Virus record (IMG/VR): IMGVR_UViG_3300025529_000003 | DNA from: a virus | Length of the DNA: 48,626 nt | Direction: 5' to 3' (one strand) | In this document: positions 1 to 48,626 of the stretch, piece by piece | Position numbering within the stretch: position 1 is the stretch's first letter | Layout: the number at the start of each line of letters is the position of its first letter | Notes under the pieces: generated by a model | The model's database searches: none | Told to the model about the DNA's origin: nothing | The model's input: only the letters and a program-made list of their open reading frames with translations | Made by a program: the position numbers and the translations under genes

Positions 1-127
1 ACCTTCAAATAATTCTGGATTTCCACGATCAACTCGGGATCGCGGATCGGCTGGACTTCGCGCATATCACCACCTCGCTTGAAAAATGGCAAAAGAAAAA
101 GCACCCGCAGGTGCTACAAAATTTCAA
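1..127. repeat. Terminal direct repeat copy 1, identical to 48500-48626. Assembly overlap of a circular molecule.
   Basis: Read directly: both copies run accttcaaataattctgg...gtgctacaaaatttcaa. The repeat splits the recombinase ORF; its first 65 nt and RBS recur at 1-76. Confidence 0.95.
91..116 (-). terminator. Intrinsic terminator between the Cys-rich gene and the recombinase gene.
   Basis: Minus strand AGCACC-tgcg-GGTGCT followed by TTTTTCTTTTG. Confidence 0.7.
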
Positions 128-135
128 TATCTCGC

Positions 136-357
136 TCATTTCATCTCAGCAACCCCGCCTCTTTTAAAGGCATATTTTTCGTTGCAGTCTTTGCACTCGC
201 AGCAAATATCCCAATTTTTGAATCCTGGGATATCATCAATTTCATATGTCACTGTGCCTTTCCCACAAGGACATTCATAAATCATGTTGATAGTCTTACC
301 GTGATGATTTCCATAGCCAACTGAAGAAATCTTCCTTTCGATTAATCTTAGTTCCAT
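136..357 (-). CDS. Small Cys-rich, putative zinc-binding protein, 73 aa.
   Basis: ORF 136..390 trimmed to the ATG at 357, which is preceded by GGGGAGGTG. Motifs CPCG and CCECKDC. Visibly AT-richer than the flanks. Confidence 0.6.
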   Translation of the reverse strand: MELRLIERKISSVGYGNHHGKTINMIYECPCGKGTVTYEIDDIPGFKNWDICCECKDCNEKYAFKRGGVAEMK

Positions 358-415
358 AGTGCACCTCCCCGCATCACAATTTCGACACAAGGAGGAAACT
401 TCCTTTTTTTGTAGA

Positions 416-520
416 TCAGCTGTAATTAATTCTTTTCCTCTCCCGCCACTCTTTCCGGTTGCGCGGATCCGGTCCGGCGAGCGACAACCGTCTCACGAAT
501 CGATTTAGCCACTTTTTCAT
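416..520 (-). CDS. Possible 34-aa basic micro-protein (MKKWLNRFVRRL...).
   Basis: Its ATG overlaps the TGA of the upstream micro-ORF (ATGA). Below the ORF-track cutoff. No homology recognised. Confidence 0.2.
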   Translation of the reverse strand: MKKWLNRFVRRLSLAGPDPRNRKEWRERKRINYS

Positions 521-639
521 TTCCTGATTACCCCTGTCCGCTTGTCCCGCCGATGCGGATGCACGCTCCAGATGATACGATGTTTCACGCTAATCCATCC
601 GGCAAAGTTCTTCGGCAATTTCAACGACTTGTCTTTCAC
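517..639 (-). CDS. Possible 40-aa micro-protein with a GTG start.
   Basis: GGGGAGGGG lies 6 nt upstream of the GTG at 639. Translationally coupled to 416..520. Confidence 0.25.
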   Translation of the reverse strand: MKDKSLKLPKNFAGWISVKHRIIWSVHPHRRDKRTGVIRK

Positions 640-815
640 TGTGACCCCTCCCCTGAATATTTGAGGCCGGCACTTCCGGATCGTTTGCGCGGCCGGCGAG
701 CGCCCGGGTCCTGCTCATTCACCGCTCCGGTCGCGGTCGAAAGGAGGGAGCCGCGCCCGTCTCGCTTTGCCCCGCGAGCAGGATTCGGTCATGCGGCAAT
801 TTGGGGATGAGCAGG

Positions 816-847
816 CAAAAAGAAAAGGTCGCCGATGATCGGCAACC
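816..847 (-). terminator. Strong intrinsic terminator ending the non-coding transcription unit.
   Basis: Minus strand GGTTGCCG-atcat-CGGCGACC (8 bp including one G-U) followed by TTTTCTTTTTG. Confidence 0.8.
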
Positions 848-1270
848 CTGAATTCAATTTTGGTGTTGGGATGCGGGCAGGGATTTGCACCCTGCATGCG
901 CTCTACCAGTTCGGGTGATCATACCGCTCAGTTGCGATCTTGGCAGTAGGAGCGCCACCCGCAAGTGTCTACCTATTCCACCACCGCATCCCTATTCAGT
1001 TGACCGTCCATCTGGACGGCGACCGGGCTAACCCCGATCCCTCGTATCGGGCCGGTGGGGACCTACTGCCGCGTCTTGCACGGGTTCAGTCCCGATCAAT
1101 TGGCCCTGGAAGCCCATCTCGCCCGCAGCCCCATGGACTCTACAACCGATGCCGCAACGGCTGATTGATTTCGGAGCGACAGGCGGTGGGTTCGCCCGCC
1201 GTCCCGGGATGCCGCGTCACCGGCCGCCTAGGACAGACAGTTCAGCGGCGCGGCGGGCAAATGCTTCGCT
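848..1270 (-). ncRNA. Candidate large structured non-coding RNA, about 420 nt.
   Basis: No credible ORF or RBS. Bounded by an extended -10 promoter and the terminator. GC-rich helices, e.g. GCCCGCCG (1258-1251) with CGGCGGGC (1201-1194), and CCGTCC-agat-GGACGG (1019-1004). Confidence 0.5.
861..992 (-). ncRNA. Aberrant tRNA-like module at the 3' end of the candidate RNA.
   Basis: 9-bp acceptor-type helix GGGATGCGG (992-984) with CCGCATCCC (876-868). Type-II-like D arm GTGG-AATAGGTAG-ACAC. Arm TGGCG-CTCCTAC-TGCCA (957-941). T arm GCAGGG-TGCAAAT-CCCTGC (895-877). Tail AACACCA. Confidence 0.55.
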
Positions 1271-1290
1271 GATATCATAGTAGCACGGAA
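1271..1290 (-). promoter_or_regulatory. Putative extended -10 promoter of the non-coding unit, possibly the late promoter.
   Basis: Minus strand TGcTACTAT (1285-1277). No good -35, which fits an activator-dependent promoter. Confidence 0.4.
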
Positions 1291-1313
1291 TTTCCCAAAA
1301 AGTCGGCCATAAT

Positions 1314-1342
1314 GCGGACAAAATGCGGACATAGAGCGGACA
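1314..1342 (-). repeat. Three direct TGTCCGC repeats phased 11 bp apart. Candidate activator binding sites.
   Basis: Plus-strand GCGGACA at 1314, 1325 and 1336. They sit immediately downstream of the arpU stop and upstream of the extended -10. Confidence 0.6.
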
Positions 1343-1348
1343 TGATTT

Positions 1349-1795
1349 TCAGTCTTCTTTCAGCACCACCAGTCCCAGGGCTGCCGCCAACCTGTAGATG
1401 GCGATCGACTTGATCCGTCGATAGTGCCGGGTGCTGTACCCGAGAGCTGTAGCCACATCGACATCAAGCACATTGTCTTCGTCCAGGTAGCGCATCCGGA
1501 TCAGCTTTTGCTGCCGGGCACCCAGCCGGCTGACCGCCTTCTCTACGCGCTCGACGTGCTTCCGGCGCCGCTCCTGCTCGTCCACATTCAGGATGGCAAT
1601 TTTCTCTACCTGCGACACGACCGAATTCGTCTGGCCATGGTAGCGCGGTTCGTACAGCGGTGTGACCTTCAGTTCGTGCGGGATGTATTCCGTCACTTTG
1701 TACTCCCGGGCCAGCAGCAGATACCGCTCGACCGCCTCTTTCGTCTTTTCTTCGTCGATCTCGTATATGCCGAAGCAAAGTTGTTGTGCCCCCAT
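1349..1795 (-). CDS. arpU: ArpU-family phage late transcriptional regulator.
   Basis: 148 aa. C-terminal sigma region-4-like HTH (RQQKLIRMRYLDEDN...ATALGYSTRHYRRIKSIA). Located just before the packaging module. Confidence 0.8.
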   Translation of the reverse strand: MGAQQLCFGIYEIDEEKTKEAVERYLLLAREYKVTEYIPHELKVTPLYEPRYHGQTNSVVSQVEKIAILNVDEQERRRKHVERVEKAVSRLGARQQKLIRMRYLDEDNVLDVDVATALGYSTRHYRRIKSIAIYRLAAALGLVVLKED

Positions 1796-1798
1796 ACC

Positions 1799-1832
1799 CC
1801 TACACCTCGCTGTATGGTAAAATAGGTGTAGG
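1799..1832 (-). promoter_or_regulatory. Hairpin that can sequester the arpU ribosome-binding site.
   Basis: Minus strand CCTACACC (1832-1825), 18-nt loop, GGTGTAGG (1806-1799), then ggtATG. The SD GAGGTG lies in the 3' arm. Confidence 0.4.
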
Positions 1833-1884
1833 AACGTCTGTTTGCTTTTTCCCCTGCATGGCCCATATGCAGGGGATTTTTTTC
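1830..1884 (+). ncRNA. Candidate 55-nt cis-antisense sRNA opposite the arpU leader.
   Basis: Plus-strand extended -10 TGgTAAAAT (1815-1823), then hairpin CCCCTGCAT-ggcccat-ATGCAGGGG (1851-1875) followed by ATTTTTTT. Confidence 0.3.
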
Positions 1885-1997
1885 TAAGCAGCCTTCTCCC
1901 GCCCGCTCACGCGGATCACGGTCGGGATGCCGCGTTTGACTTTCCGGATCGTCACGATTGGCCGATATCTGTCACCGGCATTCAGCGGTTTGGCCAT
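1884..1997 (-). CDS. Possible 37-aa basic protein (MAKPLNAGDRYRPIV...).
   Basis: GAGGGGGGA upstream of the ATG at 1997. Below the ORF-track cutoff. Confidence 0.3.
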   Translation of the reverse strand: MAKPLNAGDRYRPIVTIRKVKRGIPTVIRVSGREKAA

Positions 1998-2287
1998 GAG
2001 TTATCCCCCCTCGGCGGCTCCGGCAGCGGCATCCAGTGGGTAACCTCGATCAGCGGGTCGAAAATCAGCCATAGTCCGCCAATGTATCTCAGGATATATG
2101 TGCCCCTATAGTCGCCGCGCCGATAGTACACCAGCACAGTATCGCCGCTTTTGGGCAACCTCTCCTCGACGCTGATCCACTGCTTGCTTTGTTTCAGTTG
2201 CTCAATCTCCGCTTCCAGTTCCTCAATCTCGCACCAAGGACAGCTTCGCTTCACATGATCATGTTTTTCGCACCACAGACCGCTCAT
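1982..2287 (-). CDS. DUF551-like phage protein.
   Basis: C-terminal ERLPKSGDTVLV...THWMPLPEPP signature. N-terminal CxxxxxxxCPWC. Confidence 0.6.
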   Translation of the reverse strand: MSGLWCEKHDHVKRSCPWCEIEELEAEIEQLKQSKQWISVEERLPKSGDTVLVYYRRGDYRGTYILRYIGGLWLIFDPLIEVTHWMPLPEPPRGDNSWPNR

Positions 2288-2529
2288 TCCACCGTCACCC
2301 CGATCTCTTTGAGGATGTCGCGGGCACGTTGGCCGTTGTCAAGGTTAATGGGCGCCCATTTTGCGTGAATTATATTTCCAGCATCGTCCCATTCGACGTC
2401 TCCCTCATATGTTTCCTCGTCCCCGTAAAACCGCAACCCCTCGATCAGTTTTTGCCGTTCTTCCTCAAGTTGCTCTATATAAGCACATTCTCCGCACCGT
2501 ATCCGCCCATGTCTTTCACATGTGTTCAT
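2284..2529 (-). CDS. Hypothetical early protein, 81 aa.
   Basis: ORF with overlapping stop/start junctions in a tightly packed operon. Confidence 0.55.
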   Translation of the reverse strand: MNTCERHGRIRCGECAYIEQLEEERQKLIEGLRFYGDEETYEGDVEWDDAGNIIHAKWAPINLDNGQRARDILKEIGVTVE

Positions 2530-2536
2530 TCCGCGG

Positions 2537-2905
2537 TCACTCCGAATAAAGTAATCTTTTCAAAGTCTTGACTATATGTGGTATTGGCTCACTGGTTGCC
2601 CTAATATGCGTGTCAATTTCCATCAACCCCTCGATCAGCTTGGCCCGTTCCTCCCGCAGCTTCCGGTTTTCATCTTCCAGTTCTCGAACAATTTCCTTGT
2701 ATCCATCAACCGACATTTTCAGGCATTCTCGGCATGGATTTTCTTTCGTGCATTCGTCCCGCTTGTCCAGTTCAGACAGGAGGAAACGTACATCAGTTGG
2801 AGCATTCATAAGGGCTGATTCAGGATTATTTTCCGAATCTAGCTTTGAATTCTTTGCCGCAATGCAAACAAGTTCTATCAACCCATGAATCATCCAACAT
2901 CCCAT
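2537..2905 (-). CDS. Hypothetical coiled-coil protein. Start uncertain.
   Basis: 122-aa ORF with a Glu/Arg/Leu-rich heptad-like segment. Confidence 0.5.
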   Translation of the reverse strand: MGCWMIHGLIELVCIAAKNSKLDSENNPESALMNAPTDVRFLLSELDKRDECTKENPCRECLKMSVDGYKEIVRELEDENRKLREERAKLIEGLMEIDTHIRATSEPIPHIVKTLKRLLYSE

Positions 2906-2945
2906 CTTTCCCGAATCTTCGCGATCTTCTTTTCCTTGTCCATGG

Positions 2946-3365
2946 TCATCCCTCCATCACCGCCAGTAGAGCAGCTTTGCAGCGGTCCGCGGGCGAAGCG
3001 TGGACGTAATCAAACATCGTCACATAGTCATTGTTGTTACGAACGACGATTTGGAGTGCCTGACAATACGCAACCCGAAGATACAGTTTGTCGATTTCTT
3101 CCTCTACTTCCCACGCGGCGGCTATGTCGGTGGAATAGCGCGGTATGTCTTCCCATGCCTTTTTCTCTGTTTGTCTCCACCCACAATTTTTCCACCCACC
3201 ATTGAGGGGTCTAATGTCGTTTTCTCCGAATTCACCGATCACGACAAAATTACGCACATCGTCCCGCGTACATATTCGCGCATTAAATATCTCTTTTGCT
3301 ATCCACACATCCCGTTCGCGTGGCGTCAGACTGTCCCACTTCGCCAATATCTCATCACGGGTCAT
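2946..3365 (-). CDS. Hypothetical phage protein, 139 aa.
   Basis: ORF whose ATG overlaps the upstream stop (ATGA). Confidence 0.55.
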   Translation of the reverse strand: MTRDEILAKWDSLTPRERDVWIAKEIFNARICTRDDVRNFVVIGEFGENDIRPLNGGWKNCGWRQTEKKAWEDIPRYSTDIAAAWEVEEEIDKLYLRVAYCQALQIVVRNNNDYVTMFDYVHASPADRCKAALLAVMEG

Positions 3366-3511
3366 GCTTGTTCCTCCATTTCAGCAAGTTTGCACGCTTC
3401 CTCAAACGTACCGTCAAACTTTCGATTGTTAACGTAGACCACAAGCTTGTCAGCCCAATAATACTCCTCAATCATTTTTCCATTGATTTTTTTATATCGT
3501 TCAGGTTTCAT
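3362..3511 (-). CDS. Hypothetical 49-aa protein.
   Basis: GGAGGAG RBS. ATGA overlap with the next gene. Confidence 0.4.
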   Translation of the reverse strand: MKPERYKKINGKMIEEYYWADKLVVYVNNRKFDGTFEEACKLAEMEEQA

Positions 3512-3577
3512 CCTTCTGCTCCTCCAATCCGGCAAGTTCAATTTGTTTATCGCAGTGTTTGATAATCTCTTCCAGCG

Positions 3578-3745
3578 TCACAGCTCACACCTCCCGTCCC
3601 TGCAGTCCATCCCATACGCTGCCGCCTCATCGACAGCCGCCACCAGCTCCACGCCCGGGCCGCAAGTCTCGCAGTACGTCTCGTTGTCCCGTAGCTCCCC
3701 CGGGCGACCGCACTCCCAGCATACCAGCACATGTTTCGCGCTCAT
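3578..3745 (-). CDS. Small zinc-ribbon-like protein, 55 aa.
   Basis: CWEC...CETC pairs. GGGAGGAG RBS. ATGA overlap with the upstream gene. Confidence 0.45.
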   Translation of the reverse strand: MSAKHVLVCWECGRPGELRDNETYCETCGPGVELVAAVDEAAAYGMDCRDGRCEL

Positions 3746-3951
3746 GACTCGCTCAGCTCCTCCCTCGCCAGTTCTGCCAGCATCGCCCGCCGCTCTACCG
3801 GCGGAGCTTGTCGCAATATCTCCCGAATCGCCTCGATCCGCTCCTGATATGTCGCCCGCCGCCGCGGCGGCGGCTCGGCCGTGATCGCCACGCCGGTCTC
3901 GCTGTTGACGCGGCGGTTAGTGCGGTACAGGCGGTGGATCTTCCCGGGCAT
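3742..3951 (-). CDS. Hypothetical 69-aa protein.
   Basis: ORF in the operon with coupled junctions. Confidence 0.45.
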   Translation of the reverse strand: MPGKIHRLYRTNRRVNSETGVAITAEPPPRRRATYQERIEAIREILRQAPPVERRAMLAELAREELSES

Positions 3952-3973
3952 CGTTTCGGCTCCTTTCTCATGC

Positions 3974-4783
3974 TCAAAATAGCGTCAGTTGCCGGCCGCA
4001 ATGTTCCGCCGCGACCGGGTTGATCCAGAGGACTTCCTCTGTGGCCTTCCCGCGTTGTGCGAGGGCCTGCCTTGTCTCCCGGTGCCAATGGCGTAGTCGT
4101 TCATCATATAATCGGTTCGCATATCCCGATAACAGCACCGGGCCCGGGTGATCATCGAGCAGATCCAGTAACTCCAGATGCTCATCGTCCGTCATCTCGT
4201 GCCGATAAATCGCTCCGCTTCTGGTTTCGAGAACGTATGGCGGATCTGCGAATATCAAGACGTCCGGCCGCCGATAACGCTTGATCAACTCTGTCGCTTG
4301 CTGCTGTTCTATCTGTACCCCTCGCAGACGTTCGGTGTATGTCATGATTCTGTTCGGAATGTCGCCCCATTGATGCGCAGGTTGAGGGTCCGACACATCC
4401 ATGACACTCCTCCAACCCGTCCGTGCGCACATTTTCGGTCCCTGACCCATCCAGCACCGCACCAGGAACCTCCGCGCTCGCTCGAGCTCGTCCAACTCCC
4501 CCCCCGATTGGTAGGAGATGTAATATTCCTGCCGGCTGTACGGTGTCCAATAGATCAGCCGCGCCAGCTCGTCAGGTCGGTCCCGGATCACCTTAAAAAG
4601 GTTGACCACATCCCCGTCAAGGTCATTGATGGTTTCGAGCGTGGCCGGAGGTTTGTTGAAAAACACCGCGCCGCTGCCGAAAAACGGCTCGAGGTACGTT
4701 TGATGTGGCGGCATGTGCGAGATGATCCAGTCGGCCAGACTCCACTTCGATCCGGGATAGTGCAATATGCGTGGTGCGGTCAT
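3974..4783 (-). CDS. dam: Dam-family DNA N6-adenine methyltransferase.
   Basis: N-terminal YPGSKWSLADWI, FFGSGAV (AdoMet site) and FADPPY catalytic motif. Confidence 0.85.
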   Translation of the reverse strand: MTAPRILHYPGSKWSLADWIISHMPPHQTYLEPFFGSGAVFFNKPPATLETINDLDGDVVNLFKVIRDRPDELARLIYWTPYSRQEYYISYQSGGELDELERARRFLVRCWMGQGPKMCARTGWRSVMDVSDPQPAHQWGDIPNRIMTYTERLRGVQIEQQQATELIKRYRRPDVLIFADPPYVLETRSGAIYRHEMTDDEHLELLDLLDDHPGPVLLSGYANRLYDERLRHWHRETRQALAQRGKATEEVLWINPVAAEHCGRQLTLF

Positions 4784-4796
4784 GGCAGCCCTCCTA

Positions 4797-5561
4797 CTAC
4801 AAAATCAACGACGTCGGTATGACCGACAACATCTTTTCATGCGCCAATCGATACATGTCCTTCTTGATTTCGAAGCCATAGGCGTGGCGATTGATTTCGA
4901 CCGCCGCTCTCAGGGTGGAACCGCTGCCTGCGCAGGGGTCAATCACGACGTCGCCAACGTCCGTGAATATCTCGATAAGTCGTTTCAATAGCGGAACCGG
5001 CTTCTGGGTGGGATGGATCTTCGGACTATCGTCCGTCTCCCACTTGAACCAATTCAGGATCATACGGCCATCGTTGTTGAACTTCGGAAGCTTGTCACGA
5101 TACAGAACGAGTCCGTATTCCGTCGCGCCCACAATCTTCATGTTCGCCTTCAGCACTTGGGGCGACGATGATTTGATGAACACCAGCGGGATGTAATTCT
5201 TGAATCCATATTTCTGTCCTTGCTCAACAACGAGTTGAAGCTGCTGGAAGGAACAAAACACGATCATGGCCGGCGCCCTTCCCCGTTCCTTCGGCTCCTT
5301 GATCAGCATCTTCGAACAGAAGTGCATGAACTCTGGAATCTTGAAGTTTTCGTCGGTATCGAAGAAGGCTTTCCCCGCCTTCTCGGACTCGCCTTTTGAA
5401 AGATCGCCATCCACATACCACTCGGGGTTGCTGGCATACGCATTGCTGCCGAGGTTGTACGGAATGTCAGCTATGACCAGTTGAGCCTTTGGGATGTTGT
5501 ATCGCTTGTAATTTTGGAAATGGTCGTTAAAGAGCTGGCATTTGATCTCCATGTTACTCAC
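4797..5561 (-). CDS. Beta-class N4/N6 DNA methyltransferase.
   Basis: ADIPYN (DPPY-type) precedes HPTQKP and IDPCAGSGST. This order is typical of the N6_N4_Mtase family. Confidence 0.85.
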   Translation of the reverse strand: MSNMEIKCQLFNDHFQNYKRYNIPKAQLVIADIPYNLGSNAYASNPEWYVDGDLSKGESEKAGKAFFDTDENFKIPEFMHFCSKMLIKEPKERGRAPAMIVFCSFQQLQLVVEQGQKYGFKNYIPLVFIKSSSPQVLKANMKIVGATEYGLVLYRDKLPKFNNDGRMILNWFKWETDDSPKIHPTQKPVPLLKRLIEIFTDVGDVVIDPCAGSGSTLRAAVEINRHAYGFEIKKDMYRLAHEKMLSVIPTSLIL

Positions 5562-5565
5562 CCAC

Positions 5566-5805
5566 TTATCCCGATCGTCTCCTCTGCCAAAGTCCGTATT
5601 GACTGGCCCACCCGATGACTGTTGGTACGGTCACACCCAATATGTCCGCAATCTCAGACGGCGTATGATACGGCCACAAGCGAATCAGATCATAGACCTT
5701 GCGCGAGCTGAGCGTCCGGCGCTGCAACTCCCGGGCGGCTGCGTAGCGTTCGTCGAGCGGCTGGCTTTCGTCGATGGCGATCTCATAGAGCTGTTTCTTA
5801 CTCAT
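5566..5805 (-). CDS. Small HTH DNA-binding protein.
   Basis: 79 aa. C-terminal PSEIADILGVTVPTVIGW helix-turn-helix. Confidence 0.55.
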   Translation of the reverse strand: MSKKQLYEIAIDESQPLDERYAAARELQRRTLSSRKVYDLIRLWPYHTPSEIADILGVTVPTVIGWASQYGLWQRRRSG

Positions 5806-6797
5806 AGTTCACACACCATACCTTCAACGAAGCAGCCGCATCCGCCGATGTCGAAAAGGTCAATCTGCAAGTCATTCTCGACATCGAAGTGAAGGTCTCT
5901 GATGGGATACGGTTTCCCGTCACGCTTCATAAAGGCGTACTGCCGAATCTTCATGTACTCGCCGGTTGCTGCGCCTGCCGGGTGAACGTAAGGTTTCGGT
6001 TTCGGCGCACGATCATAGAAATAATCGCGGTATGCATCGTCCAACTCCTGGAGCATCCGTTCCCGAACATGATCCGGGATGCGCTCTTGTTCCGGCACCG
6101 TGTCGTCCATGATGTACCGATACGCTGATACGCAGACTTTCAGGTGATGCTCCTGCTCCATGATCTTCTTGAACACATCCGGCATGGCTTGTTTCAGCAG
6201 CTTGTAGTGCCCCTGCCCGGCCTTCACGCAGCGGCCTGCGCAGTTGTTGTGGGCGAATCCGTAATCGTATAAGGCCGGTTGCCGGATACCCCACTTTTTC
6301 AGCGCCTCATCTGGCCAGATGTTGTGCTCGATCATGGGCATTTCGACGCGGAACGGCTGCCAGTTCTTCCGAATAGCTGGTTCCCGGTGCATCTCGTCGA
6401 ACCCGATGCCGAAATAGAGCGTCGCATCGGTCACGAAATCTTCCTGCTTCAGGCATTCCCGGTTTCGCCACTTCTCGATGGGCGGCCGCTTCCCGCGCTT
6501 GAGGAAATCTGCCGCCACGCGCATCTTCAGGATTTTCGAGCACTCACCGAGCATCGAGTTGAACACCAGTTTCTTCTCGAACATGAGTTGGATAGGGTTA
6601 AGCCCCATGCTGTGCGTCAGGAGCGGCAGCCGCAGCTTGTCTGACGCTTCATGGATAAAGCGGTATAAGTCCTCATGCTCCCAAAGTGTGTCCGTAAAAT
6701 AGAGCACGATGTTGTCGTCGGGATACCGCTCCAGAACCCAATCTGCTACTGCGAAGCTCGACTTGCCACCGCTGAAGAAGATGATGTGGTTGCGCAT
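5802..6797 (-). CDS. PAPS-reductase-like PP-loop ATP-pyrophosphatase family protein.
   Basis: N-terminal IIFFSGGKSS (SGGxDS-type PP-loop). C-terminal Cys cluster GGCGCFVEGMVC. Confidence 0.7.
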   Translation of the reverse strand: MRNHIIFFSGGKSSFAVADWVLERYPDDNIVLYFTDTLWEHEDLYRFIHEASDKLRLPLLTHSMGLNPIQLMFEKKLVFNSMLGECSKILKMRVAADFLKRGKRPPIEKWRNRECLKQEDFVTDATLYFGIGFDEMHREPAIRKNWQPFRVEMPMIEHNIWPDEALKKWGIRQPALYDYGFAHNNCAGRCVKAGQGHYKLLKQAMPDVFKKIMEQEHHLKVCVSAYRYIMDDTVPEQERIPDHVRERMLQELDDAYRDYFYDRAPKPKPYVHPAGAATGEYMKIRQYAFMKRDGKPYPIRDLHFDVENDLQIDLFDIGGCGCFVEGMVCEL

Positions 6798-6798
6798 C

Positions 6799-8595
6799 TC
6801 AATTCACCACCGCTGGCTGTTCTTCTACTTCCGGCAGCACCCATACATCATTCCAGCTCATCTCAAAGGTGATGCCGGCCTCAACCTGTGCGATTGCCAT
6901 CATGATCACATTGCCCATGGCCTCAGCAGCCGGCACCGGAACTGCATTCCCGATGTATTCCCGGGCCTTCGCGTCGCTGCATCCATCGAGCTGGAACGGA
7001 CGCCCATCAGGAAGGTGAGTCGGGAACCCCTGCAGCATCGCCAACTCGTAGGTCGTCAGCGGCCGGTGCCATGTGCCGTCCTCGGCGATGATTACCCATG
7101 TTCCTGACTCGTTGTCCTCCGGGATTCGCGGGTCGGCGACGGCCGCCGCGCCGGCGTGGATGTCCCCGGCGCCGATCACGGTCTTCGCTGGCTCGTCCCA
7201 CTTTTGGACGCCCATCGTGCCAGACCGGGGCGAGCAGCCAATGCGCGGGTCGGCAACACTCGACGCCGACTGCATGATCCTGCTGTTGCCTCGGATCGTT
7301 TTCGCCGGTTCGTCCCAATCCTGGACGCCGTAGCAGTCGGGCATCAACTCAGTCTTCACGCGCGGATCTGCTATCGCTGGCGCGCCGCTGCCGAATCTCG
7401 TGCCGGTCACAGTCGGCGAAGGTTCGCCCATCCGCACAACTCGGTACACGCCCGGATGCTTGCCTTCCTGAGCCCGCAATCGTGGGTCACTGATCGTTAT
7501 CGCACCGTTGTTCGGCCTGTGTGCACCCGTGACGCACGGGGCGGGCTCATCGTACCGGACCACTCGGTATATTGCGGCGTGTCCGTTCGCATCGAGCCCA
7601 ATGCGCGGGTCCGATACCGCCGCGGCGCCGTTGCTCCGCCCAGGGCCGGCTGTGGCCGTCACCGTGCGGGATGGATCGTCCCACTGTTCGACCGCGTATG
7701 CGCCGCCGCGCGCCTCGTGCTCAATCCGGTACCGCTGCCAGTCGATAGCATTCAGATCCCGCCAGTCTCCGCCGGCCGGTATCAGCGCCAGCCGCACCCA
7801 CGTTTTCCACTGGAGCCGAGGCAGCCGGTGCATAGGGCCGCCGGCCGGGTCGTCCGGAAGCGGAAGACTGCCGATGACATCACCGATCGTTTTGAGTGGC
7901 TTCTTCGGTGGCAGGTAGCACCAATTCGGCACGCGCTTCTGGTTCCGGGCCAGCAGCAGGAACCGCATCCGGTTCTGGCCGAGGCCGCCGATCTCACCGA
8001 GATTGTGGTCGGACCGCATGTCCACCGCATACCCGTACCGCTCAAGCAGGCGCTTGATGCGTTGCAGGATGTCGGCCCCCCGGGACGTGATTCGTGGAAC
8101 GTTCTCGAAGTGGATGAAAGCCGGCAGCTCGCCGTCGCCATAGAGGCGGCACGCCTCGAGGCAAAGTTCCAACCCACGGATCGTCAGCAGGTTCAGCGCC
8201 TGATATTTCTCCGACCGCGCCGATTTCTCCGGCAGCAAGCCGCTGAAGCCTTTGCATGGCGGGCTTAAGAACAGGTAGTCCGGAACCTGCTCTTTGAACG
8301 CCTGCCAAATGTCCCGCGGCGTCGCCTCCTGCCACTCCGCTGGCGGCTCGTGGCCGAACCATTTGCGGTACTGGTCCCGGTCGAACAGGTCCATCTGCAC
8401 GGCCGTTTGCTCGCCGGTGATGATGTCGTGATTCCGGCAGGCGACCGGGTCGAAGTCAATCGAGCAAAGGATTTCCCAACGGTATACCTTTCCGTATGCT
8501 TCGACAAGCGAACGCTTCAGACCCGCTGAGAATCCCCCGATGCCGCCGAACAGGATTGCTGCTGTGCGAATCTCCGACTTCATGCGGTCGAGCAT
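6799..8595 (-). CDS. DNA cytosine-C5 methyltransferase with an expanded variable region.
   Basis: Motifs FGGIGG (I), SPPCKGFS (IV), ENV (VI), QNRMRF (VIII), GNAVPVP (X). The variable region is about 190 aa. Confidence 0.85.
   Translation of the reverse strand: MLDRMKSEIRTAAILFGGIGGFSAGLKRSLVEAYGKVYRWEILCSIDFDPVACRNHDIITGEQTAVQMDLFDRDQYRKWFGHEPPAEWQEATPRDIWQAFKEQVPDYLFLSPPCKGFSGLLPEKSARSEKYQALNLLTIRGLELCLEACRLYGDGELPAFIHFENVPRITSRGADILQRIKRLLERYGYAVDMRSDHNLGEIGGLGQNRMRFLLLARNQKRVPNWCYLPPKKPLKTIGDVIGSLPLPDDPAGGPMHRLPRLQWKTWVRLALIPAGGDWRDLNAIDWQRYRIEHEARGGAYAVEQWDDPSRTVTATAGPGRSNGAAAVSDPRIGLDANGHAAIYRVVRYDEPAPCVTGAHRPNNGAITISDPRLRAQEGKHPGVYRVVRMGEPSPTVTGTRFGSGAPAIADPRVKTELMPDCYGVQDWDEPAKTIRGNSRIMQSASSVADPRIGCSPRSGTMGVQKWDEPAKTVIGAGDIHAGAAAVADPRIPEDNESGTWVIIAEDGTWHRPLTTYELAMLQGFPTHLPDGRPFQLDGCSDAKAREYIGNAVPVPAAEAMGNVIMMAIAQVEAGITFEMSWNDVWVLPEVEEQPAVVN
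7120..7701 (-). repeat. Five tandem intragenic TRD-like modules of about 35-40 aa each, inside the C5-MTase.
   Basis: Protein repeats W/Y-D/G-(D/E)P-x-x-T(V/I)-x-G...(A/S)DPR(I/L/V), aa 299-492. Confidence 0.8.
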
Positions 8596-9371
8596 TGTTC
8601 CGCATCCCTTTCTTCCAGCATTTCTTTGAGCTCGTCGGCCTGTTTCAAGAGGTAATGCACCTTTCGTTCAATTCGCGGATCACGCCCATTACCGAGCGCT
8701 TTTCGCAGTTCGTCTTTCCAGTCCTGACTCCATGTACTGAGCCATATCCCGTAATCTCTTAAAATTGCACTGACCTCGTTGAGAAGTTGCAGACTCTCCT
8801 TCTTGCCCTGCATCCTCTCAAGTTCACGCCGCAATTCCCCGATTTCTTTTGTCACTTCGATTTCGAAATGCCGACCGAGCTCTTTCCGCTCTTTCTTGTC
8901 CTGCAGGTACGCCTCAATGAACTCGCGCCGCGTCGAGAAAAACGGATGACGGTCATTCTCGAGCCTGGTCATGATGACGTACATAAGCAGATTCGAAGGG
9001 ACGTTTACATTCCGATACGCCGGCTTTCGCTTCGTCACGAGCGCTTCCGTCTCGGGAGTGTAATAGATCAGTCCAACTTCATCCGGCAGCTCGTCGGGCT
9101 GGATCAATCCCTTCGGACAGGCGAATGCGAATTGATGGCAATTCTGCAGGTACGCCGGCCATTTATCGTCCCGCACGAAATCACTCCGATCGACCTTTAT
9201 CTCGTAGGCCGTGATGCACGGATGCGCCCAGGATTTTTTGATGGCGAGCGCGTCGATGCGATGATGCTCGTAGCCGGTTGGACCGGTCTTGACCTCGGTG
9301 AGAAAGAAATCTTCACGATGCCGCTTGCTCAACGCTCGCTTGATCATGTCCGCCCGGACCTTCGACCTCAT
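8580..9371 (-). CDS. MmcB-like PD-(D/E)XK nuclease family protein.
   Basis: IDALAI...AYEIKVDRSDFVRDDKWPAYL core. Confidence 0.6.
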   Translation of the reverse strand: MRSKVRADMIKRALSKRHREDFFLTEVKTGPTGYEHHRIDALAIKKSWAHPCITAYEIKVDRSDFVRDDKWPAYLQNCHQFAFACPKGLIQPDELPDEVGLIYYTPETEALVTKRKPAYRNVNVPSNLLMYVIMTRLENDRHPFFSTRREFIEAYLQDKKERKELGRHFEIEVTKEIGELRRELERMQGKKESLQLLNEVSAILRDYGIWLSTWSQDWKDELRKALGNGRDPRIERKVHYLLKQADELKEMLEERDAEQCSTA

Positions 9372-9763
9372 GCTTCCACCTCCACGATCTGCAGCGTAGG
9401 GTAACGCCGCTCGAACATCTGCCGCTTCATGCGATATTCCCGCGTCCGCATGCCCTTCACGTCCTCGACGGTGTTCGTCCCGTCCGACCAGCGGATCAGG
9501 AAATCCGCGACGTATTCAATCTTGCCGAACGTAATGTCGCCCTTCTGGAAGCCCTCCTGCAGCAGAAACCGCGGCTGAAGGATGAACCATTCGATCACGC
9601 CGGCTTGCTGGAGGGCCTTCAGCTCGGCGTACCTTCGCGCCTCAGCCTGTGAGTCGAATGTGATGCCGTCGACGCGGGTCTTCTCGTTCCGGTACTTGCT
9701 GCGCTTCTTGCCGTCCAGGTACGCCCGATACTCTTCAACCGTCATGCGTTCCGTCACGCCCAT
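9368..9763 (-). CDS. DUF1064 protein, a putative resolvase-like nuclease.
   Basis: ITFDSQAEARRY...EYVADF...EDVKG pattern. Confidence 0.6.
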   Translation of the reverse strand: MGVTERMTVEEYRAYLDGKKRSKYRNEKTRVDGITFDSQAEARRYAELKALQQAGVIEWFILQPRFLLQEGFQKGDITFGKIEYVADFLIRWSDGTNTVEDVKGMRTREYRMKRQMFERRYPTLQIVEVEA

Positions 9764-11154
9764 CGCCTCCGCTCGTCAGGTTCTGATCGGCGCGCCGGCT
9801 GCTCACCGTGCCCGCGGTCGAGGCTCACGAACTTGTTGAAGTTCTTCAGGAACACGAGCTCGACCGTGCCGACCGGGCCGTTCCGCTGCTTCGCGATGAT
9901 GATCTCGACGATGTTCTTCTTGTCGGTGTCTGGCTGGTAGTAGTCGTCCCGGTACAGGAAGGCGACAACATCCGCATCCTGTTCGATGCTGCCCGACTCC
10001 CGCAGGTCGGAGAGCATCGGCCGCTTGTCCTGCCGCTGCTCGACGGCCCGGCTGAGCTGGGACAGAGCGATGACCGGCACGTTCAGCTCGCGCGCGATTT
10101 GCTTCAGTGTGCGGGAAATTTCCGAGACTTCCTGCTGCCGGTTCTCGCCGCGGCGCCGCGTCTGCACAAGCTGCAGGTAGTCGATGATGATCATACCGAG
10201 TCCCTGCTCACGCTGCAGCCGGCGGGCCTTGATCCGGATGTCCTGCACCGTCAGCCCAGGCGTATCGTCGATGTAGATCGGGGCGTCGTTCAGTTGGCCG
10301 ATCGCTGTTGCTACCCTCGTCCAATCCTCCGGTTCCAGTCGACCACTCCGGATTCTACCGGCGTCGACGTTGGCCTCCGCGCAGATCATCCGGTCTACCA
10401 GTTGACCAGCGGACATCTCAAGGCTGAATATTCCGACCGTCTCCCGCGCCCGGATCCCGACATTCGCCGCAATGTTGAGCGCGAACGCCGTCTTCCCAAC
10501 CGACGGCCGGGCCGCAACGATGATCAGGTCGCTCGGCTGAAGTCCGGTCGTCATCCGGTCCAGATCCGGATATCCCGTTGGCAGCCCCGTTACCCCATTT
10601 CCTGCTGGAGACTCTGCGCGCTGCTCAATCTCGTCGTAACGGCTGACTGCAACCTCACCAATTGGCTGGAATGTCTTCTCGGCCGTTGCGCTCTGCTCGA
10701 GGATGGACATTGCCTTGTCCTGGACGGCCGCCGCAATCTGGCCGGCCTCACCATCCCCCTGCATGGCCTTCTGCAACGCTTCGCGGAGCATCAGGATCTC
10801 AGCGCGCTTCAGGTGCCGCTCACGGACGATGCCGGCGTAATACTCGATATTGGCCGCCGTTGGCACAATGCTTTCGAGCCTTGCCAAATAATCAACCCCG
10901 CCGACTGTCTCCAACTCGCCGCGTTTGATCAGTTGATCCGTCAGTGTCACGAGGTCGATCGGCTCGCCCGCCTCGCGCATCTCGCACATGGCCCTGTAAA
11001 TTCGGGCGTTCCGGGCGTCGTAAAACTCGTCGCCGCGAAGGACGCTTTCTGCCGCGTCAAATGCGGTGTTGTCCAACAGGATTGAGCCGAGCACCGACAC
11101 CTCTGCCTCGTAGTTCTGCGGCAGTTCAGCCGCCATAAGCTCGTCGCGCAGCAA
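9754..11154 (-). CDS. dnaB: Replicative DNA helicase, DnaB family.
   Basis: 466 aa. GLPTGYPDLD, Walker A ARPSVGKTAF, IIDYLQL, SQLSR. Confidence 0.95.
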   Translation of the reverse strand: MLRDELMAAELPQNYEAEVSVLGSILLDNTAFDAAESVLRGDEFYDARNARIYRAMCEMREAGEPIDLVTLTDQLIKRGELETVGGVDYLARLESIVPTAANIEYYAGIVRERHLKRAEILMLREALQKAMQGDGEAGQIAAAVQDKAMSILEQSATAEKTFQPIGEVAVSRYDEIEQRAESPAGNGVTGLPTGYPDLDRMTTGLQPSDLIIVAARPSVGKTAFALNIAANVGIRARETVGIFSLEMSAGQLVDRMICAEANVDAGRIRSGRLEPEDWTRVATAIGQLNDAPIYIDDTPGLTVQDIRIKARRLQREQGLGMIIIDYLQLVQTRRRGENRQQEVSEISRTLKQIARELNVPVIALSQLSRAVEQRQDKRPMLSDLRESGSIEQDADVVAFLYRDDYYQPDTDKKNIVEIIIAKQRNGPVGTVELVFLKNFNKFVSLDRGHGEQPARRSEPDERRRWA

Positions 11155-11506
11155 GCTGCCTCATCCTCTCTTTCACTTCCGGCGGCGCCGGCACGGCCGT
11201 CCGGGCGTATTCTTCAAGCTTCCGGAAATGTTCCTCGCTTTCGCGTCGCAGCTGCTCATGATAGACCGTCTCCGGGTCCTTTTGGTCGAGTGGCCGCCGC
11301 AGGTCAGCGATGGTCGGCGGGAACTTCTCCGTCCGCACGTGCCGGCGAAGGTTCTCCATCGCGTGGTCGAACGTGATGTCCTTCAGGTGCTCATGCCAGA
11401 GCATAACCTGCTCCTTCGCCAGATCGTCCGTGAGCCGAAACGCTGGATATGACAATGTGATGGCCTTGAACAACTTGACGATTTCAGCCTGTGTCATAGG
11501 CTTCAA
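11126..11506 (-). CDS. Putative helicase loader, G39P-like.
   Basis: 126 aa between the organizer and DnaB. YPAF...W...FPPTIADL pattern. Confidence 0.5.
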   Translation of the reverse strand: MKPMTQAEIVKLFKAITLSYPAFRLTDDLAKEQVMLWHEHLKDITFDHAMENLRRHVRTEKFPPTIADLRRPLDQKDPETVYHEQLRRESEEHFRKLEEYARTAVPAPPEVKERMRQLAARRAYGG

Positions 11507-12287
11507 ACTCCTTCTCGAGCTGATTCAGGATATCGAACGTCCTGGACTGGCGCGTCGTCCTCGGATCGCCCCGCTGTCGCCGTGCTTCATGTTCAGCGTC
11601 GAAGGCGATCGCTCCCTCGAGCGTTTTCGCTCCTGCTGCGGCATAGTCGTTCAGAATGTGCAGGATTAGTTTGATGCCGCCTCCAGCCAGCGCCGCGCGC
11701 TCGATTGCTCGATTGATGACAGCTTCTTCGAAGCCATCTTGATCGATGTACGTGCCGAGTTGTTCGGCCTGAAAAGGGGTCAGGTCCCGACGATAGACCC
11801 GCCGATACGCGGCCGGGAACGATTCTTGCTCCGGTTGCTCCTGCTCGCGCGCGTGCGCGGCAGCAGTAGCAGTTTCATTTTCAGTTCTGTTCCTATTCCC
11901 TTCTTCTTCAGAAGGGAATGTCTCGGCATTTCCGGGAATTTCCCGGAATTTATTTGGCGGTTCCGGGAACTTCGATTTGGTGCGCTTATGAAGCCCCTGC
12001 TGGTGGCTCTCAAAATTGGTGATTTGGATGAACTTCTCGCCGTTCACTTCGTACCAGATGATGAGGCCACGTTCATGCATGTCAGCAAGGGCTTGCTCGA
12101 CGTCCTTCACCGTCTCATCGGCCATCGGGACAACAAGAGCACGAACCTTCGCAGGAGATCCGGGCAGACGGCCGAAGTCATCAGCATGCGGAATCATCCA
12201 CGTGTACAGGAGGCGCCCGAACAATGACAGGCTATTCACTTTTTCCGAGATACTGATGACCTTACTGATCATTCGCCGTTCTGCCAT
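11484..12287 (-). CDS. Phage replisome organizer with a DnaD-domain C-terminus.
   Basis: N-terminal FGRLLYTWMIPHADDFGRL. Low-complexity linker. C-terminal DnaD-like region. Confidence 0.75.
   Translation of the reverse strand: MAERRMISKVISISEKVNSLSLFGRLLYTWMIPHADDFGRLPGSPAKVRALVVPMADETVKDVEQALADMHERGLIIWYEVNGEKFIQITNFESHQQGLHKRTKSKFPEPPNKFREIPGNAETFPSEEEGNRNRTENETATAAAHAREQEQPEQESFPAAYRRVYRRDLTPFQAEQLGTYIDQDGFEEAVINRAIERAALAGGGIKLILHILNDYAAAGAKTLEGAIAFDAEHEARRQRGDPRTTRQSRTFDILNQLEKEFEAYDTG
11896..11969. repeat. Candidate origin of replication inside the organizer gene.
   Basis: 10-bp-arm palindrome ATTCCCTTCT-tcttc-AGAAGGGAAT. Three TTCC(G/C)GGAA boxes at 11930, 11940 and 11961. Confidence 0.45.
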
Positions 12288-12303
12288 TTTCGTCGTCCCC
12301 TTG

Positions 12304-12453
12304 TCATGCTGGAATTATCTTTCGTGTGCCCGTTAACCGATGAATCAGATGCAGTTCCCCCGGCGGCGCCTTCGCAATGAGCCAATTTTCCGGGTTGAGC
12401 CCCATGCCGGCGATCGCTTTCTTCTGCCGCAGTGTCGGTCGTTTTCCTCGCAT
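12304..12453 (-). CDS. Small conserved Bacillota-phage protein, DUF6906-like, 49 aa.
   Basis: MRGKRPTLRQKKAIAGMGLNPENWL... GGGGAGGTAAGG RBS. Confidence 0.5.
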   Translation of the reverse strand: MRGKRPTLRQKKAIAGMGLNPENWLIAKAPPGELHLIHRLTGTRKIIPA

Positions 12454-12457
12454 GTCC

Positions 12458-13165
12458 TTACCTCCCCGCAATGTAGACCGGTTTCCCGGACACTTCCTGT
12501 ACCTTTCGCTTGAACAGCGCTTCGTCGCTGTTGTTGTCCGAAAGGTGCAGCAGGTGGATCTCCTGCACCTTCGACATGTCGTTCGCCCGCAGGAAGTCCA
12601 GCACGTTTTCCAGGCTGAAATGCGACCGGAGCAACCGCGGCCGCATCGCTGGGTGTACGCGGCCGGCGGCGATGTTTTCGTCCAGAATACGGAGCGAATA
12701 GTTCGCTTCGATCGCGATGTGTGTCAGCCCGCTGAACGTGTACCGGCAATAATAGCTGTCCGTGATAAACACCAGCTTCTCACCGTCGCGATTGGCCAGA
12801 AGGAACCCCAGCGGTTGCTCCGCGTCGTGCTCCACGTCGAACGGCATCACGGTCCACGTCCCGACTTCAAACTGCCGTTTCGGCTCGATTGGTTTCACAC
12901 GGTGCCCGGTGAGCTTCCGGGCGGCGATCGTGCCATCGCTGGCGTAGATGTCGACGCCGGATTTCGCGAGGTCTGCGGCTGCCCTGGAGTGGTCCATGTG
13001 CTCGTGGCTGATCAGGACGCCCGCAAGGCGCGAGACGCGGAAATCCAGCGCCTTGCGGATGTCGGTGAATCGTATGCCGGCCTCGATGAGCAGCTCTGTA
13101 CGGCCGTCCGTCACGTGGTAGCAGTTGCCGGCGGACGAGCTGGCGAGGGGACGAAATTGGATCAT
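12458..13165 (-). CDS. Metallo-beta-lactamase-fold hydrolase, probable RecT partner nuclease.
   Basis: HEHMDH (HxHxDH) motif. Abuts recT. Confidence 0.75.
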   Translation of the reverse strand: MIQFRPLASSSAGNCYHVTDGRTELLIEAGIRFTDIRKALDFRVSRLAGVLISHEHMDHSRAAADLAKSGVDIYASDGTIAARKLTGHRVKPIEPKRQFEVGTWTVMPFDVEHDAEQPLGFLLANRDGEKLVFITDSYYCRYTFSGLTHIAIEANYSLRILDENIAAGRVHPAMRPRLLRSHFSLENVLDFLRANDMSKVQEIHLLHLSDNNSDEALFKRKVQEVSGKPVYIAGR

Positions 13166-14091
13166 CAGAAGTCCGGCCCCGCGCCGGCTGCCACGGGATC
13201 GCCCGCCTGGTCACCGAAGTCAAAGGCGCTCTGGCCGTTATCGAAAGGTGCGCCGGAATGATCATCAGGAACCGCGTCGACGGGACCCGGATCGACTCGG
13301 TAGTCGTCGATGTCGATCGGCGTCTTGTTGGCGTTCTCCGCGATTTCCGCCTCGACCTCGGCTTCGTCGATCAGCTCGTCCTGCCGGCGGATGTGCTGCA
13401 TCAGCAGACTGCCATCATCCGAACTGTTCAGATACGCCTTGCACGTCCGATTGATGATCGTGCGTTTGGCCATCTCCTGCGGGAACTCCTTGTGCGTGCT
13501 TCCCTCTTTGTCGGGATTTTGGCGCGACTTCCGCCAAGCGGCCTGAATCTCGTCCCAAGTCATGATCTCGGTAAACTCGCTGTCGTCAGGGAAGATGATC
13601 GTGCAGTACGCGGCCACAATCTTCCCGCTCGACATGCTCTTGAGCGTCTGGACATGCTTCGTGATTCGCTTCTTCCCCCGCACGATCTCGAACTCAAACT
13701 CGTCGCCTTCGTAGACCACCATTGGCAGAATGTCCTTCGCACCGGTCACACGCTTCGTGACGGCCATCGTGCCGAAGTACGACCGCTGGAATACCAGTTG
13801 CTTGCCATACACGATGAAGTAACCCTGTTTCTTTGCCGGATTCAGCCCCTGGACCACCATATCCAGCATGGCATTCGCGATGCTGTCCCGGGTGCAAACA
13901 TACAGCGCCGGATTCCCGTTCCGGTCCGTGATGCTTTGAAGTTGCAGCCACGCCGCTTTCATGGCGTTCTCCGGGCTGTAGTTTGCGGGGAAATGAATCT
14001 CCCCGCGACTTTGGAATTCCCGCACCTTTTCTGCCACAACGTCCACGGTGTCCCTTTTGATCAGGGCGAGTTGGTTTTGTTGATTGCTCAT
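13165..14091 (-). CDS. recT: RecT-family single-strand annealing protein.
   Basis: 308 aa with a RecT-like core (NPAKKQGYFIVYGKQLVFQRSYFG). Confidence 0.8.
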   Translation of the reverse strand: MSNQQNQLALIKRDTVDVVAEKVREFQSRGEIHFPANYSPENAMKAAWLQLQSITDRNGNPALYVCTRDSIANAMLDMVVQGLNPAKKQGYFIVYGKQLVFQRSYFGTMAVTKRVTGAKDILPMVVYEGDEFEFEIVRGKKRITKHVQTLKSMSSGKIVAAYCTIIFPDDSEFTEIMTWDEIQAAWRKSRQNPDKEGSTHKEFPQEMAKRTIINRTCKAYLNSSDDGSLLMQHIRRQDELIDEAEVEAEIAENANKTPIDIDDYRVDPGPVDAVPDDHSGAPFDNGQSAFDFGDQAGDPVAAGAGPDF

Positions 14092-14094
14092 GGA

Positions 14095-16089
14095 TCAAAC
14101 CGCCTCCTTGACTTTCAGTTGTTCCGTCTCCACCCTGAGCGTCTTGTCGCCGGCGGAAACGATCAGCCGGATCTGCTGCCCCGGCGTCTCCAGCGGCCGG
14201 GTGATCGATTCGGCATTGTCCAGGAAAATCGGCGCGCATACGCCGTAATGCTCGCTGAGCGTTGCGATGATGTCGAGTCCTACGTTGTGCCGCGCAGCGT
14301 TGTTTAGCGATCCATAGGGAACGCCGTCCACCATGACCTCGCACGTCTCTTCGAGGCCGCCGTGCAAAAGTTGGTTGAAGAGTTTGAACCGAGCCATCCG
14401 GAACTTCGAATTGATCCGGTTTTCCAGCAGATCGACCTTCGCCCGGGTGAACTCGTCGAGCAGATGCAGTTCGTGCTCAAGCCGTTCGAACTCGGCGGCC
14501 AGTTCCTTCTCCTGCTGCTCCAGTTCGGCGATCCGGGCCTCCTGCCGGCGAACGACGTCGAATTTCGCGCGTTTCGACTCAAGCAGTTCCAGCTCGGTCC
14601 GCAGGCCCGCCAGTTCGAGCCGAACCTTGTCCAGCGCGCTGATGTTGGACGACCTCAGCGCAGCGATCTCGGCCTTCACGACCTCGATTTCCTTCTGCGT
14701 CGCCGTATACCGGGGATCAGCGGCCACGTCCGTCATGCCGGCCTGCAGGTCTGCCAGTTCCTTCTCGGCGACTTCGACGGCCGCCCATCTCGGCCCGCGG
14801 ACTTCCTGCAGTTCGGCCAGCGTCCGTTCGTGCTCGGCCTTCTCCTTGTTGAGTCGTTCGATTTCGGCGACTTTTGCCTTCCCGCGCTGGTTGATCGCCT
14901 CCAGCCGCTCGGCCTTGCGCCGGTTGAACTCGGCCTCTGCCTTCTGCCGGGCGGCAGCGACTTGCTCTTCCGGCAACGCCTGCCCGCACGTAGGGCAGTT
15001 GGCGTCTCCGCAACTCGATGCATCGAACTGCTCGGCATTGACCCGGCGCCATTCTTCGCGGAGCCGGGCGGCTTCCTCGTTGAGCTCGGCGATTTCGCGC
15101 TCGATCGCTTCGATGCGGCGCCGGCGATCCTGGATGCCGTAGTCCGCTTCCTCAGCCTGCCGGCGCAGCTCTGCGATCTCCTGCCGTTTCGCTGCCAGCT
15201 TGTCCATCGTTCCGGCCTGCAGCTCGTTCTTGATGGCCAGAAGTTCGGCCTCGAGTTCGCGCTGCCGCCGTTCCTTCTCGGCGATCTCGCCGCCGTTCTG
15301 GATTCGCGTCAGTTCGGCTTGCTTCGCGTCGATCTGCGCTTTCAGCGCCTCGATTTTCTCGTGCAGCTCGTCCTCGCTGTAGCCGCTGACGTCCGGCTTC
15401 GCGCGGTTCGCTTCATCAATCCGGTCCGGGATGCGCTCGAGCTCATCGTTGATCTCCTTGCGACGAGCCAGCACCACTTTGCGATGCTGTTCGATCGTTC
15501 GGCCGCCCAGAATCGCCGGCAGGTCCGCCAATTCCGCGCGCGACGCGATCACTTCGTCGTCCTTCAGGTCGCCGCAGACCGTCAATAGGATTTTCCGCCG
15601 GTCCTGCCACTTCAATTGCTCATTGAAGTATCGCGGATCAGTCAGCAGGCGGAAAATGTCCTCGTCGACGATTTTGGCGACCTCCGCCTCATACTCGCTC
15701 TTCTTGACCGGGACGCCGTCAACGAAATAATCCGTCGTGTGCCCCGAAAACACGGCCTCCACTCTGCCGCGGGTCTTTGTCCACTTCTCGCGATATACTT
15801 TCCGAAGTGTCGTCCGGCGGCCATCGATCAGCAGAACTCCTTCGACTTCGTGCTCGAGGTTGTGAATCGGCGTGCCGTCCGGCCGCAGCGTCTTGATTTC
15901 AAAGTTGCCCGTGCTCTTGTTCTCGCTGTCCTTGTCGAAGAGAAGCCAGTTCCAGGCGTCGAACAGCGTGGTCTTGCCCGCAGCATTGTCTCCGTAGACG
16001 TTCACGTTTGCGCCGCGGGCATCCAGCGTGAAATCCCGGATGCCCTTGAAATTACGGAGCGTGAGACGCTCCAGAACGATCTGCTTCAT
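14095..16089 (-). CDS. SbcC/Rad50-like AAA ATPase with coiled coil and zinc hook.
   Basis: Walker A GDNAAGKTT. Long Glu/Arg/Ala coiled coil. CGDANCPTCG hook. C-terminal IFLDNAES. Confidence 0.8.
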   Translation of the reverse strand: MKQIVLERLTLRNFKGIRDFTLDARGANVNVYGDNAAGKTTLFDAWNWLLFDKDSENKSTGNFEIKTLRPDGTPIHNLEHEVEGVLLIDGRRTTLRKVYREKWTKTRGRVEAVFSGHTTDYFVDGVPVKKSEYEAEVAKIVDEDIFRLLTDPRYFNEQLKWQDRRKILLTVCGDLKDDEVIASRAELADLPAILGGRTIEQHRKVVLARRKEINDELERIPDRIDEANRAKPDVSGYSEDELHEKIEALKAQIDAKQAELTRIQNGGEIAEKERRQRELEAELLAIKNELQAGTMDKLAAKRQEIAELRRQAEEADYGIQDRRRRIEAIEREIAELNEEAARLREEWRRVNAEQFDASSCGDANCPTCGQALPEEQVAAARQKAEAEFNRRKAERLEAINQRGKAKVAEIERLNKEKAEHERTLAELQEVRGPRWAAVEVAEKELADLQAGMTDVAADPRYTATQKEIEVVKAEIAALRSSNISALDKVRLELAGLRTELELLESKRAKFDVVRRQEARIAELEQQEKELAAEFERLEHELHLLDEFTRAKVDLLENRINSKFRMARFKLFNQLLHGGLEETCEVMVDGVPYGSLNNAARHNVGLDIIATLSEHYGVCAPIFLDNAESITRPLETPGQQIRLIVSAGDKTLRVETEQLKVKEAV

Positions 16090-16304
16090 GCAATCGCGCC
16101 CTCCTCTTGATCGACTTCAAACCTTCCGACCGTCCTGCCGCCTACCCGGATCGCTCCATCTTCGTAAAAATCAACGAAGCTGGAGGCGAGGGCTTGATTC
16201 CTTCGCACTTCCCCGATCAGGAAGTCATAAGTGACCTCGCCGTCACAGTGGGCTTCCCATGATTTCGAATCACGGCCCACGTTAATAAACCGAACTTTCG
16301 GCAT
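16086..16304 (-). CDS. Hypothetical 72-aa protein.
   Basis: GGAGG RBS. Overlaps the ATPase start. Confidence 0.5.
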   Translation of the reverse strand: MPKVRFINVGRDSKSWEAHCDGEVTYDFLIGEVRRNQALASSFVDFYEDGAIRVGGRTVGRFEVDQEEGAIA

Positions 16305-16388
16305 CTCATTGCCTCCTTGTTGCCATTCCCCGTCCGTGGTAAAATGGCGGTGATAAGCAGATTTGCTGATGGCCCGCCTGCCCGCGGG

Positions 16389-16511
16389 TCATTCTTCGTT
16401 TTCGCAGTCTTCGCAGAGTCGCGGGAAACCTTCCGGTTCGCCTTCTTCGATGTAGCCGCCACAACGATTGCACAACGTTCCGTCCAGCATCATGTCGGCT
16501 ATGTCGCCCAT
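16389..16511 (-). CDS. Small zinc-ribbon protein, 40 aa.
   Basis: CNRC...CEDC. GGAAGGTGAT RBS. Confidence 0.45.
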   Translation of the reverse strand: MGDIADMMLDGTLCNRCGGYIEEGEPEGFPRLCEDCENEE

Positions 16512-16647
16512 TGGATCACCTTCCTTTCGTTGGTTTGGCGGGCAGTTGCTGCCCGTGATGCGTCAGCCGCATCGTGGAGCGCTCGAAGTCATCGGTGCAG
16601 GGGGTGGGACACCTCGTTCGAACGCTCAACGACGGGGCCGACGGCCC

Positions 16648-16851
16648 CTATGAGGCGTTTGCTGCCGGCTTCTGCCGGTTCAGATGCGTCCGGATCGTTT
16701 CTGCGATCTCTGCGAGTTGGTCGTCATCTACCTGCAGCCGAACTTCCGTCCCGGCGCCGGAAATCACCAGCTCCGGCGGCGTCCAACGTGATCCGGGTTC
16801 CACTTCGACACGGATAATCGCACGCGAAAGATCGACCGTAAATTCCGCCAT
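16648..16851 (-). CDS. Hypothetical 67-aa protein.
   Basis: ORF 16648..16977 trimmed to the ATG after AAGGAG. Confidence 0.45.
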   Translation of the reverse strand: MAEFTVDLSRAIIRVEVEPGSRWTPPELVISGAGTEVRLQVDDDQLAEIAETIRTHLNRQKPAANAS

Positions 16852-16855
16852 CCCG

Positions 16856-17068
16856 TCACGCTCCTTTCTTCTGCTGGAGTTCAGATACCGCCCGGCATAG
16901 GCGGGCGAACGTTTCAGGCGCGATCTCTTCCGGATGCCGGCAATGCAACCCGTTCGCCAGCGTCTCCCGGACCGCATCCTCGATCGTGAGCCCGCGACAC
17001 ATCACCCGGCAGTAGGCCATCGTGACGGCCGCCTTTTCCGCTTTCTTCGAAATCCAGCGGAACTTCAT
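16856..17068 (-). CDS. Hypothetical 70-aa protein.
   Basis: GGAAGGGGA RBS. Confidence 0.45.
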   Translation of the reverse strand: MKFRWISKKAEKAAVTMAYCRVMCRGLTIEDAVRETLANGLHCRHPEEIAPETFARLCRAVSELQQKKGA

Positions 17069-17337
17069 AATTGCCGTTCCCCTTCCCGCGCCCCCGCAAG
17101 GCGTGGTATAATAAAAGAAAGCATATTTTCAAACCGCACTATCCGAGACGTCCGGCCCGCCCGCCGGGCGTTTCGCTTTTCTTCGCGCGCGAAACGGATC
17201 AGTTTCCGCAGGTACGCTTCCATGTCCGCGCGTTTCGCAGGGTCGATCCTATCCGGATGCTTCCGGATCCATTCGAGATTGTGCTGCGCCCGCCGAGCTG
17301 CAGCCTCAGCTTCACGCGCCAGTGCTTGTCTGTCCAA
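17065..17337 (-). CDS. Hypothetical basic 90-aa protein with a TTG start.
   Basis: GGAGGG lies 7 nt before the in-frame TTG at 17337. Confidence 0.35.
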   Translation of the reverse strand: MDRQALAREAEAAARRAQHNLEWIRKHPDRIDPAKRADMEAYLRKLIRFAREEKRNARRAGRTSRIVRFENMLSFIIPRLAGAREGERQL

Positions 17338-17548
17338 CTGTCTTCCCTCCTTCGGTTTTTTGGCGGATTTCCTCCCGAACCAGCTCGAACGCCTTGAGCA
17401 CGTTCCTGATGCTCTGGATTTGCTCGAAAGGTTTGTCGGGGCTCGAAACAATCGCTACAACCGCACCGACAACGAATTCATATCCGCCCGTCGTGCCATC
17501 CATGTGCTTGCGCAAAAATTCCGAAAATCCCTTGACTGTGGTGATCAA
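17312..17548 (-). CDS. Hypothetical 78-aa protein.
   Basis: GAAGGGAGGA RBS before the TTG start. Confidence 0.45.
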   Translation of the reverse strand: MITTVKGFSEFLRKHMDGTTGGYEFVVGAVVAIVSSPDKPFEQIQSIRNVLKAFELVREEIRQKTEGGKTVGQTSTGA

Positions 17549-17563
17549 TGAACAGTCCTCCCT

Positions 17564-17827
17564 TCATCCAACCCCGACCATGCCGAGAATCGTCTGCATG
17601 ATCTGTAGCCCATCCAAGCCGCAAAAGTACGCGACCGCAACCTCGTGCGCGTTCGTCTCGCGGAGCCAGCGGAGGAATATTGACGCCGTCGGCTCCTTCG
17701 AACCAGTCTCGAATTTCGAAATGTCCGACTGGTTGTAGTGGAGCCGATCAGCTAATTCCTCCTGGCTGAGTCCGGCCCGGAGGCGCACAGCTTTCAAAAT
17801 TGCACCCAAATCGCCTTTCACGTTCAC
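17564..17827 (-). CDS. XRE-family HTH protein.
   Basis: LRAGLSQEELADRLHYNQSDISKFETG. Confidence 0.7.
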   Translation of the reverse strand: MNVKGDLGAILKAVRLRAGLSQEELADRLHYNQSDISKFETGSKEPTASIFLRWLRETNAHEVAVAYFCGLDGLQIMQTILGMVGVG

Positions 17828-17944
17828 CCCCCCTTCATTCCATCTCGGAATGGCACAGGGGTAAGATCGCGAGATATTCTAGTTGTGGCCCAACCCTACA
17901 CCATCCCTGTGCCGCCAGCTCGCGTTGGGCTGGCGGGCTTTTTG

Positions 17945-18238
17945 TCATGCGACCGAGTCGCCGCAGTGGATGCTCTCAAGTTCGAGTTGATCCAGAACCT
18001 TGTCCAGCGTGGAAGCTCGCAGGACAATGCGTCCAGCCAACCTTGAAACCGGGATCACTCTCTCTCGGATCAACTTCCGTACCGTGTCCGGGTGGACGCC
18101 GAGATAGATCGCGGCTTCTTCAACCGTCAGCGTCGCCCGCTTGACCGTTTGCTGCTGCTTGATCTCTGCGGAGACCATTGCGGGCAGGACGGATTCGACG
18201 AATTGTTTGAGCGCTTCAATGAGGGTTTGTTCTTGCAT
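17945..18238 (-). CDS. Excisionase-family (MerR-like) HTH DNA-binding protein.
   Basis: TVEEAAIYLGVHPDTVRKLIRERVIPVSRLAGRIVL. Confidence 0.65.
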   Translation of the reverse strand: MQEQTLIEALKQFVESVLPAMVSAEIKQQQTVKRATLTVEEAAIYLGVHPDTVRKLIRERVIPVSRLAGRIVLRASTLDKVLDQLELESIHCGDSVA

Positions 18239-18250
18239 GGTGATCCTCCT

Positions 18251-18496
18251 TTATGCGGTTATTTGCAACCTCGAAATAACGGTTTCCGTTAGTTTGTCAT
18301 CAAAAAAAACTTCGACTGGTTCTCCGAGGACATTGGCAATTACTTTCAGTCGCTCAACGTCCAGGCTGGTGTCACCATTTGCAATGTGACGATAACCCTG
18401 AAGCGAAAGGCCCAGCGCATTCGCCAGCCTAGTCTTGGTCACACCTTTTGCCTTTCTAATTTTCTCTACATTTACGTGCACCACCCTAATCACCAC
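18251..18496 (-). CDS. Cro-like XRE HTH regulator. Exact start uncertain.
   Basis: KGVTKTRLANALGLSLQGYRHIANG. Divergent from the repressor gene. Confidence 0.7.
   Translation of the reverse strand: MVIRVVHVNVEKIRKAKGVTKTRLANALGLSLQGYRHIANGDTSLDVERLKVIANVLGEPVEVFFDDKLTETVISRLQITA
18277..18291. promoter_or_regulatory. Operator-like palindrome TAACG-N5-CGTTA, the remote copy at the 3' end of cro.
   Basis: taacggtttccgtta. Confidence 0.55.
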
Positions 18497-18503
18497 CTTC
18501 CAA

Positions 18504-18518
18504 CTAACGCGATCCGTT
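18504..18518. promoter_or_regulatory. Operator-like palindrome TAACG-N5-CGTTA.
   Basis: taacgcgatccgtta in the cI/cro intergenic region. Confidence 0.6.
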
Positions 18519-18530
18519 ACTTAAATAATA

Positions 18531-18545
18531 CTAACGACTTCCGTT
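18531..18545. promoter_or_regulatory. Operator-like palindrome TAACG-N5-CGTTA.
   Basis: taacgacttccgtta in the cI/cro intergenic region. Confidence 0.6.
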
Positions 18546-18632
18546 AGTGTCAAGTGCTTTTTCTCATTTTTCGTTATTTATATATCGTTTTACGTTAGCT
18601 GTTGGTATCATATTCGCAAGGAGGCAAGAGCG

Positions 18633-18995
18633 ATGTCGTCAGTAGGCGAGAGAATTAAGCGGCTCCGCAAGGAGAGAGGATGGACGCAAGCCGAGTTGGC
18701 TAAGCGAGTGAATAAATCTCCCCAGGTAATTTCAAATTGGGAACGTGATTATACTTCACTTTCCCATGATGATGTCGCTGGGCTCGCGAGAGCATTTCAA
18801 GTACCAGCAGATGTGATACTTGAGACTTCAAAAACCTCAGAAAATCAACTGAACCGCGATCTAATGATCACGGCTCAAAAAATCGAAGAACTTGCAAGGA
18901 AATATAATTTAAAAGTCTCAGACCCTGAGTTCCAAGAAATACTTACGAAGGCGTTTGATCTCGCACTCATTGTGAACAGAAAGGAGACGGAGTAA
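18633..18995 (+). CDS. cI-like XRE repressor, 120 aa, with no S24 peptidase domain.
   Basis: RKERGWTQAELAKRVNKSPQVISNWERD HTH. AAGGAGG RBS. Short helical C-terminus only. Confidence 0.75.
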   Translation: MSSVGERIKRLRKERGWTQAELAKRVNKSPQVISNWERDYTSLSHDDVAGLARAFQVPADVILETSKTSENQLNRDLMITAQKIEELARKYNLKVSDPEFQEILTKAFDLALIVNRKETE

Positions 18996-19152
18996 TTCAT
19001 TCAACAACTGTTCCTTAAAGACAAATACATTGTTCTGGCCCTTCGCCATACAAGTCACCGTCCTGTATGTATTAAACTAGAGCAACAGCGACGTATATAA
19101 GAACGGCTTCTTAGAAAGACCGCTAAGCGGGAATTTTTGTGAGGTAGTTATT

Positions 19153-19181
19153 ATTTTACGAACATATGTTTGTGTTTTCAA
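19153..19181 (-). promoter_or_regulatory. Near-consensus sigma-A promoter with a LexA (Cheo) box in the spacer, firing antisense toward cI and cro.
   Basis: Minus strand TTGAAA-17-TAAAAT. Box CGAACATATGTTTG at 19159-19172. Confidence 0.6.
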
Positions 19182-19217
19182 GGAAAATTATTCGGTAGCA
19201 CTGCAAGGGGTTACGGC

Positions 19218-19463
19218 ATGGAGTTCTACCCGGACAAATGCCGCGTCCCCGAATTGTTGCGCGAAAGGCATATTGAGCCAGTCGATTTTTATACAGACCC
19301 ACGGATCAATTGGTCAAAGCAGCAATACTACGCTTACGCTAGCGGACGCAGAAAGATGTCAGCTAGTCAGATGAAGAAATGTGGACACTACTTTGGCCTT
19401 CCCATGGATGATATTTACACATGGAAAGTGATTCCTTCGCGCAAAGGGGCCGGTAAAAAATGA
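19218..19463 (+). CDS. Hypothetical 81-aa lysogeny-module protein.
   Basis: ORF 19170..19463 trimmed to the ATG after AAGGGG. Confidence 0.5.
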   Translation: MEFYPDKCRVPELLRERHIEPVDFYTDPRINWSKQQYYAYASGRRKMSASQMKKCGHYFGLPMDDIYTWKVIPSRKGAGKK

Positions 19464-19583
19464 GAACAGTAATATTCGCTGTTCTCAGCCCGGGAGGTAA
19501 AACAATTGTATTACCGCGCTAATAATAAGACAATGTTAGCGTTTACCATTTATTCATAAACTATTTGTAATCAAGGAGGAGAT

Positions 19584-19799
19584 ATGATGATCATATTTAT
19601 CTTAATTTGTCTAGTGGTTGGTCTTTTCCTCGGCGTAATTTTAGCCGGCGGAAATGGAATAATCACGCTTTTTTCCGATCCTATCGAGTGCCCAGCATGC
19701 GGTCGAAAGATCAAGGTCCGGGGCAATTCTACGCGCTGCTATAAATGCAGGTCGAAATTGTACAAGCATGCGAACGGTCAATATATGGTTCGGCAGTAA
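19584..19799 (+). CDS. Membrane-anchored zinc-ribbon protein, 71 aa.
   Basis: N-terminal TM segment IIFILICLVVGLFLGVILAG. CPACG...CYKC. AAGGAGG RBS. Confidence 0.6.
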   Translation: MMIIFILICLVVGLFLGVILAGGNGIITLFSDPIECPACGRKIKVRGNSTRCYKCRSKLYKHANGQYMVRQ

Positions 19800-19826
19800 A
19801 CAGGATGATAGACTGGGGTCTTATGA

Positions 19827-20255
19827 ATGAACGATTTTTTTGATTGGGACGACTATGAAAGAACCGGGTTCCATTTTTTGAACAAAGCCAAAGAATATCA
19901 GGATGATCCTTATCAACTTCATTTTGTGTATAACGGATTCATAAAATTGTTTTTTAAACATAGAAATCGCGTTCCTGATGCAGAAGACAAACTAATAACG
20001 ATATGTAAATTAGACATTGAATTGTTCCCGAAATTTCGTGAAGCATGGTTTGAGAAGAACCCAGATTATATATCTCTTCCACGAATACCATCATTTCAAC
20101 GCCTCATTCAGGTATATGAAAAACGAAACCAGATAAATGAAGCAATTCAAATATGCAAGCTGGCAATTCAATATGGATTGGATGATGGTACAAAGGGCGG
20201 ATTTGAAGCTAGATTAGAAAAATTGAGGAAAAAGCAAATCAAGGTAAGCTGGTGA
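19827..20255 (+). CDS. Hypothetical 142-aa protein, AT-rich accessory gene.
   Basis: ORF with helical-repeat-like composition. No family recognised. Confidence 0.5.
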   Translation: MNDFFDWDDYERTGFHFLNKAKEYQDDPYQLHFVYNGFIKLFFKHRNRVPDAEDKLITICKLDIELFPKFREAWFEKNPDYISLPRIPSFQRLIQVYEKRNQINEAIQICKLAIQYGLDDGTKGGFEARLEKLRKKQIKVSW

Positions 20256-20545
20256 TAGTGTTGGCTCTTCGATATCGTCTCCAGGTAAACACGTCTCCGA
20301 AAAAGATCGCCATCTTCAAACCTGACGAGCAGCATTTGCCTGACGAGAAAAAGACGTTCTTCGCTGAACTCTCGTTCGGTACATACGACGAGTCGACCGT
20401 CATGCTGACAGCCGACGATCTCATTGTCGACGAAAACGGCCGGATCGGCATCGATCGCGAACTGCTCAACCAGCTACCGGCCGGCGCGAGGTTCGGAATT
20501 ACATCTGAGGAGCTGGTGAAGTTCAAAAATCGCTTCCGCCCGTAA
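20252..20545 (+). CDS. Hypothetical 97-aa protein.
   Basis: GTG start overlaps the upstream stop (GTGA). Confidence 0.4.
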   Translation: MIVLALRYRLQVNTSPKKIAIFKPDEQHLPDEKKTFFAELSFGTYDESTVMLTADDLIVDENGRIGIDRELLNQLPAGARFGITSEELVKFKNRFRP

Positions 20546-20557
20546 GGGCTTTTTTTC
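20538..20557 (+). terminator. Weak intrinsic terminator.
   Basis: GCCC-gtaa-GGGC followed by TTTTTTTC. Confidence 0.4.
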
Positions 20558-20601
20558 TCCTGTACTATCCGAACATTTATTCGCTTCAAGGAGGGATTAT
20601 C

Positions 20602-22089
20602 GTGGCGTCGTTTGAACGAAGGGGGAAAAATTCATGGCGTCTGGTCCTCTCTCTCGGGTTTGGACCGAACGGAAAACGGATGAAGCAGTATCAATCGCTG
20701 GTAATAGAAGATCCAGCACTGCAACAGTCCATCTCGGCTCTGGATGAGATCGATCCCAATATTCTCAAGTCAGCAAATAATCTGAACCGATTTATCGAAA
20801 GTAAAGAGGCGACTTCGACGGCGATTCGGCATGCGAAAAAGTTGAACCAACATTTCCAGGACGAATACCTCAAGTTTAAGTATCAGGCCGAAACCGGATC
20901 GCTTGTGAGGGTAAAAAAGATCAAGTTCGCGGACTTCGTAGAAATTTGGCGCGAAAAATACGGATCAGATCCAGAAAAGCTCTCACCAGCGACTTACTCC
21001 AACTACAACATCGTCATCAATTCACGGCTCATTCCGGCTTTTGGACATTTCTGGATCGATGAGATCACGCCGCTCATGATCCTGTCGTTTCTAAAAGATT
21101 TGGAGAAACCAGGCGCCAGGCTGACTCCGAAAATGTCCGGAACACTGACCGAACGGCAAAAGGAAAAACTGATGAAACCGCTCGATGTAGGAACGATCGG
21201 GTATATTTATCGCGTTCTGAAGAATATACTCAACCGAGCAGTAGAATGGAAACTACTCGCGGAGAATCCGATGAACGGTATTCCGAAACCCGGCGAAAAA
21301 GACCCTAAGAGAAAGCTTCTCGAGCAGCGGGAAAATCCACAGTTTTATGACGAGGCCGAAGCTCAGCGTGTCGTCGATGCGCTCTACAAAGAGTCACGTA
21401 AATGGAGACTCCTGATATTGGGGTCCATGATTGGCGGCGCCCGTCGGGGAGAACTGAACGGTTTGGAATGGCCGTACGTCCATTTTGATGAAGGGTATAT
21501 TTCCATCGAGAACAATATCCCTCTATCGAAAGACGGGAAAGCAGTTGAGAAAGGCCCAAAGTCGATCGCATCATACCGCAACATAGACATGCCGAAATGG
21601 TACATGGATGAGCTGCGGGCGTACAAAGATGAGTGGAATCACGAGAAGGAACAGCTCGAGGCTGAGGGGCTCTGGCAAGGTGGAGACCGTCAGTACGTCT
21701 TCCATAACGGCACCGGCAAGCCGTACTACTACCAGCACCCATCAAAGTGGTGGAAACGGTTCTGTGAGCGGCATGGCATCCGATACATCAAATTCCATGG
21801 CCTCCGGCACAGCTCCGGTACACTGCTGCTTGAAGACGAAGACGTGTCGAATTTTGATTCGATCTTGAAGGTAATCCAGCAACGGCTCGGCCATTCTAGG
21901 TTTTCCACTACGTCGGACATTTATGTGCATGTCACGAAAAAAGTCAAGCGGCGTGCTGCCGGCAAATATGACAAGTTCGCCAGAGGTAATGCTACCATTC
22001 CGAGGGGGGACAATGGGGACAAATTGGGGACACAAATCTTCGGAAATGATCATTTCGAATCGTCCGAAAACAACCTCCCATTGCAATAA
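20602..22089 (+). CDS. int: Tyrosine integrase, large, 495 aa.
   Basis: AGGAGGG RBS with a GTG start. Catalytic ARRGELNGL (R), HGLRHSSGT (HxxR), LGHSRFSTTSDIYVHV (H...Y). Confidence 0.9.
   Translation: MASFERRGKNSWRLVLSLGFGPNGKRMKQYQSLVIEDPALQQSISALDEIDPNILKSANNLNRFIESKEATSTAIRHAKKLNQHFQDEYLKFKYQAETGSLVRVKKIKFADFVEIWREKYGSDPEKLSPATYSNYNIVINSRLIPAFGHFWIDEITPLMILSFLKDLEKPGARLTPKMSGTLTERQKEKLMKPLDVGTIGYIYRVLKNILNRAVEWKLLAENPMNGIPKPGEKDPKRKLLEQRENPQFYDEAEAQRVVDALYKESRKWRLLILGSMIGGARRGELNGLEWPYVHFDEGYISIENNIPLSKDGKAVEKGPKSIASYRNIDMPKWYMDELRAYKDEWNHEKEQLEAEGLWQGGDRQYVFHNGTGKPYYYQHPSKWWKRFCERHGIRYIKFHGLRHSSGTLLLEDEDVSNFDSILKVIQQRLGHSRFSTTSDIYVHVTKKVKRRAAGKYDKFARGNATIPRGDNGDKLGTQIFGNDHFESSENNLPLQ
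22016..22048 (+). repeat. Arm-type repeat cluster (3x GGGGACA) inside the 3' end of int.
   Basis: GGGGACAAT GGGGACAAATT GGGGACACAAA. Confidence 0.6.
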
Positions 22090-22144
22090 ACGCCCATATA
22101 TCGGGCTTTATCGTTCCCGATCATATCACATCAGAAGGCGGAAT

Positions 22145-22194
22145 CTCCTTTGACAGGGTGGGGGTCAGTGGTTCGAGCCCACTACAGATCACCA
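22145..22194 (+). other. tRNA 3'-half-like segment, the candidate attP core.
   Basis: Canonical T arm AGTGG-TTCGAGC-CCACT (22167-22183), then ACAGATC-A-CCA. Immediately downstream of int. Confidence 0.6.
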
Positions 22195-22287
22195 TTACAA
22201 AATGCCCGAGAGCCCTTGCGCAGCAAGGGTTCTCTTCTTTTCCCCTTGCTTCAGATCCGTTCTCTTCGACACCTTGGAACAGCGACT

Positions 22288-22310
22288 GGGGACAATTTGG
22301 GGACACAAGG
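22288..22310 (+). repeat. Arm-type repeat cluster on the other side of the core.
   Basis: GGGGACAATTTGGGGACACAAGG, near-identical to 22025-22047. Confidence 0.6.
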
Positions 22311-22344
22311 CGTCATGTTTCTTCATATTATTTCGTTCGAGATC

Positions 22345-22373
22345 AGAAAAACGGCCGCGGGGATGCCCGCGGC
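22345..22373 (-). terminator. Intrinsic terminator after the yolD-like gene.
   Basis: Minus strand GCCGCGGG-catc-CCCGCGGC followed by CGTTTTTCTG. Confidence 0.7.
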
Positions 22374-22389
22374 TTTCGCATGTTCTGGA

Positions 22390-22749
22390 TCAAAATTCCG
22401 GCCGTTCCGCTGTCAGAATATCCAAAAACGGCACCTTCTCGATCGTAGTGAAATGCTTGATATGCACCCGACGCGTTTCCGGATCCATCTTCACGATTTT
22501 TCCCCGGATCGGGATGTCGCGGCCCCAGATCGTGATCTCGAGTTCGCGGCCCTCCTCCATCGCATCCTGCAGCCTGACGGCCAACTCCTCGAGCTCGAAT
22601 TCGTCGCGGACCGGTCTCTTCGGTTTTGCCATGGCAATTTCCTCCCTGTGGCGCACAAGCGCCTCTTTGTGTTCTGGAATGATCATCCGACTTCCTTCCC
22701 ACAGTAAGTTACTTCCTGGTGACAATTTCGTGAGCTTGATTCCAACCAC
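22390..22749 (-). CDS. yolD: YolD-like protein. Start uncertain: GTG at 22749 or ATG at 22686.
   Basis: W-x4-MIIPEHKEAL...VRDEFELEEL pattern typical of YolD. The first codon of the track ORF lies inside the promoter -35. Confidence 0.6.
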   Translation of the reverse strand: MVGIKLTKLSPGSNLLWEGSRMIIPEHKEALVRHREEIAMAKPKRPVRDEFELEELAVRLQDAMEEGRELEITIWGRDIPIRGKIVKMDPETRRVHIKHFTTIEKVPFLDILTAERPEF

Positions 22750-22765
22750 CCCCCCCGTGTAAGCG

Positions 22766-22794
22766 ATTATATACGAACATATGTTCTGTTTCAA
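22766..22794 (-). promoter_or_regulatory. Consensus sigma-A promoter with a LexA (Cheo) box in the spacer.
   Basis: Minus strand TTGAAA-17-TATAAT. Box CGAACATATGTTCT at 22774-22787. Confidence 0.7.
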
Positions 22795-22885
22795 GGTAAA
22801 AAAAAGACCGCGGCGGCGCTTCTTGTCTTATATCACCAAATATGCCACGGCAAAAGTAAAGAAGCGTGGACACTATACCCTGATA

Positions 22886-22896
22886 ATCCTCCCAAC
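22886..22896 (+). repeat. 11-bp direct repeat ATCCTCCCAAC, left flank of the DUF3800 cassette.
   Basis: Identical 11-mer at 23692-23702. Confidence 0.7.
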
Positions 22897-22994
22897 GGAG
22901 AACGTTGCAGGAATAGTGGCCAGCGCTTCAGTACCACGTGGTAATTTACTATTATGATTGTTTAGGCACATTTTATACTCGTCTTAATGAAATG

Positions 22995-23648
22995 TCAAAG
23001 CTTATTTTTAGGTTTCCACTCCCAAATATTGATTCTTGATGCATATTTGTTTCGAATGTATTCGCCAAACGCATTTTTTCTTGCTCCCGCAGGGGAATAT
23101 TTATTCTTTACAACACCCGTTAACAAATCACATATTTGAACAACATCGCATTTATCCGATGCGGTTGATTTGCAGGACTTAACACTATAATTATGACCTT
23201 CCAGAAAAGCCTTCTCATTTAAATTACGCATTAAGTAACTATAAAAGTTATCTTCTTTTAATCTGTTTTTTTCGTCAGGGCGAATATGTATGTCATCAAC
23301 TCTTTTTTTTATATGGTGATAAATCAATAATTCAGAAAACTTGTTATATGCAAGGTGTTTTTTATATCCAAAGTACTTTAGATCAACGTCTTCCTTCCTA
23401 ATCACAATGGATTTAAAACTAAAATAACACCGAAACGCCTCATCTAATACCTCTTTATATACTCTATCTCGGAAGTTAGAAAAAACTTGAAAATGAATTT
23501 CATCATAGAATTTATTTTTATCCCTAACAGAGCGAACGATATCAAGTAGCTTACGCTTAACAGAGGAAGTCATGCAAAGAATACCAACAATAAAAATGTC
23601 ATCTCCTGGTTCCCCGGACTCATCCTGAAATACCCAATACTTTGACAT
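22995..23648 (-). CDS. DUF3800-family protein.
   Basis: N-terminal VFQDESGEPG...FIVGIL and C-terminal VQICDLLTGVV. GGAGGAG RBS. Strongly AT-rich gene. Confidence 0.65.
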   Translation of the reverse strand: MSKYWVFQDESGEPGDDIFIVGILCMTSSVKRKLLDIVRSVRDKNKFYDEIHFQVFSNFRDRVYKEVLDEAFRCYFSFKSIVIRKEDVDLKYFGYKKHLAYNKFSELLIYHHIKKRVDDIHIRPDEKNRLKEDNFYSYLMRNLNEKAFLEGHNYSVKSCKSTASDKCDVVQICDLLTGVVKNKYSPAGARKNAFGEYIRNKYASRINIWEWKPKNKL

Positions 23649-23691
23649 TTTTCTTTCTCCTCCATATTCCCCACTAGGAAGAGAGTATTAT

Positions 23692-23702
23692 ATCCTCCCA
23701 AC
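23692..23702 (+). repeat. 11-bp direct repeat ATCCTCCCAAC, right flank of the DUF3800 cassette.
   Basis: Identical to 22886-22896. Confidence 0.7.
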
Positions 23703-23775
23703 AACTGCAAGTCTGTCAAACATAAAAATCCCAGCCTAGACAAGAAACCAGGTGGATGTTATAGCTTTAACTGAA

Positions 23776-24573
23776 TCATGACTCACACGCTATTCCGTCA
23801 CCATCTCGATCAAGCTTTTCACTATATCCCGGATCTCCCCGGTACAACGGTGCTACGCCGGCTGCCCGCGCCTCAGCGCAGGATGCAAACTGCTTAGACT
23901 GGCCGGACACCTCGCTCGATCCATTCGTCGTTCGCTTTGCATCCGCATCGAGTTCGCCAAATGTAACGACAAACTTTACGCGCGTGCCGTCCGGATACTT
24001 CTCGAGCGAATTGCCAACCCAACTGCCAGCGCCGCGGTTCTCCGCCGGGTCGATGTACGTCACAGAAGCGCCGGCGCCGCCTTCAGCGCAGACGGCCATC
24101 GGCCACTCATCGCGATCGTAACCATCCCGCGTCGGGATGCCGTCAAGCGACGCCTCGCGGCGCTGGTCCGCACCGTATCGGTCGATCGTGCAGACAGAGC
24201 TTTCGCCGGCAAGGATCGCGCTGGCGATGTGCGCGGCAACGGTCGGAAAACGATCGGCTGGGAACTCCAGAATCGCGTCATAATTTTCGGCTTCCGGTGC
24301 TCCGTCGGTCGTAATACCGATGGTCTGCGTCGCCCCATCCCAGGTTATCTGTGCGCCGAGTGCCTCGCCGACTGCTCGGAGTGGTAAGTACGTGCTGCCG
24401 TTGTAGGTGATAGGTGTCTGCGATGGCTGCCAAAGTCGTCCATTCAATGCAATTTTGATCCCGTGATTCAGATGCGCCTGAATGGCCTGCAGATTCGCGC
24501 TGGCGTTCAATACCACAGGTACGGACGCAATCATGAAAAACACTACAAATGAAACGAGCAGAATCTTTCTCAA
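23776..24573 (-). CDS. Secreted NucA/NucB-type DNase with an N-terminal stalk-like domain and a C-terminal Excalibur domain.
   Basis: Signal peptide [45 protein letters not shown] nuclease core. [10 protein letters not shown] Excalibur motif. Confidence 0.7.
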
Positions 24574-24770
24574 TTTGACCCCTCCCGGCTGATTTTCTCC
24601 TCGATCGCCCGAACAATAAACTCGTTCAGACTCTTGTACCCAAGCTTTGTTGCCAACTGAGCGTAGTTTTCTTTTTCGCCCTTCGGGACCACTACCTGAA
24701 TACGGTCATACGCTTTCTTATTGTATCTATTTTTTGCCTTTGTTGCAGGATTACCTTTTCTTTCATCCAT
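24570..24770 (-). CDS. Ribbon-helix-helix (Arc/CopG-like) regulator.
   Basis: 66 aa. [20 protein letters not shown]...[16 protein letters not shown]-coupled to the nuclease gene. Confidence 0.6.
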
Positions 24771-24810
24771 TCTGATCACCATCCTTTTTCCAGTATAGTA
24801 TCAAAGAATA

Positions 24811-24828
24811 TATACTTATGCAAGTACA
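24811..24828. promoter_or_regulatory. Operator 1 (imperfect palindrome) overlapping the -35 of the RHH promoter.
   Basis: TATACTTATGCAAGTACA. Minus-strand promoter TTGCAT-17-TACTAT. Confidence 0.55.
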
Positions 24829-24835
24829 TTTTCTC

Positions 24836-24864
24836 TTGACAATATACTTATGTAAGTATATAAT
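24836..24864 (+). promoter_or_regulatory. Perfect-consensus sigma-A promoter with palindromic operator 2 in the spacer.
   Basis: TTGACA-17-TATAAT. TATACTTA-TG-TAAGTATA at 24843-24860. Confidence 0.75.
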
Positions 24865-24891
24865 AGAATCAGAAAGGAGGTGAACAAGAGG

Positions 24892-25098
24892 ATGGACAAG
24901 CACACCATGAGAGCTATCGAAAAGCTTCAAAAACGCGAACACTTCCTGCGGATGCTGAATGACCGATTGGCGCGCGGCATCATCACCCGGGAAGTGTTCG
25001 AGAAAGAACAGGCCGGTATCTACGAGATGACAGAACTGACACCCGAAGAAAACCGAGCCTACCGTCAGTATACCAGACAGCAAGCCAAACGCAAGTAA
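24892..25098 (+). CDS. Hypothetical basic helical 68-aa protein.
   Basis: AAGGAGGTGA RBS 8 nt before the ATG. Confidence 0.6.
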   Translation: MDKHTMRAIEKLQKREHFLRMLNDRLARGIITREVFEKEQAGIYEMTELTPEENRAYRQYTRQQAKRK

Positions 25099-25158
25099 GG
25101 TTCACGGAGAGGGCTCCGGCCCTCTCCCCCAAACATTCAAAATAAACCGGAGGGTCAA

Positions 25159-25308
25159 ATGAAACTCAAGTATTTGGATTACGCGGTTTATGGGAATGTT
25201 ATCGTGCCACTTGTCATTTTCGACTCAAGCGTTTGGTTTCGGATCGACGCTGATGCTGAGGCTGGTATTTGCCGAGTAGAGTGCCGGCGTAGGAAGGACA
25301 GGAGGTAA
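25159..25308 (+). CDS. Possible 49-aa protein.
   Basis: GGAGGG RBS. Its 3' end supplies the RBS of the next gene. Confidence 0.3.
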   Translation: MKLKYLDYAVYGNVIVPLVIFDSSVWFRIDADAEAGICRVECRRRKDRR

Positions 25309-25315
25309 TGTTATA

Positions 25316-25501
25316 ATGTCAGAAATCATCTTCGAGAGGATTGACACTGCCGGGGCAACCGGAACATACGACGGCAAGCTGTTTGAGGTTATTGCTGAAA
25401 GTGAAGACGATCTCGGGAACATTGCGGAAGGAATTGTCGAGGGTGATTTTACTTTCGAGGAGCGTCTGGAAATCTTCTATGCCTGGGAGATGCAATATTG
25501 A
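25316..25501 (+). CDS. Highly acidic 61-aa protein (16 D/E against 3 K/R).
   Basis: AGGAGG RBS. Composition counted from the translation. Confidence 0.6.
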   Translation: MSEIIFERIDTAGATGTYDGKLFEVIAESEDDLGNIAEGIVEGDFTFEERLEIFYAWEMQY

Positions 25502-25513
25502 TCAAACAAAAAC

Positions 25514-25545
25514 ATCCCCGCCCAGCCATATGGCCGAGCGGGGAT
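25514..25545. terminator. Bidirectional terminator between convergent genes.
   Basis: ATCCCCG...CGGGGAT stem with an inner GCCATATGGC palindrome. Flanked by an A-run and a T-run. Confidence 0.6.
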
Positions 25546-25551
25546 ACATAT

Positions 25552-26352
25552 TTAAAAGAGTCCTTTGCGGTGCATCACCGTCAGGATTCGGTAGAAATCG
25601 AGGCTGCCGCCATGCGGAGTATCGACGACGCCGGCAGCGATCGCCGCGTCAACGGCCGGCTTTGCCCATGCGGGCACGTCCATCGAATGTGCCGCGAGCA
25701 GCGCGCCAACCTGGGCGGAAAGGGCTGCAATCCCCTCCCGGAGCGCTGCCACATCCTTGCGGAGCGCTTCGAATGCCGCCTTTTCCTCTTGCGTCATTGG
25801 CTTCTCTACCTCCCATGGAAAGATCCAAAATTGCCGCGCCTCGCGCCTGAAAACATCGTCCTTCGCCCATACCACGCCGTCATTGCGGGCGCCCTGATCT
25901 ATCAGGCCGTCCGCGCCGTATTTGGTGTTGTCGTGGTTTGGGTCGAATACTTTGATCCGGCCTTTCTCAACAGCCACCAACAGGATATAGTGGCCGCCGC
26001 CAGTGAAATGCCCCGGCCCCATGGACGCGATGACGAGCGCGCCCTGCTCAAGGGCTTGTTTCGCGGTCTCAAACACGGCTGTTTGATACATCTCAAGCCC
26101 GTACTGCTTCGCCGCGGCCCCGAAAAATCCCCACGCGGTCCCGCTGTTCGCGGTTCGGTATCCGTTTTTTACCGCGAATTGGCACAATTCAGGAGGCAGG
26201 ATCTCACGGCCGAGCAGCGTGCTGGCGACCATGGCCATGCACGTCGGGCCGCAGCCGGACGTGCCGATCGTCTGTGCCGGGTCATTTCGGATCGTGTACG
26301 GCCGCCCGGCCCAGCGCTTGTCCTCCTGGCTGTAGTAGACGACGGCCGTCAT
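25552..26352 (-). CDS. Endolysin: C39-like cysteine peptidase with a C-terminal SLH-like wall-binding segment.
   Basis: GTSGCGPTCMAM (catalytic Cys), GGGHYILLV (His), DVPAWAKPAVDAAIAAGVV. Confidence 0.7.
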   Translation of the reverse strand: MTAVVYYSQEDKRWAGRPYTIRNDPAQTIGTSGCGPTCMAMVASTLLGREILPPELCQFAVKNGYRTANSGTAWGFFGAAAKQYGLEMYQTAVFETAKQALEQGALVIASMGPGHFTGGGHYILLVAVEKGRIKVFDPNHDNTKYGADGLIDQGARNDGVVWAKDDVFRREARQFWIFPWEVEKPMTQEEKAAFEALRKDVAALREGIAALSAQVGALLAAHSMDVPAWAKPAVDAAIAAGVVDTPHGGSLDFYRILTVMHRKGLF

Positions 26353-26663
26353 CCTGCATCACCCTGATCGTTCCCCGGCGGCTCGACCGCCTTCCGCTGC
26401 ATCTGGCCGGCGGCCGCCGCCACGAGGAAACCATTCGCGATGGCGAGCACATACACGCGCCAGTCGGCGGGATCGGCGCCGAGCGCAAGCTGCGCGGTGA
26501 TGAGTACCGCGCTGGCCACGATCACGGCATAGAGATCCGTCGGCAGCCAGCGGGCCGCGAATCGGTCGATGATGCTTTTTGTGTACTGCACGACGAAAAA
26601 CGTCAAAAGAGAAGCGCCCCCCATAGCGGAGAGCGCTTCCCATGTGAAGAGTTGGTTTTCCAT
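26349..26663 (-). CDS. Holin-like membrane protein.
   Basis: ORF trimmed to MENQLF. Hydrophobic segments. Overlaps the lysin start. Confidence 0.6.
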   Translation of the reverse strand: MENQLFTWEALSAMGGASLLTFFVVQYTKSIIDRFAARWLPTDLYAVIVASAVLITAQLALGADPADWRVYVLAIANGFLVAAAAGQMQRKAVEPPGNDQGDAG

Positions 26664-26670
26664 ATTCCAA

Positions 26671-27006
26671 TCAACCTCCCGTTGCTGTGGCGAGGACGGC
26701 GCCGATTGCCCCGCCAATGATGGTTGTGATGACAGATGAAGCGATCAACTTAGGGAGCCAGTTCCCGTTTTCTCGCAGCCCGTCAACTTCCTTTTTCAGC
26801 TCATCGAGTCGGTGGTGTGCGCTTTTCGCTCGCTGGTCAGCATCCCGGGCGATGTCGTCCGATCGGTCGAGTTTTTCCACGAGGCGGCTCACGTTGGCCG
26901 TCAGATCGTTGATCGTTCGGATATTGGACTCCTGCAGCGCCTCGAGGCGCGCCAGCCGACTTTCAATCTTTCCGAGCGCCTGTAACTCCATTTGGTTCAT
27001 ACTCAT
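26671..27006 (-). CDS. xhlA: XhlA-like lysis accessory protein.
   Basis: Coiled coil plus a C-terminal TM segment (LIASSVITTIIGGAIGAVLATA). Confidence 0.6.
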   Translation of the reverse strand: MSMNQMELQALGKIESRLARLEALQESNIRTINDLTANVSRLVEKLDRSDDIARDADQRAKSAHHRLDELKKEVDGLRENGNWLPKLIASSVITTIIGGAIGAVLATATGG

Positions 27007-27086
27007 GCCGCATCACCGTCCTGACTCATGGTGCCAGAAACAGCAGCGGCGGCCGATATGGCCGCCGTGATCGAGAGATGTTCCAT
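27003..27086 (-). CDS. Possible 27-aa peptide upstream of xhlA.
   Basis: GGGGTGGGG RBS. ATGA overlap with xhlA. Confidence 0.25.
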   Translation of the reverse strand: MEHLSITAAISAAAAVSGTMSQDGDAA

Positions 27087-27115
27087 AAGCCCCACCCCTG
27101 TGATAGAATGAAAGT

Positions 27116-27197
27116 GTTTGCCGTGTCCCTGTGCGCGGCATACCGAGAGGGGCCTGGTTGGGGAACCTCCCTCTCGTCCCCGCCACAGGGATTTTTC
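27116..27197 (+). ncRNA. Candidate ~80-nt cis-antisense sRNA opposite the lysis-cassette leader.
   Basis: Plus-strand TTCCAT-17-TAGAAT with extended TG (27081-27109). Long nested hairpin TCCCTGTG...CACAGGGA (27126-27191) followed by TTTTTCTATTT. Confidence 0.4.
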
Positions 27198-27212
27198 TAT
27201 TTGGCCGGCGAA

Positions 27213-27443
27213 TCACGCCGGATCGGCCCGTTCCTTCTGCGCTTCCTGCTGCTTTGCCTTCCCCTGCTCGTCCTTGCGTTCGTAAAACTCCAGCGCCTTG
27301 TCGATGTCGTTCCGCACGCCCCGCAGGATATCGACCTCACTACCCGGCCAGAGCCGGATGACGCCGGCGATCACGTTGCAGAGCTCGGCGACGGGTTGGG
27401 ATGGGTCGATTTCAATTCGAACCACGCTTTTCAATTCGGCCAT
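27213..27443 (-). CDS. Hypothetical 76-aa protein.
   Basis: ORF 27213..27602 trimmed to the ATG after AAAGGATGA. Confidence 0.5.
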   Translation of the reverse strand: MAELKSVVRIEIDPSQPVAELCNVIAGVIRLWPGSEVDILRGVRNDIDKALEFYERKDEQGKAKQQEAQKERADPA

Positions 27444-27548
27444 TTGAATCATCCTTTCATGTTGATTCGAACGTTCGTTTGCAAGGAAAAACCTCCCATA
27501 CAGTCGAATAGTGAAGTAACTCATTCGAAACAGGGAGGTTCTTAATAC

Positions 27549-28166
27549 ATGACTATAAAAGACATATTTAATTGCGATACCATAATTCAGGCAGGTCTTC
27601 AAGCAATTCCATACGTGGGAGGTTCCATTTCAACCCTTATTTATAACAGCAAATTAGAGAAACGACTCAAACGACTTGAAGAATTCTATAAAGACGTTGC
27701 CAATACGATTAAAAGCATTGATGAAAAACCCGCACCAGCCAGTGCACATGATGCCAATTCATTATCTTCAATTTTGGAGAAATTAAATGATCAAATCGAA
27801 AAAGAACATTTGGAAAGAAAAAGAACTCTCTACAAAATATATTTTATAAAAACCTTATATCACCCAGTAACAGTAGAAAATTATGACATTAGAATGTTGT
27901 TTCTTGATATTCTGGAGCATTTGACTGAAACACATATTGATATATTTACTTTCTTGGTCAATCAAAACAATCCGGTTATTGATAAAAGCATTTCTGCGGA
28001 AGGTGTAAGTCCAGCTCTTGTTCAAGGATCAATATCGCAATTAAAGATACATGGTCTGGTCGACTCAAGATTACATGGAGTTACGATTTCAGCAAATAGT
28101 GAAATTTCAGAGTTAATTTGGGTCAGCCAATTGGGTCGTGAGTTCCACGACTTTTGCATGGCTTAA
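27549..28166 (+). CDS. Orphan 205-aa protein, AT-rich and opposite-strand.
   Basis: GGGAGG RBS. No family recognised. Helical, Lys/Glu/Ile-rich. Confidence 0.6.
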   Translation: MTIKDIFNCDTIIQAGLQAIPYVGGSISTLIYNSKLEKRLKRLEEFYKDVANTIKSIDEKPAPASAHDANSLSSILEKLNDQIEKEHLERKRTLYKIYFIKTLYHPVTVENYDIRMLFLDILEHLTETHIDIFTFLVNQNNPVIDKSISAEGVSPALVQGSISQLKIHGLVDSRLHGVTISANSEISELIWVSQLGREFHDFCMA

Positions 28167-28299
28167 TCTTTTTCGGTTATTTTGATCCATACCAGTGACC
28201 CTATAGTAATAAAAGTCCATAGCCACCAGTATTTTATCAATAATTGCCCTGGGGTTAGGTTTATGAAGTCGGCAATCAACACCACTCACCCTTTTTTGG

Positions 28300-28329
28300 C
28301 ATAATAAAACCCTCCGTGATGGGAGGGTT
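28300..28329 (-). terminator. Terminator between convergent accessory genes.
   Basis: AACCCTCC-catca-GGAGGGTT followed by TTATTATG on the minus strand. Confidence 0.6.
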
Positions 28330-28957
28330 ATTTCAATTCGTTTGGTTTATTTTTTTCCAGTTCTGCAAGCTGAGCTTCGAGCTCGGCAAGCTGGGCTTCT
28401 AGGTCGGCGAGCTCAGCCTTCATGTTTTCCAGGTCTTCCTGGTGTTTCTTCTGCAGGTCGGATCCTTCATAAGGTACGTTAGGAGCAGCAAACAAAGGCG
28501 GATTCTTCAGTCCTTCTTCGCGGCTTTGGATTTCACGTTGCAAATGTTTGATCTTGAATTGGAGCAACTCGATTTCCGACTTTATTTCATTCCTTGCTCT
28601 CGCATATTGCTCAATTCGTTCATGCGTCTCCTGCGCAATTCTCTCATATTCTTCTTGCTGCTTGCGCGCCTCTTCCTCTATGTCTTTGCGAATAACAACT
28701 TCCTGATTCGGAATCATGATTATCTCACCATCCAACCACGCAACTTTCGCTCCGAACAGTTCCCCTGCTGCTCTCAGAGGGATGTAGCTTACACCATCAA
28801 TCGTTATTGCCGGAATCTCGGACATCTTGTCGCCAATTTTCAAGGGAAACTGTCCGTCAATTTTCCGGCCAACGAGACTTTGAATTTCCGCATAAGCTGC
28901 GCTGGCTCCGACAGCCAACAGAAATCCGACAAAAAACGATATGACAGCCTTTTTCAT
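28328..28957 (-). CDS. Secreted stalk-domain plus coiled-coil protein.
   Basis: Signal peptide MKKAVISFFVGFLLAVGASAAYA. IDGVSYIPLRAAGELFGAKV (copper amine oxidase N-terminal-like). LAELEAQLAELE repeats. Confidence 0.6.
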   Translation of the reverse strand: MKKAVISFFVGFLLAVGASAAYAEIQSLVGRKIDGQFPLKIGDKMSEIPAITIDGVSYIPLRAAGELFGAKVAWLDGEIIMIPNQEVVIRKDIEEEARKQQEEYERIAQETHERIEQYARARNEIKSEIELLQFKIKHLQREIQSREEGLKNPPLFAAPNVPYEGSDLQKKHQEDLENMKAELADLEAQLAELEAQLAELEKNKPNELK

Positions 28958-29032
28958 GAAGGGACACCCCCGCATTATTTGATTAGGAACATTATACCAA
29001 ATAATACGAGGGATAGATTAAGTTTGATCACC

Positions 29033-31045
29033 TCATATAGAAGTACCCGTGGTAAATGTCCCGCCGGCCCATGGTGAAAAGACTACCCCTCCACCTCCCA
29101 CAGTCGCCAACATCGTACCAGGTGCAATCCCATGATTGTGTCCAGTGATGTTCACTGTATGGACATGGTTCTTGTCAGCTTTATTATTTACTGCAATCCA
29201 CAAATCGGAGATGCTGCTCCAGAGCTGGTTGATCACCTGTTGCAAAGTTTGATTGCTAATAGCTCCACGTAATTGGTTCCAACTCGGGACCTCAATCACA
29301 TTTGATGTCTGCAATGAAATCCCATTGTCTGCCGAAATGATGATATATCCGAACGACTGTAAAAGCCCTCCATAAGTCATGTGGCCCAAATAAAACTGCA
29401 AATTCGAGCCCGACATGGCGTAAATGGCTGGCCCGCCTCCGATTGCTGCATCGGGATCGATGGCCAAATACGTGCCGGCATCCCTATAAGCAAAGATCTC
29501 ATTCCCCGACATCACGATGCGGGGATAAGTTGCCGACGTCTGAATCGTCGCACCCGTGATGACCCCGCCGGATATCGATGCGCCAACGATGGAACCACCG
29601 GAAATCGTGAGACCAACAATCTCGCCGGCCGTCACTCTCCCTAGATTGGCAGTGATCGCTGAGAGTGTTTCCGCCTCGATTTGGTTCGCCTTCACTTTCC
29701 CGGTATAAACGCCATCGGGTGTCAGCAACGTCGTCTTTCCATTCCAGTTGGCCGAACTCGCAATCTGTGAATCCGGGAGCTTGCCGGTGATCTCAATATA
29801 GCCACTGTCAACACGGAGGCCATATCTACCGGGCCCGATCTGGCCAATCCGCACGCGCTCGACGTTTTGCGGGTCCGTTACCTTCATTCCCATGCCGTCA
29901 ACGAGCGTCAGGCTGTCGTCGTATTTGACGCCCTTGAGCACCGCGTTCTTCGTGGTGTACGTGATCGCTTTCTTGCTGCCGACTGTCGCCTGGAAGATGT
30001 AGTCGCTCGTCTTGTACTCGCGAAAGTTCGCCAGCGTCACGGATCCGCGCTTCGGTTCGAAGGGGTACCGGATATACTGTTGCACGCGCGCGTCGAAGGC
30101 GTAGCCTAGCAGCTCGTCGTACACGGTCACGGTGTCGCCGACTTCGATCCGCTCATCGACGAACTTTACCGGATCGACTTTGAAGAGCTCCACCAGATCG
30201 ACCTCGTAGCTGACCTTCGGCAGCTCGTGCTCCTTCAGGTATTTCTGCATTGCCACGAGAAGCGCGCCCTGATCTTCGATCTCCGGCCACTCCATCTTGC
30301 CCATGTAGGGGTTGGTCGGGTCGAAATATTCGGAGTCGATGTATTTGACTGTGTGCCCTTGATACCCCTCGATCGTCAGACCATTCTTCCCGTACCCGTA
30401 CAGCCGCGTGATGCGTTCCATGCTGTGGCTGGTACGTTTGATGCCGTTCAGGTTCTTCCGGTACCTGATGCTGACGTTCCGGTTCTCGCCCTTCCGCGTG
30501 GTGAACGTGATGTCGTAGTTGTCAAAGTCAAGCTCGGCGCCGTACAGCGTCCGGGCCTCCTGCAGTAGGTCGATCTTCGATTTTTCGCCCCACTCGAACA
30601 CGTCTTGCGGCGCAAATTCGCCCTCGATGTAGAAGGTGAACGGTGTGCCGCTGCCGAGCTTTCCGAGCAGCGTTTCCGGCGGGACGGTCGCTTGGAAGTC
30701 GATGTACTCGTCGAGGTAGTATTGACTGAGGGTCAGCGCAACGTGGTGCGCCTCCACCAGCTTGTACACGCGCCGCTTGTCCCGTACTTCTTCGACGCGC
30801 ATGATACGGAAGTGCTGGCCGTTCTCGATATCGCTCGGAAAGCGCACTTCGTTCGCCCCGTCGTCACGCAGAGCCTCATAGCGTTCCTCATCTCCCGGTT
30901 CTTTCGGGTAGAGGAACTGAACGAAGTACTCGCCGTTCAGCGTTTCGCTGACCTGAACGTCGAACGCTTTGCGGAGAACGCCGACCATGCCGGCCGGCGT
31001 CCACAGTTCAAGGCGGGATTCGAATTTACTCGGCATGCTCGCCAC
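29033..31045 (-). CDS. Tail-associated minor structural protein (Tal, prophage-tail family).
   Basis: 670 aa. The N-terminus resembles siphovirus Tal proteins. Gly-rich beta-repeat C-terminus. Confidence 0.7.
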   Translation of the reverse strand: MASMPSKFESRLELWTPAGMVGVLRKAFDVQVSETLNGEYFVQFLYPKEPGDEERYEALRDDGANEVRFPSDIENGQHFRIMRVEEVRDKRRVYKLVEAHHVALTLSQYYLDEYIDFQATVPPETLLGKLGSGTPFTFYIEGEFAPQDVFEWGEKSKIDLLQEARTLYGAELDFDNYDITFTTRKGENRNVSIRYRKNLNGIKRTSHSMERITRLYGYGKNGLTIEGYQGHTVKYIDSEYFDPTNPYMGKMEWPEIEDQGALLVAMQKYLKEHELPKVSYEVDLVELFKVDPVKFVDERIEVGDTVTVYDELLGYAFDARVQQYIRYPFEPKRGSVTLANFREYKTSDYIFQATVGSKKAITYTTKNAVLKGVKYDDSLTLVDGMGMKVTDPQNVERVRIGQIGPGRYGLRVDSGYIEITGKLPDSQIASSANWNGKTTLLTPDGVYTGKVKANQIEAETLSAITANLGRVTAGEIVGLTISGGSIVGASISGGVITGATIQTSATYPRIVMSGNEIFAYRDAGTYLAIDPDAAIGGGPAIYAMSGSNLQFYLGHMTYGGLLQSFGYIIISADNGISLQTSNVIEVPSWNQLRGAISNQTLQQVINQLWSSISDLWIAVNNKADKNHVHTVNITGHNHGIAPGTMLATVGGGGVVFSPWAGGTFTTGTSI

Positions 31046-31424
31046 CTTCGTTCGGTTTCGGGTACTGCTGTTTTACGGCTAGCCAACGGGCCCGCATCTC
31101 CGCCGCCTCCGTCCCTTCCGGCGGCTCAAGCCATTTCCAGAGCGCGTCGAGCTGGTCGCCGATGGGTGGGTACTCGGGCCGGCGCAGCGTCGCGTAATCG
31201 AGTGCTGCGCGGGCCGCCTCGAGCTCGGCGGCGAGCTCGTCGGCCGTCTTCTCACGGATCTCACTCCCGTCAAGCTTGTACCGGTGCGGTGCGGCGGAGT
31301 ATGCCTCGTACTGCTCTGCTGTGATTGGTATTGCGGTTTCGGGGATTGCATCGCCGTGAATGTCATCGAGGTAAAAGGTGCGGATGTTCCCATCTTCTTT
31401 TATCTGTACGAAATATTGGGCCAT
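31026..31424 (-). CDS. XkdW-like or tail-fiber-assembly-like protein.
   Basis: EYPPIGDQLDALWKW motif. Start moved to MAQYFV. Confidence 0.5.
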   Translation of the reverse strand: MAQYFVQIKEDGNIRTFYLDDIHGDAIPETAIPITAEQYEAYSAAPHRYKLDGSEIREKTADELAAELEAARAALDYATLRRPEYPPIGDQLDALWKWLEPPEGTEAAEMRARWLAVKQQYPKPNEGGEHAE

Positions 31425-31428
31425 ATGG

Positions 31429-31986
31429 TCATGCCCCCCATGCAATATAGTGCAAGGTAGCATCGCCCTGCAAGCCGCTGACGTGAGCGATGAACCCGAA
31501 TTTGTCTGGAAATTCCACGGTTACCGTTGCCGGCTGGTTTGTTTCCAGCACAGCCGTGACTGCGATGACATCGCCAGGAAAAGCCATTGGAAAAATGACA
31601 GAGTTCTGTCCAGAAGCAACGGTCACCCTGCTGAATATCGCGATTTTCCCCGACGAAAAACGCTGGAATTGTCCGCCAAATTGGCAGTTTCCGTCATGCC
31701 ATGCTTTCCAGTTGCTCGTGCCAAAATAGAGGTCACCTTGGGTCGGATCACTTTCCCCAACCAGCCTCAGGGAATTCGCCCTGTCGAAATCTTCGAAATG
31801 TGCGTCATTGCCGATTTTCAGCTTCCCGGTGCCTGACCCTACGTTAAGTTCGCCCAAAACGATAAGGCTGCCGCTGATCGTTCCGCCCGACGTTTCCAGC
31901 TTCGCACTATTGAGCGCCGCAAAGTTGTCGTTGAGCGGCTGACTCTCAATATACGGTCCGATTGTCTGCAAATTTGCCACATTCAT
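31429..31986 (-). CDS. Tail-fiber-like protein.
   Basis: 185 aa. N-terminal LNDNFAALNSAKLETSGGTISG, typical of fiber proteins. Confidence 0.5.
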   Translation of the reverse strand: MNVANLQTIGPYIESQPLNDNFAALNSAKLETSGGTISGSLIVLGELNVGSGTGKLKIGNDAHFEDFDRANSLRLVGESDPTQGDLYFGTSNWKAWHDGNCQFGGQFQRFSSGKIAIFSRVTVASGQNSVIFPMAFPGDVIAVTAVLETNQPATVTVEFPDKFGFIAHVSGLQGDATLHYIAWGA

Positions 31987-31991
31987 TCACC

Positions 31992-32783
31992 TCACAGATG
32001 TAAGAAGTTGTAATCCCATGTCAGCGTTCCCGTCCCACCCGTGATCTCAAAGAAGCATTCGCAGCCACCCGGTGGGATCGGGGCGAAATCCGAGTGCGTC
32101 AGCGTCTGCAGGGCGCCGTTCTTAGTGATACGGCCGTTCAGCGTATCGATCACCAACTTGTCACCCGCAGCGAGCGTCGACGCGCTGCCCGCGGTACGGC
32201 CGTTGATCGTAATGCGTGGATTCGAGCCGCTACCGGTGTACGTGATAATGGGGTATGCGTCCTCGAACCCGCGGTTTTGCATGTACATGGGCAGGCGCGG
32301 GACCGCGATCGCGAATTGCGTCTCGTTCGGGTACATCAGGCCGGTGTCGTATTTCAGGCCGGTATCATACTTCAGCGTCGGCGTATCCGTCGCTTCCTCC
32401 CGGCCGAACGGGTCGGTGCATTTCATCGTGATCTCGAACGTGCCATACCGGTTGAACTGCTGAATTCCGAGCTGACCGGTCAGTTTGGCCATGTATGTGA
32501 TCTTCGGCATTTCGTCAAATACCAGCGGGCCCGCGGGAAGCGTGGGGTTGAGCCAGGAATAAATCTCCGACTGCCGAACCTTGAACGGCCTGTCGTCGGG
32601 CGTGATGTCGATCACGAGGTCGATCTGCCGCTTGCCAAACTCCGTTCCGTAGTCGATGACGCCGGCCAGCCCAGCAACCTCTTCCTCATACTCGCGAAGT
32701 TCAGGAGGCTGGATGACGTATTTCAGCAGATTCACGCCGAACTCCGAGCAATGTCTGCCGCGATATGTGAACCCGTATGCCAT
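31992..32783 (-). CDS. Distal tail protein (Dit).
   Basis: Start moved to MAYGFTYRGRH, 2 nt after the TMP stop. Position and N-terminal pattern fit Dit. Confidence 0.7.
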   Translation of the reverse strand: MAYGFTYRGRHCSEFGVNLLKYVIQPPELREYEEEVAGLAGVIDYGTEFGKRQIDLVIDITPDDRPFKVRQSEIYSWLNPTLPAGPLVFDEMPKITYMAKLTGQLGIQQFNRYGTFEITMKCTDPFGREEATDTPTLKYDTGLKYDTGLMYPNETQFAIAVPRLPMYMQNRGFEDAYPIITYTGSGSNPRITINGRTAGSASTLAAGDKLVIDTLNGRITKNGALQTLTHSDFAPIPPGGCECFFEITGGTGTLTWDYNFLHL

Positions 32784-32784
32784 A

Positions 32785-35700
32785 TCATCCACCGCCCCCC
32801 GCCAACTTCTTCCGCAGCACCTCAGCCGCCGTGTTGCCGCTCTCTCGCTCGAAAGTACGAAGGTCAATGCCGTCCTCGAAGACCGGATCATTTATCTCAT
32901 ACATCTTCTCGATATAGACGTTTCCGCCTCCCCCGCGTCCGGACAATGCGTCGACGAGCGAACCGATCTGTCGATCTGTGAGCGTCACTTCACCCACCTT
33001 GAGAATGGCTGCGATCTCGTTCGGCAGCAGGATGTCAGGCGACCGAAAATTCATCATACCGGCAATACCGCCTGTATGATAGAGCGGCACGCCGCCCTTG
33101 TACCAGCGTCCGTCTCTGCTGTTGAACGTCGCACCGATCAACGCTGCGAGGCGTTGGTTTTCGGCCTGCAATCTCTGGCGCTCATCCGGAGACGCCGAAT
33201 GCCATGCGGCGCTGTTTGCCTGCATCTGCTGGATAATGGACATGGTTTGCGCGCCGGTCGTCGTTCCGGCTGCCGAACCGGGCGAAACGGTTCCGTATCC
33301 TCCTGAGAGCGCCGCAAGGTCGGCAGTCAGCTTCGCCATTTCTTCCTTGATACGCTGGTTGGTCGTGATGAACGACGCGAGCCGCTCGTCGTCAGCCAGC
33401 TTGTAGAGCGTCGTCAAGTCGCCCGTGAACTCTTGCGTTGCCTCGCGCAGGTCGTTATACCACGATTCGATGTCAGCCTTACGTCGTTCGAGCGCCTCGA
33501 GTTCCTGATCACGCTGCTTTTCAAGCGACCGCTTTTGATCTTCCACGTCCATCTGCCGGAGCTTCTCCTGCAGTTCTTGAAAGTGCTTCTGTCCCTTCTC
33601 AGACGTGGCGTAGCGGTACTTCTCCATCTCCGCGATGAGCTCGTTGCGCTCTTTCAAGCGTTCGGAGTCATCGATCGCTTCGAGCTGCTCGTCATAGAAC
33701 TTTTGGATGGCTTTCCTCCGCTCGTCCAGAGCATCGAGTTCGGCCTTCCGCTGCTTCTCGATGGCCGACAGGGCGGCTTTGGTGACGTCGTTGATTTGAC
33801 GCTCGCGCTCCTTTGCCAGCTCCTCCGCGGCGCGCTGTTCCTGCCGCATGAGCCACACCCGCAGGTTGTAGACTTGCGTGTCAGCCTTTTTGTAGTACTC
33901 ACTGTCCTTCTCATACCGGTTGCGGACGCGGGTCCAGGCTTCGAGCTTCATGCGGGCGATCTCCTCTTCGGAACGACCGGCGAGCGTCATGCGGCGCTCT
34001 TCCTGCTCAATCCATTCCGCCGATGCTTCGAAGCGTTCCTTTTCCGCCTTCTCGGCCTCTTTGGCTTGTTTCTCCTGCAGCTTCCTCTGATCCTCGGCCA
34101 TCTGCTGCCGCACGCGATAAATGGCGACCTCAAGTTCGCGCGTGATCTCGGCGTTGCCCTTGAACCGCTCGAGCAGGCGAGACATGGCATCGATCTCTTC
34201 CTGCTCGCTCATCCGGTTCAGCTCGCGCCGGTACCGGATCCAGTCCAAGGCGGCCCGGAATTGTTCTCTCTGGATTTCTTCCCGCGTCTTCGTCTTCGAT
34301 GTTTTTTTCTTTTTTTCGTCCGCAGGTACATCATACGACGGAACAGTGAACAGATCCGTATAGTTGCCGCTCTGGATCGATGCGATTCGCTTGTCGATCT
34401 CGATCAGTGATCGCTCCAGCGTGCTGATTTCATCGATCATGTCCGTGACGCGATCCTGCTGCTCGTTTTTGAACTGCTCTCTGGCCGACTTCACCCAAGC
34501 CGGTTCTTCCCGGACCAGTTCCGGGGCCACCGGGGAAAGGAGCGACGGATTTTCCTCGACTTTTTTGATGTTCCGAAGGGCGAGCTGCAAACTCTCGACT
34601 TCGGTCCGGAGCAATTCCAGCCGCGCAGTTGTGTGCTGCTTCATGTTCTCGAGGTCTTCACGCATCTTCTCGGCGCGCGCATTGTAGTAGTTCGTCTCAG
34701 CCTCGAGTGCCTGATCGAGGACATCCAGACTCTGAAGCCGGAGCTGGTTCTCATCATCGTAGTAGACCAGCAGGTTCGGATATTCCTCTTTCAGTTGGCG
34801 GACGATGTTGGTCATTTCCATGCGCTGGGCAGCGCTCAGTTCTTCCAGCCGATTCAATTCCTCGTACCGGTTCCGGAGTGCTGTCAACTTGTCGATGTGC
34901 TCAACCTGGGTTGCGAGTTCCCGAACCTCGGCCTTGTTCAACTCCAACATGGCCGGGATCGCTTGTTCAAGCTGCTTGTTCAGCTCCTCCAGCACTTTCG
35001 GCGCTTTGTCCGGCGTGTCAATCCCGAGCTTCGAGAGTTGCTTGTCGATCTCCGCCAGTTGGGCGCTCAATTGGCCCAGCTCTCGCAGTTCGGGCGTCAC
35101 CATGCGTTGTTGCGACCATTCACTTGAGCGAGACCGGATCTCAGCAATTTGCTCTTCAAGCTGCCTCCGACGATCGAGTAACTCATTCAGCGTATCGATA
35201 TCCGCCTGCAAGTTCTGGACATCTTGAGATGTCCGTTTGAGCGGCGATTCATCCAGCTTCCGGTTCAGTTCTTCTTGGTTCTGCGCGAACTTCCACACCG
35301 ATCCTGCTGCGGCGTCTGCTGCGGCGCTGTAAGCGAGCGTGCCGGTTATGAGCGCGCCGATCCCGAGCACCGCCCATCCTACCGGCCCCATTGCCGCATT
35401 CAGCACCAGTAATGCGGTCGTGAGCGCTCCAACAACCGCTATCAATCCAGTGATGGCCACGGCGGCCGCCGTGACGCCTGCGACAACCTCTTTATTCCCT
35501 TCCGCGAAAAGCGCGAACTCGCGAATGAGCGGCGTCACGAGCTCGAGCAGATCCTGCAGTACCGGGATAAAGGCTTCGCCGAGTTCTTGGCGCGCCGTGG
35601 CGATCGTCTGGTTATATGTCGCCTGAATGCCCGTATATCCGCTCATTGCCTCGTCGGCGTTTCCGGCGTAGATCGCGGCTTCCTGCATCATGCCGTTGTA

Positions 35701-36642
35701 GGCGGCTTGAACCTTCTGCGCCTCCGTCAGTTTGGCGGCCGTCGTGCCGATCGAGCGAGCATACCGCTCATACATGACAGACAGGTTTGTCGTGATGCCG
35801 GCAGCGTCCGTCAGATTGGAGTTTCCCTGTTTAATGCCTCGTGCTACCTGACGGATAGCCTCATCCCATGACAGATGTGCTTCTCGGTTGTATGCAGCAG
35901 CGTCAGCTGTTGCGATGATCAGATCTTCGGTCTGCTGAAGGGTCAGCCCCATCGAGAGGTACGTCTTTACGGTGTCGGCGATGACGGCCCGGTTCATCCC
36001 CCACCGGTCAGCCAGGCGGTCGGCGAGGTCGGCGGCCGCCTCCACGTCAACGTTGTATGATTTCGCGACGGAGGCAAGGCCGCTATATGAGTTGGCGAGT
36101 TGGTTTGCTTCCTCGGCGAGTGTGATCATGGTGTTCTTGAGCTTCGAGAATGCTGCGCCGGCGCCGAGGGCTGCGATGGCGGACGCGAATCCTTGCATGC
36201 TGCCGCTGGCTTTTTTCGATTTTTCGTCGGTTTCATCGAGTTCTTTGTTTGCCGCGGAGAGACTGTCTTCGAGCTTCCAGATTTCACGAGCCGTCCGATC
36301 GGAGGTTTGGGTGAGCTTGAGGAGCGATGCTTCCGTCTTCAGGATCTGCTCCTGCAGTCTCGACCGCCTGTCCTCGTTGAACGTGGCGTCGTATGCTTTT
36401 TTCAGCCGCTCGAGCTTCTGCTGCTGGATCTCGATCCGGGCGTTCACGTTGTCCAGTGTTTGGGTGAGATGCCCGATTTTTTCGCGGGTCAGCGCGATTT
36501 TCTCCATCTCAGCCGCGGTCTTCTTGCTCTCCGCCCCCAGGTCGGAAAACTCTTGTTTGACCGCACGGATCTCGCGCTTCATCTGGTTCGATTCAGCAAC
36601 AAGACGCGCCCTCAGTTCGCCAATTTCAACAGCCATAATCAC
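32785..36642 (-). CDS. Tape measure protein.
   Basis: 1285 aa. Coiled coils plus a hydrophobic Gly/Ala block. Follows the chaperone pair. Confidence 0.9.
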   Translation of the reverse strand: MIMAVEIGELRARLVAESNQMKREIRAVKQEFSDLGAESKKTAAEMEKIALTREKIGHLTQTLDNVNARIEIQQQKLERLKKAYDATFNEDRRSRLQEQILKTEASLLKLTQTSDRTAREIWKLEDSLSAANKELDETDEKSKKASGSMQGFASAIAALGAGAAFSKLKNTMITLAEEANQLANSYSGLASVAKSYNVDVEAAADLADRLADRWGMNRAVIADTVKTYLSMGLTLQQTEDLIIATADAAAYNREAHLSWDEAIRQVARGIKQGNSNLTDAAGITTNLSVMYERYARSIGTTAAKLTEAQKVQAAYNGMMQEAAIYAGNADEAMSGYTGIQATYNQTIATARQELGEAFIPVLQDLLELVTPLIREFALFAEGNKEVVAGVTAAAVAITGLIAVVGALTTALLVLNAAMGPVGWAVLGIGALITGTLAYSAAADAAAGSVWKFAQNQEELNRKLDESPLKRTSQDVQNLQADIDTLNELLDRRRQLEEQIAEIRSRSSEWSQQRMVTPELRELGQLSAQLAEIDKQLSKLGIDTPDKAPKVLEELNKQLEQAIPAMLELNKAEVRELATQVEHIDKLTALRNRYEELNRLEELSAAQRMEMTNIVRQLKEEYPNLLVYYDDENQLRLQSLDVLDQALEAETNYYNARAEKMREDLENMKQHTTARLELLRTEVESLQLALRNIKKVEENPSLLSPVAPELVREEPAWVKSAREQFKNEQQDRVTDMIDEISTLERSLIEIDKRIASIQSGNYTDLFTVPSYDVPADEKKKKTSKTKTREEIQREQFRAALDWIRYRRELNRMSEQEEIDAMSRLLERFKGNAEITRELEVAIYRVRQQMAEDQRKLQEKQAKEAEKAEKERFEASAEWIEQEERRMTLAGRSEEEIARMKLEAWTRVRNRYEKDSEYYKKADTQVYNLRVWLMRQEQRAAEELAKERERQINDVTKAALSAIEKQRKAELDALDERRKAIQKFYDEQLEAIDDSERLKERNELIAEMEKYRYATSEKGQKHFQELQEKLRQMDVEDQKRSLEKQRDQELEALERRKADIESWYNDLREATQEFTGDLTTLYKLADDERLASFITTNQRIKEEMAKLTADLAALSGGYGTVSPGSAAGTTTGAQTMSIIQQMQANSAAWHSASPDERQRLQAENQRLAALIGATFNSRDGRWYKGGVPLYHTGGIAGMMNFRSPDILLPNEIAAILKVGEVTLTDRQIGSLVDALSGRGGGGNVYIEKMYEINDPVFEDGIDLRTFERESGNTAAEVLRKKLAGGGG

Positions 36643-37348
36643 ACACCCGCTTTCATCCGAGCAAGCAGCTCTTGATATTGTTCCTCTGCCGACTTCTGTG
36701 GCTCCGGCGGCGGTTTGGGCAGCCGGTTTCTATACCGCTCCCAGATCGACTTCTTGGCCTTCTGATCCGTCACATGCGGGAAAACCGTGGCATCCAGCAG
36801 TTCAAACCATTCTCGCGCCTTCATCTCGTTCCGAATCTTGAGCAATTCCGGCAGATCAACCCACGCATACTCGTTCTCGATCTCCTGCGGAGTCTTGCCC
36901 AGTGCGACAGCGCAGCGCCGAACGAACTCATCCGGGGTTATACGCTGGCCTGATCCATCCGCTTGATGATGCTCTCCACGAACTGCCGGGCCAGCGGCGG
37001 GATCAGGCCGTTCAAGTTTCCCAGCGCCCGATTCATGTCGTTCTTTTCCCACGTCAGCCGCAGGAAGTTCGTGCATTCCGCGAGGCTCGCATGCTCGTCC
37101 AAATACTCAAGTGGCAGATCACTCAGGATCGACGTCAGTTCGTAGATTTCATCTATTGCAACGTCAGCGGCCGCCACGATATAGACCGCGCGCTCGTTTT
37201 CAGGAGTCAGGAACAATTTCACAAGGTAATCGCCAATCGTGCCAATGTGCTCGGTCAGTTTTTTAAGCCGGGCGCGGGTAAGCTTCGGGATTTCAACTTG
37301 CTTTTTGCCGAGGATCACGCGCTCGGATTTCAGGAACGGAAGGTTCAC
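36639..37348 (-). CDS. Tail assembly chaperone, -1 frameshift fusion product (G-T-like).
   Basis: Second frame 36639..37076 overlaps the first. Canonical heptamer G GGA AAC at 37022-37016 in the zero frame. Confidence 0.6.
36938..37348 (-). CDS. Tail assembly chaperone, zero-frame product.
   Basis: AAGGAGGG lies 7 nt before the GTG at 37348. Sits between the major tail protein and TMP. Confidence 0.7.
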   Translation of the reverse strand: MNLPFLKSERVILGKKQVEIPKLTRARLKKLTEHIGTIGDYLVKLFLTPENERAVYIVAAADVAIDEIYELTSILSDLPLEYLDEHASLAECTNFLRLTWEKNDMNRALGNLNGLIPPLARQFVESIIKRMDQASV

Positions 37349-37406
37349 AAAAAGTCCCTCCTTCGTTTCGGGATGATAAAAAAAGGGGCCTTTGTGGCCC
37401 CAGAGA

Positions 37407-37961
37407 TCAGGATGCCGTTGCGGTAATGTCTCCCCACGTATACAGCAGACCGACCGGATCTGCATTCAGATCCGGATACGCCACCACTTCGATCGGGAAC
37501 TTCTGGTTGTCGTCGAGCCGGAAGCTGATGTTCGCGTCGAACTTGATCGCGCAGCTCTCCAGGTAGATGAACCGGCTCGGATCCGTGACCCCGAGCGGCT
37601 TGATTACCGCGCGCTTGCGCGGAAGTTCCTGTCCGGCCAGACCGGTGACCTGGTACTTGACCTTCGTCGGTGCGGAGCCATCCACGACCTTGTTCACATC
37701 CGGATTGAACTTGACGACCTTCTCGAAGTCCACATCCGGCGTCTCGAACGTCACCCGGCCAACGGTTCCAGTCTTGATCGTCTTCACCGGCGCCGTGCCC
37801 GTCTGGTCGGTCGTAGGCTCGAAATACGTGGTCTCCGTGACGAAGTTGATGCCGCCCTGCGTCATGTCGATCGTGACGGCGTCGGTATTCGGCGTGCCGT
37901 CTTCCTTCACGTCCCAGATGAAGATGCCAGGGCCTGCGTAGATTTTGTTTACGTCAGCCAT
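37407..37961 (-). CDS. Major tail protein.
   Basis: 184 aa. Position and beta-rich composition. Confidence 0.7.
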   Translation of the reverse strand: MADVNKIYAGPGIFIWDVKEDGTPNTDAVTIDMTQGGINFVTETTYFEPTTDQTGTAPVKTIKTGTVGRVTFETPDVDFEKVVKFNPDVNKVVDGSAPTKVKYQVTGLAGQELPRKRAVIKPLGVTDPSRFIYLESCAIKFDANISFRLDDNQKFPIEVVAYPDLNADPVGLLYTWGDITATAS

Positions 37962-37967
37962 CTTTTC

Positions 37968-38372
37968 TCACGCCTCCCTCAGATAAAAAGTGAAATTGGT
38001 CGAGAAGATCGGCCGGTCTTCCTCGTCCCGCCCGAGAAAGATCGGGTTGGACTGCGAAGCCAGACACGAAAAAACCTGTACGCTGCCAACCGTGAAGTTG
38101 GCCTTGCGGTGCAGGTGTCGAATGAGTGATTTTGCCAACGCCTCAGCGTTTGCCATGTTGTACGGATCGCTCTTGTACGGCTTGCCCTTGATGATGATCT
38201 GGAACGTCACGCGCTCCGTCGGAACATATGGATGTGGCGCGAATCCGCCGGTGCCGAACACGAACAGGCACGGATACTTGTTCTCGGGCAGGCTTGCCGG
38301 GATGAAGTTCGGGTCCGGGTAAACGGTGAATCCCGCGGACGTGAGGTAGGCAATCAAGTCAGTTGCGAGCAT
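37968..38372 (-). CDS. Tail terminator or tail completion protein.
   Basis: Gene order. Confidence 0.55.
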   Translation of the reverse strand: MLATDLIAYLTSAGFTVYPDPNFIPASLPENKYPCLFVFGTGGFAPHPYVPTERVTFQIIIKGKPYKSDPYNMANAEALAKSLIRHLHRKANFTVGSVQVFSCLASQSNPIFLGRDEEDRPIFSTNFTFYLREA

Positions 38373-38376
38373 GTAA

Positions 38377-38820
38377 TCACCCCTTCAGCACCCGGGCCAT
38401 TTCCTCGAAGAACGCCTGCGCGTTCATCTTGACGGCGTTCTCGAGGAACTTCTTGCCCGGCATGTACCCGTTATACGGCCCTTTGCTGCGAGTCTTCTCG
38501 CCCGGTGTCATTGGGATGATTTTTCCATCCTTCGTCTCCCGGAATCCCTCATGCTGGACGACGGCGTAATGGTCGACCTCCGGGCTCGTGCCGATGTCGA
38601 TGTACTTCGTTCCGCCCTCCTGCTGAACATCGCCGGCGTTGATCGCGGCTTCGAGGTCTCCCGAATCGATGGGCGCCAGCCGGCGGCCGTCATGGACGAT
38701 TTTAGCGCCGAACTTCACCAGCGTCTGGTCGACACCCTCATCAATAGCGCGTTCAATCTCACCCAACGACCTTACGATAGCATCGAGCCCGTCCAGTCGG
38801 AACTCGAACTTGTCAGCCAT
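38377..38820 (-). CDS. HK97 gp10-family head-tail joining protein.
   Basis: LAPIDSGDL...YAVVQHEG pattern. Confidence 0.65.
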   Translation of the reverse strand: MADKFEFRLDGLDAIVRSLGEIERAIDEGVDQTLVKFGAKIVHDGRRLAPIDSGDLEAAINAGDVQQEGGTKYIDIGTSPEVDHYAVVQHEGFRETKDGKIIPMTPGEKTRSKGPYNGYMPGKKFLENAVKMNAQAFFEEMARVLKG

Positions 38821-39130
38821 AGACGACCACCTTCTTCACATCGTCGGTTCCGATGAACTTTTTGACCTCGACGTGCCGCACGTGGATCGCGATCGTCTCG
38901 CCGAGCGCGTTCACGTATTCGAAAGTATCGTCGAAGCTGACCGCGTTCGGTCCTTCGAGGTGGATCGCATAGGCAACCTGGATTTCCTCGCCGCGGGCGT
39001 TCCGGATCAGTTTCTGCTCCTCCACCACCTTCGCGGCCTTCTCGGTGGCGACAGGCGGCAACGGACGGCCCCATTCGTCGGTGCCGGAGTGATAGTGCGT
39101 CACTTTTGCCGGGTATCCGAACAGGCTCAT
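38813..39130 (-). CDS. Head closure or head-tail adaptor protein.
   Basis: Gene order. Confidence 0.5.
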   Translation of the reverse strand: MSLFGYPAKVTHYHSGTDEWGRPLPPVATEKAAKVVEEQKLIRNARGEEIQVAYAIHLEGPNAVSFDDTFEYVNALGETIAIHVRHVEVKKFIGTDDVKKVVVYG

Positions 39131-39516
39131 AACAGCACACCGCCGTACTGTCTGAGTGCTTCATGCTCGGCTAATTCGTCAGCCGTCGGCCCGAGCAGTT
39201 CACGTACGTCAGGCGCAACGGCTGGACGCTCTCCATCCTTGTATGTGACTGACTCGCCGGTATCCGTGACCGTCTTCACGTTGTGCTTCTGGTACTTGAG
39301 TGCCGGGTCGATGCCCTGAAGTTCCCAGACGGCCTGATACGCCACAATTTCGACCGAGAAGGCATCTTTGTCCGGGTACCACCGCGAAAGGTTACGCTCG
39401 GACTGCGCGATGGCCACAGCGCGTTTCTGATCGGTCGCCTTGTCCCACGCCTCGGAATCCAGCAGGTTCCCCGCGATCCAATCGCCGACCTCTTGAATGG
39501 TAGGCATGGCAATCAC
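39127..39516 (-). CDS. Head-tail connector protein.
   Basis: Gene order. Confidence 0.5.
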   Translation of the reverse strand: MIAMPTIQEVGDWIAGNLLDSEAWDKATDQKRAVAIAQSERNLSRWYPDKDAFSVEIVAYQAVWELQGIDPALKYQKHNVKTVTDTGESVTYKDGERPAVAPDVRELLGPTADELAEHEALRQYGGVLL

Positions 39517-39707
39517 CCGCCGTCTTCATCCGGTTCCTTATCCTTCTTGCCGCTTCCCTTACCCTTCGCCGCCGGTTCTTCCGCGGTCTCAGCAATACCG
39601 GAATCAATCAGGCGTTTGGCATCGTCTGGTTTGATGTCCTTGATCACGTCCCCCGGCCTGTACCAAACGCCGTCGTGTTTGACGACGCCTTTCACTTTCA
39701 GATCCAT
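39513..39707 (-). CDS. Hypothetical 64-aa protein.
   Basis: AAAGGATGA RBS. Confidence 0.5.
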   Translation of the reverse strand: MDLKVKGVVKHDGVWYRPGDVIKDIKPDDAKRLIDSGIAETAEEPAAKGKGSGKKDKEPDEDGG

Positions 39708-39728
39708 GCTTCATCATCCTTTCGTGAG

Positions 39729-39752
39729 AAAGAGCGCCCCGAAGGGCGCCCT
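39729..39752 (-). terminator. Terminator or attenuator after the capsid gene.
   Basis: AGGGCGCC-cttc-GGGGCGCTCT followed by TTCTC. Confidence 0.55.
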
Positions 39753-39755
39753 TCA

Positions 39756-40841
39756 TCAGATCACCTTCGCCGAAATGACGGAGTCCGCGTACGGGAACAC
39801 CGGGAACGCGAGGTTCACGCCGACCGTGCGGATCCGCAGCGGGTGCTTCGACGCCAGATCGCGGAACACATAGATGCCCGCGTCTCCCGTGGTTTCCGCC
39901 TCGATGCCGTCGACCAGTTCCTCCGTGGACGTCGCCCACAGGTAGTTGCCGAGCGAGCCGTCAGGCAGCATCACGAACCGGTCTTGCGGCGCCATGCGGA
40001 CCGTTTGGAACTGGAGTTTGCCGCTCGCCAGCTCATCCACTTCGACGCGTGCCTGCGTGTCGTACGTGATGATCCGCGGCAGACCGAGCGAATCCATCAC
40101 GGAATCAAGCTGCGATTGGTTGAGTTGCGGCGGCTCCGCCGTGCCGCTCGGGTTGCCGAAATAGTGCCGGCGCAGCGACAGGTTTTGCAGCAGATACGAC
40201 AGCACCTGCCGGCTCGTGAAAGCGCGCGTCAGGCGCACGCCGCGGTCCGCCTGGTAGTTCCACCAGGTTTGGATGTCCTGCAGCGGCTTCGACTCAGTCG
40301 TGTTGCTCCACAAGCTTGTGCCGGACAGTTCGGGTTTTTGTTCCGGCTTGTAGCCCCAGTCGACTTGGATGCGAACGTCGCCTTCAACATAGTTGATTGC
40401 GCCAAGTGAAACGGCCTGCATGGCGACCCATTCTTTCCGCGCGCGGATGGCGTCCACGCAGTATTGCGCGTCGTTCAGTTGCTCGCGTACGATTTGCGCG
40501 ACTTCTTGCCGGCGCAGGCCGCCACCTTGCCCAGCCATCAGGAGCAGTCGGATCAGCTTTTCGTCCATCCAGCGACCGCGCTGAATTTTCGGGATTTCCA
40601 CCCGTTGACCCTTCATGCCCTCGCGCGAACCGTAGCGCGTCTCCGTACCCAGCTCGGCGATTTGCGCCATGACCGGCAGGCGGTTTTCGCTCATGATGAC
40701 GTCAACCGTCAGTTCGTCGGTCTGACGCGACGGGAACAACGTTTCGTGCAGGTATTCGTTCGGAATCGAAAGGTTGCGCGCGTATACGAGCAGTTCTTCG
40801 CCCGACAGCGCTTCTTCAAGCATCAACAGTTCGTCAGCCAT
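39756..40841 (-). CDS. Major capsid protein, lambda gpE-like family.
   Basis: 361 aa. Follows the scaffold and decoration genes. Confidence 0.8.
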   Translation of the reverse strand: MADELLMLEEALSGEELLVYARNLSIPNEYLHETLFPSRQTDELTVDVIMSENRLPVMAQIAELGTETRYGSREGMKGQRVEIPKIQRGRWMDEKLIRLLLMAGQGGGLRRQEVAQIVREQLNDAQYCVDAIRARKEWVAMQAVSLGAINYVEGDVRIQVDWGYKPEQKPELSGTSLWSNTTESKPLQDIQTWWNYQADRGVRLTRAFTSRQVLSYLLQNLSLRRHYFGNPSGTAEPPQLNQSQLDSVMDSLGLPRIITYDTQARVEVDELASGKLQFQTVRMAPQDRFVMLPDGSLGNYLWATSTEELVDGIEAETTGDAGIYVFRDLASKHPLRIRTVGVNLAFPVFPYADSVISAKVI

Positions 40842-40869
40842 GATTCCACCTCATCCCCTTCTGTTGAGA

Positions 40870-41244
40870 TTAAGCAAAGACGATATGCGGCATCTTCTGC
40901 CGCAGCGTGTCGTCCACGGTGACCGGAATCCGGGCCGCGATCACTTTAGCAACCTCGTAAGCACCGACGACGTGGTCGCCATCCCGGACGTTCACAGTCC
41001 GTTTCAGGATGACCGACGGTTTTTCGCTGCCGTCGTTGCCGGCCGGGTTGTACGGCACATATTTGCCGTTGGCCAGTTTCGCCATCGGCATGCCCTTCTT
41101 GATGATCTTGTCGCCGTTGCTGTCGGCGGTGATTGCCGAAGAATCGATCGTGATGCCATTCGTCACCTCGCGGACGACTTCCAGCGACGCCAGGATTTCG
41201 TAATCGTCGTCGACGATGAACTGTTCCTTCGGTTGCAGTCGCAT
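40870..41244 (-). CDS. Putative head decoration protein.
   Basis: 124 aa, immediately before the capsid gene. Confidence 0.5.
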   Translation of the reverse strand: MRLQPKEQFIVDDDYEILASLEVVREVTNGITIDSSAITADSNGDKIIKKGMPMAKLANGKYVPYNPAGNDGSEKPSVILKRTVNVRDGDHVVGAYEVAKVIAARIPVTVDDTLRQKMPHIVFA

Positions 41245-41260
41245 CCTTCATGCACCTCCG

Positions 41261-41974
41261 TTATTTTCGTGCCCACGGGTCGTTTTCAGGTTTAGTGACG
41301 ACGCCGCGGTTCTTTGCGAGTTCGATCAGCCGATCATGCGACTTCTTTTTCTCGTCCGGGGAGTTGCGGACGTCGGCGCCGAAGCGGCCGGCACCAGGTT
41401 TCGGCTTCAGCAGGTGCGGCTTCTTCTTGGCCAGCGCCTCGAGCGCTTCTTTCACGCCCTCGATCTCGCCCTTGTCGTTTTCCTTGCATTTCGACAAGTC
41501 GGCGAGTTTCAGGGCGTCCTCCCAGTCGGCGAACCCGAGTTCATTCGCCACGATTTTGACCTCGGCTGTGAGCAGGCGCTGATATGTCTTCGCGTTCTGC
41601 TCTTTCAGGCGCTCATCCAGCAGCTTTTCGATGTCGGCCGGATCGGTCTTCTTGTCATCGCCTTCTTTGCCTTTGGAGCCTCCATCGGGCTTTTTCAGCG
41701 CCGCTTGGAGTGCTTCTACCGAGTCGAAGCCCAACTCCTTCGCCAGCGCCTTTTGCGCGGCCTTCTCAGCCCGTGAGAGCCGCGACTGAATGGCTGCGTC
41801 AAGCTCGGCCTGCGTGAACTTCTTTTCGCCACCGTCGCCAGCGCCTCCGCCTTTTGCCCCGTCACCATCACCGCCACCATTGCCGCCGCCGGAGCCGCCG
41901 GAGCCGCCCCCATCTTCGGCAAACAGTTGCAGATCGAGCGGAAGCAGAAAGGGTCTTCTTATGGTTTCGAACAT
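41261..41974 (-). CDS. Scaffolding protein, DUF4355-like.
   Basis: N-terminal LDLQLFAE, Gly-rich tract, Lys/Glu/Ala helical body. Confidence 0.7.
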   Translation of the reverse strand: MFETIRRPFLLPLDLQLFAEDGGGSGGSGGGNGGGDGDGAKGGGAGDGGEKKFTQAELDAAIQSRLSRAEKAAQKALAKELGFDSVEALQAALKKPDGGSKGKEGDDKKTDPADIEKLLDERLKEQNAKTYQRLLTAEVKIVANELGFADWEDALKLADLSKCKENDKGEIEGVKEALEALAKKKPHLLKPKPGAGRFGADVRNSPDEKKKSHDRLIELAKNRGVVTKPENDPWARK

Positions 41975-42053
41975 GGTTTTGACCTCCGTTTTTAAGCCTG
42001 GGTCGGCTGTTTTCCCGCCGGAGCTTTTAACGACTTCACGGCGTGTTGGTCAT

Positions 42054-42087
42054 GAAAAAGGGCCCACGGAAGTCTCATCCGGGGCCC
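42054..42087 (-). terminator. Intrinsic terminator before the scaffold gene.
   Basis: GGGCCC-16 nt-GGGCCC followed by TTTTTCATG. Confidence 0.6.
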
Positions 42088-42088
42088 G

Positions 42089-42319
42089 CTACCTTTCCAT
42101 CTCTCGAATAACCATGTGTTTTCCGCACTCGAGCAATCCAATGATTTCAGTGTCCAGTGTGTCACTCCAACCCACTTTGATCTCTCCATTTGGCTGCCGA
42201 GCGACAAACACAACCGAATCGACAAGCCCCATCTCAATGGCCTGCATGAGATTTTCAACACAGGCCCGCGGCGTTACCCTGCCCTCGCGCTTGGCTCGAT
42301 GCTCAAGGATATCGTTCAC
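42089..42319 (-). CDS. Hypothetical 76-aa protein.
   Basis: GGGGTGA RBS with a GTG start. Confidence 0.5.
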   Translation of the reverse strand: MNDILEHRAKREGRVTPRACVENLMQAIEMGLVDSVVFVARQPNGEIKVGWSDTLDTEIIGLLECGKHMVIREMER

Positions 42320-42325
42320 CGGTAA

Positions 42326-42706
42326 TCACCCCGTCAAACCTCTTTTCAGCGCCACAAGCCCGCGGCTGATCGCATCGATTGCTTGTTCAAGCGCGCAGTG
42401 CCTCAATTCGTCTTCGTGATCTGGGGTAACAGCGACCAGATGGAGATGCAGGAGTTCATGAACCAACGTAAGTTCCATATCCTGCTCTTCCATCAAGCCG
42501 TCTGGATAATCGACAGGATCAAGAATGCGGATTGACGCCATGCGCTTCTCAAGTGTCCATTCAACTTCTCCGCAGCGGTTCTCGCCTTTCATGTCTCGTT
42601 CCCGGAAGATCGAAACGTTGATGATCCAATCCTGCAGCCGCAGGATCTTTTGCCATTCCGCTAATTTAGCGCGAAGTTCGTCTTCGGTCTGAATGACGGC
42701 GCTCAT
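42326..42706 (-). CDS. Hypothetical protein with an HExxH motif.
   Basis: LVHELLHLH. AAAGGAGGG RBS before MSAVIQ. Confidence 0.5.
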   Translation of the reverse strand: MSAVIQTEDELRAKLAEWQKILRLQDWIINVSIFRERDMKGENRCGEVEWTLEKRMASIRILDPVDYPDGLMEEQDMELTLVHELLHLHLVAVTPDHEDELRHCALEQAIDAISRGLVALKRGLTG

Positions 42707-42831
42707 CCCGCTTTTCCCTCCTTTCGAAGAAAACATCGGCCGCAATCAAAACCGCCGCGATCACCAACCACAGCGGCCAATAGGTTACTAACTTTTCGCC
42801 TTCGGTCATGTGGATCATGTCATGGATAAAC

Positions 42832-43893
42832 CTATCCATCGGCCTCGCCCGCCTTTATCATTGCGTTAACCTTTCGATAAACCTCCTGCAGTTCTCGGTA
42901 CGACTGCGTATTCCGCGCCTTCATGCTGGCGAATGTCCGCAGGTCAGGCGTATCGTCGGGAAGCACCGCCTTATAGCGGATCCATTGCTTGCGCGTCGCG
43001 TTCTTGCGCGACTTTTCGCGCTGCAGCTCGTTGTAACGCCGGATATTCGCTTCAGTCCGGTTGTCCACGAACGGCCGGTTCGATTGCTCGATCATGCGCT
43101 GGACCTCGTCCGGCGACGTCAGCTCCTCGATCCACGGCGTGAGCGAATGGACACAGTGGGAATGGTACGGCGGCCGCTGCTCAAGCTTCGGGAACCGTGG
43201 ATCGTTTCCGCTGATCGAGTACACGCGGCCCTGGTATTTGGCGCAATATTCGCATGTGATGCCGACGGCGTTGACATAGACGAGATCGATGCCGTTCTGA
43301 ATTGCCATGTTCTCGGTACCGGTGACGTGCGCCTTGCGCTGGTGGTAGTGGATCACGCCGGTCATGTACTTGTCGGCCGGCACCCGGGCGCCGTTCCGGG
43401 TAACGATGCCGGTAATGCCCTGCTGGTTCAGCTCGGCGACGGCCTGATGCGTCGCTTCTCGGCGGCTCATGCCGGTCAGCAGCGACCGCTCGTTCGCCCG
43501 CCTGACGGCCTCTTCGACGCGCCACTTCGCATCCGCGCTCATGTTGTCGCTGGCCTCGAGGATCGAATAAAATGCCTCGTCCATGATCGCCTGCGCGGCC
43601 CTCTGGTGGATTAACGGCCGGAGCGTCGTGTTGATCGATTCCGCGGCCATGCCGGCCCGGATCATGCTCGTCACGGCCTCCGCGGCGCCGGCGTGGTACG
43701 ACTCGCTGATCATACCCGCCATTTGCTGGCCGGTCTGTCCGGTCAATTCGGCAATGATCGCCTCCACCTGCCGCAGCAGATCGTTCTTCCGCCGCTGAGA
43801 GATCGAACCATCCTCGAGCGATTGGACCAGCTCGCGCAAGCGCTCGTCCGCGCGGACGTAGAGCGCGATGATTTTTTCTGCCGACGTCGCCAT
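42832..43893 (-). CDS. Head morphogenesis protein, SPP1 gp7 / Mu F family.
   Basis: CEYCAKYQGRVYS...PPYHSHCVHSL. Confidence 0.8.
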   Translation of the reverse strand: MATSAEKIIALYVRADERLRELVQSLEDGSISQRRKNDLLRQVEAIIAELTGQTGQQMAGMISESYHAGAAEAVTSMIRAGMAAESINTTLRPLIHQRAAQAIMDEAFYSILEASDNMSADAKWRVEEAVRRANERSLLTGMSRREATHQAVAELNQQGITGIVTRNGARVPADKYMTGVIHYHQRKAHVTGTENMAIQNGIDLVYVNAVGITCEYCAKYQGRVYSISGNDPRFPKLEQRPPYHSHCVHSLTPWIEELTSPDEVQRMIEQSNRPFVDNRTEANIRRYNELQREKSRKNATRKQWIRYKAVLPDDTPDLRTFASMKARNTQSYRELQEVYRKVNAMIKAGEADG

Positions 43894-43894
43894 A

Positions 43895-45427
43895 TCACAG
43901 CGTCACCCGCGGCGGCTGCACGAAGGTCGGGTTCAGCGTATCGACCGCCTTCTCTTCTTGAATCTTGCGGATTTCCTCCTCAATCGCTTTCTCCGACCAA
44001 TCCGGATGGATGCGGCGGACCGTCGTCTCAAGCGACTGGACGCCGGCTTCGTAGGATGCGCGCTCTTCCTCATTCTGCTCGGACTCGGCCTTCGGCAACA
44101 TGTCGCCCCATTCGATGACCGGCGCCTTTACCTCGTACTGCGTACCGCCGAGCGTGTTTTCAAGAATGATGCACTTGCGGATGGCGTCCTTGATCGCCGT
44201 GTCGAACTTCGCCTTGATTGCCTCGGCCTTGATTACGCTTTGAATCCAGAGGTAGAGGAGTGCAATTGCCGACGATCCAGTTCCCGGCTCAAGGCCGGCG
44301 GCCTGCGGCGATGTCTTCGTGATCGCGAGCATGTACTTGATGAGCCGCGTCACGTGCTCGAAGCTCTGCTGCGTCTTCGCGTCCCACGTGATGTACTGCG
44401 GCACCGCGCCCTTGTTCTCATCGTAGGACACGACTTCGAGATCGGCGTTCCGGACGAACCGCTGGCCGTAGTGCTGGTGGTTCGTGTTCGCCACAGTGTC
44501 CCAGAGCGAGCGCGGTATGGCCAGCTTCGGCTTGCCGTGTTTCTCGAAGATCACAGCGTCCCGGGTGATGGTCCAGTTGATCTCCTCTTGGATCATGTCG
44601 ACATTCCGGAGCGCCGAACGGCCACGCGGTCTCGTAAGCGTCTCGTCATTCGTAACGACACCACACATGAGTTCAGTCATGCCGACCAACTCCACGTCTT
44701 CCGGGATGTCGACGTTGTACTTGCGCGCATACTCCTGCACATCCATCTCCTCCGAGACGCTGTCGCCCTTCATTCGGAACACCATCTGCTGCATCGTCAG
44801 GCCAGTTTCGGTCAGGCGTTGGCGCTCGACGCGGAGAAACTGCTCCGTATTGACGCCGTCGCCGTGATTCTCGATCCACACGATGTCGGCGCCGAGGCCG
44901 TCCTGATGCGGGAAGAACATATCGCGCAGTACCCATTCGAACCATGTCCGATTGCGCGCACCGTCGCGGCGAATACGATACGCAATCATGCCGTCTACCT
45001 GGTGCTGCGTCACAGCCGCCCACAGCCCACTGCTAACTTTCGACGCCTCGACGACGCCGGAAACGAATTCGAGTTCCGGATCCCGTTCCGAGTCCGCCGA
45101 GATGTTGCCGAGAGACCGGTTCAGGAGATCGGCCGGCAGTTCCGCGACCAGGCTGCAGAAATTGACGACGATATACGGAACGCCACTCTCTACGACCTCT
45201 GTGACCTGTTCCCATTCCTTCAGCGACTTCCGGCGCCAGCGGTATCGTTTGTCTTTCCCCGCGTGCCGCGCCCGAGGGAAGATGTCCGCGTGGTCGCCGT
45301 CGTACAGCTTGCGGTAGTAGTTGGTCTCAGCGACTTCGACGTCAAATGGCGGCGGTGGAAACTGCTTGCGAGCGTATTCGATGGTCAGTGGAATCACCCC
45401 ATTTCTGCAAAAGAAAAAGCCGCTCAA
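43895..45427 (-). CDS. Portal protein, SPP1 gp6-like. Start uncertain.
   Basis: 510 aa, between terL and the gp7-like gene. Confidence 0.8.
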   Translation of the reverse strand: MSGFFFCRNGVIPLTIEYARKQFPPPPFDVEVAETNYYRKLYDGDHADIFPRARHAGKDKRYRWRRKSLKEWEQVTEVVESGVPYIVVNFCSLVAELPADLLNRSLGNISADSERDPELEFVSGVVEASKVSSGLWAAVTQHQVDGMIAYRIRRDGARNRTWFEWVLRDMFFPHQDGLGADIVWIENHGDGVNTEQFLRVERQRLTETGLTMQQMVFRMKGDSVSEEMDVQEYARKYNVDIPEDVELVGMTELMCGVVTNDETLTRPRGRSALRNVDMIQEEINWTITRDAVIFEKHGKPKLAIPRSLWDTVANTNHQHYGQRFVRNADLEVVSYDENKGAVPQYITWDAKTQQSFEHVTRLIKYMLAITKTSPQAAGLEPGTGSSAIALLYLWIQSVIKAEAIKAKFDTAIKDAIRKCIILENTLGGTQYEVKAPVIEWGDMLPKAESEQNEEERASYEAGVQSLETTVRRIHPDWSEKAIEEEIRKIQEEKAVDTLNPTFVQPPRVTL

Positions 45428-45523
45428 TTGAGAGACTTTCGATTTCCTTCATTTGGTTTCAGGTACGAAGCACGGCATGTCCGACAATTCTTTGTCGTTC
45501 ATCCATGCACGCATGTTACCACA

Positions 45524-46954
45524 TCACCAACCCGCCGGCCGCTGACCGCTGAACGGCAAACTGCGTTCTTCCACGAACGCCAGCACGACAGCGTCCGCCC
45601 GGTCCGGCGAGTCCAGCCCGCGCTTCTTCATATCTTCCTTGCGCTCCAGCGCGAGTTTGCCTCGGCTCGTCATCCGGTACTTCCGCTGCGACAGCTGCGC
45701 GATCAGCCGGTCGTCGTTCGGCAGTTCGATCGTAGGTTCTTCGCCTCGCATGTGCCGCGAGAAGCTGTCCTGCAGCAGATCCCGGACCGTCGCCCAAGTC
45801 TCGGTGCCGCGGTTCTCGTAATGCTCTTCCTCGTCCGATGTCGGCTTGCCGCTGTTGTTGACCGGAACCACCGTCCAATCATATAGCCGATCCTCGTGGA
45901 TCACCTCGTTGAGTCGGTCCGTTACGCCGCCGCCGACGCCGGTGTCGTCGACCTTGATCACAACCCGGCGGATGTGCGTGTACTGCTGCAGCATCTCCCG
46001 GACCGTCGCGATCACACAGCCGGCCGTCACCATCGTGTCCTGCTTGTGGTATGCGCGCAGGTCGAACACCTTGCCACCAATCCGCGGCGCGATGACGGTC
46101 TCATCGTCGCCGAAGCGCGCCACGTCGACACCGATGTGCAGCGTATCACCCGTCGGCCGGACCGTCGAGTTTGCTGCGTGCTCCACCAACTCGAGCGCGA
46201 TGAAAGCATCCGACTCAGCCTTCGGGAACTCTCCATACACGCGCACGCGCACGACGTCGCTGTCGGTGCCGTACTTGTCGATCAGCATCTGGATGTTCTC
46301 GCGGCTCGTGCGCGCGCTGTCCCGGCTGTCGACCTTATGAGTCTTGAATCGCTTGCGGTCGCGGTTGTGCGAATCATAAAAAACACCCGACGTTCTCGTC
46401 GGGTTTCCGCACATGAGCAGCTTGTTCTCGGGCCCAGAGAGCGTGCCGAGAATCGCTTCCATGATCGGATCAGCCACCCCGGACGCCTCATCGACGATGA
46501 ACAGCATGTAGTCTTCGTGGAAGCCCTGCATGTTCTCCGGTCTCGTCGCCGTCCGTGTCGTCGCAAACCAGCGTTCTTCGTGGCCGATCATGTAGACCTT
46601 CGTCTTCGTCCACTTCAGCAACCGCCGGATTTTCGCCTTCTCCAGCCACTTTGCAACTTCGGCCCAGAGCACATCCTGCAACTGCTGTTGAGTCGGCGCC
46701 GTGCAGATAACCTTCGGATTCGGTCGGCAACACAAGAACCAGATGACGGCCCATGACTCGAGCGCCGTCTTGCCGACTCCCTGACCGGACCGCACGCTCA
46801 CCCAACGATGCCCAGCGAGATCACGGAGAACGGCCCGCTGCCAATCGTCAGGTTCCGCGTCGAGCATATCCTGCACGAATGCGACTGGGTCATCCCAATA
46901 CACATCGAGCAGATTGACAAGCGTAGATTGGACGGTTTGACTACTCATCGTCAT
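45524..46954 (-). CDS. terL: Terminase large subunit.
   Basis: Walker A RSGQGVGKT. LFIVDEASG Walker B. C-terminal nuclease region. Confidence 0.9.
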   Translation of the reverse strand: MTMSSQTVQSTLVNLLDVYWDDPVAFVQDMLDAEPDDWQRAVLRDLAGHRWVSVRSGQGVGKTALESWAVIWFLCCRPNPKVICTAPTQQQLQDVLWAEVAKWLEKAKIRRLLKWTKTKVYMIGHEERWFATTRTATRPENMQGFHEDYMLFIVDEASGVADPIMEAILGTLSGPENKLLMCGNPTRTSGVFYDSHNRDRKRFKTHKVDSRDSARTSRENIQMLIDKYGTDSDVVRVRVYGEFPKAESDAFIALELVEHAANSTVRPTGDTLHIGVDVARFGDDETVIAPRIGGKVFDLRAYHKQDTMVTAGCVIATVREMLQQYTHIRRVVIKVDDTGVGGGVTDRLNEVIHEDRLYDWTVVPVNNSGKPTSDEEEHYENRGTETWATVRDLLQDSFSRHMRGEEPTIELPNDDRLIAQLSQRKYRMTSRGKLALERKEDMKKRGLDSPDRADAVVLAFVEERSLPFSGQRPAGW

Positions 46955-47756
46955 TCACCTGCTGCGCCCTCCGCCGCTCGGCGGCCTGTTTCAGCGCCGC
47001 TACCCAGTCTTCGGCGTCGGCGTTCTTGCCGCCGCCTTTGGCGCTTTCTACTTCGGCCTTGACCTTTTCGATCTGGGCCTCCATCAGCGCCAGTTTCATG
47101 CGGCGCTCGTCGTTCTCGGGCGCTGCGGCAAGAAACTGCTTGATCGAAGAGTTGAGCGCCGATATCGCGGCCGCCTGCGCCTTGAGATAAGTCGCGTAAC
47201 GGTCCCAGGCGAACTGGAATTCAAATTCTTCCTCAGTCACCACAGGTATGATCTCTTTGTCCTTCCCTCGACCTCTGGTGACGACATCGAACTTCCGCTT
47301 CTTCAGCTCTTTGATCATTTCGTCGCGATCTTTCACAAACATAATCTTCTGCGCGCGGATGATCGCGGCGAACTGCGTGGTGATGTTGTGCCAGAGCATG
47401 TCGAGCGGATCGGCCTCGGCCGCCAGATCATAGATTTCGAGGAACTCTTCGTCCTGCGGCATGTATTTGCGGTACAGCCCGTGCTTGACGGCGCGGTCGT
47501 TGCCCGGCGGAGCGCCCGGGCCGCCTTTGTTGCCCTTCGCGTTCTTGTTTCCTCTCGGTGCGCCGCGGCGAGGATCTTCGCGCTCCTCCCACTTGTAGTA
47601 GTGCTTCCATTTCCTCACCATTTCCGGCGAGATCCCGAGCTTCTCAGCGATCCACTTCGTCGAGCGCGGCCGGCCGGATTCACACCAAAGCTTGAAGGCT
47701 TTTTTTTCGATTGGACTGCGTTTCGGCGCCACTACATCCACCCCACCTCCGCACAA
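46941..47756 (-). CDS. terS: Terminase small subunit. The true start may be the GTG at 47732.
   Basis: N-terminal HTH (STKWIAEKLGISPEMVRKW). GAPRGNKNAKGNKGGPGAPPGN repeats. Overlaps terL. Confidence 0.8.
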   Translation of the reverse strand: MCGGGVDVVAPKRSPIEKKAFKLWCESGRPRSTKWIAEKLGISPEMVRKWKHYYKWEEREDPRRGAPRGNKNAKGNKGGPGAPPGNDRAVKHGLYRKYMPQDEEFLEIYDLAAEADPLDMLWHNITTQFAAIIRAQKIMFVKDRDEMIKELKKRKFDVVTRGRGKDKEIIPVVTEEEFEFQFAWDRYATYLKAQAAAISALNSSIKQFLAAAPENDERRMKLALMEAQIEKVKAEVESAKGGGKNADAEDWVAALKQAAERRRAQQVNDDE

Positions 47757-47813
47757 TTGAGTCTGTTTTCACGTTTTGGCCGCTTCGACCAAGAAAACTT
47801 TCCGTCGAAGCGA

Positions 47814-47838
47814 CGAAAAAACCGAGGTTTTCCCTCGG
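47814..47838 (-). terminator. Intrinsic terminator between the recombinase gene and terS.
   Basis: CCGAGG-gaaaa-CCTCGG followed by TTTTTTCG. A second 9-bp hairpin follows at 47781-47812. Confidence 0.7.
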
Positions 47839-47955
47839 CTGAACTTCCATCTTCTGACTCTACACTTTTACTAAACCTATATTCTGTCAAACTCGTAAAT
47901 TCGCTGATTCCGCAATTTTCAAGGCTTCTGCGGCTGTGAATTTTGAGTTTGACAG

Positions 47956-48564
47956 TCACCCGGTTTTTGTAAAACTCAACCTCAGAATCATGCGGTCAAG
48001 CATGTCCTGAGTGAGCCCCAAATACCGCAAAGTGACCTCCTGCGACTCGTGTCCGAACGCTTCCATGAGTAACGCCATGACGTAGCCCCACTGCTCCTTC
48101 GGGGCGTTCATAATCATATGATAGCCCCATGTCTTTCGCAGCGAGTGCGTGCCGATGTCCTCGAGGCCAAACCGCTGCGCGACGTCCGAAATCATGCGCC
48201 AGGCCATCTGCCTACTGATCGGCAGCCCTTTCTCGCCGGTCGCCTTCTTTTGCCGCGACGCGAATAAATATTCATCGTCATCCATGTCCTGAATGTAAAT
48301 CATCAGGTCGTCATAGTACGACGGATGGATGATGAATCTTTTTTCCTTCCGGCGCTTCCGGCGGTTCCTGGTCTTCTTTGCGACATAGTTGATATGCAAC
48401 TGGTCCCGGACATCGCCTACCTTGAGGCTCAACAGGTCCGACACGCGCAACCCGCAGTGGATGCCCATCGTGAACAGCAAGTAATTGCGGAAATTTCGAA
48501 CCTTCAAATAATTCTGGATTTCCACGATCAACTCGGGATCGCGGATCGGCTGGACTTCGCGCAT
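47956..48564 (-). CDS. Minimal tyrosine recombinase, 202 aa, essentially the catalytic domain only.
   Basis: GAGGTGGTG RBS before MREVQP. GLRVSDLLSL (R), HSLRKTWG (HxxR), FGHESQEVTLRYLG (H...Y). AT-richer than its neighbours. Confidence 0.8.
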   Translation of the reverse strand: MREVQPIRDPELIVEIQNYLKVRNFRNYLLFTMGIHCGLRVSDLLSLKVGDVRDQLHINYVAKKTRNRRKRRKEKRFIIHPSYYDDLMIYIQDMDDDEYLFASRQKKATGEKGLPISRQMAWRMISDVAQRFGLEDIGTHSLRKTWGYHMIMNAPKEQWGYVMALLMEAFGHESQEVTLRYLGLTQDMLDRMILRLSFTKTG

Positions 48565-48626
48565 ATCACCACCTCGCTTGAAAAATGGCAAAAGAAAAAG
48601 CACCCGCAGGTGCTACAAAATTTCAA
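48500..48626. repeat. Terminal direct repeat copy 2, identical to 1-127.
   Basis: Exact 127-nt identity with the window start. Confidence 0.95.

What the first reader, a model, noticed from the sequence alone, without database searches (positions are those of the whole stretch)
848..1270. Self-contained ~420-nt GC-rich non-coding transcription unit between ArpU and the packaging genes: candidate large structured phage RNA
Positions 391-1348 contain no credible protein gene. The only long ORFs (553..810, 715..897, 940..1164) are Pro/Arg-rich, lack an RBS and look like GC-driven shadows.

On the minus strand an extended -10 (TGcTACTAT, 1285-1277) is followed about 420 nt later by a strong intrinsic terminator (816-847). 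The interval is packed with GC helices that can be read by eye:
- GCCCGCCG (1258-1251) with CGGCGGGC (1201-1194)
- CCGTCC-agat-GGACGG (1019-1004)
- a tRNA-like module at the 3' end

Known very large ornate RNAs of Bacillota prophages (the GOLLD and ROOL classes) are typically phage-borne and lie next to or embed tRNAs. This locus could be a member of those classes or a new class. I cannot assign it from the sequence alone.
Basis: partly seen in the sequence, partly recalled or inferred. Interest (0 to 1): 0.8.

Follow-up and report, generated by a model that had tools for sequence, protein, structure and literature searches.

The report
Phage late-leader RNA with tRNA mimic
The stretch is the non-coding start of this phage's late-gene transcript, and it carries a tRNA-shaped RNA without an anticodon from a widespread family that I found neither annotated nor in Rfam 15; it is not a GOLLD- or ROOL-type giant RNA.

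Summary
Window 816-1270 (minus strand) is a real non-coding transcription unit. It starts at the ArpU-dependent late promoter: four 7-nt boxes, then 20 nt, then TGcTACTAT. It ends at a strong intrinsic terminator that relatives also have. It is not one large ornate RNA. Rfam 15 and ARAGORN find nothing. The 5' 278 nt fold no better than shuffles (z = -1.4). Phages with a 97% identical ArpU lack the whole ~400-nt insert yet keep the promoter and terminator.

The RNA is a mosaic of exchangeable modules. One module, 868-992(-), is strongly supported. It is a tRNA-Leu-derived mimic with a 7-9 bp acceptor stem, a tRNA-Leu D arm and a 6-bp T arm with loop UGCAAAU. A variable pseudoknot domain replaces the anticodon and variable arms, and no CCA is encoded. 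More than 120 IMG/VR contigs carry it, as do Listeria, Enterococcus (including phiFL2A) and Paenibacillus phages, always unannotated. Covariation is strong: 98.5% of cells pair, with 311 double-change cells against 77 in shuffles.

Best reading: an expressed cargo RNA in the late-leader slot, processed like a tRNA and acting in trans as a tRNA mimic. Its function is untested.

The parts
1303..1342 (-). Four direct 7-nt boxes with a period of 11 nt: TGTCCGC at 1342-1336, 1331-1325 and 1320-1314, and a degenerate TGGCCGA at 1309-1303. They start 6 nt after the arpU stop codon and are the presumed ArpU binding sites.
   Evidence: Read from the sequence. The same arrangement occurs in 15 ArpU relatives and in phiFL2A. 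In phiFL2A three such repeats were shown to be required for ArpU-dependent activation of the terS promoter (PMC3753634).
1277..1285 (-). Extended -10 element TGcTACTAT of the late promoter. The inferred transcription start is near 1270.
   Evidence: The last box is followed by 20 nt and then TAnnAT in the window, L176, L184 and L186-L189, and by 21 nt in phiFL2A and L190. phiFL2A has GTGCTAATAT where the window has GTGCTACTAT. The start site is inferred, not measured.
816..1270 (-). The inferred ~455-nt non-coding leader RNA of the late operon, from the start site to the end of the terminator U tract.
   Evidence: Bounded by the promoter and terminator above. No protein-family hits. No Rfam hit. 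MFE -200.6 kcal/mol with z = -2.8. The RNA itself has not been observed.
1041..1261 (-). Variable 5' domain of three predicted GC-rich hairpin domains, roughly 1261-1191, 1190-1113 and 1112-1040.
   Evidence: The structure is an MFE prediction only, and z = -1.41 is not significant. The first ~115 nt are shared with L178/L180 and the last ~85 nt with L156/L195. The domain is absent from L176/L177/L179. No divergent homologues were found, so covariation could not be tested.
1021..1040 (-). Sequence-invariant hairpin GGAUCGGGGUUAGCCCGGUC. The stem is GAUCGGG/CCCGGUC with a conserved U.G pair, and the loop is GWUAG.
   Evidence: Exact match apart from the W position in 21 IMG/VR contigs and in five Bacillota genome records: Cohnella, Fictibacillus, a Paenibacillaceae MAG (L165, where it sits inside a direct repeat and is doubtful), Pullulanibacillus and Tepidibacillus. 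It occurs with and without a tRNA-like module downstream. No Rfam match. The stem never varies, so covariation says nothing for or against it.
1004..1019 (-). Hairpin CCGUCC-AGAU-GGACGG.
   Evidence: Read from the sequence. Conserved in L006, L120, L156 and L191-L196, with one loop change (CTGA) in L149. Absent from L139 and L143.
868..992 (-). tRNA-Leu-derived tRNA mimic.
- Acceptor stem: 992-984 pairs with 876-868 (9 bp).
- U8 G9: 983-982.
- D arm: 981-965.
- Variable pseudoknot domain: 964-898.
- T arm: 895-877, a 6-bp stem with loop UGCAAAU.
- No CCA is encoded.
   Evidence: CM R1 scores it at 84 bits, E = 4.6e-21, as the only significant hit in the window; the next is 13.5 bits, E = 0.64. 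Its helix alpha, GCGCUC/GAGCGC, covaries in 6 sequence types. ARAGORN and the Rfam tRNA model do not call it.
816..849 (-). Intrinsic terminator: stem 849-825, then U tract 824-816.
   Evidence: Found by the pattern scan. The same hairpin follows the late promoter in ArpU relatives that lack the insert (L176, L177, L179, L181), and an analogous hairpin is present in all 15 relatives.

Best explanation
**What it is (shown or strongly supported).** Window 1270-816(-) is the untranslated leader of the late (packaging, morphogenesis and lysis) operon. It sits between the ArpU-dependent late promoter and a leader terminator that relatives conserve.

The ~400 nt between promoter and terminator are an insert made of exchangeable RNA modules. 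The functional core is a tRNA-Leu-derived mimic at 992-868. It keeps the following:
- a covarying acceptor stem of at least 7 bp;
- the tRNA-Leu D arm (A14, A15, G18, G19, A20a);
- a T arm, so presumably the L-shaped elbow.

A pseudoknotted variable domain replaces the anticodon and variable arms.

**How it most likely works (inferred).**
1. ArpU turns on the late promoter.
2. A large share of transcripts stop at the leader terminator. This gives an abundant discrete RNA of about 455 nt.
3. Host tRNA-maturation enzymes recognise the acceptor-T-arm stack and the elbow. RNase P cuts at about 993/992, and RNase Z or exonucleases trim the A-U-A-A trailer.
4. This releases a stable tRNA-like RNA of about 125 nt.
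5. That RNA acts in trans as a tRNA mimic, decoy or scaffold on a factor that reads tRNA shape rather than the anticodon.

The late-leader position serves as an expression slot for such cargo RNAs.
For: **Promoter**
- The ArpU identity is confirmed.
- The boxes and the -10 element have the same geometry in 15 relatives and in phiFL2A.
- Experiments showed the repeats to be the ArpU site in phiFL2A (PMC3753634).

**Terminator**
-.

**The insert is dispensable cargo**
- L176/L177/L179 (97% ArpU identity) go from promoter to terminator in about 50 nt.
- L178/L180 (99%) carry a different, shorter insert.
- Relatives hold DUF3800-VII and DUF3800-VIII RNAs in the slot. phiFL2A holds a minimal mimic plus a genuine tRNA-Arg.

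**The tRNA mimic is a selected RNA structure**
- I extracted 104 non-redundant copies. The acceptor stem pairs 7/7 in 88 of them and 6/7 in 13, with hypervariable sequence.
- On 85 sequences, 98.5% of cells pair, against 75.7 +/- 0.7 in shuffles.
- There are 311 double-change cells against 77 +/- 9 in shuffles. Slid controls pair in 50% of cells or fewer.
- G.U pairs and the conserved U.G are consistent with the minus strand.

**tRNA-Leu origin**
- The D arm differs by 1 nt from a phage tRNA-Leu(CAA).
- Among the genuine tRNAs in the loci searched, the CM cross-hit only two tRNA-Leu(CAA) genes.

**tRNA-type processing is plausible**
- A genuine tRNA lies within 1 kb in 32 of 119 loci, and all 32 are on the same strand as the mimic.
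- The stem is never shorter than 7 bp.
- The 3' trailer consensus is A-U-A-A.
- A 7-bp acceptor stem is a major RNase P determinant, and the tRNA-like YrlA of M. smegmatis is cut by M1 RNA (PMC4201824).

**A stable RNA from this position is known**
- The Listeria sRNA rliG maps to the same position in A118-type phages. In phage 188 its 5' part abuts the mimic directly.
Against: - No transcript, processing or binding data exist for this RNA or for any family member.
- The T loop has G at position 55 and the T stem has 6 bp. The acceptor helix is often 8-10 bp. No CCA is encoded. Any of these could hinder RNase P, RNase Z or the CCA-adding enzyme.
- About one third of family members sit 15-35 nt before a start codon with no terminator between. 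That fits a cis role as well.
- The invariant hairpin and the 5' domain are left without a role.
- No target is known. No antisense complementarity to the phage genome exceeds chance; the longest match is 13 nt.
Confidence: 0.55

Rival explanations
1. A cis-acting leader. The structured RNA, especially the invariant hairpin near the 5' end of minimal leaders, modifies RNA polymerase or refolds so that transcription reads through the leader terminator into the late genes. The analogues would be HK022 put, EAR or nut-type antitermination, or an attenuator.
For: - It lies between the late promoter and a terminator that every ArpU relative has. Some read-through mechanism must therefore exist.
- A second terminator-like site follows at 115-100(-).
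- The invariant hairpin sits just after promoter-like -10 elements in the minimal leaders L144, L171 and L170.
Against: - The closest relatives keep the same promoter, terminator and downstream genes without the insert. The insert therefore cannot be required for read-through.
- The mimic also occurs in tRNA clusters and in front of unrelated genes.
- I saw no alternative pairing between the insert and the terminator.
Confidence: 0.15
2. A processing or stability signal for mRNA ('tRNA punctuation'). RNase P or RNase Z cleavage at the mimic defines mRNA ends, or the folded mimic protects downstream mRNA from 5' exonuclease. There is no trans function.
For: - About 29 family members lie 15-35 nt upstream of an SD and start codon of diverse genes.
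- They are co-oriented with tRNAs.
- Precedents from my own knowledge: mitochondrial tRNA punctuation, MALAT1/mascRNA, and 5' stabiliser structures in Bacillus.
Against: - In the window and its subfamily a strong terminator separates the mimic from the next gene.
- The conserved elbow, and the variable domain that is nonetheless structured, exceed what a cleavage signal needs.
Confidence: 0.15
3. A single large ornate RNA of about 420 nt, acting as one unit. It would be a GOLLD- or ROOL-like RNA or a new giant class.
For: - It is long, GC-rich, non-coding, phage-borne and associated with a tRNA-like element.
- z = -2.8 for the whole RNA.
Against: - No Rfam hit to GOLLD, ROOL or any other family, even at E <= 10.
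- The 5' 278 nt give z = -1.41.
- Conservation is modular, and the whole unit is absent from the nearest relatives.
Confidence: 0.04
4. A decaying tRNA-Leu pseudogene or a selfish repeat with no function for the phage. Alternatively, a DNA-level site such as pac/cos or a recombination site.
For: - It derives from tRNA-Leu.
- It is patchy among close relatives.
- Its conserved flanks around a variable middle could favour cassette exchange by recombination.
Against: - Compensatory changes occur in all 7 acceptor pairs and in two pairs each of the D and T stems, across 85 sequences. That requires selection on a folded single strand.
- The loop sequences are near-invariant across phages of Listeria, Enterococcus and Paenibacillus.
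- G.U pairs argue against a duplex-DNA site.
Confidence: 0.06

Closest known systems
Bacterial Y RNA YrlA (a tRNA-mimicking ncRNA bound by Ro60/Rsr)
   Same: It is a non-coding RNA, also found in phages, that mimics the D arm, T arm and acceptor stem and has no anticodon. The M. smegmatis form is cut by RNase P and receives CCA (PMC4201824).
   Different: - The topology is permuted. In YrlA the 'acceptor' is a closed stem-loop and the RNA ends lie in the Ro-binding helix. Here the ends are at the acceptor and the variable domain is closed.
- YrlA has a canonical T loop; here the loop is UGCAAAU.
- No Rfam YrlA hit.
- No TROVE family appeared among the Pfam families listed for the window's ORFs, though that list was truncated.
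Minimal tRNA-Leu constructs that lack the anticodon and variable arms (E. coli LeuRS substrates)
   Same: The retained parts are the same: acceptor, D arm with A14, A15, G18, G19 and A20a, and T arm. E. coli LeuRS charges such truncated RNAs provided that A73 and the D-T loop contacts are intact (PMC9976931). In the family, A is the first unpaired 3' base in 50% of copies.
   Different: - Those are laboratory constructs, whereas this is natural.
- Here position 55 is G, and the G18:U55 contact matters for leucylation.
- The T stem has 6 bp.
- No CCA is encoded.
- Charging has not been tested.
MALAT1/mascRNA and gammaherpesvirus MHV68 tRNA-like-miRNA transcripts (from my own knowledge)
   Same: A tRNA-like module sits within or at the 3' end of a longer non-coding transcript. 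RNase P or RNase Z uses it to release separate stable RNAs.
   Different: Those are eukaryotic or eukaryotic-virus systems with no sequence relationship. Processing here is only inferred.
DUF3800-associated RNA motifs (Rfam DUF3800-I to -XI; Weinberg et al. 2017)
   Same: - They are structured phage or prophage RNAs of unknown function, often followed by intrinsic terminators (PMC5737381).
- DUF3800-VII and -VIII occupy the same leader, next to the mimic, in relatives.
- The window encodes a DUF3800 protein at 23648..22998 (25.4 bits against a cut-off of 21).
   Different: - The window RNA matches none of these models.
- The DUF3800 gene is ~22 kb away.
- No DUF3800 gene appeared among the families listed for the short relatives' loci I scanned.
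Listeria sRNA rliG (Rfam RF02415)
   Same: It has the same genomic position: just after the ArpU/LlgA-type late activator gene, upstream of terS, and ending in a terminator. It is a detected transcript of unknown function (PMC7397523). In Listeria phage 188 the rliG 5' part is followed directly by the mimic.
   Different: It has no sequence or structure similarity to the window RNA, and Rfam rliG does not hit the window. A118's rliG has no tRNA-like module.
Lambda PR'-tR' 6S RNA arrangement (from my own knowledge)
   Same: A late promoter is followed by a short non-coding transcript that ends at an intrinsic terminator ahead of the late genes.
   Different: In lambda the arrangement serves Q antitermination and the RNA has no tRNA-like module. 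Whether ArpU-type systems antiterminate is unknown.

Membership tests
tRNA (Rfam RF00005; ARAGORN) | A cloverleaf with an anticodon stem-loop that tRNA gene finders detect | tested here: not met
   - ARAGORN finds no gene in the window and never calls the element in 119 loci.
- No RF00005 hit at E <= 10, even on a 186-nt query.
- The region between the D and T arms ranges from 0 to 200 nt and shows no evident anticodon stem-loop in the inserts I inspected.
tRNA (Rfam RF00005; ARAGORN) | A 7-bp acceptor stem, D arm and T arm with the conserved elbow nucleotides | tested here: met
   - The acceptor stem pairs 7/7 in 88 of 104 copies and covaries.
- The D arm is GCGG-AAUAGGUAG-ACGC, 1 nt from a phage tRNA-Leu.
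- The T loop keeps U54, C56 and A58.
- It deviates in having G55 and a sixth T-stem pair.
tRNA (Rfam RF00005; ARAGORN) | A 3' CCA end and aminoacylation | not testable with these tools
   CCA is not encoded: only 3 of 88 trailers start with CCA. Addition of CCA after transcription and charging need experiments.
tmRNA | A tRNA-like domain combined with a tag reading frame and pseudoknots, as detected by ARAGORN or Rfam | tested here: not met
   No hit with ARAGORN in tmRNA mode or with Rfam. The element has a D stem, which tmRNA lacks. I did not look specifically for a resume codon or tag frame in the 67-nt insert.
GOLLD / ROOL large RNAs | A match to the family covariance model, meaning the conserved multi-stem core | tested here: not met
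   No match at gathering score or at E <= 10.
GOLLD / ROOL large RNAs | Conservation of the whole RNA of about 500 nt or more as one unit | tested here: not met
   Conservation is module by module, and the whole insert is absent from the nearest relatives.
YrlA / bacterial Y RNA | [quoted passage not shown] | tested here: not met
   - No Rfam hit.
- The topology is the reverse.
- No TROVE family among the Pfam families listed for the window's ORFs. The list was cut at 25 of 43 families, so this last point is weak.
DUF3800-associated RNA motifs | A match to one of the Rfam DUF3800-I to -XI models | tested here: not met
   The window has none. Relatives have DUF3800-VII (63-68 bits) and DUF3800-VIII (51.6 bits) in the same leader.
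DUF3800-associated RNA motifs | Location near a gene for a DUF3800-domain protein | tested here: inconclusive
   A DUF3800 ORF exists in the window at 22998-23648(-), at 25.4 bits against a cut-off of 21. It lies ~22 kb from the RNA. None appeared among the families listed for 13 short related loci.
Ltr/ArpU-dependent late promoter leader | Direct 7-nt repeats immediately distal to the activator gene, followed by the late promoter upstream of terS | tested here: met
   - The ORF belongs to TIGR01637.
- Four boxes with an 11-nt period start 6 nt after its stop codon, and the box-to--10 spacing is conserved.
- The experimental basis is in PMC3753634.
- ArpU binding here has not been tested.

The most novel reading that the evidence does not exclude
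The family is a natural anticodon-less 'tRNA-Leu chassis'. It keeps most of what RNase P, the CCA-adding enzyme and LeuRS read: the acceptor stem, a discriminator that is often A, A14, A15, G18, G19, A20a, and the T-loop contacts. It differs from that set in having G55 and a 6-bp T stem.

After processing it would act in one of three ways:
- it is leucylated, or it sequesters LeuRS or another reader of tRNA shape;
- it acts as a decoy for tRNA-targeting immune nucleases;
- it serves as a natural tRNA scaffold that displays a rapidly changing pseudoknot payload.

Phages would express it from a dedicated cargo slot between the late promoter and a leader terminator.
Probability: 0.2. Interest if true: 0.85.

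Novelty: new variant of a known kind. Interest (0 to 1): 0.62.

Why it matters
If the tRNA mimic is what it appears to be, a widespread RNA gene has been overlooked in well-studied temperate phages. These include Listeria phages B054, P70, PSA and B025, Enterococcus phiFL2A and phiFL3A, and EFDG1-like phages.

It lies in the same arpU-terS gap of phiFL2A whose promoter-proximal repeats were used to define ArpU- and RinA-type late activation.

It would add a bacterial-virus example to the short list of tRNA mimics: tmRNA, YrlA, mascRNA and plant-virus TLS. It can be tested directly in genetic systems that already exist.

The comparison also shows that the late-operon leader of Bacillota siphophages is a swap-in slot for structured RNAs. 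The RNAs found there are rliG, rli62, DUF3800-VII and -VIII, genuine tRNAs and this mimic. This gives a common genomic context to several orphan Rfam motifs.

Finally, every ArpU-type late promoter I examined is followed by an intrinsic terminator. That raises the open question of how late transcription gets past it.

Tried and rejected
- **Rfam 15.** I searched the whole window at gathering score. I also searched 300-1500 and 860-1045 at E <= 10. Only noise came back: Ms_IGR-2, suhB, ctRNA, sul1 and ryfA, all far below their thresholds.
- **ARAGORN.** It found no tRNA or tmRNA.
- **blastn of 391-1348 against 50,697 phage records.** The only hit was the tRNA-like part in Paenibacillus phage Pd_22F.
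- **Protein coding.** ORFs 943-1164(+), 718-897(-) and 556-810(+) have no Pfam or PHROG hit.
- **Thermodynamic support for the 5' domain.** It is not significant.
- **Divergent homologues of the 5' domain.** Pattern scans and the ArpU-based locus search found only near-identical copies or partial module sharing, so covariation could not be tested there.
- **Antisense targets in the phage genome.** The longest complementary match is 13 nt, which is chance level.
- **Pseudoknot helices UUGCG/CGCAA and CGGGUG/CACCCG in the window-type insert.**
  - In eight sequence types I saw only wobble-compatible one-sided changes, plus one U-U mismatch in L193 for the first helix. That is suggestive, not proof.
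  - The two helices overlap, so they cannot both form in full.
- **Short-range link to DUF3800 genes in relatives.** I did not find one; metallophosphatase/dGTP-diphosphohydrolase genes recur there instead.
- **Literature.** Eight full-text searches found no description of this element. I tried the sequence strings, tRNA-like plus phage terms, ArpU/RinA, rliG and DUF3800. The library is incomplete, so prior description elsewhere cannot be excluded.
- **Pattern false positives.**
  - 18 of 22 hits of the first pattern were unrelated coding DNA.
  - Hits to the hairpin pattern with C or G at the N position, in Proteobacteria and Actinomycetota, look like chance matches.
Full report
**1. The observation**

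On the minus strand, the ORF 1795..1349 belongs to the ArpU family. It scores 81.4 bits against TIGR01637 (cut-off 43.1) and matches PHROG 248, 'transcriptional activator'.

Six nt after its stop codon come four direct 7-nt boxes with an exact 11-nt period. TGTCCGC lies at 1342-1336, 1331-1325 and 1320-1314, and a degenerate TGGCCGA lies at 1309-1303.

The terminator is real: stem 849-825 with 11 pairs, then a U tract to 816.

The three long ORFs in or around 848-1270 match no Pfam or PHROG family.

The window is a circular assembly, since its first 127 nt equal its last 127 nt. On the minus strand the order is:
1. arpU
2. this RNA
3. small ORFs
4. a tyrosine recombinase (48603..47956)
5. a terS-like gene (47756..46944, PF10668)
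6. a terL-like gene (46954..45527)

'Between ArpU and the packaging genes' is therefore correct.

Two points do not hold.
- The stretch 416-639(-) carries two overlapping small ORFs, the first with a good SD. Both are conserved in relatives.
- The GC helices of the 5' 278 nt are no more stable than shuffled sequence: z = -1.41, with 20 of 200 shuffles folding as well. The whole unit gives z = -2.8 on the minus strand and -1.4 on the plus strand.

**2. It is not a known RNA family**

- Rfam 15 gives nothing at gathering score over the whole window. At E <= 10 it gives only noise, both for 300-1500 and for 860-1045.
- ARAGORN finds no tRNA or tmRNA.
- GOLLD, ROOL, tmRNA, YrlA, RNase P and intron assignments are therefore not supported.

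**3. The promoter is the phage late promoter**

Quiles-Puchalt et al. showed that ArpU, RinA and LtrC activators bind three 7-nt direct repeats placed immediately after their own gene. They also showed that, for ArpU of Enterococcus phage phiFL2A, these repeats are required to switch on the late (terS) promoter (PMC3753634).

phiFL2A has 3 x TTGGCGG, then 21 nt, then GTGCTAATAT. The window has 4 x TGTCCGC-type boxes, then 20 nt, then GTGCTACTAT.

I fetched 15 loci that encode ArpU relatives at 41-99% identity. All show the same layout: boxes, then 20-21 nt, then TAnnAT, then a leader, then an intrinsic terminator, then genes. The unit is therefore the leader of the late operon. This rests on comparative geometry and on published experiments in phiFL2A. 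Binding and the start site have not been measured here.

**4. The ~400 nt are an insert made of modules**

- Phages with 97% identical ArpU (L176, L177, L179), and also L181, run from the -10 element to the same terminator hairpin in about 50 nt. They then continue into homologous downstream sequence.
- L184 and L186-L190 have equally short leaders, each ending in its own analogous terminator hairpin.
- L178/L180 (99% identity) share only the first ~115 nt of the window's 5' domain, then carry a different ~90 nt.
- L156 and L195 share only the last ~85 nt of the 5' domain, the two hairpins and a tRNA-like module with a different middle.
- In L156, L194 and L195 the same leader contains DUF3800-VII RNA (63-68 bits). 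In L195 it also contains DUF3800-VIII (51.6 bits), ending 5 nt before the tRNA-like module (also L139).
- In phiFL2A the 794-nt arpU-terS gap holds a minimal tRNA-like element, a genuine tRNA-Arg and a terminator just before terS.
- In Listeria phage A118 the same position is the known sRNA rliG (274 bits). In Listeria phage 188 the rliG 5' part is followed directly by the tRNA-like element. rliG is a detected transcript of unknown function (PMC7397523).

I conclude that the late-leader position is a slot where structured RNAs are swapped in and out. The window's RNA is one such mosaic, not a single ornate RNA.

**5. The tRNA-like module is real and belongs to a large family**

*How the family was found.* blastn of the region against phage records hit only an unannotated intergenic stretch of Paenibacillus phage Pd_22F. 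Identity was 85%, with compensatory changes in three stems.

*Architecture.* Almost all hits share the following layout:
- a variable 5' strand;
- UG;
- GCGGAAUAGGUAGACGC, a tRNA-Leu D arm;
- 0-200 nt of variable sequence (median 70);
- AUG-CNNGG-UGCAAAU-CCNNG-C;
- a 3' strand complementary to the 5' strand;
- no CCA.

*Acceptor pairing.* Among 104 non-redundant copies the acceptor pairs at 7/7 positions in 88 and at 6/7 in 13. Pairs 1-6 use all four Watson-Crick types.

*Covariation.* I tested a gapless 85-sequence alignment.

| Measure | Observed | Shuffled | Other controls |
|---|---|---|---|
| Cells paired | 98.5% | 75.7 +/- 0.7% | slid partners pair in 50% or fewer |
| Double-change cells | 311 | 77 +/- 9 | 0 of 500 shuffles reach the observed value |

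All 7 acceptor pairs covary, as do 2 D-stem pairs and 2 T-stem pairs. One caveat applies: the sequences were chosen by a T-arm pattern that fixes four T-stem pairs. The acceptor pairing played no part in the selection.

*Stem length.* The helix is never shorter than 7 bp. It is 8-10 bp more often than chance extension predicts.

*Covariance model.* A model built from 74 sequences scores window 868-992(-) at 84 bits (E = 4.6e-21), the only significant hit in the window. It finds variants with other T loops in further loci, among them a Cohnella lubricantis genome and phiFL2A. It recovers 96 of 100 pattern loci. Among the genuine tRNAs in the loci searched it cross-hits only two tRNA-Leu(CAA) genes.

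*Origin.* The family's D arm differs by one base from that of a phage tRNA-Leu(CAA). The element is therefore a tRNA-Leu derivative that has lost the anticodon and variable arms.

*The variable middle is structured.* In 64% of copies a helix of at least 6 bp has its 3' strand directly abutting AUG, against 15% in shuffles. It is usually preceded by a 9-15 nt linker. In the window-type middle I found eight sequence types, some through the metagenome scan. Helix alpha covaries among them:
- GCGCUC/GAGCGC
- GCUCUC/GAGAGC
- GCUCCUU/AAGGAGC
- GACGUCCC/GGGCGUC
- GAUGCCC/GGGCGUC
- GCUCCUC/GGGGAGC

CGGGUG/CACCCG changes only to CACUCG, which keeps a G.U pair. This fits an H-type pseudoknot without proving it.

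*Distribution.* The element occurs in Listeria phages (188, LP-101, B054, P70-like, B025, PSA), Enterococcus phages (phiFL2A, phiFL3A, EFDG1-like, phiSHEF16) and Paenibacillus phage Pd_22F. It is annotated as an RNA in none of them; in a few records a protein-coding annotation overlaps it.

**6. How it probably works**

*Shown.*
- The module is under selection as a folded single strand on the minus strand.
- It preserves the tRNA parts that shape-reading enzymes use.
- A genuine tRNA lies within 1 kb in 32 of 119 loci, and all 32 are on the same strand as the element.
- Its 3' trailer has the consensus A-U-A-A.

*Established elsewhere.*
- A 7-bp acceptor stem stacked on a T arm is the main RNase P determinant. 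The tRNA-like YrlA of M. smegmatis is cut by M1 RNA and receives CCA (PMC4201824).
- E. coli LeuRS ignores the anticodon and the long variable arm. It charges truncated tRNA-Leu that lacks both, provided A73, A15-U48, G18G19, A20a and the D-T loop contacts are present (PMC9976931).

*Inferred.*
- ArpU fires the late promoter and many transcripts stop at the leader terminator.
- RNase P and a 3' nuclease release a mimic of about 125 nt.
- The mimic acts in trans on a factor that reads tRNA shape.

*What the trans target might be.* I cannot tell. The candidates are:
- LeuRS, or CCA or modification enzymes;
- tRNA-directed defence nucleases. As an example, Cas12a3 has collateral activity on tRNA, and its loci often carry TPR-DUF3800 genes (PMC13594972);
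- a role as a scaffold that presents the variable pseudoknot.

*Features that argue for caution.* G55, the 6-bp T stem, the often longer acceptor helix and the lack of CCA.

*The cis rivals.* Antitermination and mRNA punctuation both remain possible. The first is weakened because close relatives lack the insert. The second is weakened because a terminator sits between the mimic and the next gene in this subfamily. About a third of family members, however, sit 15-35 nt before a start codon.

**7. The other modules**

- The hairpin GGAUCGGGGWUAGCCCGGUC (1040-1021) is sequence-invariant in 21 viral contigs and in five Bacillota genome records, one of them doubtful.
  - It keeps a conserved U.G pair.
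  - It occurs both alone, after promoter-like elements and before a terminator, and fused to the mimic.
  - Its stem never varies, so its structure is unproven and its role is unknown.
- The 5' domain has no support beyond an MFE prediction.

**8. Novelty and verdict**

- The unit is real, non-coding and transcriptionally well defined.
- The 'large ornate RNA' reading fails.
- The tRNA-like module is a member of a widespread family that appears undescribed. It has no match in Rfam 15, carries no RNA annotation in GenBank phage records and did not turn up in eight literature searches.
- The literature library is incomplete, so I rate it a new variant of a known kind (tRNA mimics) rather than categorically new.
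- Interest is moderate to high because the family sits in model phages, in the very intergenic region used to define late-gene activation, and is directly testable.

Noticed in passing
window 640-815 (-): A second conserved non-coding element lies just after the leader terminator.
- Its core is a hairpin CCGYGACC-NN-AGCGG preceded by CUCCCUCCUUU.
- A flanking helix CCUGCUCAU/AUGAGCAGG changes only to G.U-compatible variants in L178 and L184.
- CUCCCUCC is complementary to the SD AGGGGAGGGG of the small ORF that follows, so it may be cis-regulatory.
- RNAalifold on 7 relatives finds 16 of 31 pairs with compensatory changes, but the window sequence alone gives z = 0.11.
- No Rfam hit.
   Followed up: partly
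window 517-639 (-) and 416-520 (-): Two overlapping small ORFs of 40 and 34 aa share an ATGA stop/start overlap, and the first has a strong SD. Homologues with conserved sequence (NFAGWIS..HRIIWSV..RRDKRTGV) follow the leader in L176, L178, L181, L184 and L189. They match no Pfam, NCBIfam or PHROG family.
   Followed up: partly
window 1-127 and 48500-48626: The first 127 nt are identical to the last 127 nt, which is the overlap artefact of a circular assembly. The window is a complete circular phage genome of about 48.5 kb. The metagenome contig L198 spans the junction.
   Followed up: yes
window 816-849 (-) and 100-115 (-); L173, L176-L190: Every ArpU-type late promoter I examined is followed by an intrinsic terminator before the late genes, often within 30-60 nt of the -10 element. 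That covers 15 relatives plus phiFL2A. The window has a further terminator-like site at 115-100(-). This implies regulated or constitutive read-through, possibly antitermination linked to ArpU. I found no description of it in the papers I read.
   Followed up: partly
window 1021-1040 (-); L144, L148/L164, L170, L171: The invariant hairpin also occurs as a stand-alone module. In L144 and L171 the order is a promoter-like -10 element, the hairpin, a second hairpin or terminator, then genes. In Fictibacillus (L148/L164) and Pullulanibacillus (L170) it stands alone, with no clear promoter seen upstream. In these loci no tRNA-like module follows.
   Followed up: partly
window 22998-23648 (-): This ORF of 217 aa matches DUF3800 (PF12686) at 25.4 bits against a cut-off of 21. 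DUF3800 is a predicted RNase H-fold domain. It is linked in the literature to 11 orphan RNA motifs and to loci of tRNA-cleaving Cas12a3. No known DUF3800 RNA motif lies in the window. Relatives carry DUF3800-VII and -VIII RNAs beside the tRNA mimic.
   Followed up: partly
window 47956-48603 (-): A 215-aa tyrosine recombinase (Phage_integrase, E = 5e-19; PHROG 216) lies inside the late operon, just upstream of the terS-like gene. L187 has a similar gene in the same place. This is a different gene from the window's second Phage_integrase match, which is reported.
   Followed up: no
L139, L195, L149, L147, L158 and related loci: In the subfamily with DUF3800-VII RNA, the first gene after the mimic and terminator is repeatedly a calcineurin-like phosphoesterase with a dATP/dGTP diphosphohydrolase N-terminal domain. 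Eight and seven of the 61 scanned ORFs match these two families.
   Followed up: no
L199 1-190; L063; L096; L035: Some contigs carry two copies of the tRNA mimic. In L199 the 3' end of one copy lies about 50 nt before the next. Weaker second copies occur in L063, L096 and L035. Several variable domains contain a canonical T-arm-like hairpin GGUUCGAAUCC (L029, L041, L059, L068, L092, L096, L113, L128).
   Followed up: no
L094 (IMG/VR contig): By my reading of its N-terminal sequence, the gene 33 nt downstream of one mimic is an RtcB-type RNA ligase (397 aa). This recalls the rsr-yrlA-rtcB neighbourhood of bacterial Y RNAs. I did not run it against a family library.
   Followed up: no
window 3977-4783 (-) and the RNA at 816-940: The phage encodes a D12-class (Dam-type) adenine methyltransferase. 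The conserved parts of the mimic's middle and the terminator loop contain GATC three times: AAGAUCGCAAC, AUGAUCACCC and CCGAUCAUCGG. This may be coincidence.
   Followed up: no

Follow-up and report, generated by a model that had tools for sequence, protein, structure and literature searches.

A tRNA-Leu-like RNA family of Bacillota phages with a conserved frame and an exchangeable insert

Mimicry of tRNA is already known from several systems. The antisense immunity RNAs c4 of phages P1 and P7 and CI of P4 are processed by RNase P, and in the tRNA-miRNA transcripts of MHV68 and in engineered scaffolds the full tRNA is kept or the anticodon stem alone is replaced. The tRNA-like module of YrlA is permuted, ending at the anticodon-stem position with its acceptor stem capped, and is tied to Rsr/Ro60. 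Two reports describe YrlA (RF02553) and the yjdF riboswitch as non-decoding RNAs that reuse the D-loop/T-loop elbow of tRNA (PMC4201824, PMC9142559), and the RliG sRNA of Listeria prophages is expressed in lysogeny (PMC7397523). A 2023 catalogue of 10,006 candidate phage RNAs treats tRNA-like candidates in general terms only. For a tRNA-Leu-like phage RNA family as large as the one reported here, missed by tRNA finders and absent from Rfam 15, we found no published description in full-text searches, conserved sequence strings included.

The window analyzed here is the whole 48,626-nucleotide stretch of a virus (IMG/VR record IMGVR_UViG_3300025529_000003). At 861-992 on its minus strand lies a genuine tRNA-like RNA that is neither a chance match nor a decoding tRNA, and that is one copy of a large, non-decoding, tRNA-Leu-derived and unannotated RNA family of phages and prophages of Bacillota. 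A preliminary description made from the letters alone had proposed a tRNA-like module here; its closing helix, D arm and T arm are confirmed in place, and we found the tRNA-like frame again, with strong covariation, in at least 141 non-redundant viral and prophage loci. All the features that define the family are present in the window element: the closing helix has 7 bp or more, UG and a tRNA-Leu D arm follow, the insert ends in YAU, and the T arm joins a 6-bp stem to the loop UGCAAAU. Overall we lean, with moderate confidence, toward the explanation that these non-decoding, tRNA-Leu-derived RNAs consist of a tRNA chassis processed by the host and an exchangeable domain that is the working part.

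Both modules occur together in 28 and 59 GenBank phage records, none of which annotates the RNA; the carriers include dozens of well-known phages of Listeria, Enterococcus, Leuconostoc and Lactobacillus, as well as phages of Weissella, Brochothrix and Paenibacillus, such as P. dendritiformis phage Pd_22F (MZ092003.1, 15599-15717). Identical copies of the element are found in five loci (L083, L096, L486, L490, and L491), and the exact T-arm 19-mer is present in at least 120 IMG/VR contigs, while within the window the 13-mer of the D loop and the 11-mer of the T loop are each unique. A scan of bacterial genomes with ATGNNNGGTGCAAATCC returned mostly chance matches and five true family members, the true matches lying in Heyndrickxia, Pediococcus, Lacticaseibacillus, and Catabacter. 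The same scan sought host tRNA genes with the same T arm, the preliminary description having proposed a search for host tRNA genes that share the 3' part of the element; a real tRNA was overlapped by none of the 120 matches.

The frame begins with the 5' strand of a closing, acceptor-like helix (GGGATGCGG, 984-992, minus strand, read directly), which pairs with CCGCATCCC (that is, CCGCAUCCC) at 868-876. The length of this helix varies among the 141 members from 7 to 15 bp with modes at 7 and 9 (7 bp in 52, 8 bp in 28, 9 bp in 41, and 10 bp or more in 20). Its seven inner pairs are 98% paired family-wide, with changes on both sides at every one; counted under detection that carries no pairing requirement, they comprise 981 Watson-Crick, 32 G-U, 12 A-C, and 39 other combinations. 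The U8-G9 linker follows at 982-983, reading TG in all 136 members with a non-U55 T loop, and T8 and G9 are invariant in alignment A3.

The D arm (965-981) is of the tRNA-Leu type, G-U-G(G) / AAUAGGUAG / (A)C-A-C, and reads GTGG-AATAGGTAG-ACAC in the window. Its consensus 18-mer, GGCGGAATAGGTAGACGC (equal to GGCGGAAUAGGUAGACGC), is common to genuine phage tRNA-Leu(UAA/UAG) genes, and the window D stem carries a compensated C11-G24 to U-A change that recurs in 9 of 118 frames. In alignment A3, A14, A15, G18, and G19 are conserved at 90% or more, and the columns that form the elbow (U8, A14, A15 with U48, G18-G19, U54 with A58, and C56) are invariant or at least 90% conserved. The T arm (877-895) has a 6-bp stem, GCAGGG/CCCUGC, and the loop UGCAAAU (U54, G55, C56, A57, A58). 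The type-II D arm, the 9+6-bp stack and G55 had all been noted in the preliminary description, and they prove to be real and conserved, the 6-bp T stem and G55 being hallmarks of the family: the sixth pair, which detection did not demand, forms in 118/118 frames with a both-side change in 6, and the loop reads TGCAAAT in 130 of the 141 members. Loci found by their D arm show T-stem covariation, with GUAGGG, GCAAGG, GUGAGG, GUCGGG, AUAAGG, and others.

At the 3' end, the tail AACACCA (861-867) is CCA-like by coincidence: close relatives read AATATCG or GAACACG at this position. Neither the discriminator nor CCA is conserved, the base after the 7-bp helix being A (59 members), C (33), T (32), or G (12), whereas every genuine phage tRNA-Leu gene in the same scan has A followed by CCA, CAA, CTA, or TCA. 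The family thus retains the tRNA parts that make up the L-shape and elbow: the closing helix, U8, G9, U48, the tRNA-Leu D arm (including G18-G19), and the T arm (including U54, C56, and A58). It departs from tRNA in a fixed way, in that the T stem has 6 bp, position 55 is G, the closing helix differs in length among members, and a conserved discriminator, CCA, and an anticodon arm are absent.

Covariation supports all three frame helices. They are 99.1% paired, with both-side changes at 14 of 16 pairs, and their covariation score is 0.688, whereas shuffles reach 0.172 and slid controls do not exceed 0.13; pair counts free of pairing bias give 48 G-U vs. 16 A-C. The covariation and this asymmetry place the RNA on the gene strand and selection at the RNA level. 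Thermodynamic folding by itself is weak evidence: folded alone, the window element gives z = -1.59, and of the helices proposed in the preliminary description the centroid keeps the closing helix and T arm but not the others. That the frame helices are conserved in relatives is clear from the alignments.

These results bear on the proposal that the locus acts as DNA, as an att site used by the small tyrosine recombinase (suggested earlier as a second att-type site) or as part of a cos/pac packaging site, built from tRNA gene fragments. In L083, a relative of the window, the element does have a small tyrosine recombinase and terS downstream of it, and cos phages (phiJL-1, Leuconostoc phages, and B025) carry the element 10 to 600 bp from the genome end. 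A DNA site, however, would not explain three helices maintained by compensatory changes or a strand-specific excess of G-U over A-C, and the frame is also found within Herelleviridae tRNA clusters and next to unrelated genes where no recombinase is adjacent, always in the orientation of the flanking genes. We regard a DNA-level role as very improbable.

Standard detectors see no tRNA here. ARAGORN in default, tmRNA (-m), and intron (-i) modes calls no gene at the element, and Rfam 15 at the gathering threshold has no match across the window; relaxing Rfam to E ≤ 10 over 700-1450 yields only terminator-like chance matches, with the tRNA, tRNA-Sec, and tmRNA models absent. Elsewhere in the family, no tRNA was called in 40 loci, nor in the loci of 8 relatives at E ≤ 1. 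These results agree with the earlier suggestion that the element is a tRNA mimic or a tRNA-derived domain within a larger RNA and does not decode. Judged against tRNA (RF00005, class II tRNA-Leu), the element has the D arm and elbow nucleotides and lacks detector recognition, the anticodon arm, a 7-bp acceptor with A73 and CCA, and a 5-bp T stem with U54-U55-C56. Having lost the anticodon arm, the family RNAs are unable to decode.

We nevertheless weighed the reading that the element is an aberrant but functional tRNA (intron-containing, suppressor, or tRNA-Sec-like with a 13-bp acceptor/T stack) or a miniature tmRNA. Three features speak for it: 7+6 bp add up to the 13 bp of the tRNA-Sec stack; the layout resembles tmRNA in its insertion between D region and T arm; and ARAGORN, run in intron mode with relaxed thresholds, suggests a tRNA interrupted by a 37-nt intron. 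With lowered thresholds, however, 139 of the 141 members are "called" with scattered and unrelated anticodons, no common anticodon hairpin (5-bp stem, 7-nt loop) exists among the inserts of 8 to 212 nt, and discriminator, CCA, and a tag reading frame are not conserved, so that, with the standard modes silent, an ordinary or intron-containing tRNA is rejected and the whole class of readings is highly improbable. tRNA-Sec (RF01852) is rejected on its own terms, as the D stem has 3 pairs, the anticodon arm is absent and Rfam is negative, even though a 7+6 stack can reach 13 bp. For tmRNA (RF00023, RF04321), Rfam and ARAGORN -m are negative and the tag reading frame is not conserved; the tmRNA model works on such sequence, because the genuine phage tmRNA beside the family member of Enterococcus phage EFDG1 scores 140 bits. 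YrlA (RF02553) has no match in the window (E ≤ 10) or in family members (E ≤ 1), and Rsr is absent among the neighbors. The sole weak YrlA match is in L362 at 4068-4168, outside the family element.

In place of the anticodon arm and variable arm, the window element has a 69-nt variable domain (896-964), which ends in A897-U896, the latter being the U48 equivalent. The preliminary description had divided this region into a central 5+5-bp arm with a CCU loop and a separate 37-nt insert, a division that does not hold: the two stretches form one domain (964-896) with different, covarying helices. An extended anticodon arm is rejected because its inner stem is not conserved, 5 of 7 relatives lacking pair 37-52. 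Its outer TTGCG/CGCAA stem is invariant, which gives no covariation to judge it by, and overlaps a covarying helix (helix B).

The domain is closed, at the variable-arm position, by helix C, in which GCGCUC (950-955) pairs with GAGCGC (898-903), the latter just preceded by a conserved GGUAG. This 3' strand is the stretch AACTGGTAGAGCGC that had been read as D-loop-like, and it is not a fragment of a tRNA gene. In an alignment of 7 sequences of the window's insert class, helix C is 100% paired with both-side changes at 4 of 7 pairs; RNAalifold predicts it independently, and L485 contributes a U-G to U-A change. Within it lies hairpin D (922-948), formed by UACUGC (948-943) and GCGGUA (927-922) around a 15-nt loop that includes the conserved GAUCGCAAC; it is 95% paired with both-side changes at 4 of 6 pairs and is likewise predicted by RNAalifold. 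Helix B pairs CGGGUG (956-961) with CACCCG (912-917), just preceded by a conserved UGAU, and crosses helix C to form a putative pseudoknot. It is 100% paired with a single covarying pair, G-C to A-U in 3 of 7 sequences, and its support is thinner than that of helices C and D. The insert class comprises 9 distinct sequences from viral and metagenome scans, aligned in sets of 7 to 9. With 9 class sequences, helices A and B are thinly tested.

Across the family, the insert is as variable as the frame is constant. Insert lengths run from 8 to 212 nt (median ~72), clustering by sequence puts the 141 members into 126 groups, and relatives with the same flanks carry unrelated inserts, which differ even among near-identical phages. 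The class found in the window sits on five different closing helices. Some order is nonetheless common to the inserts: the T stem is directly preceded by CAT or TAT in 118 of 136 members, structure in the inserts exceeds that of their shuffles (mean z = -0.69, p = 1.6e-11), and a terminal helix 2 nt before the T stem is found in 58% of inserts vs. 26% of shuffles. The shortest inserts, 8 nt in L198 and 23 nt in L127, suggest that the chassis alone may carry function, unless these are decayed copies. We found no antisense target nearby: an RNAduplex screen of inserts against neighboring sequence gave a mean z of ~0 (10 loci), and complementarity to the same strand within 3 kb on either side was at chance level (3 of 125 loci with p < 0.05, 6 expected), the window's relative giving p = 0.74 in this longest-complement test. 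With Rfam also negative, a C4/CI-type antisense immunity RNA (RF01695) was rejected.

In the window, the element is the end of a non-coding unit of ~450 nt beside the gene of an ArpU-family late transcriptional regulator (1349-1795, minus strand; TIGR01637 81.4 bits, cut-off 43.1; phrog_248 E = 1.2e-29), which lies directly upstream. Between gene and element is a GC-rich non-coding leader of ~300 nt (993-1330, minus strand) with only short ORFs (at most ~74 aa, both strands) and no Rfam match, whose 3' block is conserved in five loci (L021, L022, L039, L083, and L107). The leader and the element are probably on one transcript; a consensus scan found no promoter for the unit, which is closed by an intrinsic terminator at 815-849 (minus strand), with an 11-bp stem and then TTCTTTTT. 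A terminator stands at the equivalent place in relatives, and a terminator-like site within 110 nt downstream is found for 19% of family members vs. 6% of control windows.

Family members always share the strand of the flanking genes, and they also occur inside phage tRNA arrays, including the tRNA clusters of Herelleviridae; phage EFDG1 has a family member and a genuine tRNA-Leu in one such cluster, and in this phage a family member begins 2 nt after the tmRNA. Neighbor-ORF clustering and PHROG scans (96 downstream and 100 upstream ORFs) revealed no conserved partner protein gene nearby. The sole enrichment is of Ltr-type regulators among upstream ORFs (phrog_36 in 9/100, phrog_248 in 6/100), together with HNH and terminase genes among downstream ORFs.

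One account of these positions is that the chassis is a punctuation signal, a cis-acting RNase P/RNase Z processing site at which long phage transcripts are cut and flanking RNAs are given defined, stable ends, with the insert a spacer that has no role. It fits the placement of members between same-strand genes, often 15 to 40 nt before the next ribosome-binding site, and of others at the 3' end of leader RNAs or in tRNA arrays, as well as the existence of minimal members and of inserts for which no target was found. Yet a plain tRNA gene would suffice for this purpose, which leaves unexplained why position 55 is G, why the T stem has 6 bp, and why the anticodon arm was lost; a mere spacer need not exceed shuffles in structure, nor would the window's insert class be expected to retain covarying helices and invariant loops across different phages; and closing helices above 7 bp should impede cleavage by RNase P. 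We consider a pure punctuation role unlikely.

The tRNA-Leu D loop and elbow are conserved near base for base across very different phages, which points to a universal host partner, as would be expected of a decoy or sponge whose elbow and end-helix titrate a host reader of the tRNA top half (RNase P, a tRNA-modifying enzyme, LeuRS, or a tRNA-targeting defense nuclease) without being its substrate. LeuRS ignores the anticodon, and the features of a substrate (U55, A73-CCA, anticodon) are indeed absent. Most known tRNA-directed defense nucleases, however, cleave anticodon loops, of which the family RNA has none, and a decoy leaves a structured, class-conserved, and exchangeable insert unexplained. 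The expression in lysogeny of a Listeria sRNA at the matching genomic position (PMC7397523) is in keeping with a decoy, a reading that we nonetheless hold to be quite unlikely.

The explanation that we favor, with the exchangeable domain as working part, could operate as follows. The chassis would fold as a tRNA top half and be recognized by host tRNA machinery, RNase P at the 5' side and RNase Z or exonucleases at the 3' side, and the element would be freed from phage transcripts as a stable small RNA that is kept from aminoacylation and decoding. That RNase P would recognize the chassis is uncertain: the acceptor/T stack measures 13 to 15 bp and not 12, pairing extends past 7 bp in 63% of members, and G is not preferred at position 1. 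The exchangeable domain would then bind a lineage-specific target, and the elbow may allow it to dock on a host machine that reads this feature. For the window, we take the element to be the 3' module of the ~450-nt unit that ends at the terminator, a position matching that of RliG. The tRNA shape is probably used for processing, stability, or docking. A more specific and tentative version, which we regard as possible but doubtful, is a modular "tRNA-chassis display" in Bacillota phages, in which the near-invariant tRNA-Leu elbow and end-helix dock on a universal host machine (RNase P, the ribosome, LeuRS, or a T-box-like RNA) and present exchangeable structured domains as lineage-specific effectors in host takeover, superinfection control, or counter-defense, shuffled by recombination at the D-arm and T-arm sequences.

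The evolutionary pattern is unusual, in that a chassis nearly unchanged at the level of single bases is coupled to an RNA segment that ranks among the most variable seen in phage genomes. Such a pairing is usually the sign of an interface with a universal host component to which a fast-diversifying specificity part is attached. The family makes phage reuse of the tRNA fold outside translation testable in model phages and would provide genome annotators with a new RNA gene model. It may also explain conserved "non-coding gaps" upstream of packaging genes and connect to prophage sRNAs expressed in lysogeny, such as RliG.

Among known RNAs, class II (phage) tRNA-Leu(UAA/UAG) is the one from which, on the evidence of its sequence, the element is derived. 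The two share the D-arm 18-mer, U8, G9, a G13-A22 mismatch, A15 with U48, G18-G19 facing C56, U54 with A58, a helix at the position of the long variable arm, and a location in phage tRNA clusters; unlike tRNA-Leu, the family has no anticodon arm, A73, or CCA, its T stem has 6 and not 5 bp, G55 replaces U55, and the closing helix spans 7-11 bp. With tmRNA (RF00023) it shares paired tRNA-like ends, a T arm, and a large structured, pseudoknot-bearing insertion between D region and T arm, but it has a true D stem and an insert that is far shorter and not conserved, and it lacks the tag frame, discriminator, and CCA. Like YrlA and the yjdF riboswitch, it is a non-decoding RNA with the tRNA elbow as a structural module; unlike YrlA, it ends at the acceptor position and is not linked to a partner gene, and neither the YrlA nor the yjdF model matches.

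The Listeria RliG / rli62 leader (RF02415, RF01486) resembles the window's unit in genomic position, directly downstream of an Ltr-family late activator (llgA, rinA, arpU) and upstream of packaging genes, whereas the window's leader has no similarity to it detectable with Rfam. The tRNA-like element is fused to the 3' end of an RliG/rli62-type unit in Listeria phages B025 and LP-101, and in phage A118 the RliG-like leader ends in a terminator and the element is absent. That A118 has the leader without the element, and the window a leader without similarity to RliG, shows the two to be separate modules. Compared with c4 and CI, sequence or model similarity was not found, C4 is outside the Rfam matches and the nearby complementarity test was negative, but the concept is alike: in c4 and CI, which are also phage-borne, in the MHV68 transcripts and in engineered scaffolds, a tRNA-like or acceptor-like frame serves the processing and stability of a variable RNA part, and the family described here is a natural counterpart to the engineered tRNA scaffold.

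On the minus strand, positions 861-992 of the window read as a tRNA-like frame, as the preliminary description had proposed: a closing helix with 5' strand GGGATGCGG (992-984), a T-G linker (983, 982), a D arm GTGG-AATAGGTAG-ACAC (981-965), a variable stretch of 69 nt (964-896), a T arm GCAGGG-TGCAAAT-CCCTGC (895-877), the 3' strand of the closing helix CCGCATCCC (876-868), and a tail AACACCA (867-861), with an intrinsic terminator downstream (849-815, minus). The D-loop 13-mer and T-loop 11-mer each occur once within the 48.6-kb window. Thermodynamic folding (MFE -50.8 kcal/mol, z = -1.59) is weak evidence by itself; the centroid keeps the closing helix and T arm of the proposed fold and lacks the rest.

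The element is one copy of a large family. At least 120 IMG/VR contigs match its 19-nt T arm exactly, and nearly all of these, among the matches listed, have highly dissimilar middles enclosed by the same frame. Scanning with the D-arm 18-mer GGCGGAATAGGTAGACGC retrieved true tRNA-Leu(UAA/UAG) genes of phages, whose T arm is the normal GGTTCGAxTCC and whose discriminator is A, as well as further tRNA-like members whose T stems take many sequences. A frame detector applied to the fetched loci (L-numbers below) identified at least 141 nonredundant members; family size is a lower bound (the collection scans give at least 120 matches), and members were recruited through exact D-arm or T-arm words, so that divergent ones, such as variants with a split T loop, are under-sampled. 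In GenBank, 28 and 59 phage records (two query variants) have both modules less than 200 nt apart, none of the records found with both modules carrying an RNA annotation of the element. They come from phages of Leuconostoc (Ln-9, LN34, phiLNTR2/3, CHA, CHB, and P974), Enterococcus (the EFDG1 group), Listeria (B025, LP-101, LP-114, and LP-037), Lactobacillus (phiJL-1, LP65, and LpeD), Weissella, Brochothrix, and Hujiaoplasma, and from Paenibacillus phage Pd_22F, which carries the closest cultured relative of the window copy (85% identity over 117 nt, insert included). A genome-collection scan gave mostly chance matches and, among the matches listed, five true members; members there include Heyndrickxia, Pediococcus, Lacticaseibacillus, and Catabacter. 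From these phage hosts and genome-collection members, the hosts are Bacillota or relatives in every named case. Tandem sets of two or more members, differing in their inserts and resembling tRNA arrays, occur in some phages (L012, about 4992-5120 and about 5400-5570; L079; L041), and in L091 and L106 two copies lie about 250 nt apart. The D arm is also shared by tRNA-Leu(UAA) genes of phages in L218 and L228, which appear, by eye, to be interrupted after the anticodon-loop CTTA by a long insertion, a putative group I intron.

We show that the element is a conserved, strand-specific structured RNA derived from tRNA-Leu. We counted pairs in an alignment of 118 distinct frames stripped of their inserts, in which 99.1% of the paired cells hold a pair and 14 of the 16 pairs have changes on both sides (7/7 in the closing helix, 5/6 in the T stem, and 2/3 in the D stem), giving a covariation score of 0.688 vs 0.172 for shuffles and at most 0.13 for slid partners. 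Because frame detection had demanded pairing, we recounted with loci anchored on the D arm and T loop alone: the closing helix has 981 Watson-Crick, 32 G-U, 12 A-C, and 39 other pairs, and the T stem, in loci found through the D arm, has 412, 16, 4, and 12, respectively. The excess of G-U over A-C pairs (48 vs 16) therefore indicates that the selected structure is an RNA of the flanking-gene strand. A DNA-level att or cos site, the former suggested earlier as a composite of tRNA gene fragments serving the neighboring recombinase, is highly improbable. Host tRNA genes sharing the T arm failed to appear, the T-loop motif occurring in no real tRNA among the 120 genome loci listed.

Across the 118 frames U8, G9, A14, A15, G18, G19, U48 (the U before the T stem), U54, C56, and A58 are invariant or nearly so, and these positions are the builders of the tRNA core and elbow. 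A decoy presenting this elbow to an elbow-reading host factor is conceivable and, in our estimate, unlikely. Departures from a normal tRNA noted for the single copy recur in the family. The sixth T-stem pair is present in all 118 frames, though detection did not demand it (G-C in 110, A-U in 4, G-U in 2, C-G in 1, and U-G in 1); G occupies T-loop position 55 in the loop UGCAAAU of 130/141 members; and the 9-bp closing helix (992-984 with 876-868) recurs in 41 members, with 7 bp in 52, 8 bp in 28, and 10-15 bp in 20. Immediately 3' of the seven inner pairs of the closing helix, 59 members have A, 33 have C, 32 have T, and 12 have G; no conserved CCA was found across the family, and the window tail ACACCA becomes AATATCG or GAACACG in close relatives; family flanks are G-poor and A/T-rich. 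In eight loci (L158, L186, L199, L203, L216, L237, L239, and L240) an inserted helix splits the T loop between G55 and C56, reading GGGTGAC-TATACGAGT...ACTCGN-CAAATCCC, and L193 has an 8-nt T loop, TGACAAAT.

We also show that the element is unable to decode. ARAGORN found zero genes over the window, and a local run in its default, tmRNA, and intron modes yielded none in the element. It makes a proposal for the window element only once thresholds are lowered to 80% and introns are permitted, settings under which 139/141 family members are "called" with scattered, unrelated anticodons. Rfam 15 had no match at the gathering threshold in the whole window and, at E <= 10, just two chance, terminator-like matches in 700-1450. 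The element is neither tRNA nor tmRNA by any detector, and an aberrant tRNA or mini-tmRNA has very little to recommend it.

Between these constant arms the element bears an exchangeable structured domain, as the following comparisons show. The stretch from D arm to T arm spans 8-212 nt (median about 72) and falls into 126 sequence clusters among 141 inserts. Four loci (L021, L022, L039, and L107) share the window's upstream block and an identical closing helix, yet have unrelated inserts, and the window's insert class is found on five different closing helices in different contexts. Average structure in the inserts exceeds that of shuffles (mean z = -0.69, p = 1.6e-11), and 58% of inserts vs 26% of shuffles have a helix ending 2 nt before the T stem, which is the long variable arm position of class II tRNAs. 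In the small alignment of the window's insert class (7 sequences, plus two more variants), helix C (955-950 with 903-898, minus) and hairpin D (948-943 with 927-922, minus), whose loop contains invariant GAUCGCAAC, each have 4 pairs changed on both sides and are independently predicted by RNAalifold; helix B (961-956 with 917-912, minus) pairs at every position and has one double change, from G-C to A-U, which three sequences show; it crosses helix C, thus forming a pseudoknot. The CCU-looped arm read from the single copy does not survive this comparison: its inner "anticodon" stem has one pair broken in 5/7 sequences and its outer TTGCG/CGCAA stem shows zero variation, so the "CCU anticodon loop" is an accident of one sequence, and helix C has the "D-loop-like" AACTGGTAGAGCGC as its 3' strand. 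Sub-modules recur within otherwise unrelated inserts (L005/L010/L013/L132; B025/L012/L146; L007/L018/EFDG1), among them an inner canonical T arm GGGTTCGATNCCC (GTTCRANNC in 17/141 inserts), a 3' hairpin GTAAAACGAGGCGT...ACGCCTAT, and a helix GTCGGGTAAAC...GTGCCGACTAA. The window's variable domain has two invariant GAUC motifs, and the early region holds two adjacent ORFs, DNA methyltransferase-like by motifs (3974-4783 and 4797-5561, both minus; Dam-like DPPY; N6/N4-type). Antisense action on neighboring phage sequence was tested and found without support.

The window order is an ArpU-family regulator gene (1349-1795, minus; TIGR01637 at 81 bits), a GC-rich noncoding leader of about 300 nt (993-1330, minus), the element, and the terminator. 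The leader has no Rfam match and no promoter in a consensus scan; its 3' block GAGGGATCGGGGTTAGCCCGGTCGCCGTCCAGATGGACGG is kept in L021, L022, L039, L083, and L107, and a second block farther upstream is common to L021, L039, and L029. Past the element, the genes of the near-identical relative L083 run from an 84-aa ORF through a small tyrosine recombinase of 215 aa (10197-10844; PF00589 at 71 bits, phrog_216), directly upstream of terS, to terS and terL; the window holds the cysteine-rich 84-aa ORF (136-390, minus), which has no family match, and the recombinase cut by its edge (1-65, minus). No constantly linked gene was found across the family. Ltr-type regulators occur among 100 upstream ORFs (phrog_36 in 9, phrog_248 in 6), genes for HNH endonucleases and terminases are recurrent downstream neighbors, and other members are housed in replication modules or tRNA arrays. 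In the EFDG1 tRNA cluster, a member starts 2 nt past the 3' end of a phage tmRNA unannotated in the GenBank record (L362 2145-2495, KP339049.1; RF00023, 140.6 bits). A terminator-like site lies less than 110 nt downstream of 19% of members vs 6% of control windows.

In Listeria phages, the gap between late regulator and terminase is densely filled with RNA motifs (L363 2252-2489 and 2775-2825 in B025; L484 1205-1400 in LP-101; L483 1001-1240 in A118). Within these gaps the tRNA-like element is in B025 and LP-101 only, directly after an RliG/rli62-like leader and ahead of an mcrA RNA motif; in A118 the same leader ends in a terminator, without the element. The rli62-like core (L363 2314-2397) has 76-90% identity in Staphylococcus and Lactobacillus phages. 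In prophage phi10403S, RliG adjoins llgA, a late activator gene; lysogens express RliG at a high level, and plaque formation does not require it (PMC7397523). The RliG niche beside a late activator matches that of the window's ArpU-adjacent unit.

One reading is, overall, moderately likely: the chassis would adopt the tRNA L-shape, be treated as a tRNA precursor, and be released as a stable small RNA, while G55, the longer stack, and the absence of A73-CCA and an anticodon would exclude it from position-55 modification, charging, and translation, and the variable domain would be the working part. Two points count against it: a stack of at least 13 bp and extended closing helices are nonideal RNase P substrates, and inserts of 8 nt (L198) and 23 nt (L127) give a hint that function may reside in the chassis by itself. 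That the element is purely a processing or punctuation signal seems doubtful. By sequence its closest relative is phage tRNA-Leu; its layout is similar to that of tmRNA, and its principle is one seen in tRNA scaffolds, natural or engineered, in the c4 and CI RNAs that RNase P processes, in YrlA, and in the yjdF riboswitch. It falls short of the tests that define each compared family, phage tRNA-Leu, tmRNA, and YrlA included. No published description was found in open-access full text, conserved sequence strings included, and a 2023 catalog that lists 10,006 candidate RNAs of phages refers to tRNA-like ones in general terms only. We therefore rate the family as a new variety of a known kind, the tRNA mimic.

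Follow-up and report, generated by a model that had tools for sequence, protein, structure and literature searches.

Five tandem recognition-like units in a phage C5-cytosine methyltransferase point to a probable multispecific enzyme of an apparently undescribed family

What would a C5-cytosine DNA methyltransferase (C5-MTase) do with five tandem copies of an element that ordinary enzymes of this class carry once? The question is raised by a gene in a 48,626-nucleotide stretch of viral DNA (IMG/VR record IMGVR_UViG_3300025529_000003; hereafter the window, to which all positions refer), for which an earlier note, made from the sequence alone, had claimed five tandem units resembling target-recognition domains (TRDs) at 7120-7701. 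The array was confirmed as five tandem units of 38-43 aa each, which occupy 7111-7707 and lie between motifs VIII and IX of the protein, and all of the peptides quoted in the note are present. The features of the locus are collected in Table 1.

Table 1. Coordinates of the C5-MTase gene, its parts and its methyltransferase neighbours in the window
Feature	Position	Strand	Residues or size	Basis or remark
C5-cytosine DNA methyltransferase gene	6799..8595	-	598 aa + stop	ORF list
Catalytic domain	7945..8595	-	aa 1-217	motifs read from translation
Constant first part of variable region (PLPxPGD..GGPMHRLPRLQWKTWVRLALIPAGGDWRDL...)	7708..7944	-	aa 218-296	invariant columns
Unit 1, type B, GGAYAVEQWDDPSRTVTATAGPGRSNGAAAVSDPRIGLDANGH	7579..7707	-	aa 297-339	
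Unit 2, type F, AAIYRVVRYDEPAPCVTGAHRPNNGAITISDPRLRAQEGKH	7456..7578	-	aa 340-380	
Unit 3, type C, PGVYRVVRMGEPSPTVTGTRFGSGAPAIADPRVKTELM	7342..7455	-	aa 381-418	
Unit 4, type D, PDCYGVQDWDEPAKTIRGNSRIMQSASSVADPRIGCSPR	7225..7341	-	aa 419-457	
Unit 5, type A, SGTMGVQKWDEPAKTVIGAGDIHAGAAAVADPRIPEDN	7111..7224	-	aa 458-495	
C-terminal constant part	6799..7110	-	aa 496-598	motifs IX, X, stop codon; translation
Neighbour: N6_N4-class DNA methyltransferase	4797..5561	-	254 aa	PF01555, 86.9 bits; phrog_67
Neighbour: D12-class (Dam-like) adenine methyltransferase	3974..4783	-	269 aa	PF02086, 90 bits; phrog_56

The product of the gene is a complete C5-MTase in which all catalytic motifs are present. 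It matched PF00145 with 62.2 bits (cut-off 22; E = 7.6e-17); the match to TIGR00675 (dcm) was partial and under its cut-off (44.9 vs 100.65 bits), and NCBIfam has no model specific to the family of the window protein. Motifs I (FGGIGG, aa 16-21), IV (PPCKGFS, aa 112-118, the PC including the catalytic Cys), VI (ENVP, aa 164-167), VIII (QNRMRF, aa 207-212), IX (RPLTTYELAMLQGFP, aa 511-525) and X (GNAVP, aa 549-553) follow one another in the canonical order and are invariant across the homologue alignments. In aa 218-296, where the variable region starts with a constant stretch, the invariant columns include L244, P245, P247, G253, L261, K264, W266, L269 and I272, together with G276, D277, W278, R279 and L281. 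The C-terminal constant part contains a short unit-like remnant, SGTWVIIAEDGTWH, and was aligned to motifs IX and X of the M.HaeIII, Dcm and DNMT1/MET1 chains. When solved structures were searched by sequence, neither the whole protein nor the family profile gave a match at E <= 1, and C-terminal fragments only were weakly aligned to M.HaeIII, Dcm and DNMT1.

AlphaFold2 was run once with a mixed alignment of 91 sequences and once with a colinear alignment of 66 sequences. Confident models were obtained for aa 4-290 and 490-580, with a pLDDT of mostly at least 90 in the catalytic domain and of 70-94 over aa 490-580. Foldseek, informative for the catalytic domain only, returned 3g7u, DNMT1/MET1, 1dct (M.HaeIII) and M.HhaI as top matches (E ~1e-10 to 1e-8, probability 1.00), and the model of the catalytic domain shows a methyltransferase fold. 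Modelling of the array, which the earlier note had put forward as a check on its proposal, gave no confident fold: pLDDT stayed below 50 throughout in both runs, and aa 293-490 were predicted with almost no regular secondary structure. We count this result against the explanation that we favour below.

The units share a common layout, consisting of a short strand (Y-x-V), the segment W-D-E-P-[SA]-x-T-[VI]-x-G, a loop specific to each unit type and a closing G-A-x-x-[VI]-[AS]-D-P-R. Within the window protein these segments include the peptides WDDPSRTV, YDEPAPCV, MGEPSPTV, WDEPAKTI and WDEPAKTV, with DPR[ILV] following in every unit. Gly, Ala, Pro and Ser abound in the array, whose units are short with few hydrophobic residues. 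Any two units are 31-51% identical in protein sequence. When an HMM was built from four units and tested on the one left out, that unit scored 39.5-50.6 bits, where the best of 1000 shuffles per unit reached 7.0-12.6 bits. At the DNA level, codon-aligned identity between units is 38-58%, identity at third codon positions is 21-47%, and TRF found no tandem repeat in the array. With such low identity, third positions near saturation and no repeat detectable by TRF, the array must be old, and the suggestion of a recent duplication is not upheld; the same unit types moreover recur in different genera.

The kinship of the units was sought in the TL motif of C5-MTase TRDs, (YFW)X(RK)X5P(STCA)PT(ILV)(TASV)X5-16H(PFYWL), for which DNA contacts are made by residues in and around the motif and by which Trautner's group defined the TRDs of multispecific enzymes (PMC2413257). 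Membership is judged by a match to this consensus 10-50 aa before motif IX. Units 1-4 have an aromatic residue eight positions ahead of the Pro, where unit 5 has Met, P-[SA]-x-[TC]-[VI] is kept in all five, and an end motif of the form ...x-P follows 11-13 residues on. The units depart from the consensus in having V, I or M for [RK] at Y+2 and an invariant D for the H, so that they end in D-P where the published motif ends in H-P; the Pro before T is found in 2/5 units, and the last unit only lies within 50 aa of motif IX. An HMM built from the units gave a single match in M.HaeIII (aa 228-243) and a single match in the monospecific CATCGATG enzyme, scoring 10-14 bits against the TL motifs of both, and unit 5 aligns to M.HaeIII 228-244, VRQWNEPAFTVQASGRQ. 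The element is thus single in these ordinary enzymes, as the earlier note had stated, and its description of the units as TRD-like is likewise supported by their TL-motif cores. On these alignments, the units are read as copies of a TRD core that carries the TL motif. M.HaeIII (GGCC; PDB 1DCT, 3UBT) and the CATCGATG enzymes (PMC11954522) have one TL copy, whereas the window protein has five. The resemblance to the CATCGATG enzyme (PMC11954522) extends to a 'PGG.WRD' scaffold before its single TL motif, as in aa 218-296 of the window protein, and to the stretch 'MEWDKPSPTITTQCFGFGNGRF', which aligns to a window unit.

The array varies among relatives by whole units. Unit number is 3-8 in the 121 closest homologues and 1-12 in the wider family, and protein length is quantised in steps of ~40 aa per unit. 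The 121 close homologues comprise ~11 unit types in 42 architectures, a single protein among them repeating a type, and the order of types is sometimes permuted (DE vs ED, for example). Type B comes first in 115 and type A last in 119 of the 121, a conserved terminal type is also present in the proteobacterial phage clade, and position 2 is taken by F, G or L in turn. The order of types is largely colinear and could also reflect simple descent, with units deleted, from a single ancestral array, and the types near-constant in first and last position may have a structural role and not separate specificities.

Turnover is also seen between close relatives. At 88-96% identity in the catalytic domain, the architectures BFCDA, BFA, BFDA, FDA, BFIA and BFCA were all found: unit 3 is missing in P0008, P0004, P0002 and P0016, unit 4 is missing in P0008, P0021 and P0017 and is replaced by type I in P0013, and the first unit of P0016 has decayed (SDPC). 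P0001 shares BFCDA with the window gene, P0004 and P0002 have BFDA, P0008 and P0021 have BFA, P0016 has FDA, P0013 has BFIA and P0017 has BFCA. In L114 and L117 a 237-nt in-frame difference from the window gene amounts to the loss of units 3 and 4; its junction, the sole one checked at DNA level, falls in the conserved GA.xVADPR motif. The recent events are losses, gains and exchanges of pre-existing units, the units themselves having diverged anciently.

Variation inside the units is similarly structured. Columns 14, 17, 19-24 and 28 are variable between types (1.3-3.0 bits) and almost fixed inside a type (0.2-1.1 bits); these type-defining columns lie mostly in the loop after T-V, and at the W-D-E-P columns there is variation even among units of one type. 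Among the type-specific loop residues of the window protein are R361, R400, R439 and D478, whose column aligns with R243 of M.HaeIII. Such type-specific loop columns are the pattern that would be expected of specificity-determining positions. The framework, by contrast with the types, is common to the 701 units compared, with the D in 699/701, the P in 652/701 and also G-A and T-V. Since the units diverge at about the rate of the catalytic domain, they are under purifying selection, and in distant relatives unit types were no more conserved than the catalytic domain, where shared targets had been expected to make them so. Taken as a set of sequence patterns, the turnover of whole units, the non-repetition of types and the type-specific loops would fit independent recognition cassettes.

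The setting of the gene is that of a phage. The window carries integrase, terminase, portal, capsid, tape-measure and replication genes and is assigned by these gene families to a temperate siphophage. The C5 gene is flanked by the methyltransferases of Table 1, a PAPS-reductase-like gene, an MmcB-like gene and DUF1064. Of 80 related genomic loci, 19 have a homologue of the D12-class gene next to the C5 gene; the PAPS-reductase-like neighbour was found in 0/80 and is rejected as a conserved partner. None of the window gene products scanned, flanking genes included, matched a restriction-endonuclease family, and from this gene content the C5-MTase would be an orphan enzyme encoded by a temperate phage. 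The window shows no avoidance of four-base GC palindromes and a weak depletion of a few 6-mers, a pattern without diagnostic value.

Relatives were found at the protein level, megablast against phages and E. coli genomes having given no nucleotide-level match. The family amounts to 943 clusters at 50% identity and occurs in phages of Bacillota as well as of Pseudomonas, Marinobacter, Sinorhizobium and Achromobacter; the relatives of the window protein include Thermobacillus and Paenibacillaceae, and the array architecture is also present in the published phage genomes phiCTX, PBC5, PS3 and H66. In many phage genomes these genes are annotated as 'hypothetical' or as plain methyltransferases, and a literature search that left out the classic Trautner-lab and M.BssHII papers found none describing the family.

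The closest parallels in design are the enzymes of the SPbeta group (M.SPRI, M.Phi3TI, M.Rho11sI, M.H2I and SPbeta MtbP), which, like the window protein, are phage-borne orphan C5-MTases with one catalytic core and, between motifs VIII and IX, one variable region of tandem TL modules, each of roughly 30-50 aa. The SPR, phi3T, rho11s and H2 enzymes have 2-4 TL motifs at a spacing of 30-48 aa, to be compared with five at 38-43 aa in the window protein, and their multispecificity is experimentally proven, whereas that of the window protein is inferred. Compared with the SPbeta-group modules, the units of the window protein are smaller and much more regular, and they share a common D-P-R end motif, so that the array is, as had been claimed, more regular than that of SPR or phi3T. 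The window family reaches up to 12 units and spans phages of Bacillota and Proteobacteria, in contrast to the 2-4 units of the SPbeta group. The alignment to SPR/phi3T-type enzymes foreseen in the earlier note thus held for the number and spacing of TL motifs and failed for the sequence: BLASTP of the whole protein against M.SPRI gave a best E of 0.061, which is not significant, and the unit HMM reached at most 1.2 bits on the TRDs of SPR, phi3T, rho11s and H2, with the E-P-A-x-T-V core alone aligning. On these comparisons the window protein resembles the SPbeta group in architecture and stands outside its sequence family.

A further pair, M.BssHII and M.(phi)BssHII, belongs to a thermophile of the Bacillales, Bacillus stearothermophilus H3, and includes one prophage-associated enzyme; both are reported to be multispecific C5-MTases (Schumann et al. 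1996; Sethmann et al. 1999). Their host range is near that of the relatives in Thermobacillus and Paenibacillaceae; there was no Geobacillus entry among the 80 best genomic loci. M.BssHII reportedly has five specificities. The two enzymes may or may not be members of the family of the window protein.

The explanation that we favour, with a probability of roughly 0.6, is that of an orphan phage C5-MTase which carries, in its one variable region, five recognition cassettes of ~40 aa used as alternatives, and which methylates several targets. The cassettes would be joined by short flexible linkers, and one at a time would dock between the scaffold of aa 218-296 and the catalytic domain, there reading the bases around the flipped cytosine, so that several different short sequences would be methylated. 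The enzyme would be expressed from the replication/early module alongside two adenine methyltransferases and would shield progeny DNA in advance from several Type II restriction systems. Its repertoire could change when different units recombine in frame at their conserved GA.xVADPR-coding stretches, an event that would delete, insert or exchange whole cassettes. We infer that the cassettes are functional, that each has a different target and that they dock in this manner. Besides the unfolded array, the departures of the units from the TL consensus, the non-significant sequence matches to the SPbeta-group enzymes, the near-fixed places of types B and A, the largely colinear order of types and the lack of extra conservation of unit types in distant relatives weigh against the explanation. 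The proposed exchange has an analogy, and an analogy only, in Type I HsdS, where whole TRDs are exchanged by recombination at conserved flanks; HsdS is unlike the window protein in belonging to another family and fold, in serving an adenine target and in using its two TRDs together.

The enzyme could instead have one specificity or a few, with a single unit serving for recognition and the others being inactive pseudo-TRDs or spacers; the best candidate for the active unit would be the last (type A), next to motif IX like the TRD of ordinary enzymes. We regard this as unlikely, though it would account for the nearly fixed last place of type A, for the conserved terminal type shared with the proteobacterial phage clade, for the decayed first unit of P0016 and for the failure of AlphaFold to fold the array, and inactive pseudo-domains were reportedly described in Bacillus phage enzymes by Trautner's group. 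Inactive remnants, however, would be expected to decay, and the retained internal units therefore speak against pseudo-TRDs: they evolve no faster than the catalytic domain, their type-specific loop residues are near-fixed across genera, types are almost never duplicated, and as many as 12 units are kept in full-length enzymes. It is rather more doubtful still that all units bind together as a composite DNA-binding module conferring affinity, processivity or a relaxed specificity for short sites. The catalytic site deals with one flipped base at a time, with the TL motif normally right there, and five equivalent copies therefore cannot share the site; nor would generic binding predict non-redundant types with conserved type-specific loops, or sit easily with unit numbers of 1-12 without other changes. 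What such a module would explain is the framework common to all units and their short, hydrophobic-poor and predictedly flexible nature, and phage enzymes of very relaxed specificity do exist (M.EcoGII; 2025 review).

The low pLDDT, the scarcity of secondary structure over aa 293-490 and the Gly/Ala/Pro/Ser-rich composition would also suit a region that takes no part in DNA recognition and serves as a flexible linker or for protein interaction. We give this little credence, however, in view of the strong conservation of the motif over hundreds of sequences, the homology of the unit to the DNA-contacting TL motif of M.HaeIII and the fact that, minus the units, no TRD core would be left between motifs VIII and IX. 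The artefact of assembly or sequencing that the earlier note had allowed for was rejected, no point in its favour having been found, and its probability is negligible: the units are diverged in DNA and invisible to TRF, the ORF is uninterrupted, near-identical genes with the same five-unit array lie on independent contigs (P0001 at 97% identity, L121 and L085 at 96-97%), and the architecture recurs in the published genomes named above.

Returning to the multispecific reading with alternative cassettes, we consider that the window enzyme probably is multispecific and belongs to a distinct, apparently undescribed family. The wider proposition is evenly balanced in our judgement: a large undescribed family of phage and prophage enzymes may carry 1-12 exchangeable mini-TRDs of 40 aa, each with a target of its own, rewired among close relatives at the ADPR-coding motif. 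To our knowledge, multispecific cytosine methyltransferases have stood as a textbook curiosity of a few Bacillus subtilis phages. They are still the only ones cited in a 2025 review, which describes the strategy of one enzyme against many restriction systems for Bacillus temperate phages; if the family is as proposed, arrayed recognition modules would be a widespread form of phage counter-defence. The small, regular cassettes and the natural variants differing by a single cassette make the assignment of a target to each cassette directly testable, which could give a recognition code and engineerable parts for the targeted writing of 5mC. For the reading of methylomes, one prophage gene could explain several 5mC motifs in a host genome. 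If true, the family would represent a natural combinatorial anti-restriction system and a ready library for decoding recognition by C5-MTases.

The C5-cytosine methyltransferase gene is a single ORF, and motifs I, IV, VI, VIII, IX and X, as read from the translation, occur in the protein in canonical order. The protein matched Pfam PF00145 (C-5 cytosine DNA methylase) with 62.2 bits (curated cut-off 22), and a Foldseek search with its AlphaFold2 model, whose catalytic parts are of high confidence, returned C5-MTases at a probability of 1.00 (3g7u, the prophage CP-933R MTase; 1dct, M.HaeIII; M.HhaI; DNMT1/MET1), showing the enzyme to be a C5-cytosine DNA methyltransferase.

Features of the methyltransferase, its gene neighbourhood and relatives in named phages (nucleotide positions refer to the window)
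Feature	Position	Strand	Details
C5-cytosine methyltransferase gene	6799..8595	-	single ORF, 598 aa
Motif I	aa 16-21		FGGIGG
Motif IV			PPCKGFS, catalytic Cys114
Motif VI	aa 164-167		ENVP
Motif VIII	aa 207-212		QNRMRF
Five units	7111-7707; aa 297-339, 340-380, 381-418, 419-457, 458-495	-	
Unit-like remnant	7069-7104; aa 498-509		SGTWVIIAEDGTWH
Motif IX	aa 511-525		RPLTTYELAMLQGFP
Motif X	aa 549-553		GNAVP
MmcB-like gene	8580-9371	-	PF06319, phrog_5429 'DNA repair protein'; upstream, 16-nt overlap with C5 start
PAPS-reductase-like gene	5802-6797	-	PF01507 (27.9 bits), phrog_424; start 1 nt past C5 stop
Small HTH gene	between PAPS-reductase-like and N6_N4 MTase genes	-	
N6_N4-class MTase	4797-5561	-	
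D12-class Dam-like MTase	3974-4783	-	
phiCTX orf41 (locus L165)			5 units; annotated 'hypothetical protein'
Sinorhizobium phage PBC5 gp34 (locus L166)			8 units
Marinobacter phage PS3 (locus L167)			4 units
Pseudomonas phage H66 gp13 (locus L168)			4 units

The repeat that the earlier note had placed at 7120-7701 was recovered as five units enclosing that span and built on the framework Y-x-V-x-x-[WYM]-[DG]-[DE]-P-[SA]-x-[TC]-[VI]-x-[GA]-(9-12 residues)-[VI]-[AS]-D-P-R-[ILV], with the leading Tyr present in four of the five and replaced by Met in unit 5. Pairwise protein identity between units was 31-51%, and in a leave-one-out test a profile built from the remaining four units gave each unit 39.5-50.6 bits, compared with 7.0-12.6 bits for the best of 1000 shuffles matched in composition. 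Tandem Repeats Finder detected no tandem repeat at the DNA level and codon-aligned DNA identity among units was 38-58% (21-47% at third positions), so the duplications are ancient; these data contradict the recent duplication suggested in the note and rule out an assembly artefact. The repeat is real and old. Separating the last full unit from motif IX, the short remnant is conserved family-wide; it is similar to a unit's Y-x-V strand but lacks the TL loop.

The last unit and the C-terminus aligned to M.HaeIII residues 228-324, with VQKWDEPAKTVIGAGDI opposite VRQWNEPAFTVQASGRQ. The unit profile matched M.HaeIII exactly once, and likewise matched the monospecific CATCGATG methyltransferase (sequence from PMC11954522) once, at MEWDKPSPTITTQCFGFGNGRF; the latter enzyme and the constant segment of the variable region in the window protein share an upstream 'PGG.WRD' element. 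The TL motif, with the consensus (YFW)X(RK)X5P(STCA)PT(ILV)(TASV)X5-16H(PFYWL), has DNA-contacting residues within and around it, and was used by Trautner's group to mark out TRDs in the multispecific enzymes (PMC2413257). The P-[SA]-x-T-[VI] core is retained in the window units, as is the aromatic-to-Pro spacing in four of the five, and [RK] is replaced by V, I or M and H by an invariant D; we count the unit as an apparently divergent TL motif, short of a textbook match. Judged from sequence, these comparisons identify the repeat unit as a TRD core.

A search across 5.8 billion proteins at E <= 1e-10 yielded at least 7680 relatives among 8000 scored candidates, the closest among the matches listed being a Thermobacillus MAG protein (97% identity), after which came numerous proteins of Paenibacillus, Brevibacillus and Cohnella. 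Protein lengths were visibly quantised: in the 120 best hits an iterated profile counted 3-8 units per protein, and length followed unit count exactly (514-528 aa for three units, 718 aa for eight). When representatives of 50%-identity clusters were searched exhaustively, 943 clusters were found at E <= 1e-3, the best 150 of which held from 0-2 units (mostly fragments) up to 12. The relatives P0129, P0136, P0143, P0159, P0185, P0192 and P0259 are 830-1200 aa long, with an extra ~470-700 aa N-terminal to the methyltransferase part. Relatives were confirmed in at least 359 places in GTDB species genomes and at least 142 in IMG/VR viral contigs, counts that rest on two peptide patterns each. The array goes unremarked in the published genomes of phiCTX, PBC5, PS3 and H66. 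In these proteobacterial phage members the TL threonine is often substituted (…SGAV…, …AGAI…), and a distinct last unit type, GHYGV…[KR][YH]D.G.[WF]SVADPR, is conserved across the Pseudomonas, Marinobacter and Sinorhizobium phages.

Clustering of 701 units from 121 close proteins gave ~11 main types, designated by letters, in 42 architectures. The first unit was of type B in 115 proteins and the last of type A in 119; position 2 was alternately F, G or L, the third usually C, and D, E, H, I, J, K and O occurred in varying combinations, sometimes in permuted order (DE vs ED), with one type present twice in only one of the 121. The window protein reads B-F-C-D-A, and BFA, BFDA, FDA, BFIA and BFCA were found in proteins 88-96% identical to it in the catalytic domain; unit turnover is fast relative to sequence divergence. 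Whole-unit differences were clean in the alignment, with junctions within the conserved G-A-[IV]-x-V-A-D-P-R motif, and in DNA the viral contigs L114 and L117 differed from the window gene by one in-frame 237-nt gap with its junction in the same motif, documenting cassette dynamics. In the relative P0016, which shares 91% identity over the catalytic domain, only a stub of the first unit is left (…HEPSG–EDTAVSDPCVGLD…), and it looks like a decaying or pseudo-unit.

In a 37-column unit alignment, columns 14, 17, 19-24 and 28, mostly in the loop after T-V, showed an entropy of 1.3-3.0 bits between types and 0.2-1.1 within types, and the x-W-D-E-P columns 8-12 showed 1.7-2.1 bits even within types. 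Column 21 (within-type entropy 0.21 bits) holds R in types C, D and F, D in A and E, and G in B and G, and is aligned with M.HaeIII R243, which we take to be a base contact. Best-matching units in other proteins diverged at about the rate of the catalytic domain, which places the units under purifying selection of similar strength; greater conservation of units than of the core was not seen across distant clades.

The proven multispecific enzymes M.SPRI, M.Rho11sI, M.H2I and M.Phi3TI, whose genes were taken from GenBank records, carry 2-4 TL motifs per variable region at a spacing of 30-48 aa (SPTITT, SHTLSA, ATTLTS, SPTLTT and PAFTVNT among them), while the window protein has five, spaced by 43, 41, 38 and 39 aa. 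These figures indicate a common tandem-TL building plan, and the window array is the more regular, as the note had surmised (38-43 aa vs 30-48 aa). Membership in the M.SPRI-type family fails: the best BLASTP value against M.SPRI was E = 0.061, and the unit profile gave nothing significant on the four Bacillus phage enzymes, alignment being limited to an E-P-A-x-T-V core. Compared with that of those enzymes, the window protein's family has many more members and a much wider taxonomic range, and its cassettes are smaller, more regular and present in far greater number. A 2025 review cites tandem TRDs in one C5-MTase solely from Bacillus phages. The principle itself is already known from those phages. 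Full-text literature searches, as distinct from REBASE, gave no description of the window protein's family. It may nevertheless include a characterised enzyme, and M.BssHII and M.(phi)BssHII, two multispecific enzymes from Bacillus stearothermophilus, may or may not belong to it.

The window represents a temperate siphophage or prophage and has genes for an integrase, both the small and the large terminase subunit, portal, major head protein, tape measure and tail proteins, together with a DnaB-like helicase, a replication initiator, RecT and an SbcC-like protein. The C5 gene lies in the replication/recombination module, within one same-strand run. Of 80 related loci, only 5 contained the MmcB-like gene; its family presumably belongs to the PD-(D/E)XK nuclease-fold superfamily, and nothing was found to connect the protein with restriction. 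Translational coupling of the C5-MTase and PAPS-reductase-like genes is likely because of the 1-nt gap, and no homologue of the latter occurred in the 80 loci, 19 of which held a Dam-like MTase. Three DNA MTases of different classes (D12, N6_N4 and C5) share one same-strand run, 3974-8595 (-), and together resemble a methylation 'island' within the phage replication module. Products of the run from the MmcB-like gene to the D12 MTase gave no match to a restriction-endonuclease family. GC content was 63.4% in the C5 gene and 67.2% in the array, with GC3 at 0.68-0.79, and was 55.4% in the whole window, with a low-GC stretch (39-47%) at ~18-24 kb around the integrase. The window showed no avoidance of four-base GC palindromes (observed/expected GGCC 0.99, CCGG 1.17, GCGC 1.05, CGCG 0.94; GATC 1.13); some 6-mers were weakly depleted, non-significantly after multiple testing (CAGCTG 0.21, AGATCT 0.17, AGGCCT 0 observed, ACGCGT 0.23).

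Two AlphaFold2 runs, on a 91-sequence alignment and on a 66-sequence alignment of colinear architectures only, modelled aa 4-290 and 490-580 with high confidence and left aa 293-489 at pLDDT < 50 with almost no secondary structure. This fits units that would be flexible beads on a string, ordered only upon docking or DNA binding; with the array at pLDDT < 50, neither run lends the docking model structural support. That the array is a mere linker is very improbable given its conservation. The main rival, which confines activity to the terminal unit or to a small number of units and makes the others pseudo-TRDs or spacers, draws its strongest argument from the constant first and last types, and we consider it rather unlikely; still less probable is a composite DNA-binding role of the array with relaxed specificity.

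We favour, at a probability of roughly 0.6, an orphan anti-restriction methyltransferase in which one catalytic core is combined with several alternative recognition cassettes for multiple target motifs. We infer that each cassette is active with a distinct specificity and acts by docking: one cassette at a time would complete the small domain and, once docked, would read the sequence around the flipped cytosine. Through such alternating cassettes the phage genome would be methylated at several different short motifs, and recombination between the conserved unit ends would change the cassette repertoire.

Follow-up and report, generated by a model that had tools for sequence, protein, structure and literature searches.

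Many temperate phages of the Bacillota carry short XRE-type repressors that RecA cannot cleave, which raises the question of how prophages with such repressors sense DNA damage. The best comparison for the locus analysed here is the AimX-AimC-AimL switch of the arbitrium phages. There, a short repressor (AimC, 80–140 aa), which has a single helix-turn-helix (HTH) and oligomerises through a helical C-terminal domain but lacks one for autocleavage, is encoded divergently from a cro-like gene (aimL). A small ORF (29–80 aa) converges on the repressor gene and overlaps the 3′ end of that gene. Phages of the phi106 family have a LexA site directly upstream of this small ORF, and in phi106 itself LexA(ind−) and box mutations verified the site that precedes aimX (bioRxiv 10.1101/2021.09.20.460909). 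In phi106 and phiW23 the active agent is the small helical protein AimX and not an antisense RNA, the aimX RNA having been excluded by use of recoded and start-to-stop alleles (bioRxiv 10.1101/2025.11.23.689978).

We analysed a 48,626-nucleotide stretch of viral DNA (IMG/VR record IMGVR_UViG_3300025529_000003; hereafter the window) that has this arrangement: a repressor of 120 aa (cI), a divergent cro-like gene, and a convergent 43-aa ORF whose product is predicted to be helical and which is preceded, at the sequence level, by a LexA site. An earlier note on this DNA had called such an antisense geometry less familiar, a description outdated by phi106, where a verified LexA site already precedes a small gene that runs towards the gene for a short CI-like repressor (bioRxiv 10.1101/2021.09.20.460909). 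The window differs in that aimR and aimP were not found in it and in that the small gene appears to be driven by a separate near-consensus sigma-A promoter whose spacer holds the LexA box, so that LexA would be the sole gate, as against AimR activation plus LexA repression in the arbitrium phages. It also has a dedicated terminator-like element inside cI, a repressor-gene overlap of 78 nt compared with 30 bp in phi106, and a likely host in the Paenibacillaceae rather than Bacillus. Most likely, the locus represents the AimX-AimC-AimL switch in a form that is gated by LexA only and does without arbitrium; since the 43-aa protein has no AimX, PHROG or PDB match, its placement in the AimX class is one of architecture.

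Other described systems share single elements with the window. LexA-controlled antirepressors, such as Tum of coliphage 186, those of the Gifsy/Fels phages (PMC3121763) and Sar of phi3T/SPbeta (bioRxiv 10.1101/2025.11.27.690993), follow the logic proposed here for the window: the repressor is uncleavable, the phage antirepressor gene is repressed by LexA, and the SOS response thus induces the prophage indirectly. Their genes, however, lie elsewhere in the genome, neither convergent with nor overlapping the repressor gene, and their repressors have other folds (SroF, for example, is integrase-like). Sar acts by DNA mimicry, and in Pfam and PHROG searches no sequence relationship was found between Tum, Ant-type proteins or Sar and the 43-aa protein. 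In SinI-SinR of Bacillus subtilis (PDB 1b0n) an XRE-type repressor loses its activity when a small helical partner takes up its C-terminal domain, which is helical and serves oligomerisation, but this is a host developmental switch, it is not LexA-controlled, and sinI is upstream of and co-directional with sinR. The OOP RNA of lambda, transcribed from pO, is a short transcript that ends at its own terminator and is complementary to the 3′ end of a gene for a lysogeny-promoting regulator, with a LexA site at its promoter (PMC5869508, PMC2327240); it encodes no protein and acts on cII, not on the maintenance repressor, whereas the transcript predicted here has a conserved ribosome site and ORF. 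ImmR-ImmA of ICEBs1 and similar XRE plus Peptidase_M78 pairs also combine an XRE repressor without an S24 domain with an inactivator encoded directly downstream, but that inactivator is a metalloprotease of 130–190 aa encoded on the repressor strand, which was not found in the window. Finally, unlike the lambda-type repressors, cI of the window has no S24 peptidase domain, its C-terminus being formed by two helices.

The repressor and the switch region

The cI gene (18633–18995, plus strand) encodes an XRE HTH domain, a linker and a two-helix C-terminal domain. HTH families were the sole domain matches (HTH_3, E 4e-17), and the same search found no S24 or other autocleavage domain in the 120 residues. 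The AlphaFold2 model consists of a five-helix HTH (residues 4–62), a low-confidence linker, and helices at residues 70–90 and 98–117. The earlier description of an HTH with a short helical tail and no S24 domain was thus borne out. The view that SOS induction must take another route is supported too, as there is also no recognisable ImmA-type protease: tblastn of the window with two ImmA-like proteins from related loci gave no significant match, and no HEXXH-bearing ORF was found near cI. For AimR, tblastn of the window with the protein of Bacillus cereus phage CUBc25 gave a best E of 3.6, with a single query for a diverse group of proteins. The longest minus-strand ORF between 19200 and 20600 has 116 aa.

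Both sequence and structure relate cI to AimC. Its second-best PDB sequence match is 9sf2_A (E 5e-6, residues 3–102), entitled 'Phage Phi106 repressor in complex with AimX', and Foldseek searches with the model also matched 9sf2_A as well as SinR/SinI (1b0n), the alignment with SinR spanning 110 columns. SinR was also found by phmmer (E 1e-3). The top full-length match of cI among cultured phages is an HTH regulator encoded by a phage with aimR-aimP. The protein is homologous to AimC of CUBc25, a phage in which a convergent 64-aa CDS follows aimR-aimP. By sequence and by fold alike, cI is thus detectably homologous to AimC of phi106. At the DNA level, megablast found no close relatives among cultured phages, and searches of viral contigs with cI and with the 81-aa ORF described below returned HTH-level matches only, or none.

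Divergent from cI, a cro-like (AimL-like) HTH gene (18251–18484, minus strand; HTH_3, E 6e-11) heads the early lytic operon and is followed on the same strand by genes for an HTH_17 Xis-like protein, a further XRE protein, an AAA_23 protein and RecT. The frame of the cro-like gene extends to a GTG at 18496. The switch region between the two genes (18505–18597) holds putative operators of the form TAACG-N5-CGTTA at 18505–18519, 18532–18546 and 18583–18597 (the last with one mismatch), the predicted promoter P_R (TTGACA-17-TATTAT, 18553–18525, minus strand) and, for cI, an extended −10 promoter element, TGgTATCAT. A fourth operator lies at 18277–18291, and the window contains six such sites where 0.7 are expected.

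A putative LexA-boxed promoter facing the repressor gene

Beyond the 3′ end of cI, the minus strand carries a sigma-A-type promoter, P_sm (19153–19181), with the letters TTGAAA-ACACAAACATATGTTCG-TAAAAT, a spacer of 17 nt and agreement with the consensus at 10 of 12 positions; transcription would be expected to start at ∼19146. A Cheo-type LexA box, CGAACATATGTTTG (19159–19172), fills positions 4–17 of the spacer and agrees with CGAAC-N4-GTTCG at nine of the ten specified positions. Both elements had been proposed earlier and were confirmed, the box as a predicted site. Its GTTT half-site also fits the B. subtilis consensus, CGAACRNRYGTTYC. An operator scan found no cI operator near P_sm.

Boxes of this kind with at most one mismatch occur 10 times in the window, compared with 2.9 expected, a count reached in none of 100 shuffled sequences. 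The composite pattern TTGA-N2-8-AAC-N4-GTTC-N0-4-TAnnnT, combining promoter and box, occurs exactly twice, at 19153–19181 and at 22766–22794, both on the minus strand. The second site, TTGAAA-CAGAACATATGTTCGTA-TATAAT, is placed to drive a gene (22390–22686, minus strand) for a YolD-like protein (PF08863 YolD, E 3e-14) and serves as an internal control. YolD-like genes are a classic SOS-regulated kind, and yolD-type genes reportedly belong to the LexA regulon of B. subtilis. Relatives of the phage integrase come from Paenibacillus, Brevibacillus and Cohnella, which are Bacillota and users of Cheo boxes, and the host is likely to be a member of the Paenibacillaceae. From these sequence features we infer that LexA binds the box and that P_sm is SOS-inducible.

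A small ORF antisense to the end of the repressor gene

The predicted transcript begins with a 5′ leader of ∼97 nt (19050–19146, minus strand) that ends in a Shine-Dalgarno site, AGGACGGTGA (19064–19055; core GGACGGTGA), 5 nt ahead of the start of the 43-aa ORF, MAKGQNNVFVFKEQLLNELLRLLSVHNECEIKRLRKYFLELRV (18918–19049, minus strand). Folding of the leader gave just a weak 6-pair hairpin with zero covariation, and neither leader nor transcript had an Rfam match.

The ORF, a candidate gene for a small antirepressor, shares the final 78 nt of cI, and its 26 C-terminal codons lie in register opposite the final 26 codons of cI, as their reverse complement. Since 26 of the 43 codons are thus antisense to cI in this family, that part is open and conserved in some measure as a by-product of cI, and it is bound to co-vary with the C-terminus of the repressor. 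The AlphaFold2 model of the 43-aa protein has two helices, at residues 3–23 and 28–42 (pLDDT 80), and no membrane segment. An identical protein is already present in a public gene-call library, as P0012. Searches of a library of 1.8 billion proteins returned this identical sequence and one spurious coiled-coil match only; there was no match in Pfam, in PHROG or among PDB chains, those of 9sf2 included, and no similarity to known AimX proteins, which are reportedly highly divergent. Mimicry of the repressor in the manner of SinI was considered and rejected, the 43-aa protein showing no significant similarity to the C-terminal helices of cI.

The translation signals are kept in related loci (designated L with a number). 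The arrangement GGNGGTG-5 nt-start codon is present in L004, L005, L170, L173, L175 and L176, and every relative locus has either GGNGGTG or GGAGG, separated by 5–6 nt from a start codon. Homologues of the ORF are present in L004, L005, L170 and L182, and gene callers had independently called the ORF in L175, L177 and L178. Of 52 residues, 23 are the same in the products of L175 and L178, and 13 of these are specified by different synonymous codons, a sign of conservation at the protein level. The small ORF of L173 lies entirely outside cI and that of L176 has just 11 codons; among relatives, the N-terminal parts beyond cI are short and poorly alignable. The 43-aa ORF therefore looks translated, given a Shine-Dalgarno spacing and start codon kept in every relative, and what had been raised only as a side idea, that this ORF is the product of P_sm, is the best-supported reading of the sequence.

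A predicted terminator within the repressor gene

A 13-pair hairpin followed by a U-tract, resembling an intrinsic terminator, lies on the minus strand at 18839–18878, within the linker codons of cI. Its stem (18878–18849) and tail, UUGAUUUUCU, are 40 nt past the stop codon of the 43-aa ORF and ∼155 nt into cI from its 3′ end, and its folding energy is −19.7 kcal/mol (z = −5.8). The hairpin had been missed in the earlier note. Hairpins with U-tracts are found at the equivalent place in L170 (−11.2 kcal/mol), L004 (−11.5 kcal/mol) and L005 (−10.7 kcal/mol), the last two being favoured in local folds but not in longer folds of 94 nt. Thus, conservation of the terminator is moderate, not strict. 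L182 has no terminator after the ORF, and has one in the leader instead. The predicted transcript would run from ∼19146 to ∼18840, a length of ∼300 nt, and cover the final 156 nt of cI. With a hairpin and U-tract inside cI and counterparts in relatives, the P_sm unit looks self-terminating, and the earlier proposal that transcription reads through all of cI into cro and the lytic operon is unsupported.

Conservation of the unit in related loci

Promoter, box, ribosome site, ORF and, mostly, terminator recur in at least nine diverged loci. The composite pattern, oriented towards cI as in the window, is found in L004 (71% cI identity), L005 (64%), L056 (a Paenibacillus chromosome), L170–172 and L182, and a Cheo box occupies the equivalent place in every related locus examined. 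The position and strand of promoter and box are kept although the flanking DNA has diverged or been replaced.

The other neighbour of the box is an 81-aa XRE-like ORF (19218–19463, plus strand; weak HTH_3 match) that starts 46 nt beyond it; the homologue in L056 matches HTH_26 (E 8e-11). All homologues of this ORF that were found adjoin a Cheo box, 23–93 nt downstream of it. The gene is absent from L005 and L182, where the box, the minus-strand promoter and the small ORF remain. On this comparison the 81-aa gene is an associated but dispensable neighbour, and because L005 and L182 keep the unit without it, the unit appears to go with cI rather than with the 81-aa gene.

Proposed mechanism and alternatives

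Promoter, box, 43-aa ORF and terminator probably form one small SOS-inducible antirepressor gene convergent with the repressor gene. In the lysogen, cI would dimerise through its two C-terminal helices, hold the TAACG-N5-CGTTA operators and keep P_R shut, while host LexA, bound to the Cheo box in the spacer, would silence an otherwise near-consensus P_sm. Upon DNA damage, RecA-stimulated self-cleavage of LexA would allow P_sm to fire, and the ∼300-nt transcript would give rise to a two-helix protein of 43 residues. This protein would bind cI at the C-terminal domain used for oligomerisation, in the manner of AimX with AimC and SinI with SinR; dimerisation and operator binding by cI would be blocked, P_R would open and the lytic operon would start. 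Antirepression by protein–protein contact is suggested here by analogy with these systems. Convergent transcription and pairing of the transcript with the 3′ end of the cI mRNA may make a minor addition.

An alternative is that the minus-strand SOS transcript is itself the effector, acting against cI as an antisense RNA or through polymerase collision and reading through into cro and the lytic operon so as to bypass the repressor. P_sm is indeed convergent with cI, and with no convincing terminator between the cI stop codon and P_sm the two transcripts could overlap by up to ∼300 nt. There is precedent in the OOP RNA of lambda, antisense to the 3′ end of cII and with a LexA site at its promoter (PMC5869508, PMC2327240), and antisense action was the first proposal for aimX (cited in bioRxiv 10.1101/2021.09.20.460909); in L182 the ORF is not followed by a terminator. 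Read-through into cro is, however, opposed by the strong hairpin 40 nt past the ORF stop codon and its counterparts in three relatives. Moreover, action by RNA only would need no conserved Shine-Dalgarno site, start codon or ORF, the ORF of L173 has no overlap with cI at all, and in phiW23 and phi106 an aimX transcript without a start codon has scarcely any effect, if any, both in cis and in trans (bioRxiv 10.1101/2025.11.23.689978). We therefore consider an RNA effector unlikely.

It is less likely still that the box chiefly controls the plus-strand genes, from the 81-aa XRE-like gene up to int, either from an unrecognised plus-strand promoter or by blocking polymerases that read through from the cI promoter. 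The constant position of the 81-aa homologues downstream of a Cheo box is what this reading would predict, and a Cheo-like box, CGAAC-N4-ATTCG, directly upstream of the int ribosome site and conserved in four lineages, makes LexA control of lysogeny-strand genes plausible. Yet neither the window nor most relatives have a plus-strand promoter across the box that agrees with at least 9 of 12 consensus positions. The near-consensus one is on the minus strand every time, and L005 and L182 keep box and minus-strand promoter without the 81-aa gene. In L177–179 the box ends 23 nt before the start codon, so there is no room for a promoter and leader.

We give equally little weight to the idea that the 43-aa protein is SOS-induced but has another target, either in the host, where it might inhibit division or be a moron of toxin-like kind, or among the phage regulators, such as the 81-aa XRE-like protein. 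The 43-aa product has no detectable homology to characterised antirepressors, and SOS-induced small proteins with host targets are generally common. Against this, the gene always abuts the 3′ end of a short repressor gene without a cleavage domain, in immunity regions that are otherwise mosaic; the product lacks a membrane segment; and, with no S24 domain in cI and no ImmA or AimR found, the phage has no other recognisable route from the SOS response to derepression. The likelihood that the promoter-like and box-like sequences are functionless chance matches in AT-rich intergenic DNA is negligible: promoter-like sites overall are no commoner in the window than in shuffled sequence (5 versus 4.6 expected), but the LexA-boxed promoter is, judged from its letters, not a chance match, because the composite pattern appeared in none of 100 shuffles, its twin drives a YolD-like gene, and its position and strand are conserved across diverged or replaced flanks.

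With a small antirepressor gene as the preferred reading, a more far-reaching and distinctly doubtful extension is that the LexA-only unit represents the ancestral core of the AimX-AimC-AimL switch, onto which arbitrium was grafted later. The antirepressor would then be written in codon register antisense to the C-terminal helix of its own repressor, so that each substitution in the helix would rewrite the inhibitor, and the transcript would be at once an mRNA and antisense to cI.

Distribution of the cassette

Paenibacillaceae prophages and metagenomes are the sources of this locus and its relatives, which suggests that the small-antirepressor switch of the arbitrium phages is also present outside Bacillus, in the simpler form of a LexA-only cassette. 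In the relatives L185, L019 and L041 the unit is replaced by an ImmA-type arrangement, in L019 and L041 together with a Cheo-like box; this suggests that the cassette is exchangeable for ImmA-type modules between close relatives.

The shared features can be put as a recognition rule: a gene for a short XRE repressor, a small ORF that converges on it and whose start codon follows GGNGGTG by 5 nt, and a Cheo box in or beside the promoter of that ORF. Such a rule targets unannotated antirepressor genes of ∼40–55 aa, which gene callers usually miss, and, if it is confirmed, the SOS inducibility of such prophages would be predictable from sequence alone. Our scans of genome and metagenome contigs by cI alignment used HTH-domain patterns, and most of the 160 loci obtained were generic XRE genes; the architecture was shared only by L024, L056 and L090. 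Among the generic XRE loci, boxes downstream of the gene were modestly enriched (3 versus 0.68 expected, P = 0.03).

The cI-like repressor and its presumed operators

The 48.6 kb window is an entire metagenomic phage contig, with near-identical copies in ENA and JGI assemblies. Early lytic genes run leftward on the minus strand from 18496 (cro-like HTH, HTH_17 Xis-like, a further XRE, AAA_23 and RecT, in that order), the lysogeny genes lie on the plus strand (cI at 18633-18995, an 81-aa ORF at 19218-19463, three small ORFs and a tyrosine integrase at 20602-22089) and the structural genes lie beyond 23000 on the minus strand. Since the named relatives of the integrase are nearly all from Paenibacillus, Brevibacillus or Cohnella, the host is probably a member of the Paenibacillaceae, whose LexA, as is established for the Bacillota, recognizes Cheo-type boxes (CGAAC-N4-GTTCG).

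The earlier note had described cI as non-cleavable, and this was borne out: the HTH is its sole domain, two C-terminal helices are predicted and no S24 domain was found. Tblastn of the window with two ImmA-like proteins from related loci and with the AimR (arbitrium receptor) of phage CUBc25 gave no significant hit. The palindrome TAACG-N5-CGTTA, presumed to be the cI/Cro operator, has four copies clustered at 18277-18597, against 0.7 sites expected in the window. Three of these (18505-18519, 18532-18546 and 18583-18597) lie in the cI-cro intergenic region over PR and the cI promoter, and the fourth (18277-18291) is inside the cro 3' end. The motif also occurs in three related loci (L004, L005 and L056), and no cI operator was found near the promoter described next.

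A LexA-boxed promoter and a compact convergent gene

The minus-strand promoter TTGAAA-17-TAAAAT proposed to contain a LexA box is present at 19181..19153 (here P_sm), matches at 10 of 12 positions and holds CGAACATATGTTTG (19159-19172) in its spacer. The composite of -35, Cheo core and -10 is found at two places in the window, and 100 shuffles gave no copy. The second copy, TTGAAA-CAGAACATATGTTCGTA-TATAAT (22794..22766, minus strand; 17-nt spacer; box AGAACATATGTTCG at 22774-22787), lies upstream of a YolD-like gene (22390-22686, minus strand; PF08863, E = 3e-14), which adjoins the putative attP and is followed by a terminator at ∼22350-22385. Since genes of the YolD type classically belong to the SOS regulon in Bacillus, this copy would be an internal positive control for phage use of such host LexA operators, and the YolD-like gene itself is predicted to be an SOS-regulated accessory gene; no Y-family polymerase partner was found near it.

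Transcription from P_sm would give a ∼97-nt leader, a ribosome site (AGGACGGTGA, 19064..19055, 5 nt ahead of the ATG at 19049), an ORF of 43 codons ending at 18918 and, 40 nt past the ORF, a 13-pair hairpin with the tail UUGAUUUUCU (18878..18839; −19.7 kcal/mol, z = −5.8). Because an A-run follows the plus-strand version of this hairpin, it would terminate minus-strand transcripts only. Taken together, these elements are those of a compact gene of ∼300 nt whose 3' half would lie within cI. The encoded protein is predicted to form two helices, as in the AimX antirepressors of arbitrium phages, and it has no detectable sequence relatives except its own entry in the gene-call library.

Conservation of the small ORF in relatives

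Two short contigs carry relatives of cI, with the minus-strand promoters TTGATA-17-TAAAAT (L004; cI 71% identical) and TTGAAT-17-TAAAAT (L005; 64%), each with the box in its spacer. In both, the small ORF has the same frame and stop, and a ribosome site GGA(C/A)GGTG(A/G) stands 5 nt before the start codon. L005 lacks the 81-aa gene and the integrase comes directly next, so the box stays linked to the small ORF and cI. Five further sequence types (L170-L179), were found by searching with the 81-aa protein; in all of them a Cheo box separates the 81-aa gene from a small ORF on the minus strand, and in L175, L177 and L178 the small ORF had already been called by gene callers. Between the L175 and L178 products 23 of 52 residues are identical, and for 13 of these the codons differ synonymously, a pattern that signals selection on the protein. 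In L173 a 44-codon ORF lies wholly outside cI. In L176, of the same type, the Shine-Dalgarno and ATG are kept (∼60-100, minus strand) but the frame closes after 11 codons, next to a T6 run; decay of the copy, misassembly and a peptide that is truly shorter are all possible readings.

The layout also recurs around other repressors. L182 (integrase 95% identical, different cI) has TTGATA-17-TAAAAT with CGAACACTTGTTCT in the spacer and a 53-aa ORF with a GGAGG site and an 87-nt overlap with the cI end. L056, a Paenibacillus chromosome, has the same layout and a cro homologue; its cI C-terminus and its 50-aa ORF are different. A hairpin and U-tract follow the ORF in L170 (−11.2), L004 (−11.5) and L005 (−10.7), and none was found in L182. 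The L182 leader itself carries a GC-rich hairpin and T-run (ACCGCGGGCAACCGCGGT TTATTTT; 3175-3192, minus strand) between the boxed promoter and the small ORF. It might serve for attenuation or, acting in both directions, to end cI transcripts. Of this hairpin the window retains no more than a weak remnant (CCGCTTAGCGG, ∼19108-19118).

Of the 43 codons, 26 are in-register reverse complements of cI codons in the window's family, and the open frame in the overlap and its co-variation with the cI C-terminus come partly for free. The independent signals are the Shine-Dalgarno and start codon, which lie outside cI, the ORFs of L173 and L175/L178, in which overlap is lacking or in another phase, and the gene calls. 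Cheo boxes downstream of generic XRE genes are modestly enriched (3 versus 0.68 expected, P = 0.03).

The 81-aa gene belongs to an XRE-like family (75-88 aa; homologues in L004, L056 and L170-L179) whose N-terminus is conserved as M-x-(F/Y)-(R/Y)-P-(D/G)-K-C. All members found are encoded on the cI strand, immediately after a Cheo box. L182, like L005, lacks the gene, for which no separate promoter was detected. Downstream of cI, integrase relatives at 75% identity (L185, 2116-2508) carry a Peptidase_M78 (ImmA-like) gene instead of the small convergent ORF, as do L184 (2767-3117), L019, L041, L094 and L096. These loci share related integrases or cI HTH domains, and in some a Cheo-like box precedes the M78 gene; Aneurinibacillus and Pelosinus loci have one ahead of an ImmA-like gene. 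The replacement indicates that the inactivator cassette is exchangeable, with two anti-repression strategies swapped.

Comparison with AimX-AimC and probable mode of action

Among cultured phages, cI is matched best over its full length by the HTH regulator (32% identity) from B. cereus phage CUBc25, where the gene order is cro, HTH regulator, convergent 64-aa CDS, aimP, aimR. Such an architecture is the extended arbitrium module (Kabel et al., bioRxiv 10.1101/2025.11.23.689978), in which AimC is an 80-140 aa repressor without a cleavage domain, AimL is cro-like and AimX is encoded by a small ORF (29-80 aa) that converges on aimC and in some cases overlaps it. A PDB sequence search with cI gave as second-best match 9sf2_A, 'Phage Phi106 repressor in complex with AimX' (E = 5e-6, residues 3-102), which Foldseek also returned, together with a SinR/SinI complex. 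For phi106 aimX, the upstream LexA site has been verified by mutating the box and by using a LexA that cannot be cleaved (Aframian et al., bioRxiv 10.1101/2021.09.20.460909), and Sar of phi3T/SPbeta is another LexA-controlled small antirepressor from Bacillus (10.1101/2025.11.27.690993). The locus most probably works like the phi106 AimX-AimC switch. However, aimR and aimP were not found, so it falls short of full membership in the extended module, and LexA is predicted to be the only gate on the small gene, which has its own near-consensus promoter.

A small antirepressor, the secondary idea of the earlier note, is the explanation we favour, with some reserve: the ORF, ribosome site and start are kept in relatives, and antirepression is its predicted function. 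The note's primary idea, antisense action on cI with read-through into cro and the lytic operon, has an RNA-only analogue in the OOP RNA and pO promoter of phage lambda (PMC5869508, PMC2327240), but is unlikely as the main mechanism. With the minus-strand hairpin after the small ORF, the P_sm unit does not appear to lead into the lytic operon, and recoded and start-to-stop alleles showed that antisense RNA contributes little in phi106 and phiW23 (bioRxiv 10.1101/2025.11.23.689978). Expression of the small ORF may still interfere to some extent with the cI 3' end. The antirepressor reading overturns nothing established; it would extend a very recently described AimX-type mechanism beyond arbitrium and beyond Bacillus, and the locus supplies a sequence rule for finding such hidden small genes.

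Other features of the region

Four diverged lineages (window 20570-20583; L005 ∼775-788; L182 ∼4470-4483; also L184/L185) share a Cheo-like box, CGAAC-N4-ATTCG, in which one half-site varies in the same way each time; it is placed 12-18 nt ahead of the ribosome site of the integrase. The window copy is directly 3' of a terminator-like GCCC-GTAA-GGGC-T7, and no clear promoter was found there; the box may reflect SOS control of int or a weaker LexA site. Between int and the YolD-like gene, ∼22166-22194 (plus strand) matches the 3' part of a tRNA gene (T-arm AGTGG-TTCGAGC-CCACT, acceptor 3' strand and CCA). ARAGORN found no complete tRNA there, and the match is probably the attP core of a phage integrating into a tRNA gene.

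Within the otherwise GC-rich phage, 19500-20255 is AT-rich and looks like a moron; gene calls conflict, with two 46-aa minus-strand genes from public pipelines versus an open 142-aa plus-strand ORF (19827-20255). At ∼19463-19495 the minus strand carries a terminator-like hairpin, GAGAACAG...CTGTTCTC, and then a T-run. A gene for a DUF3800 protein (22995-23648, minus strand; E = 2.5e-5) separates the putative attP region from the late genes.
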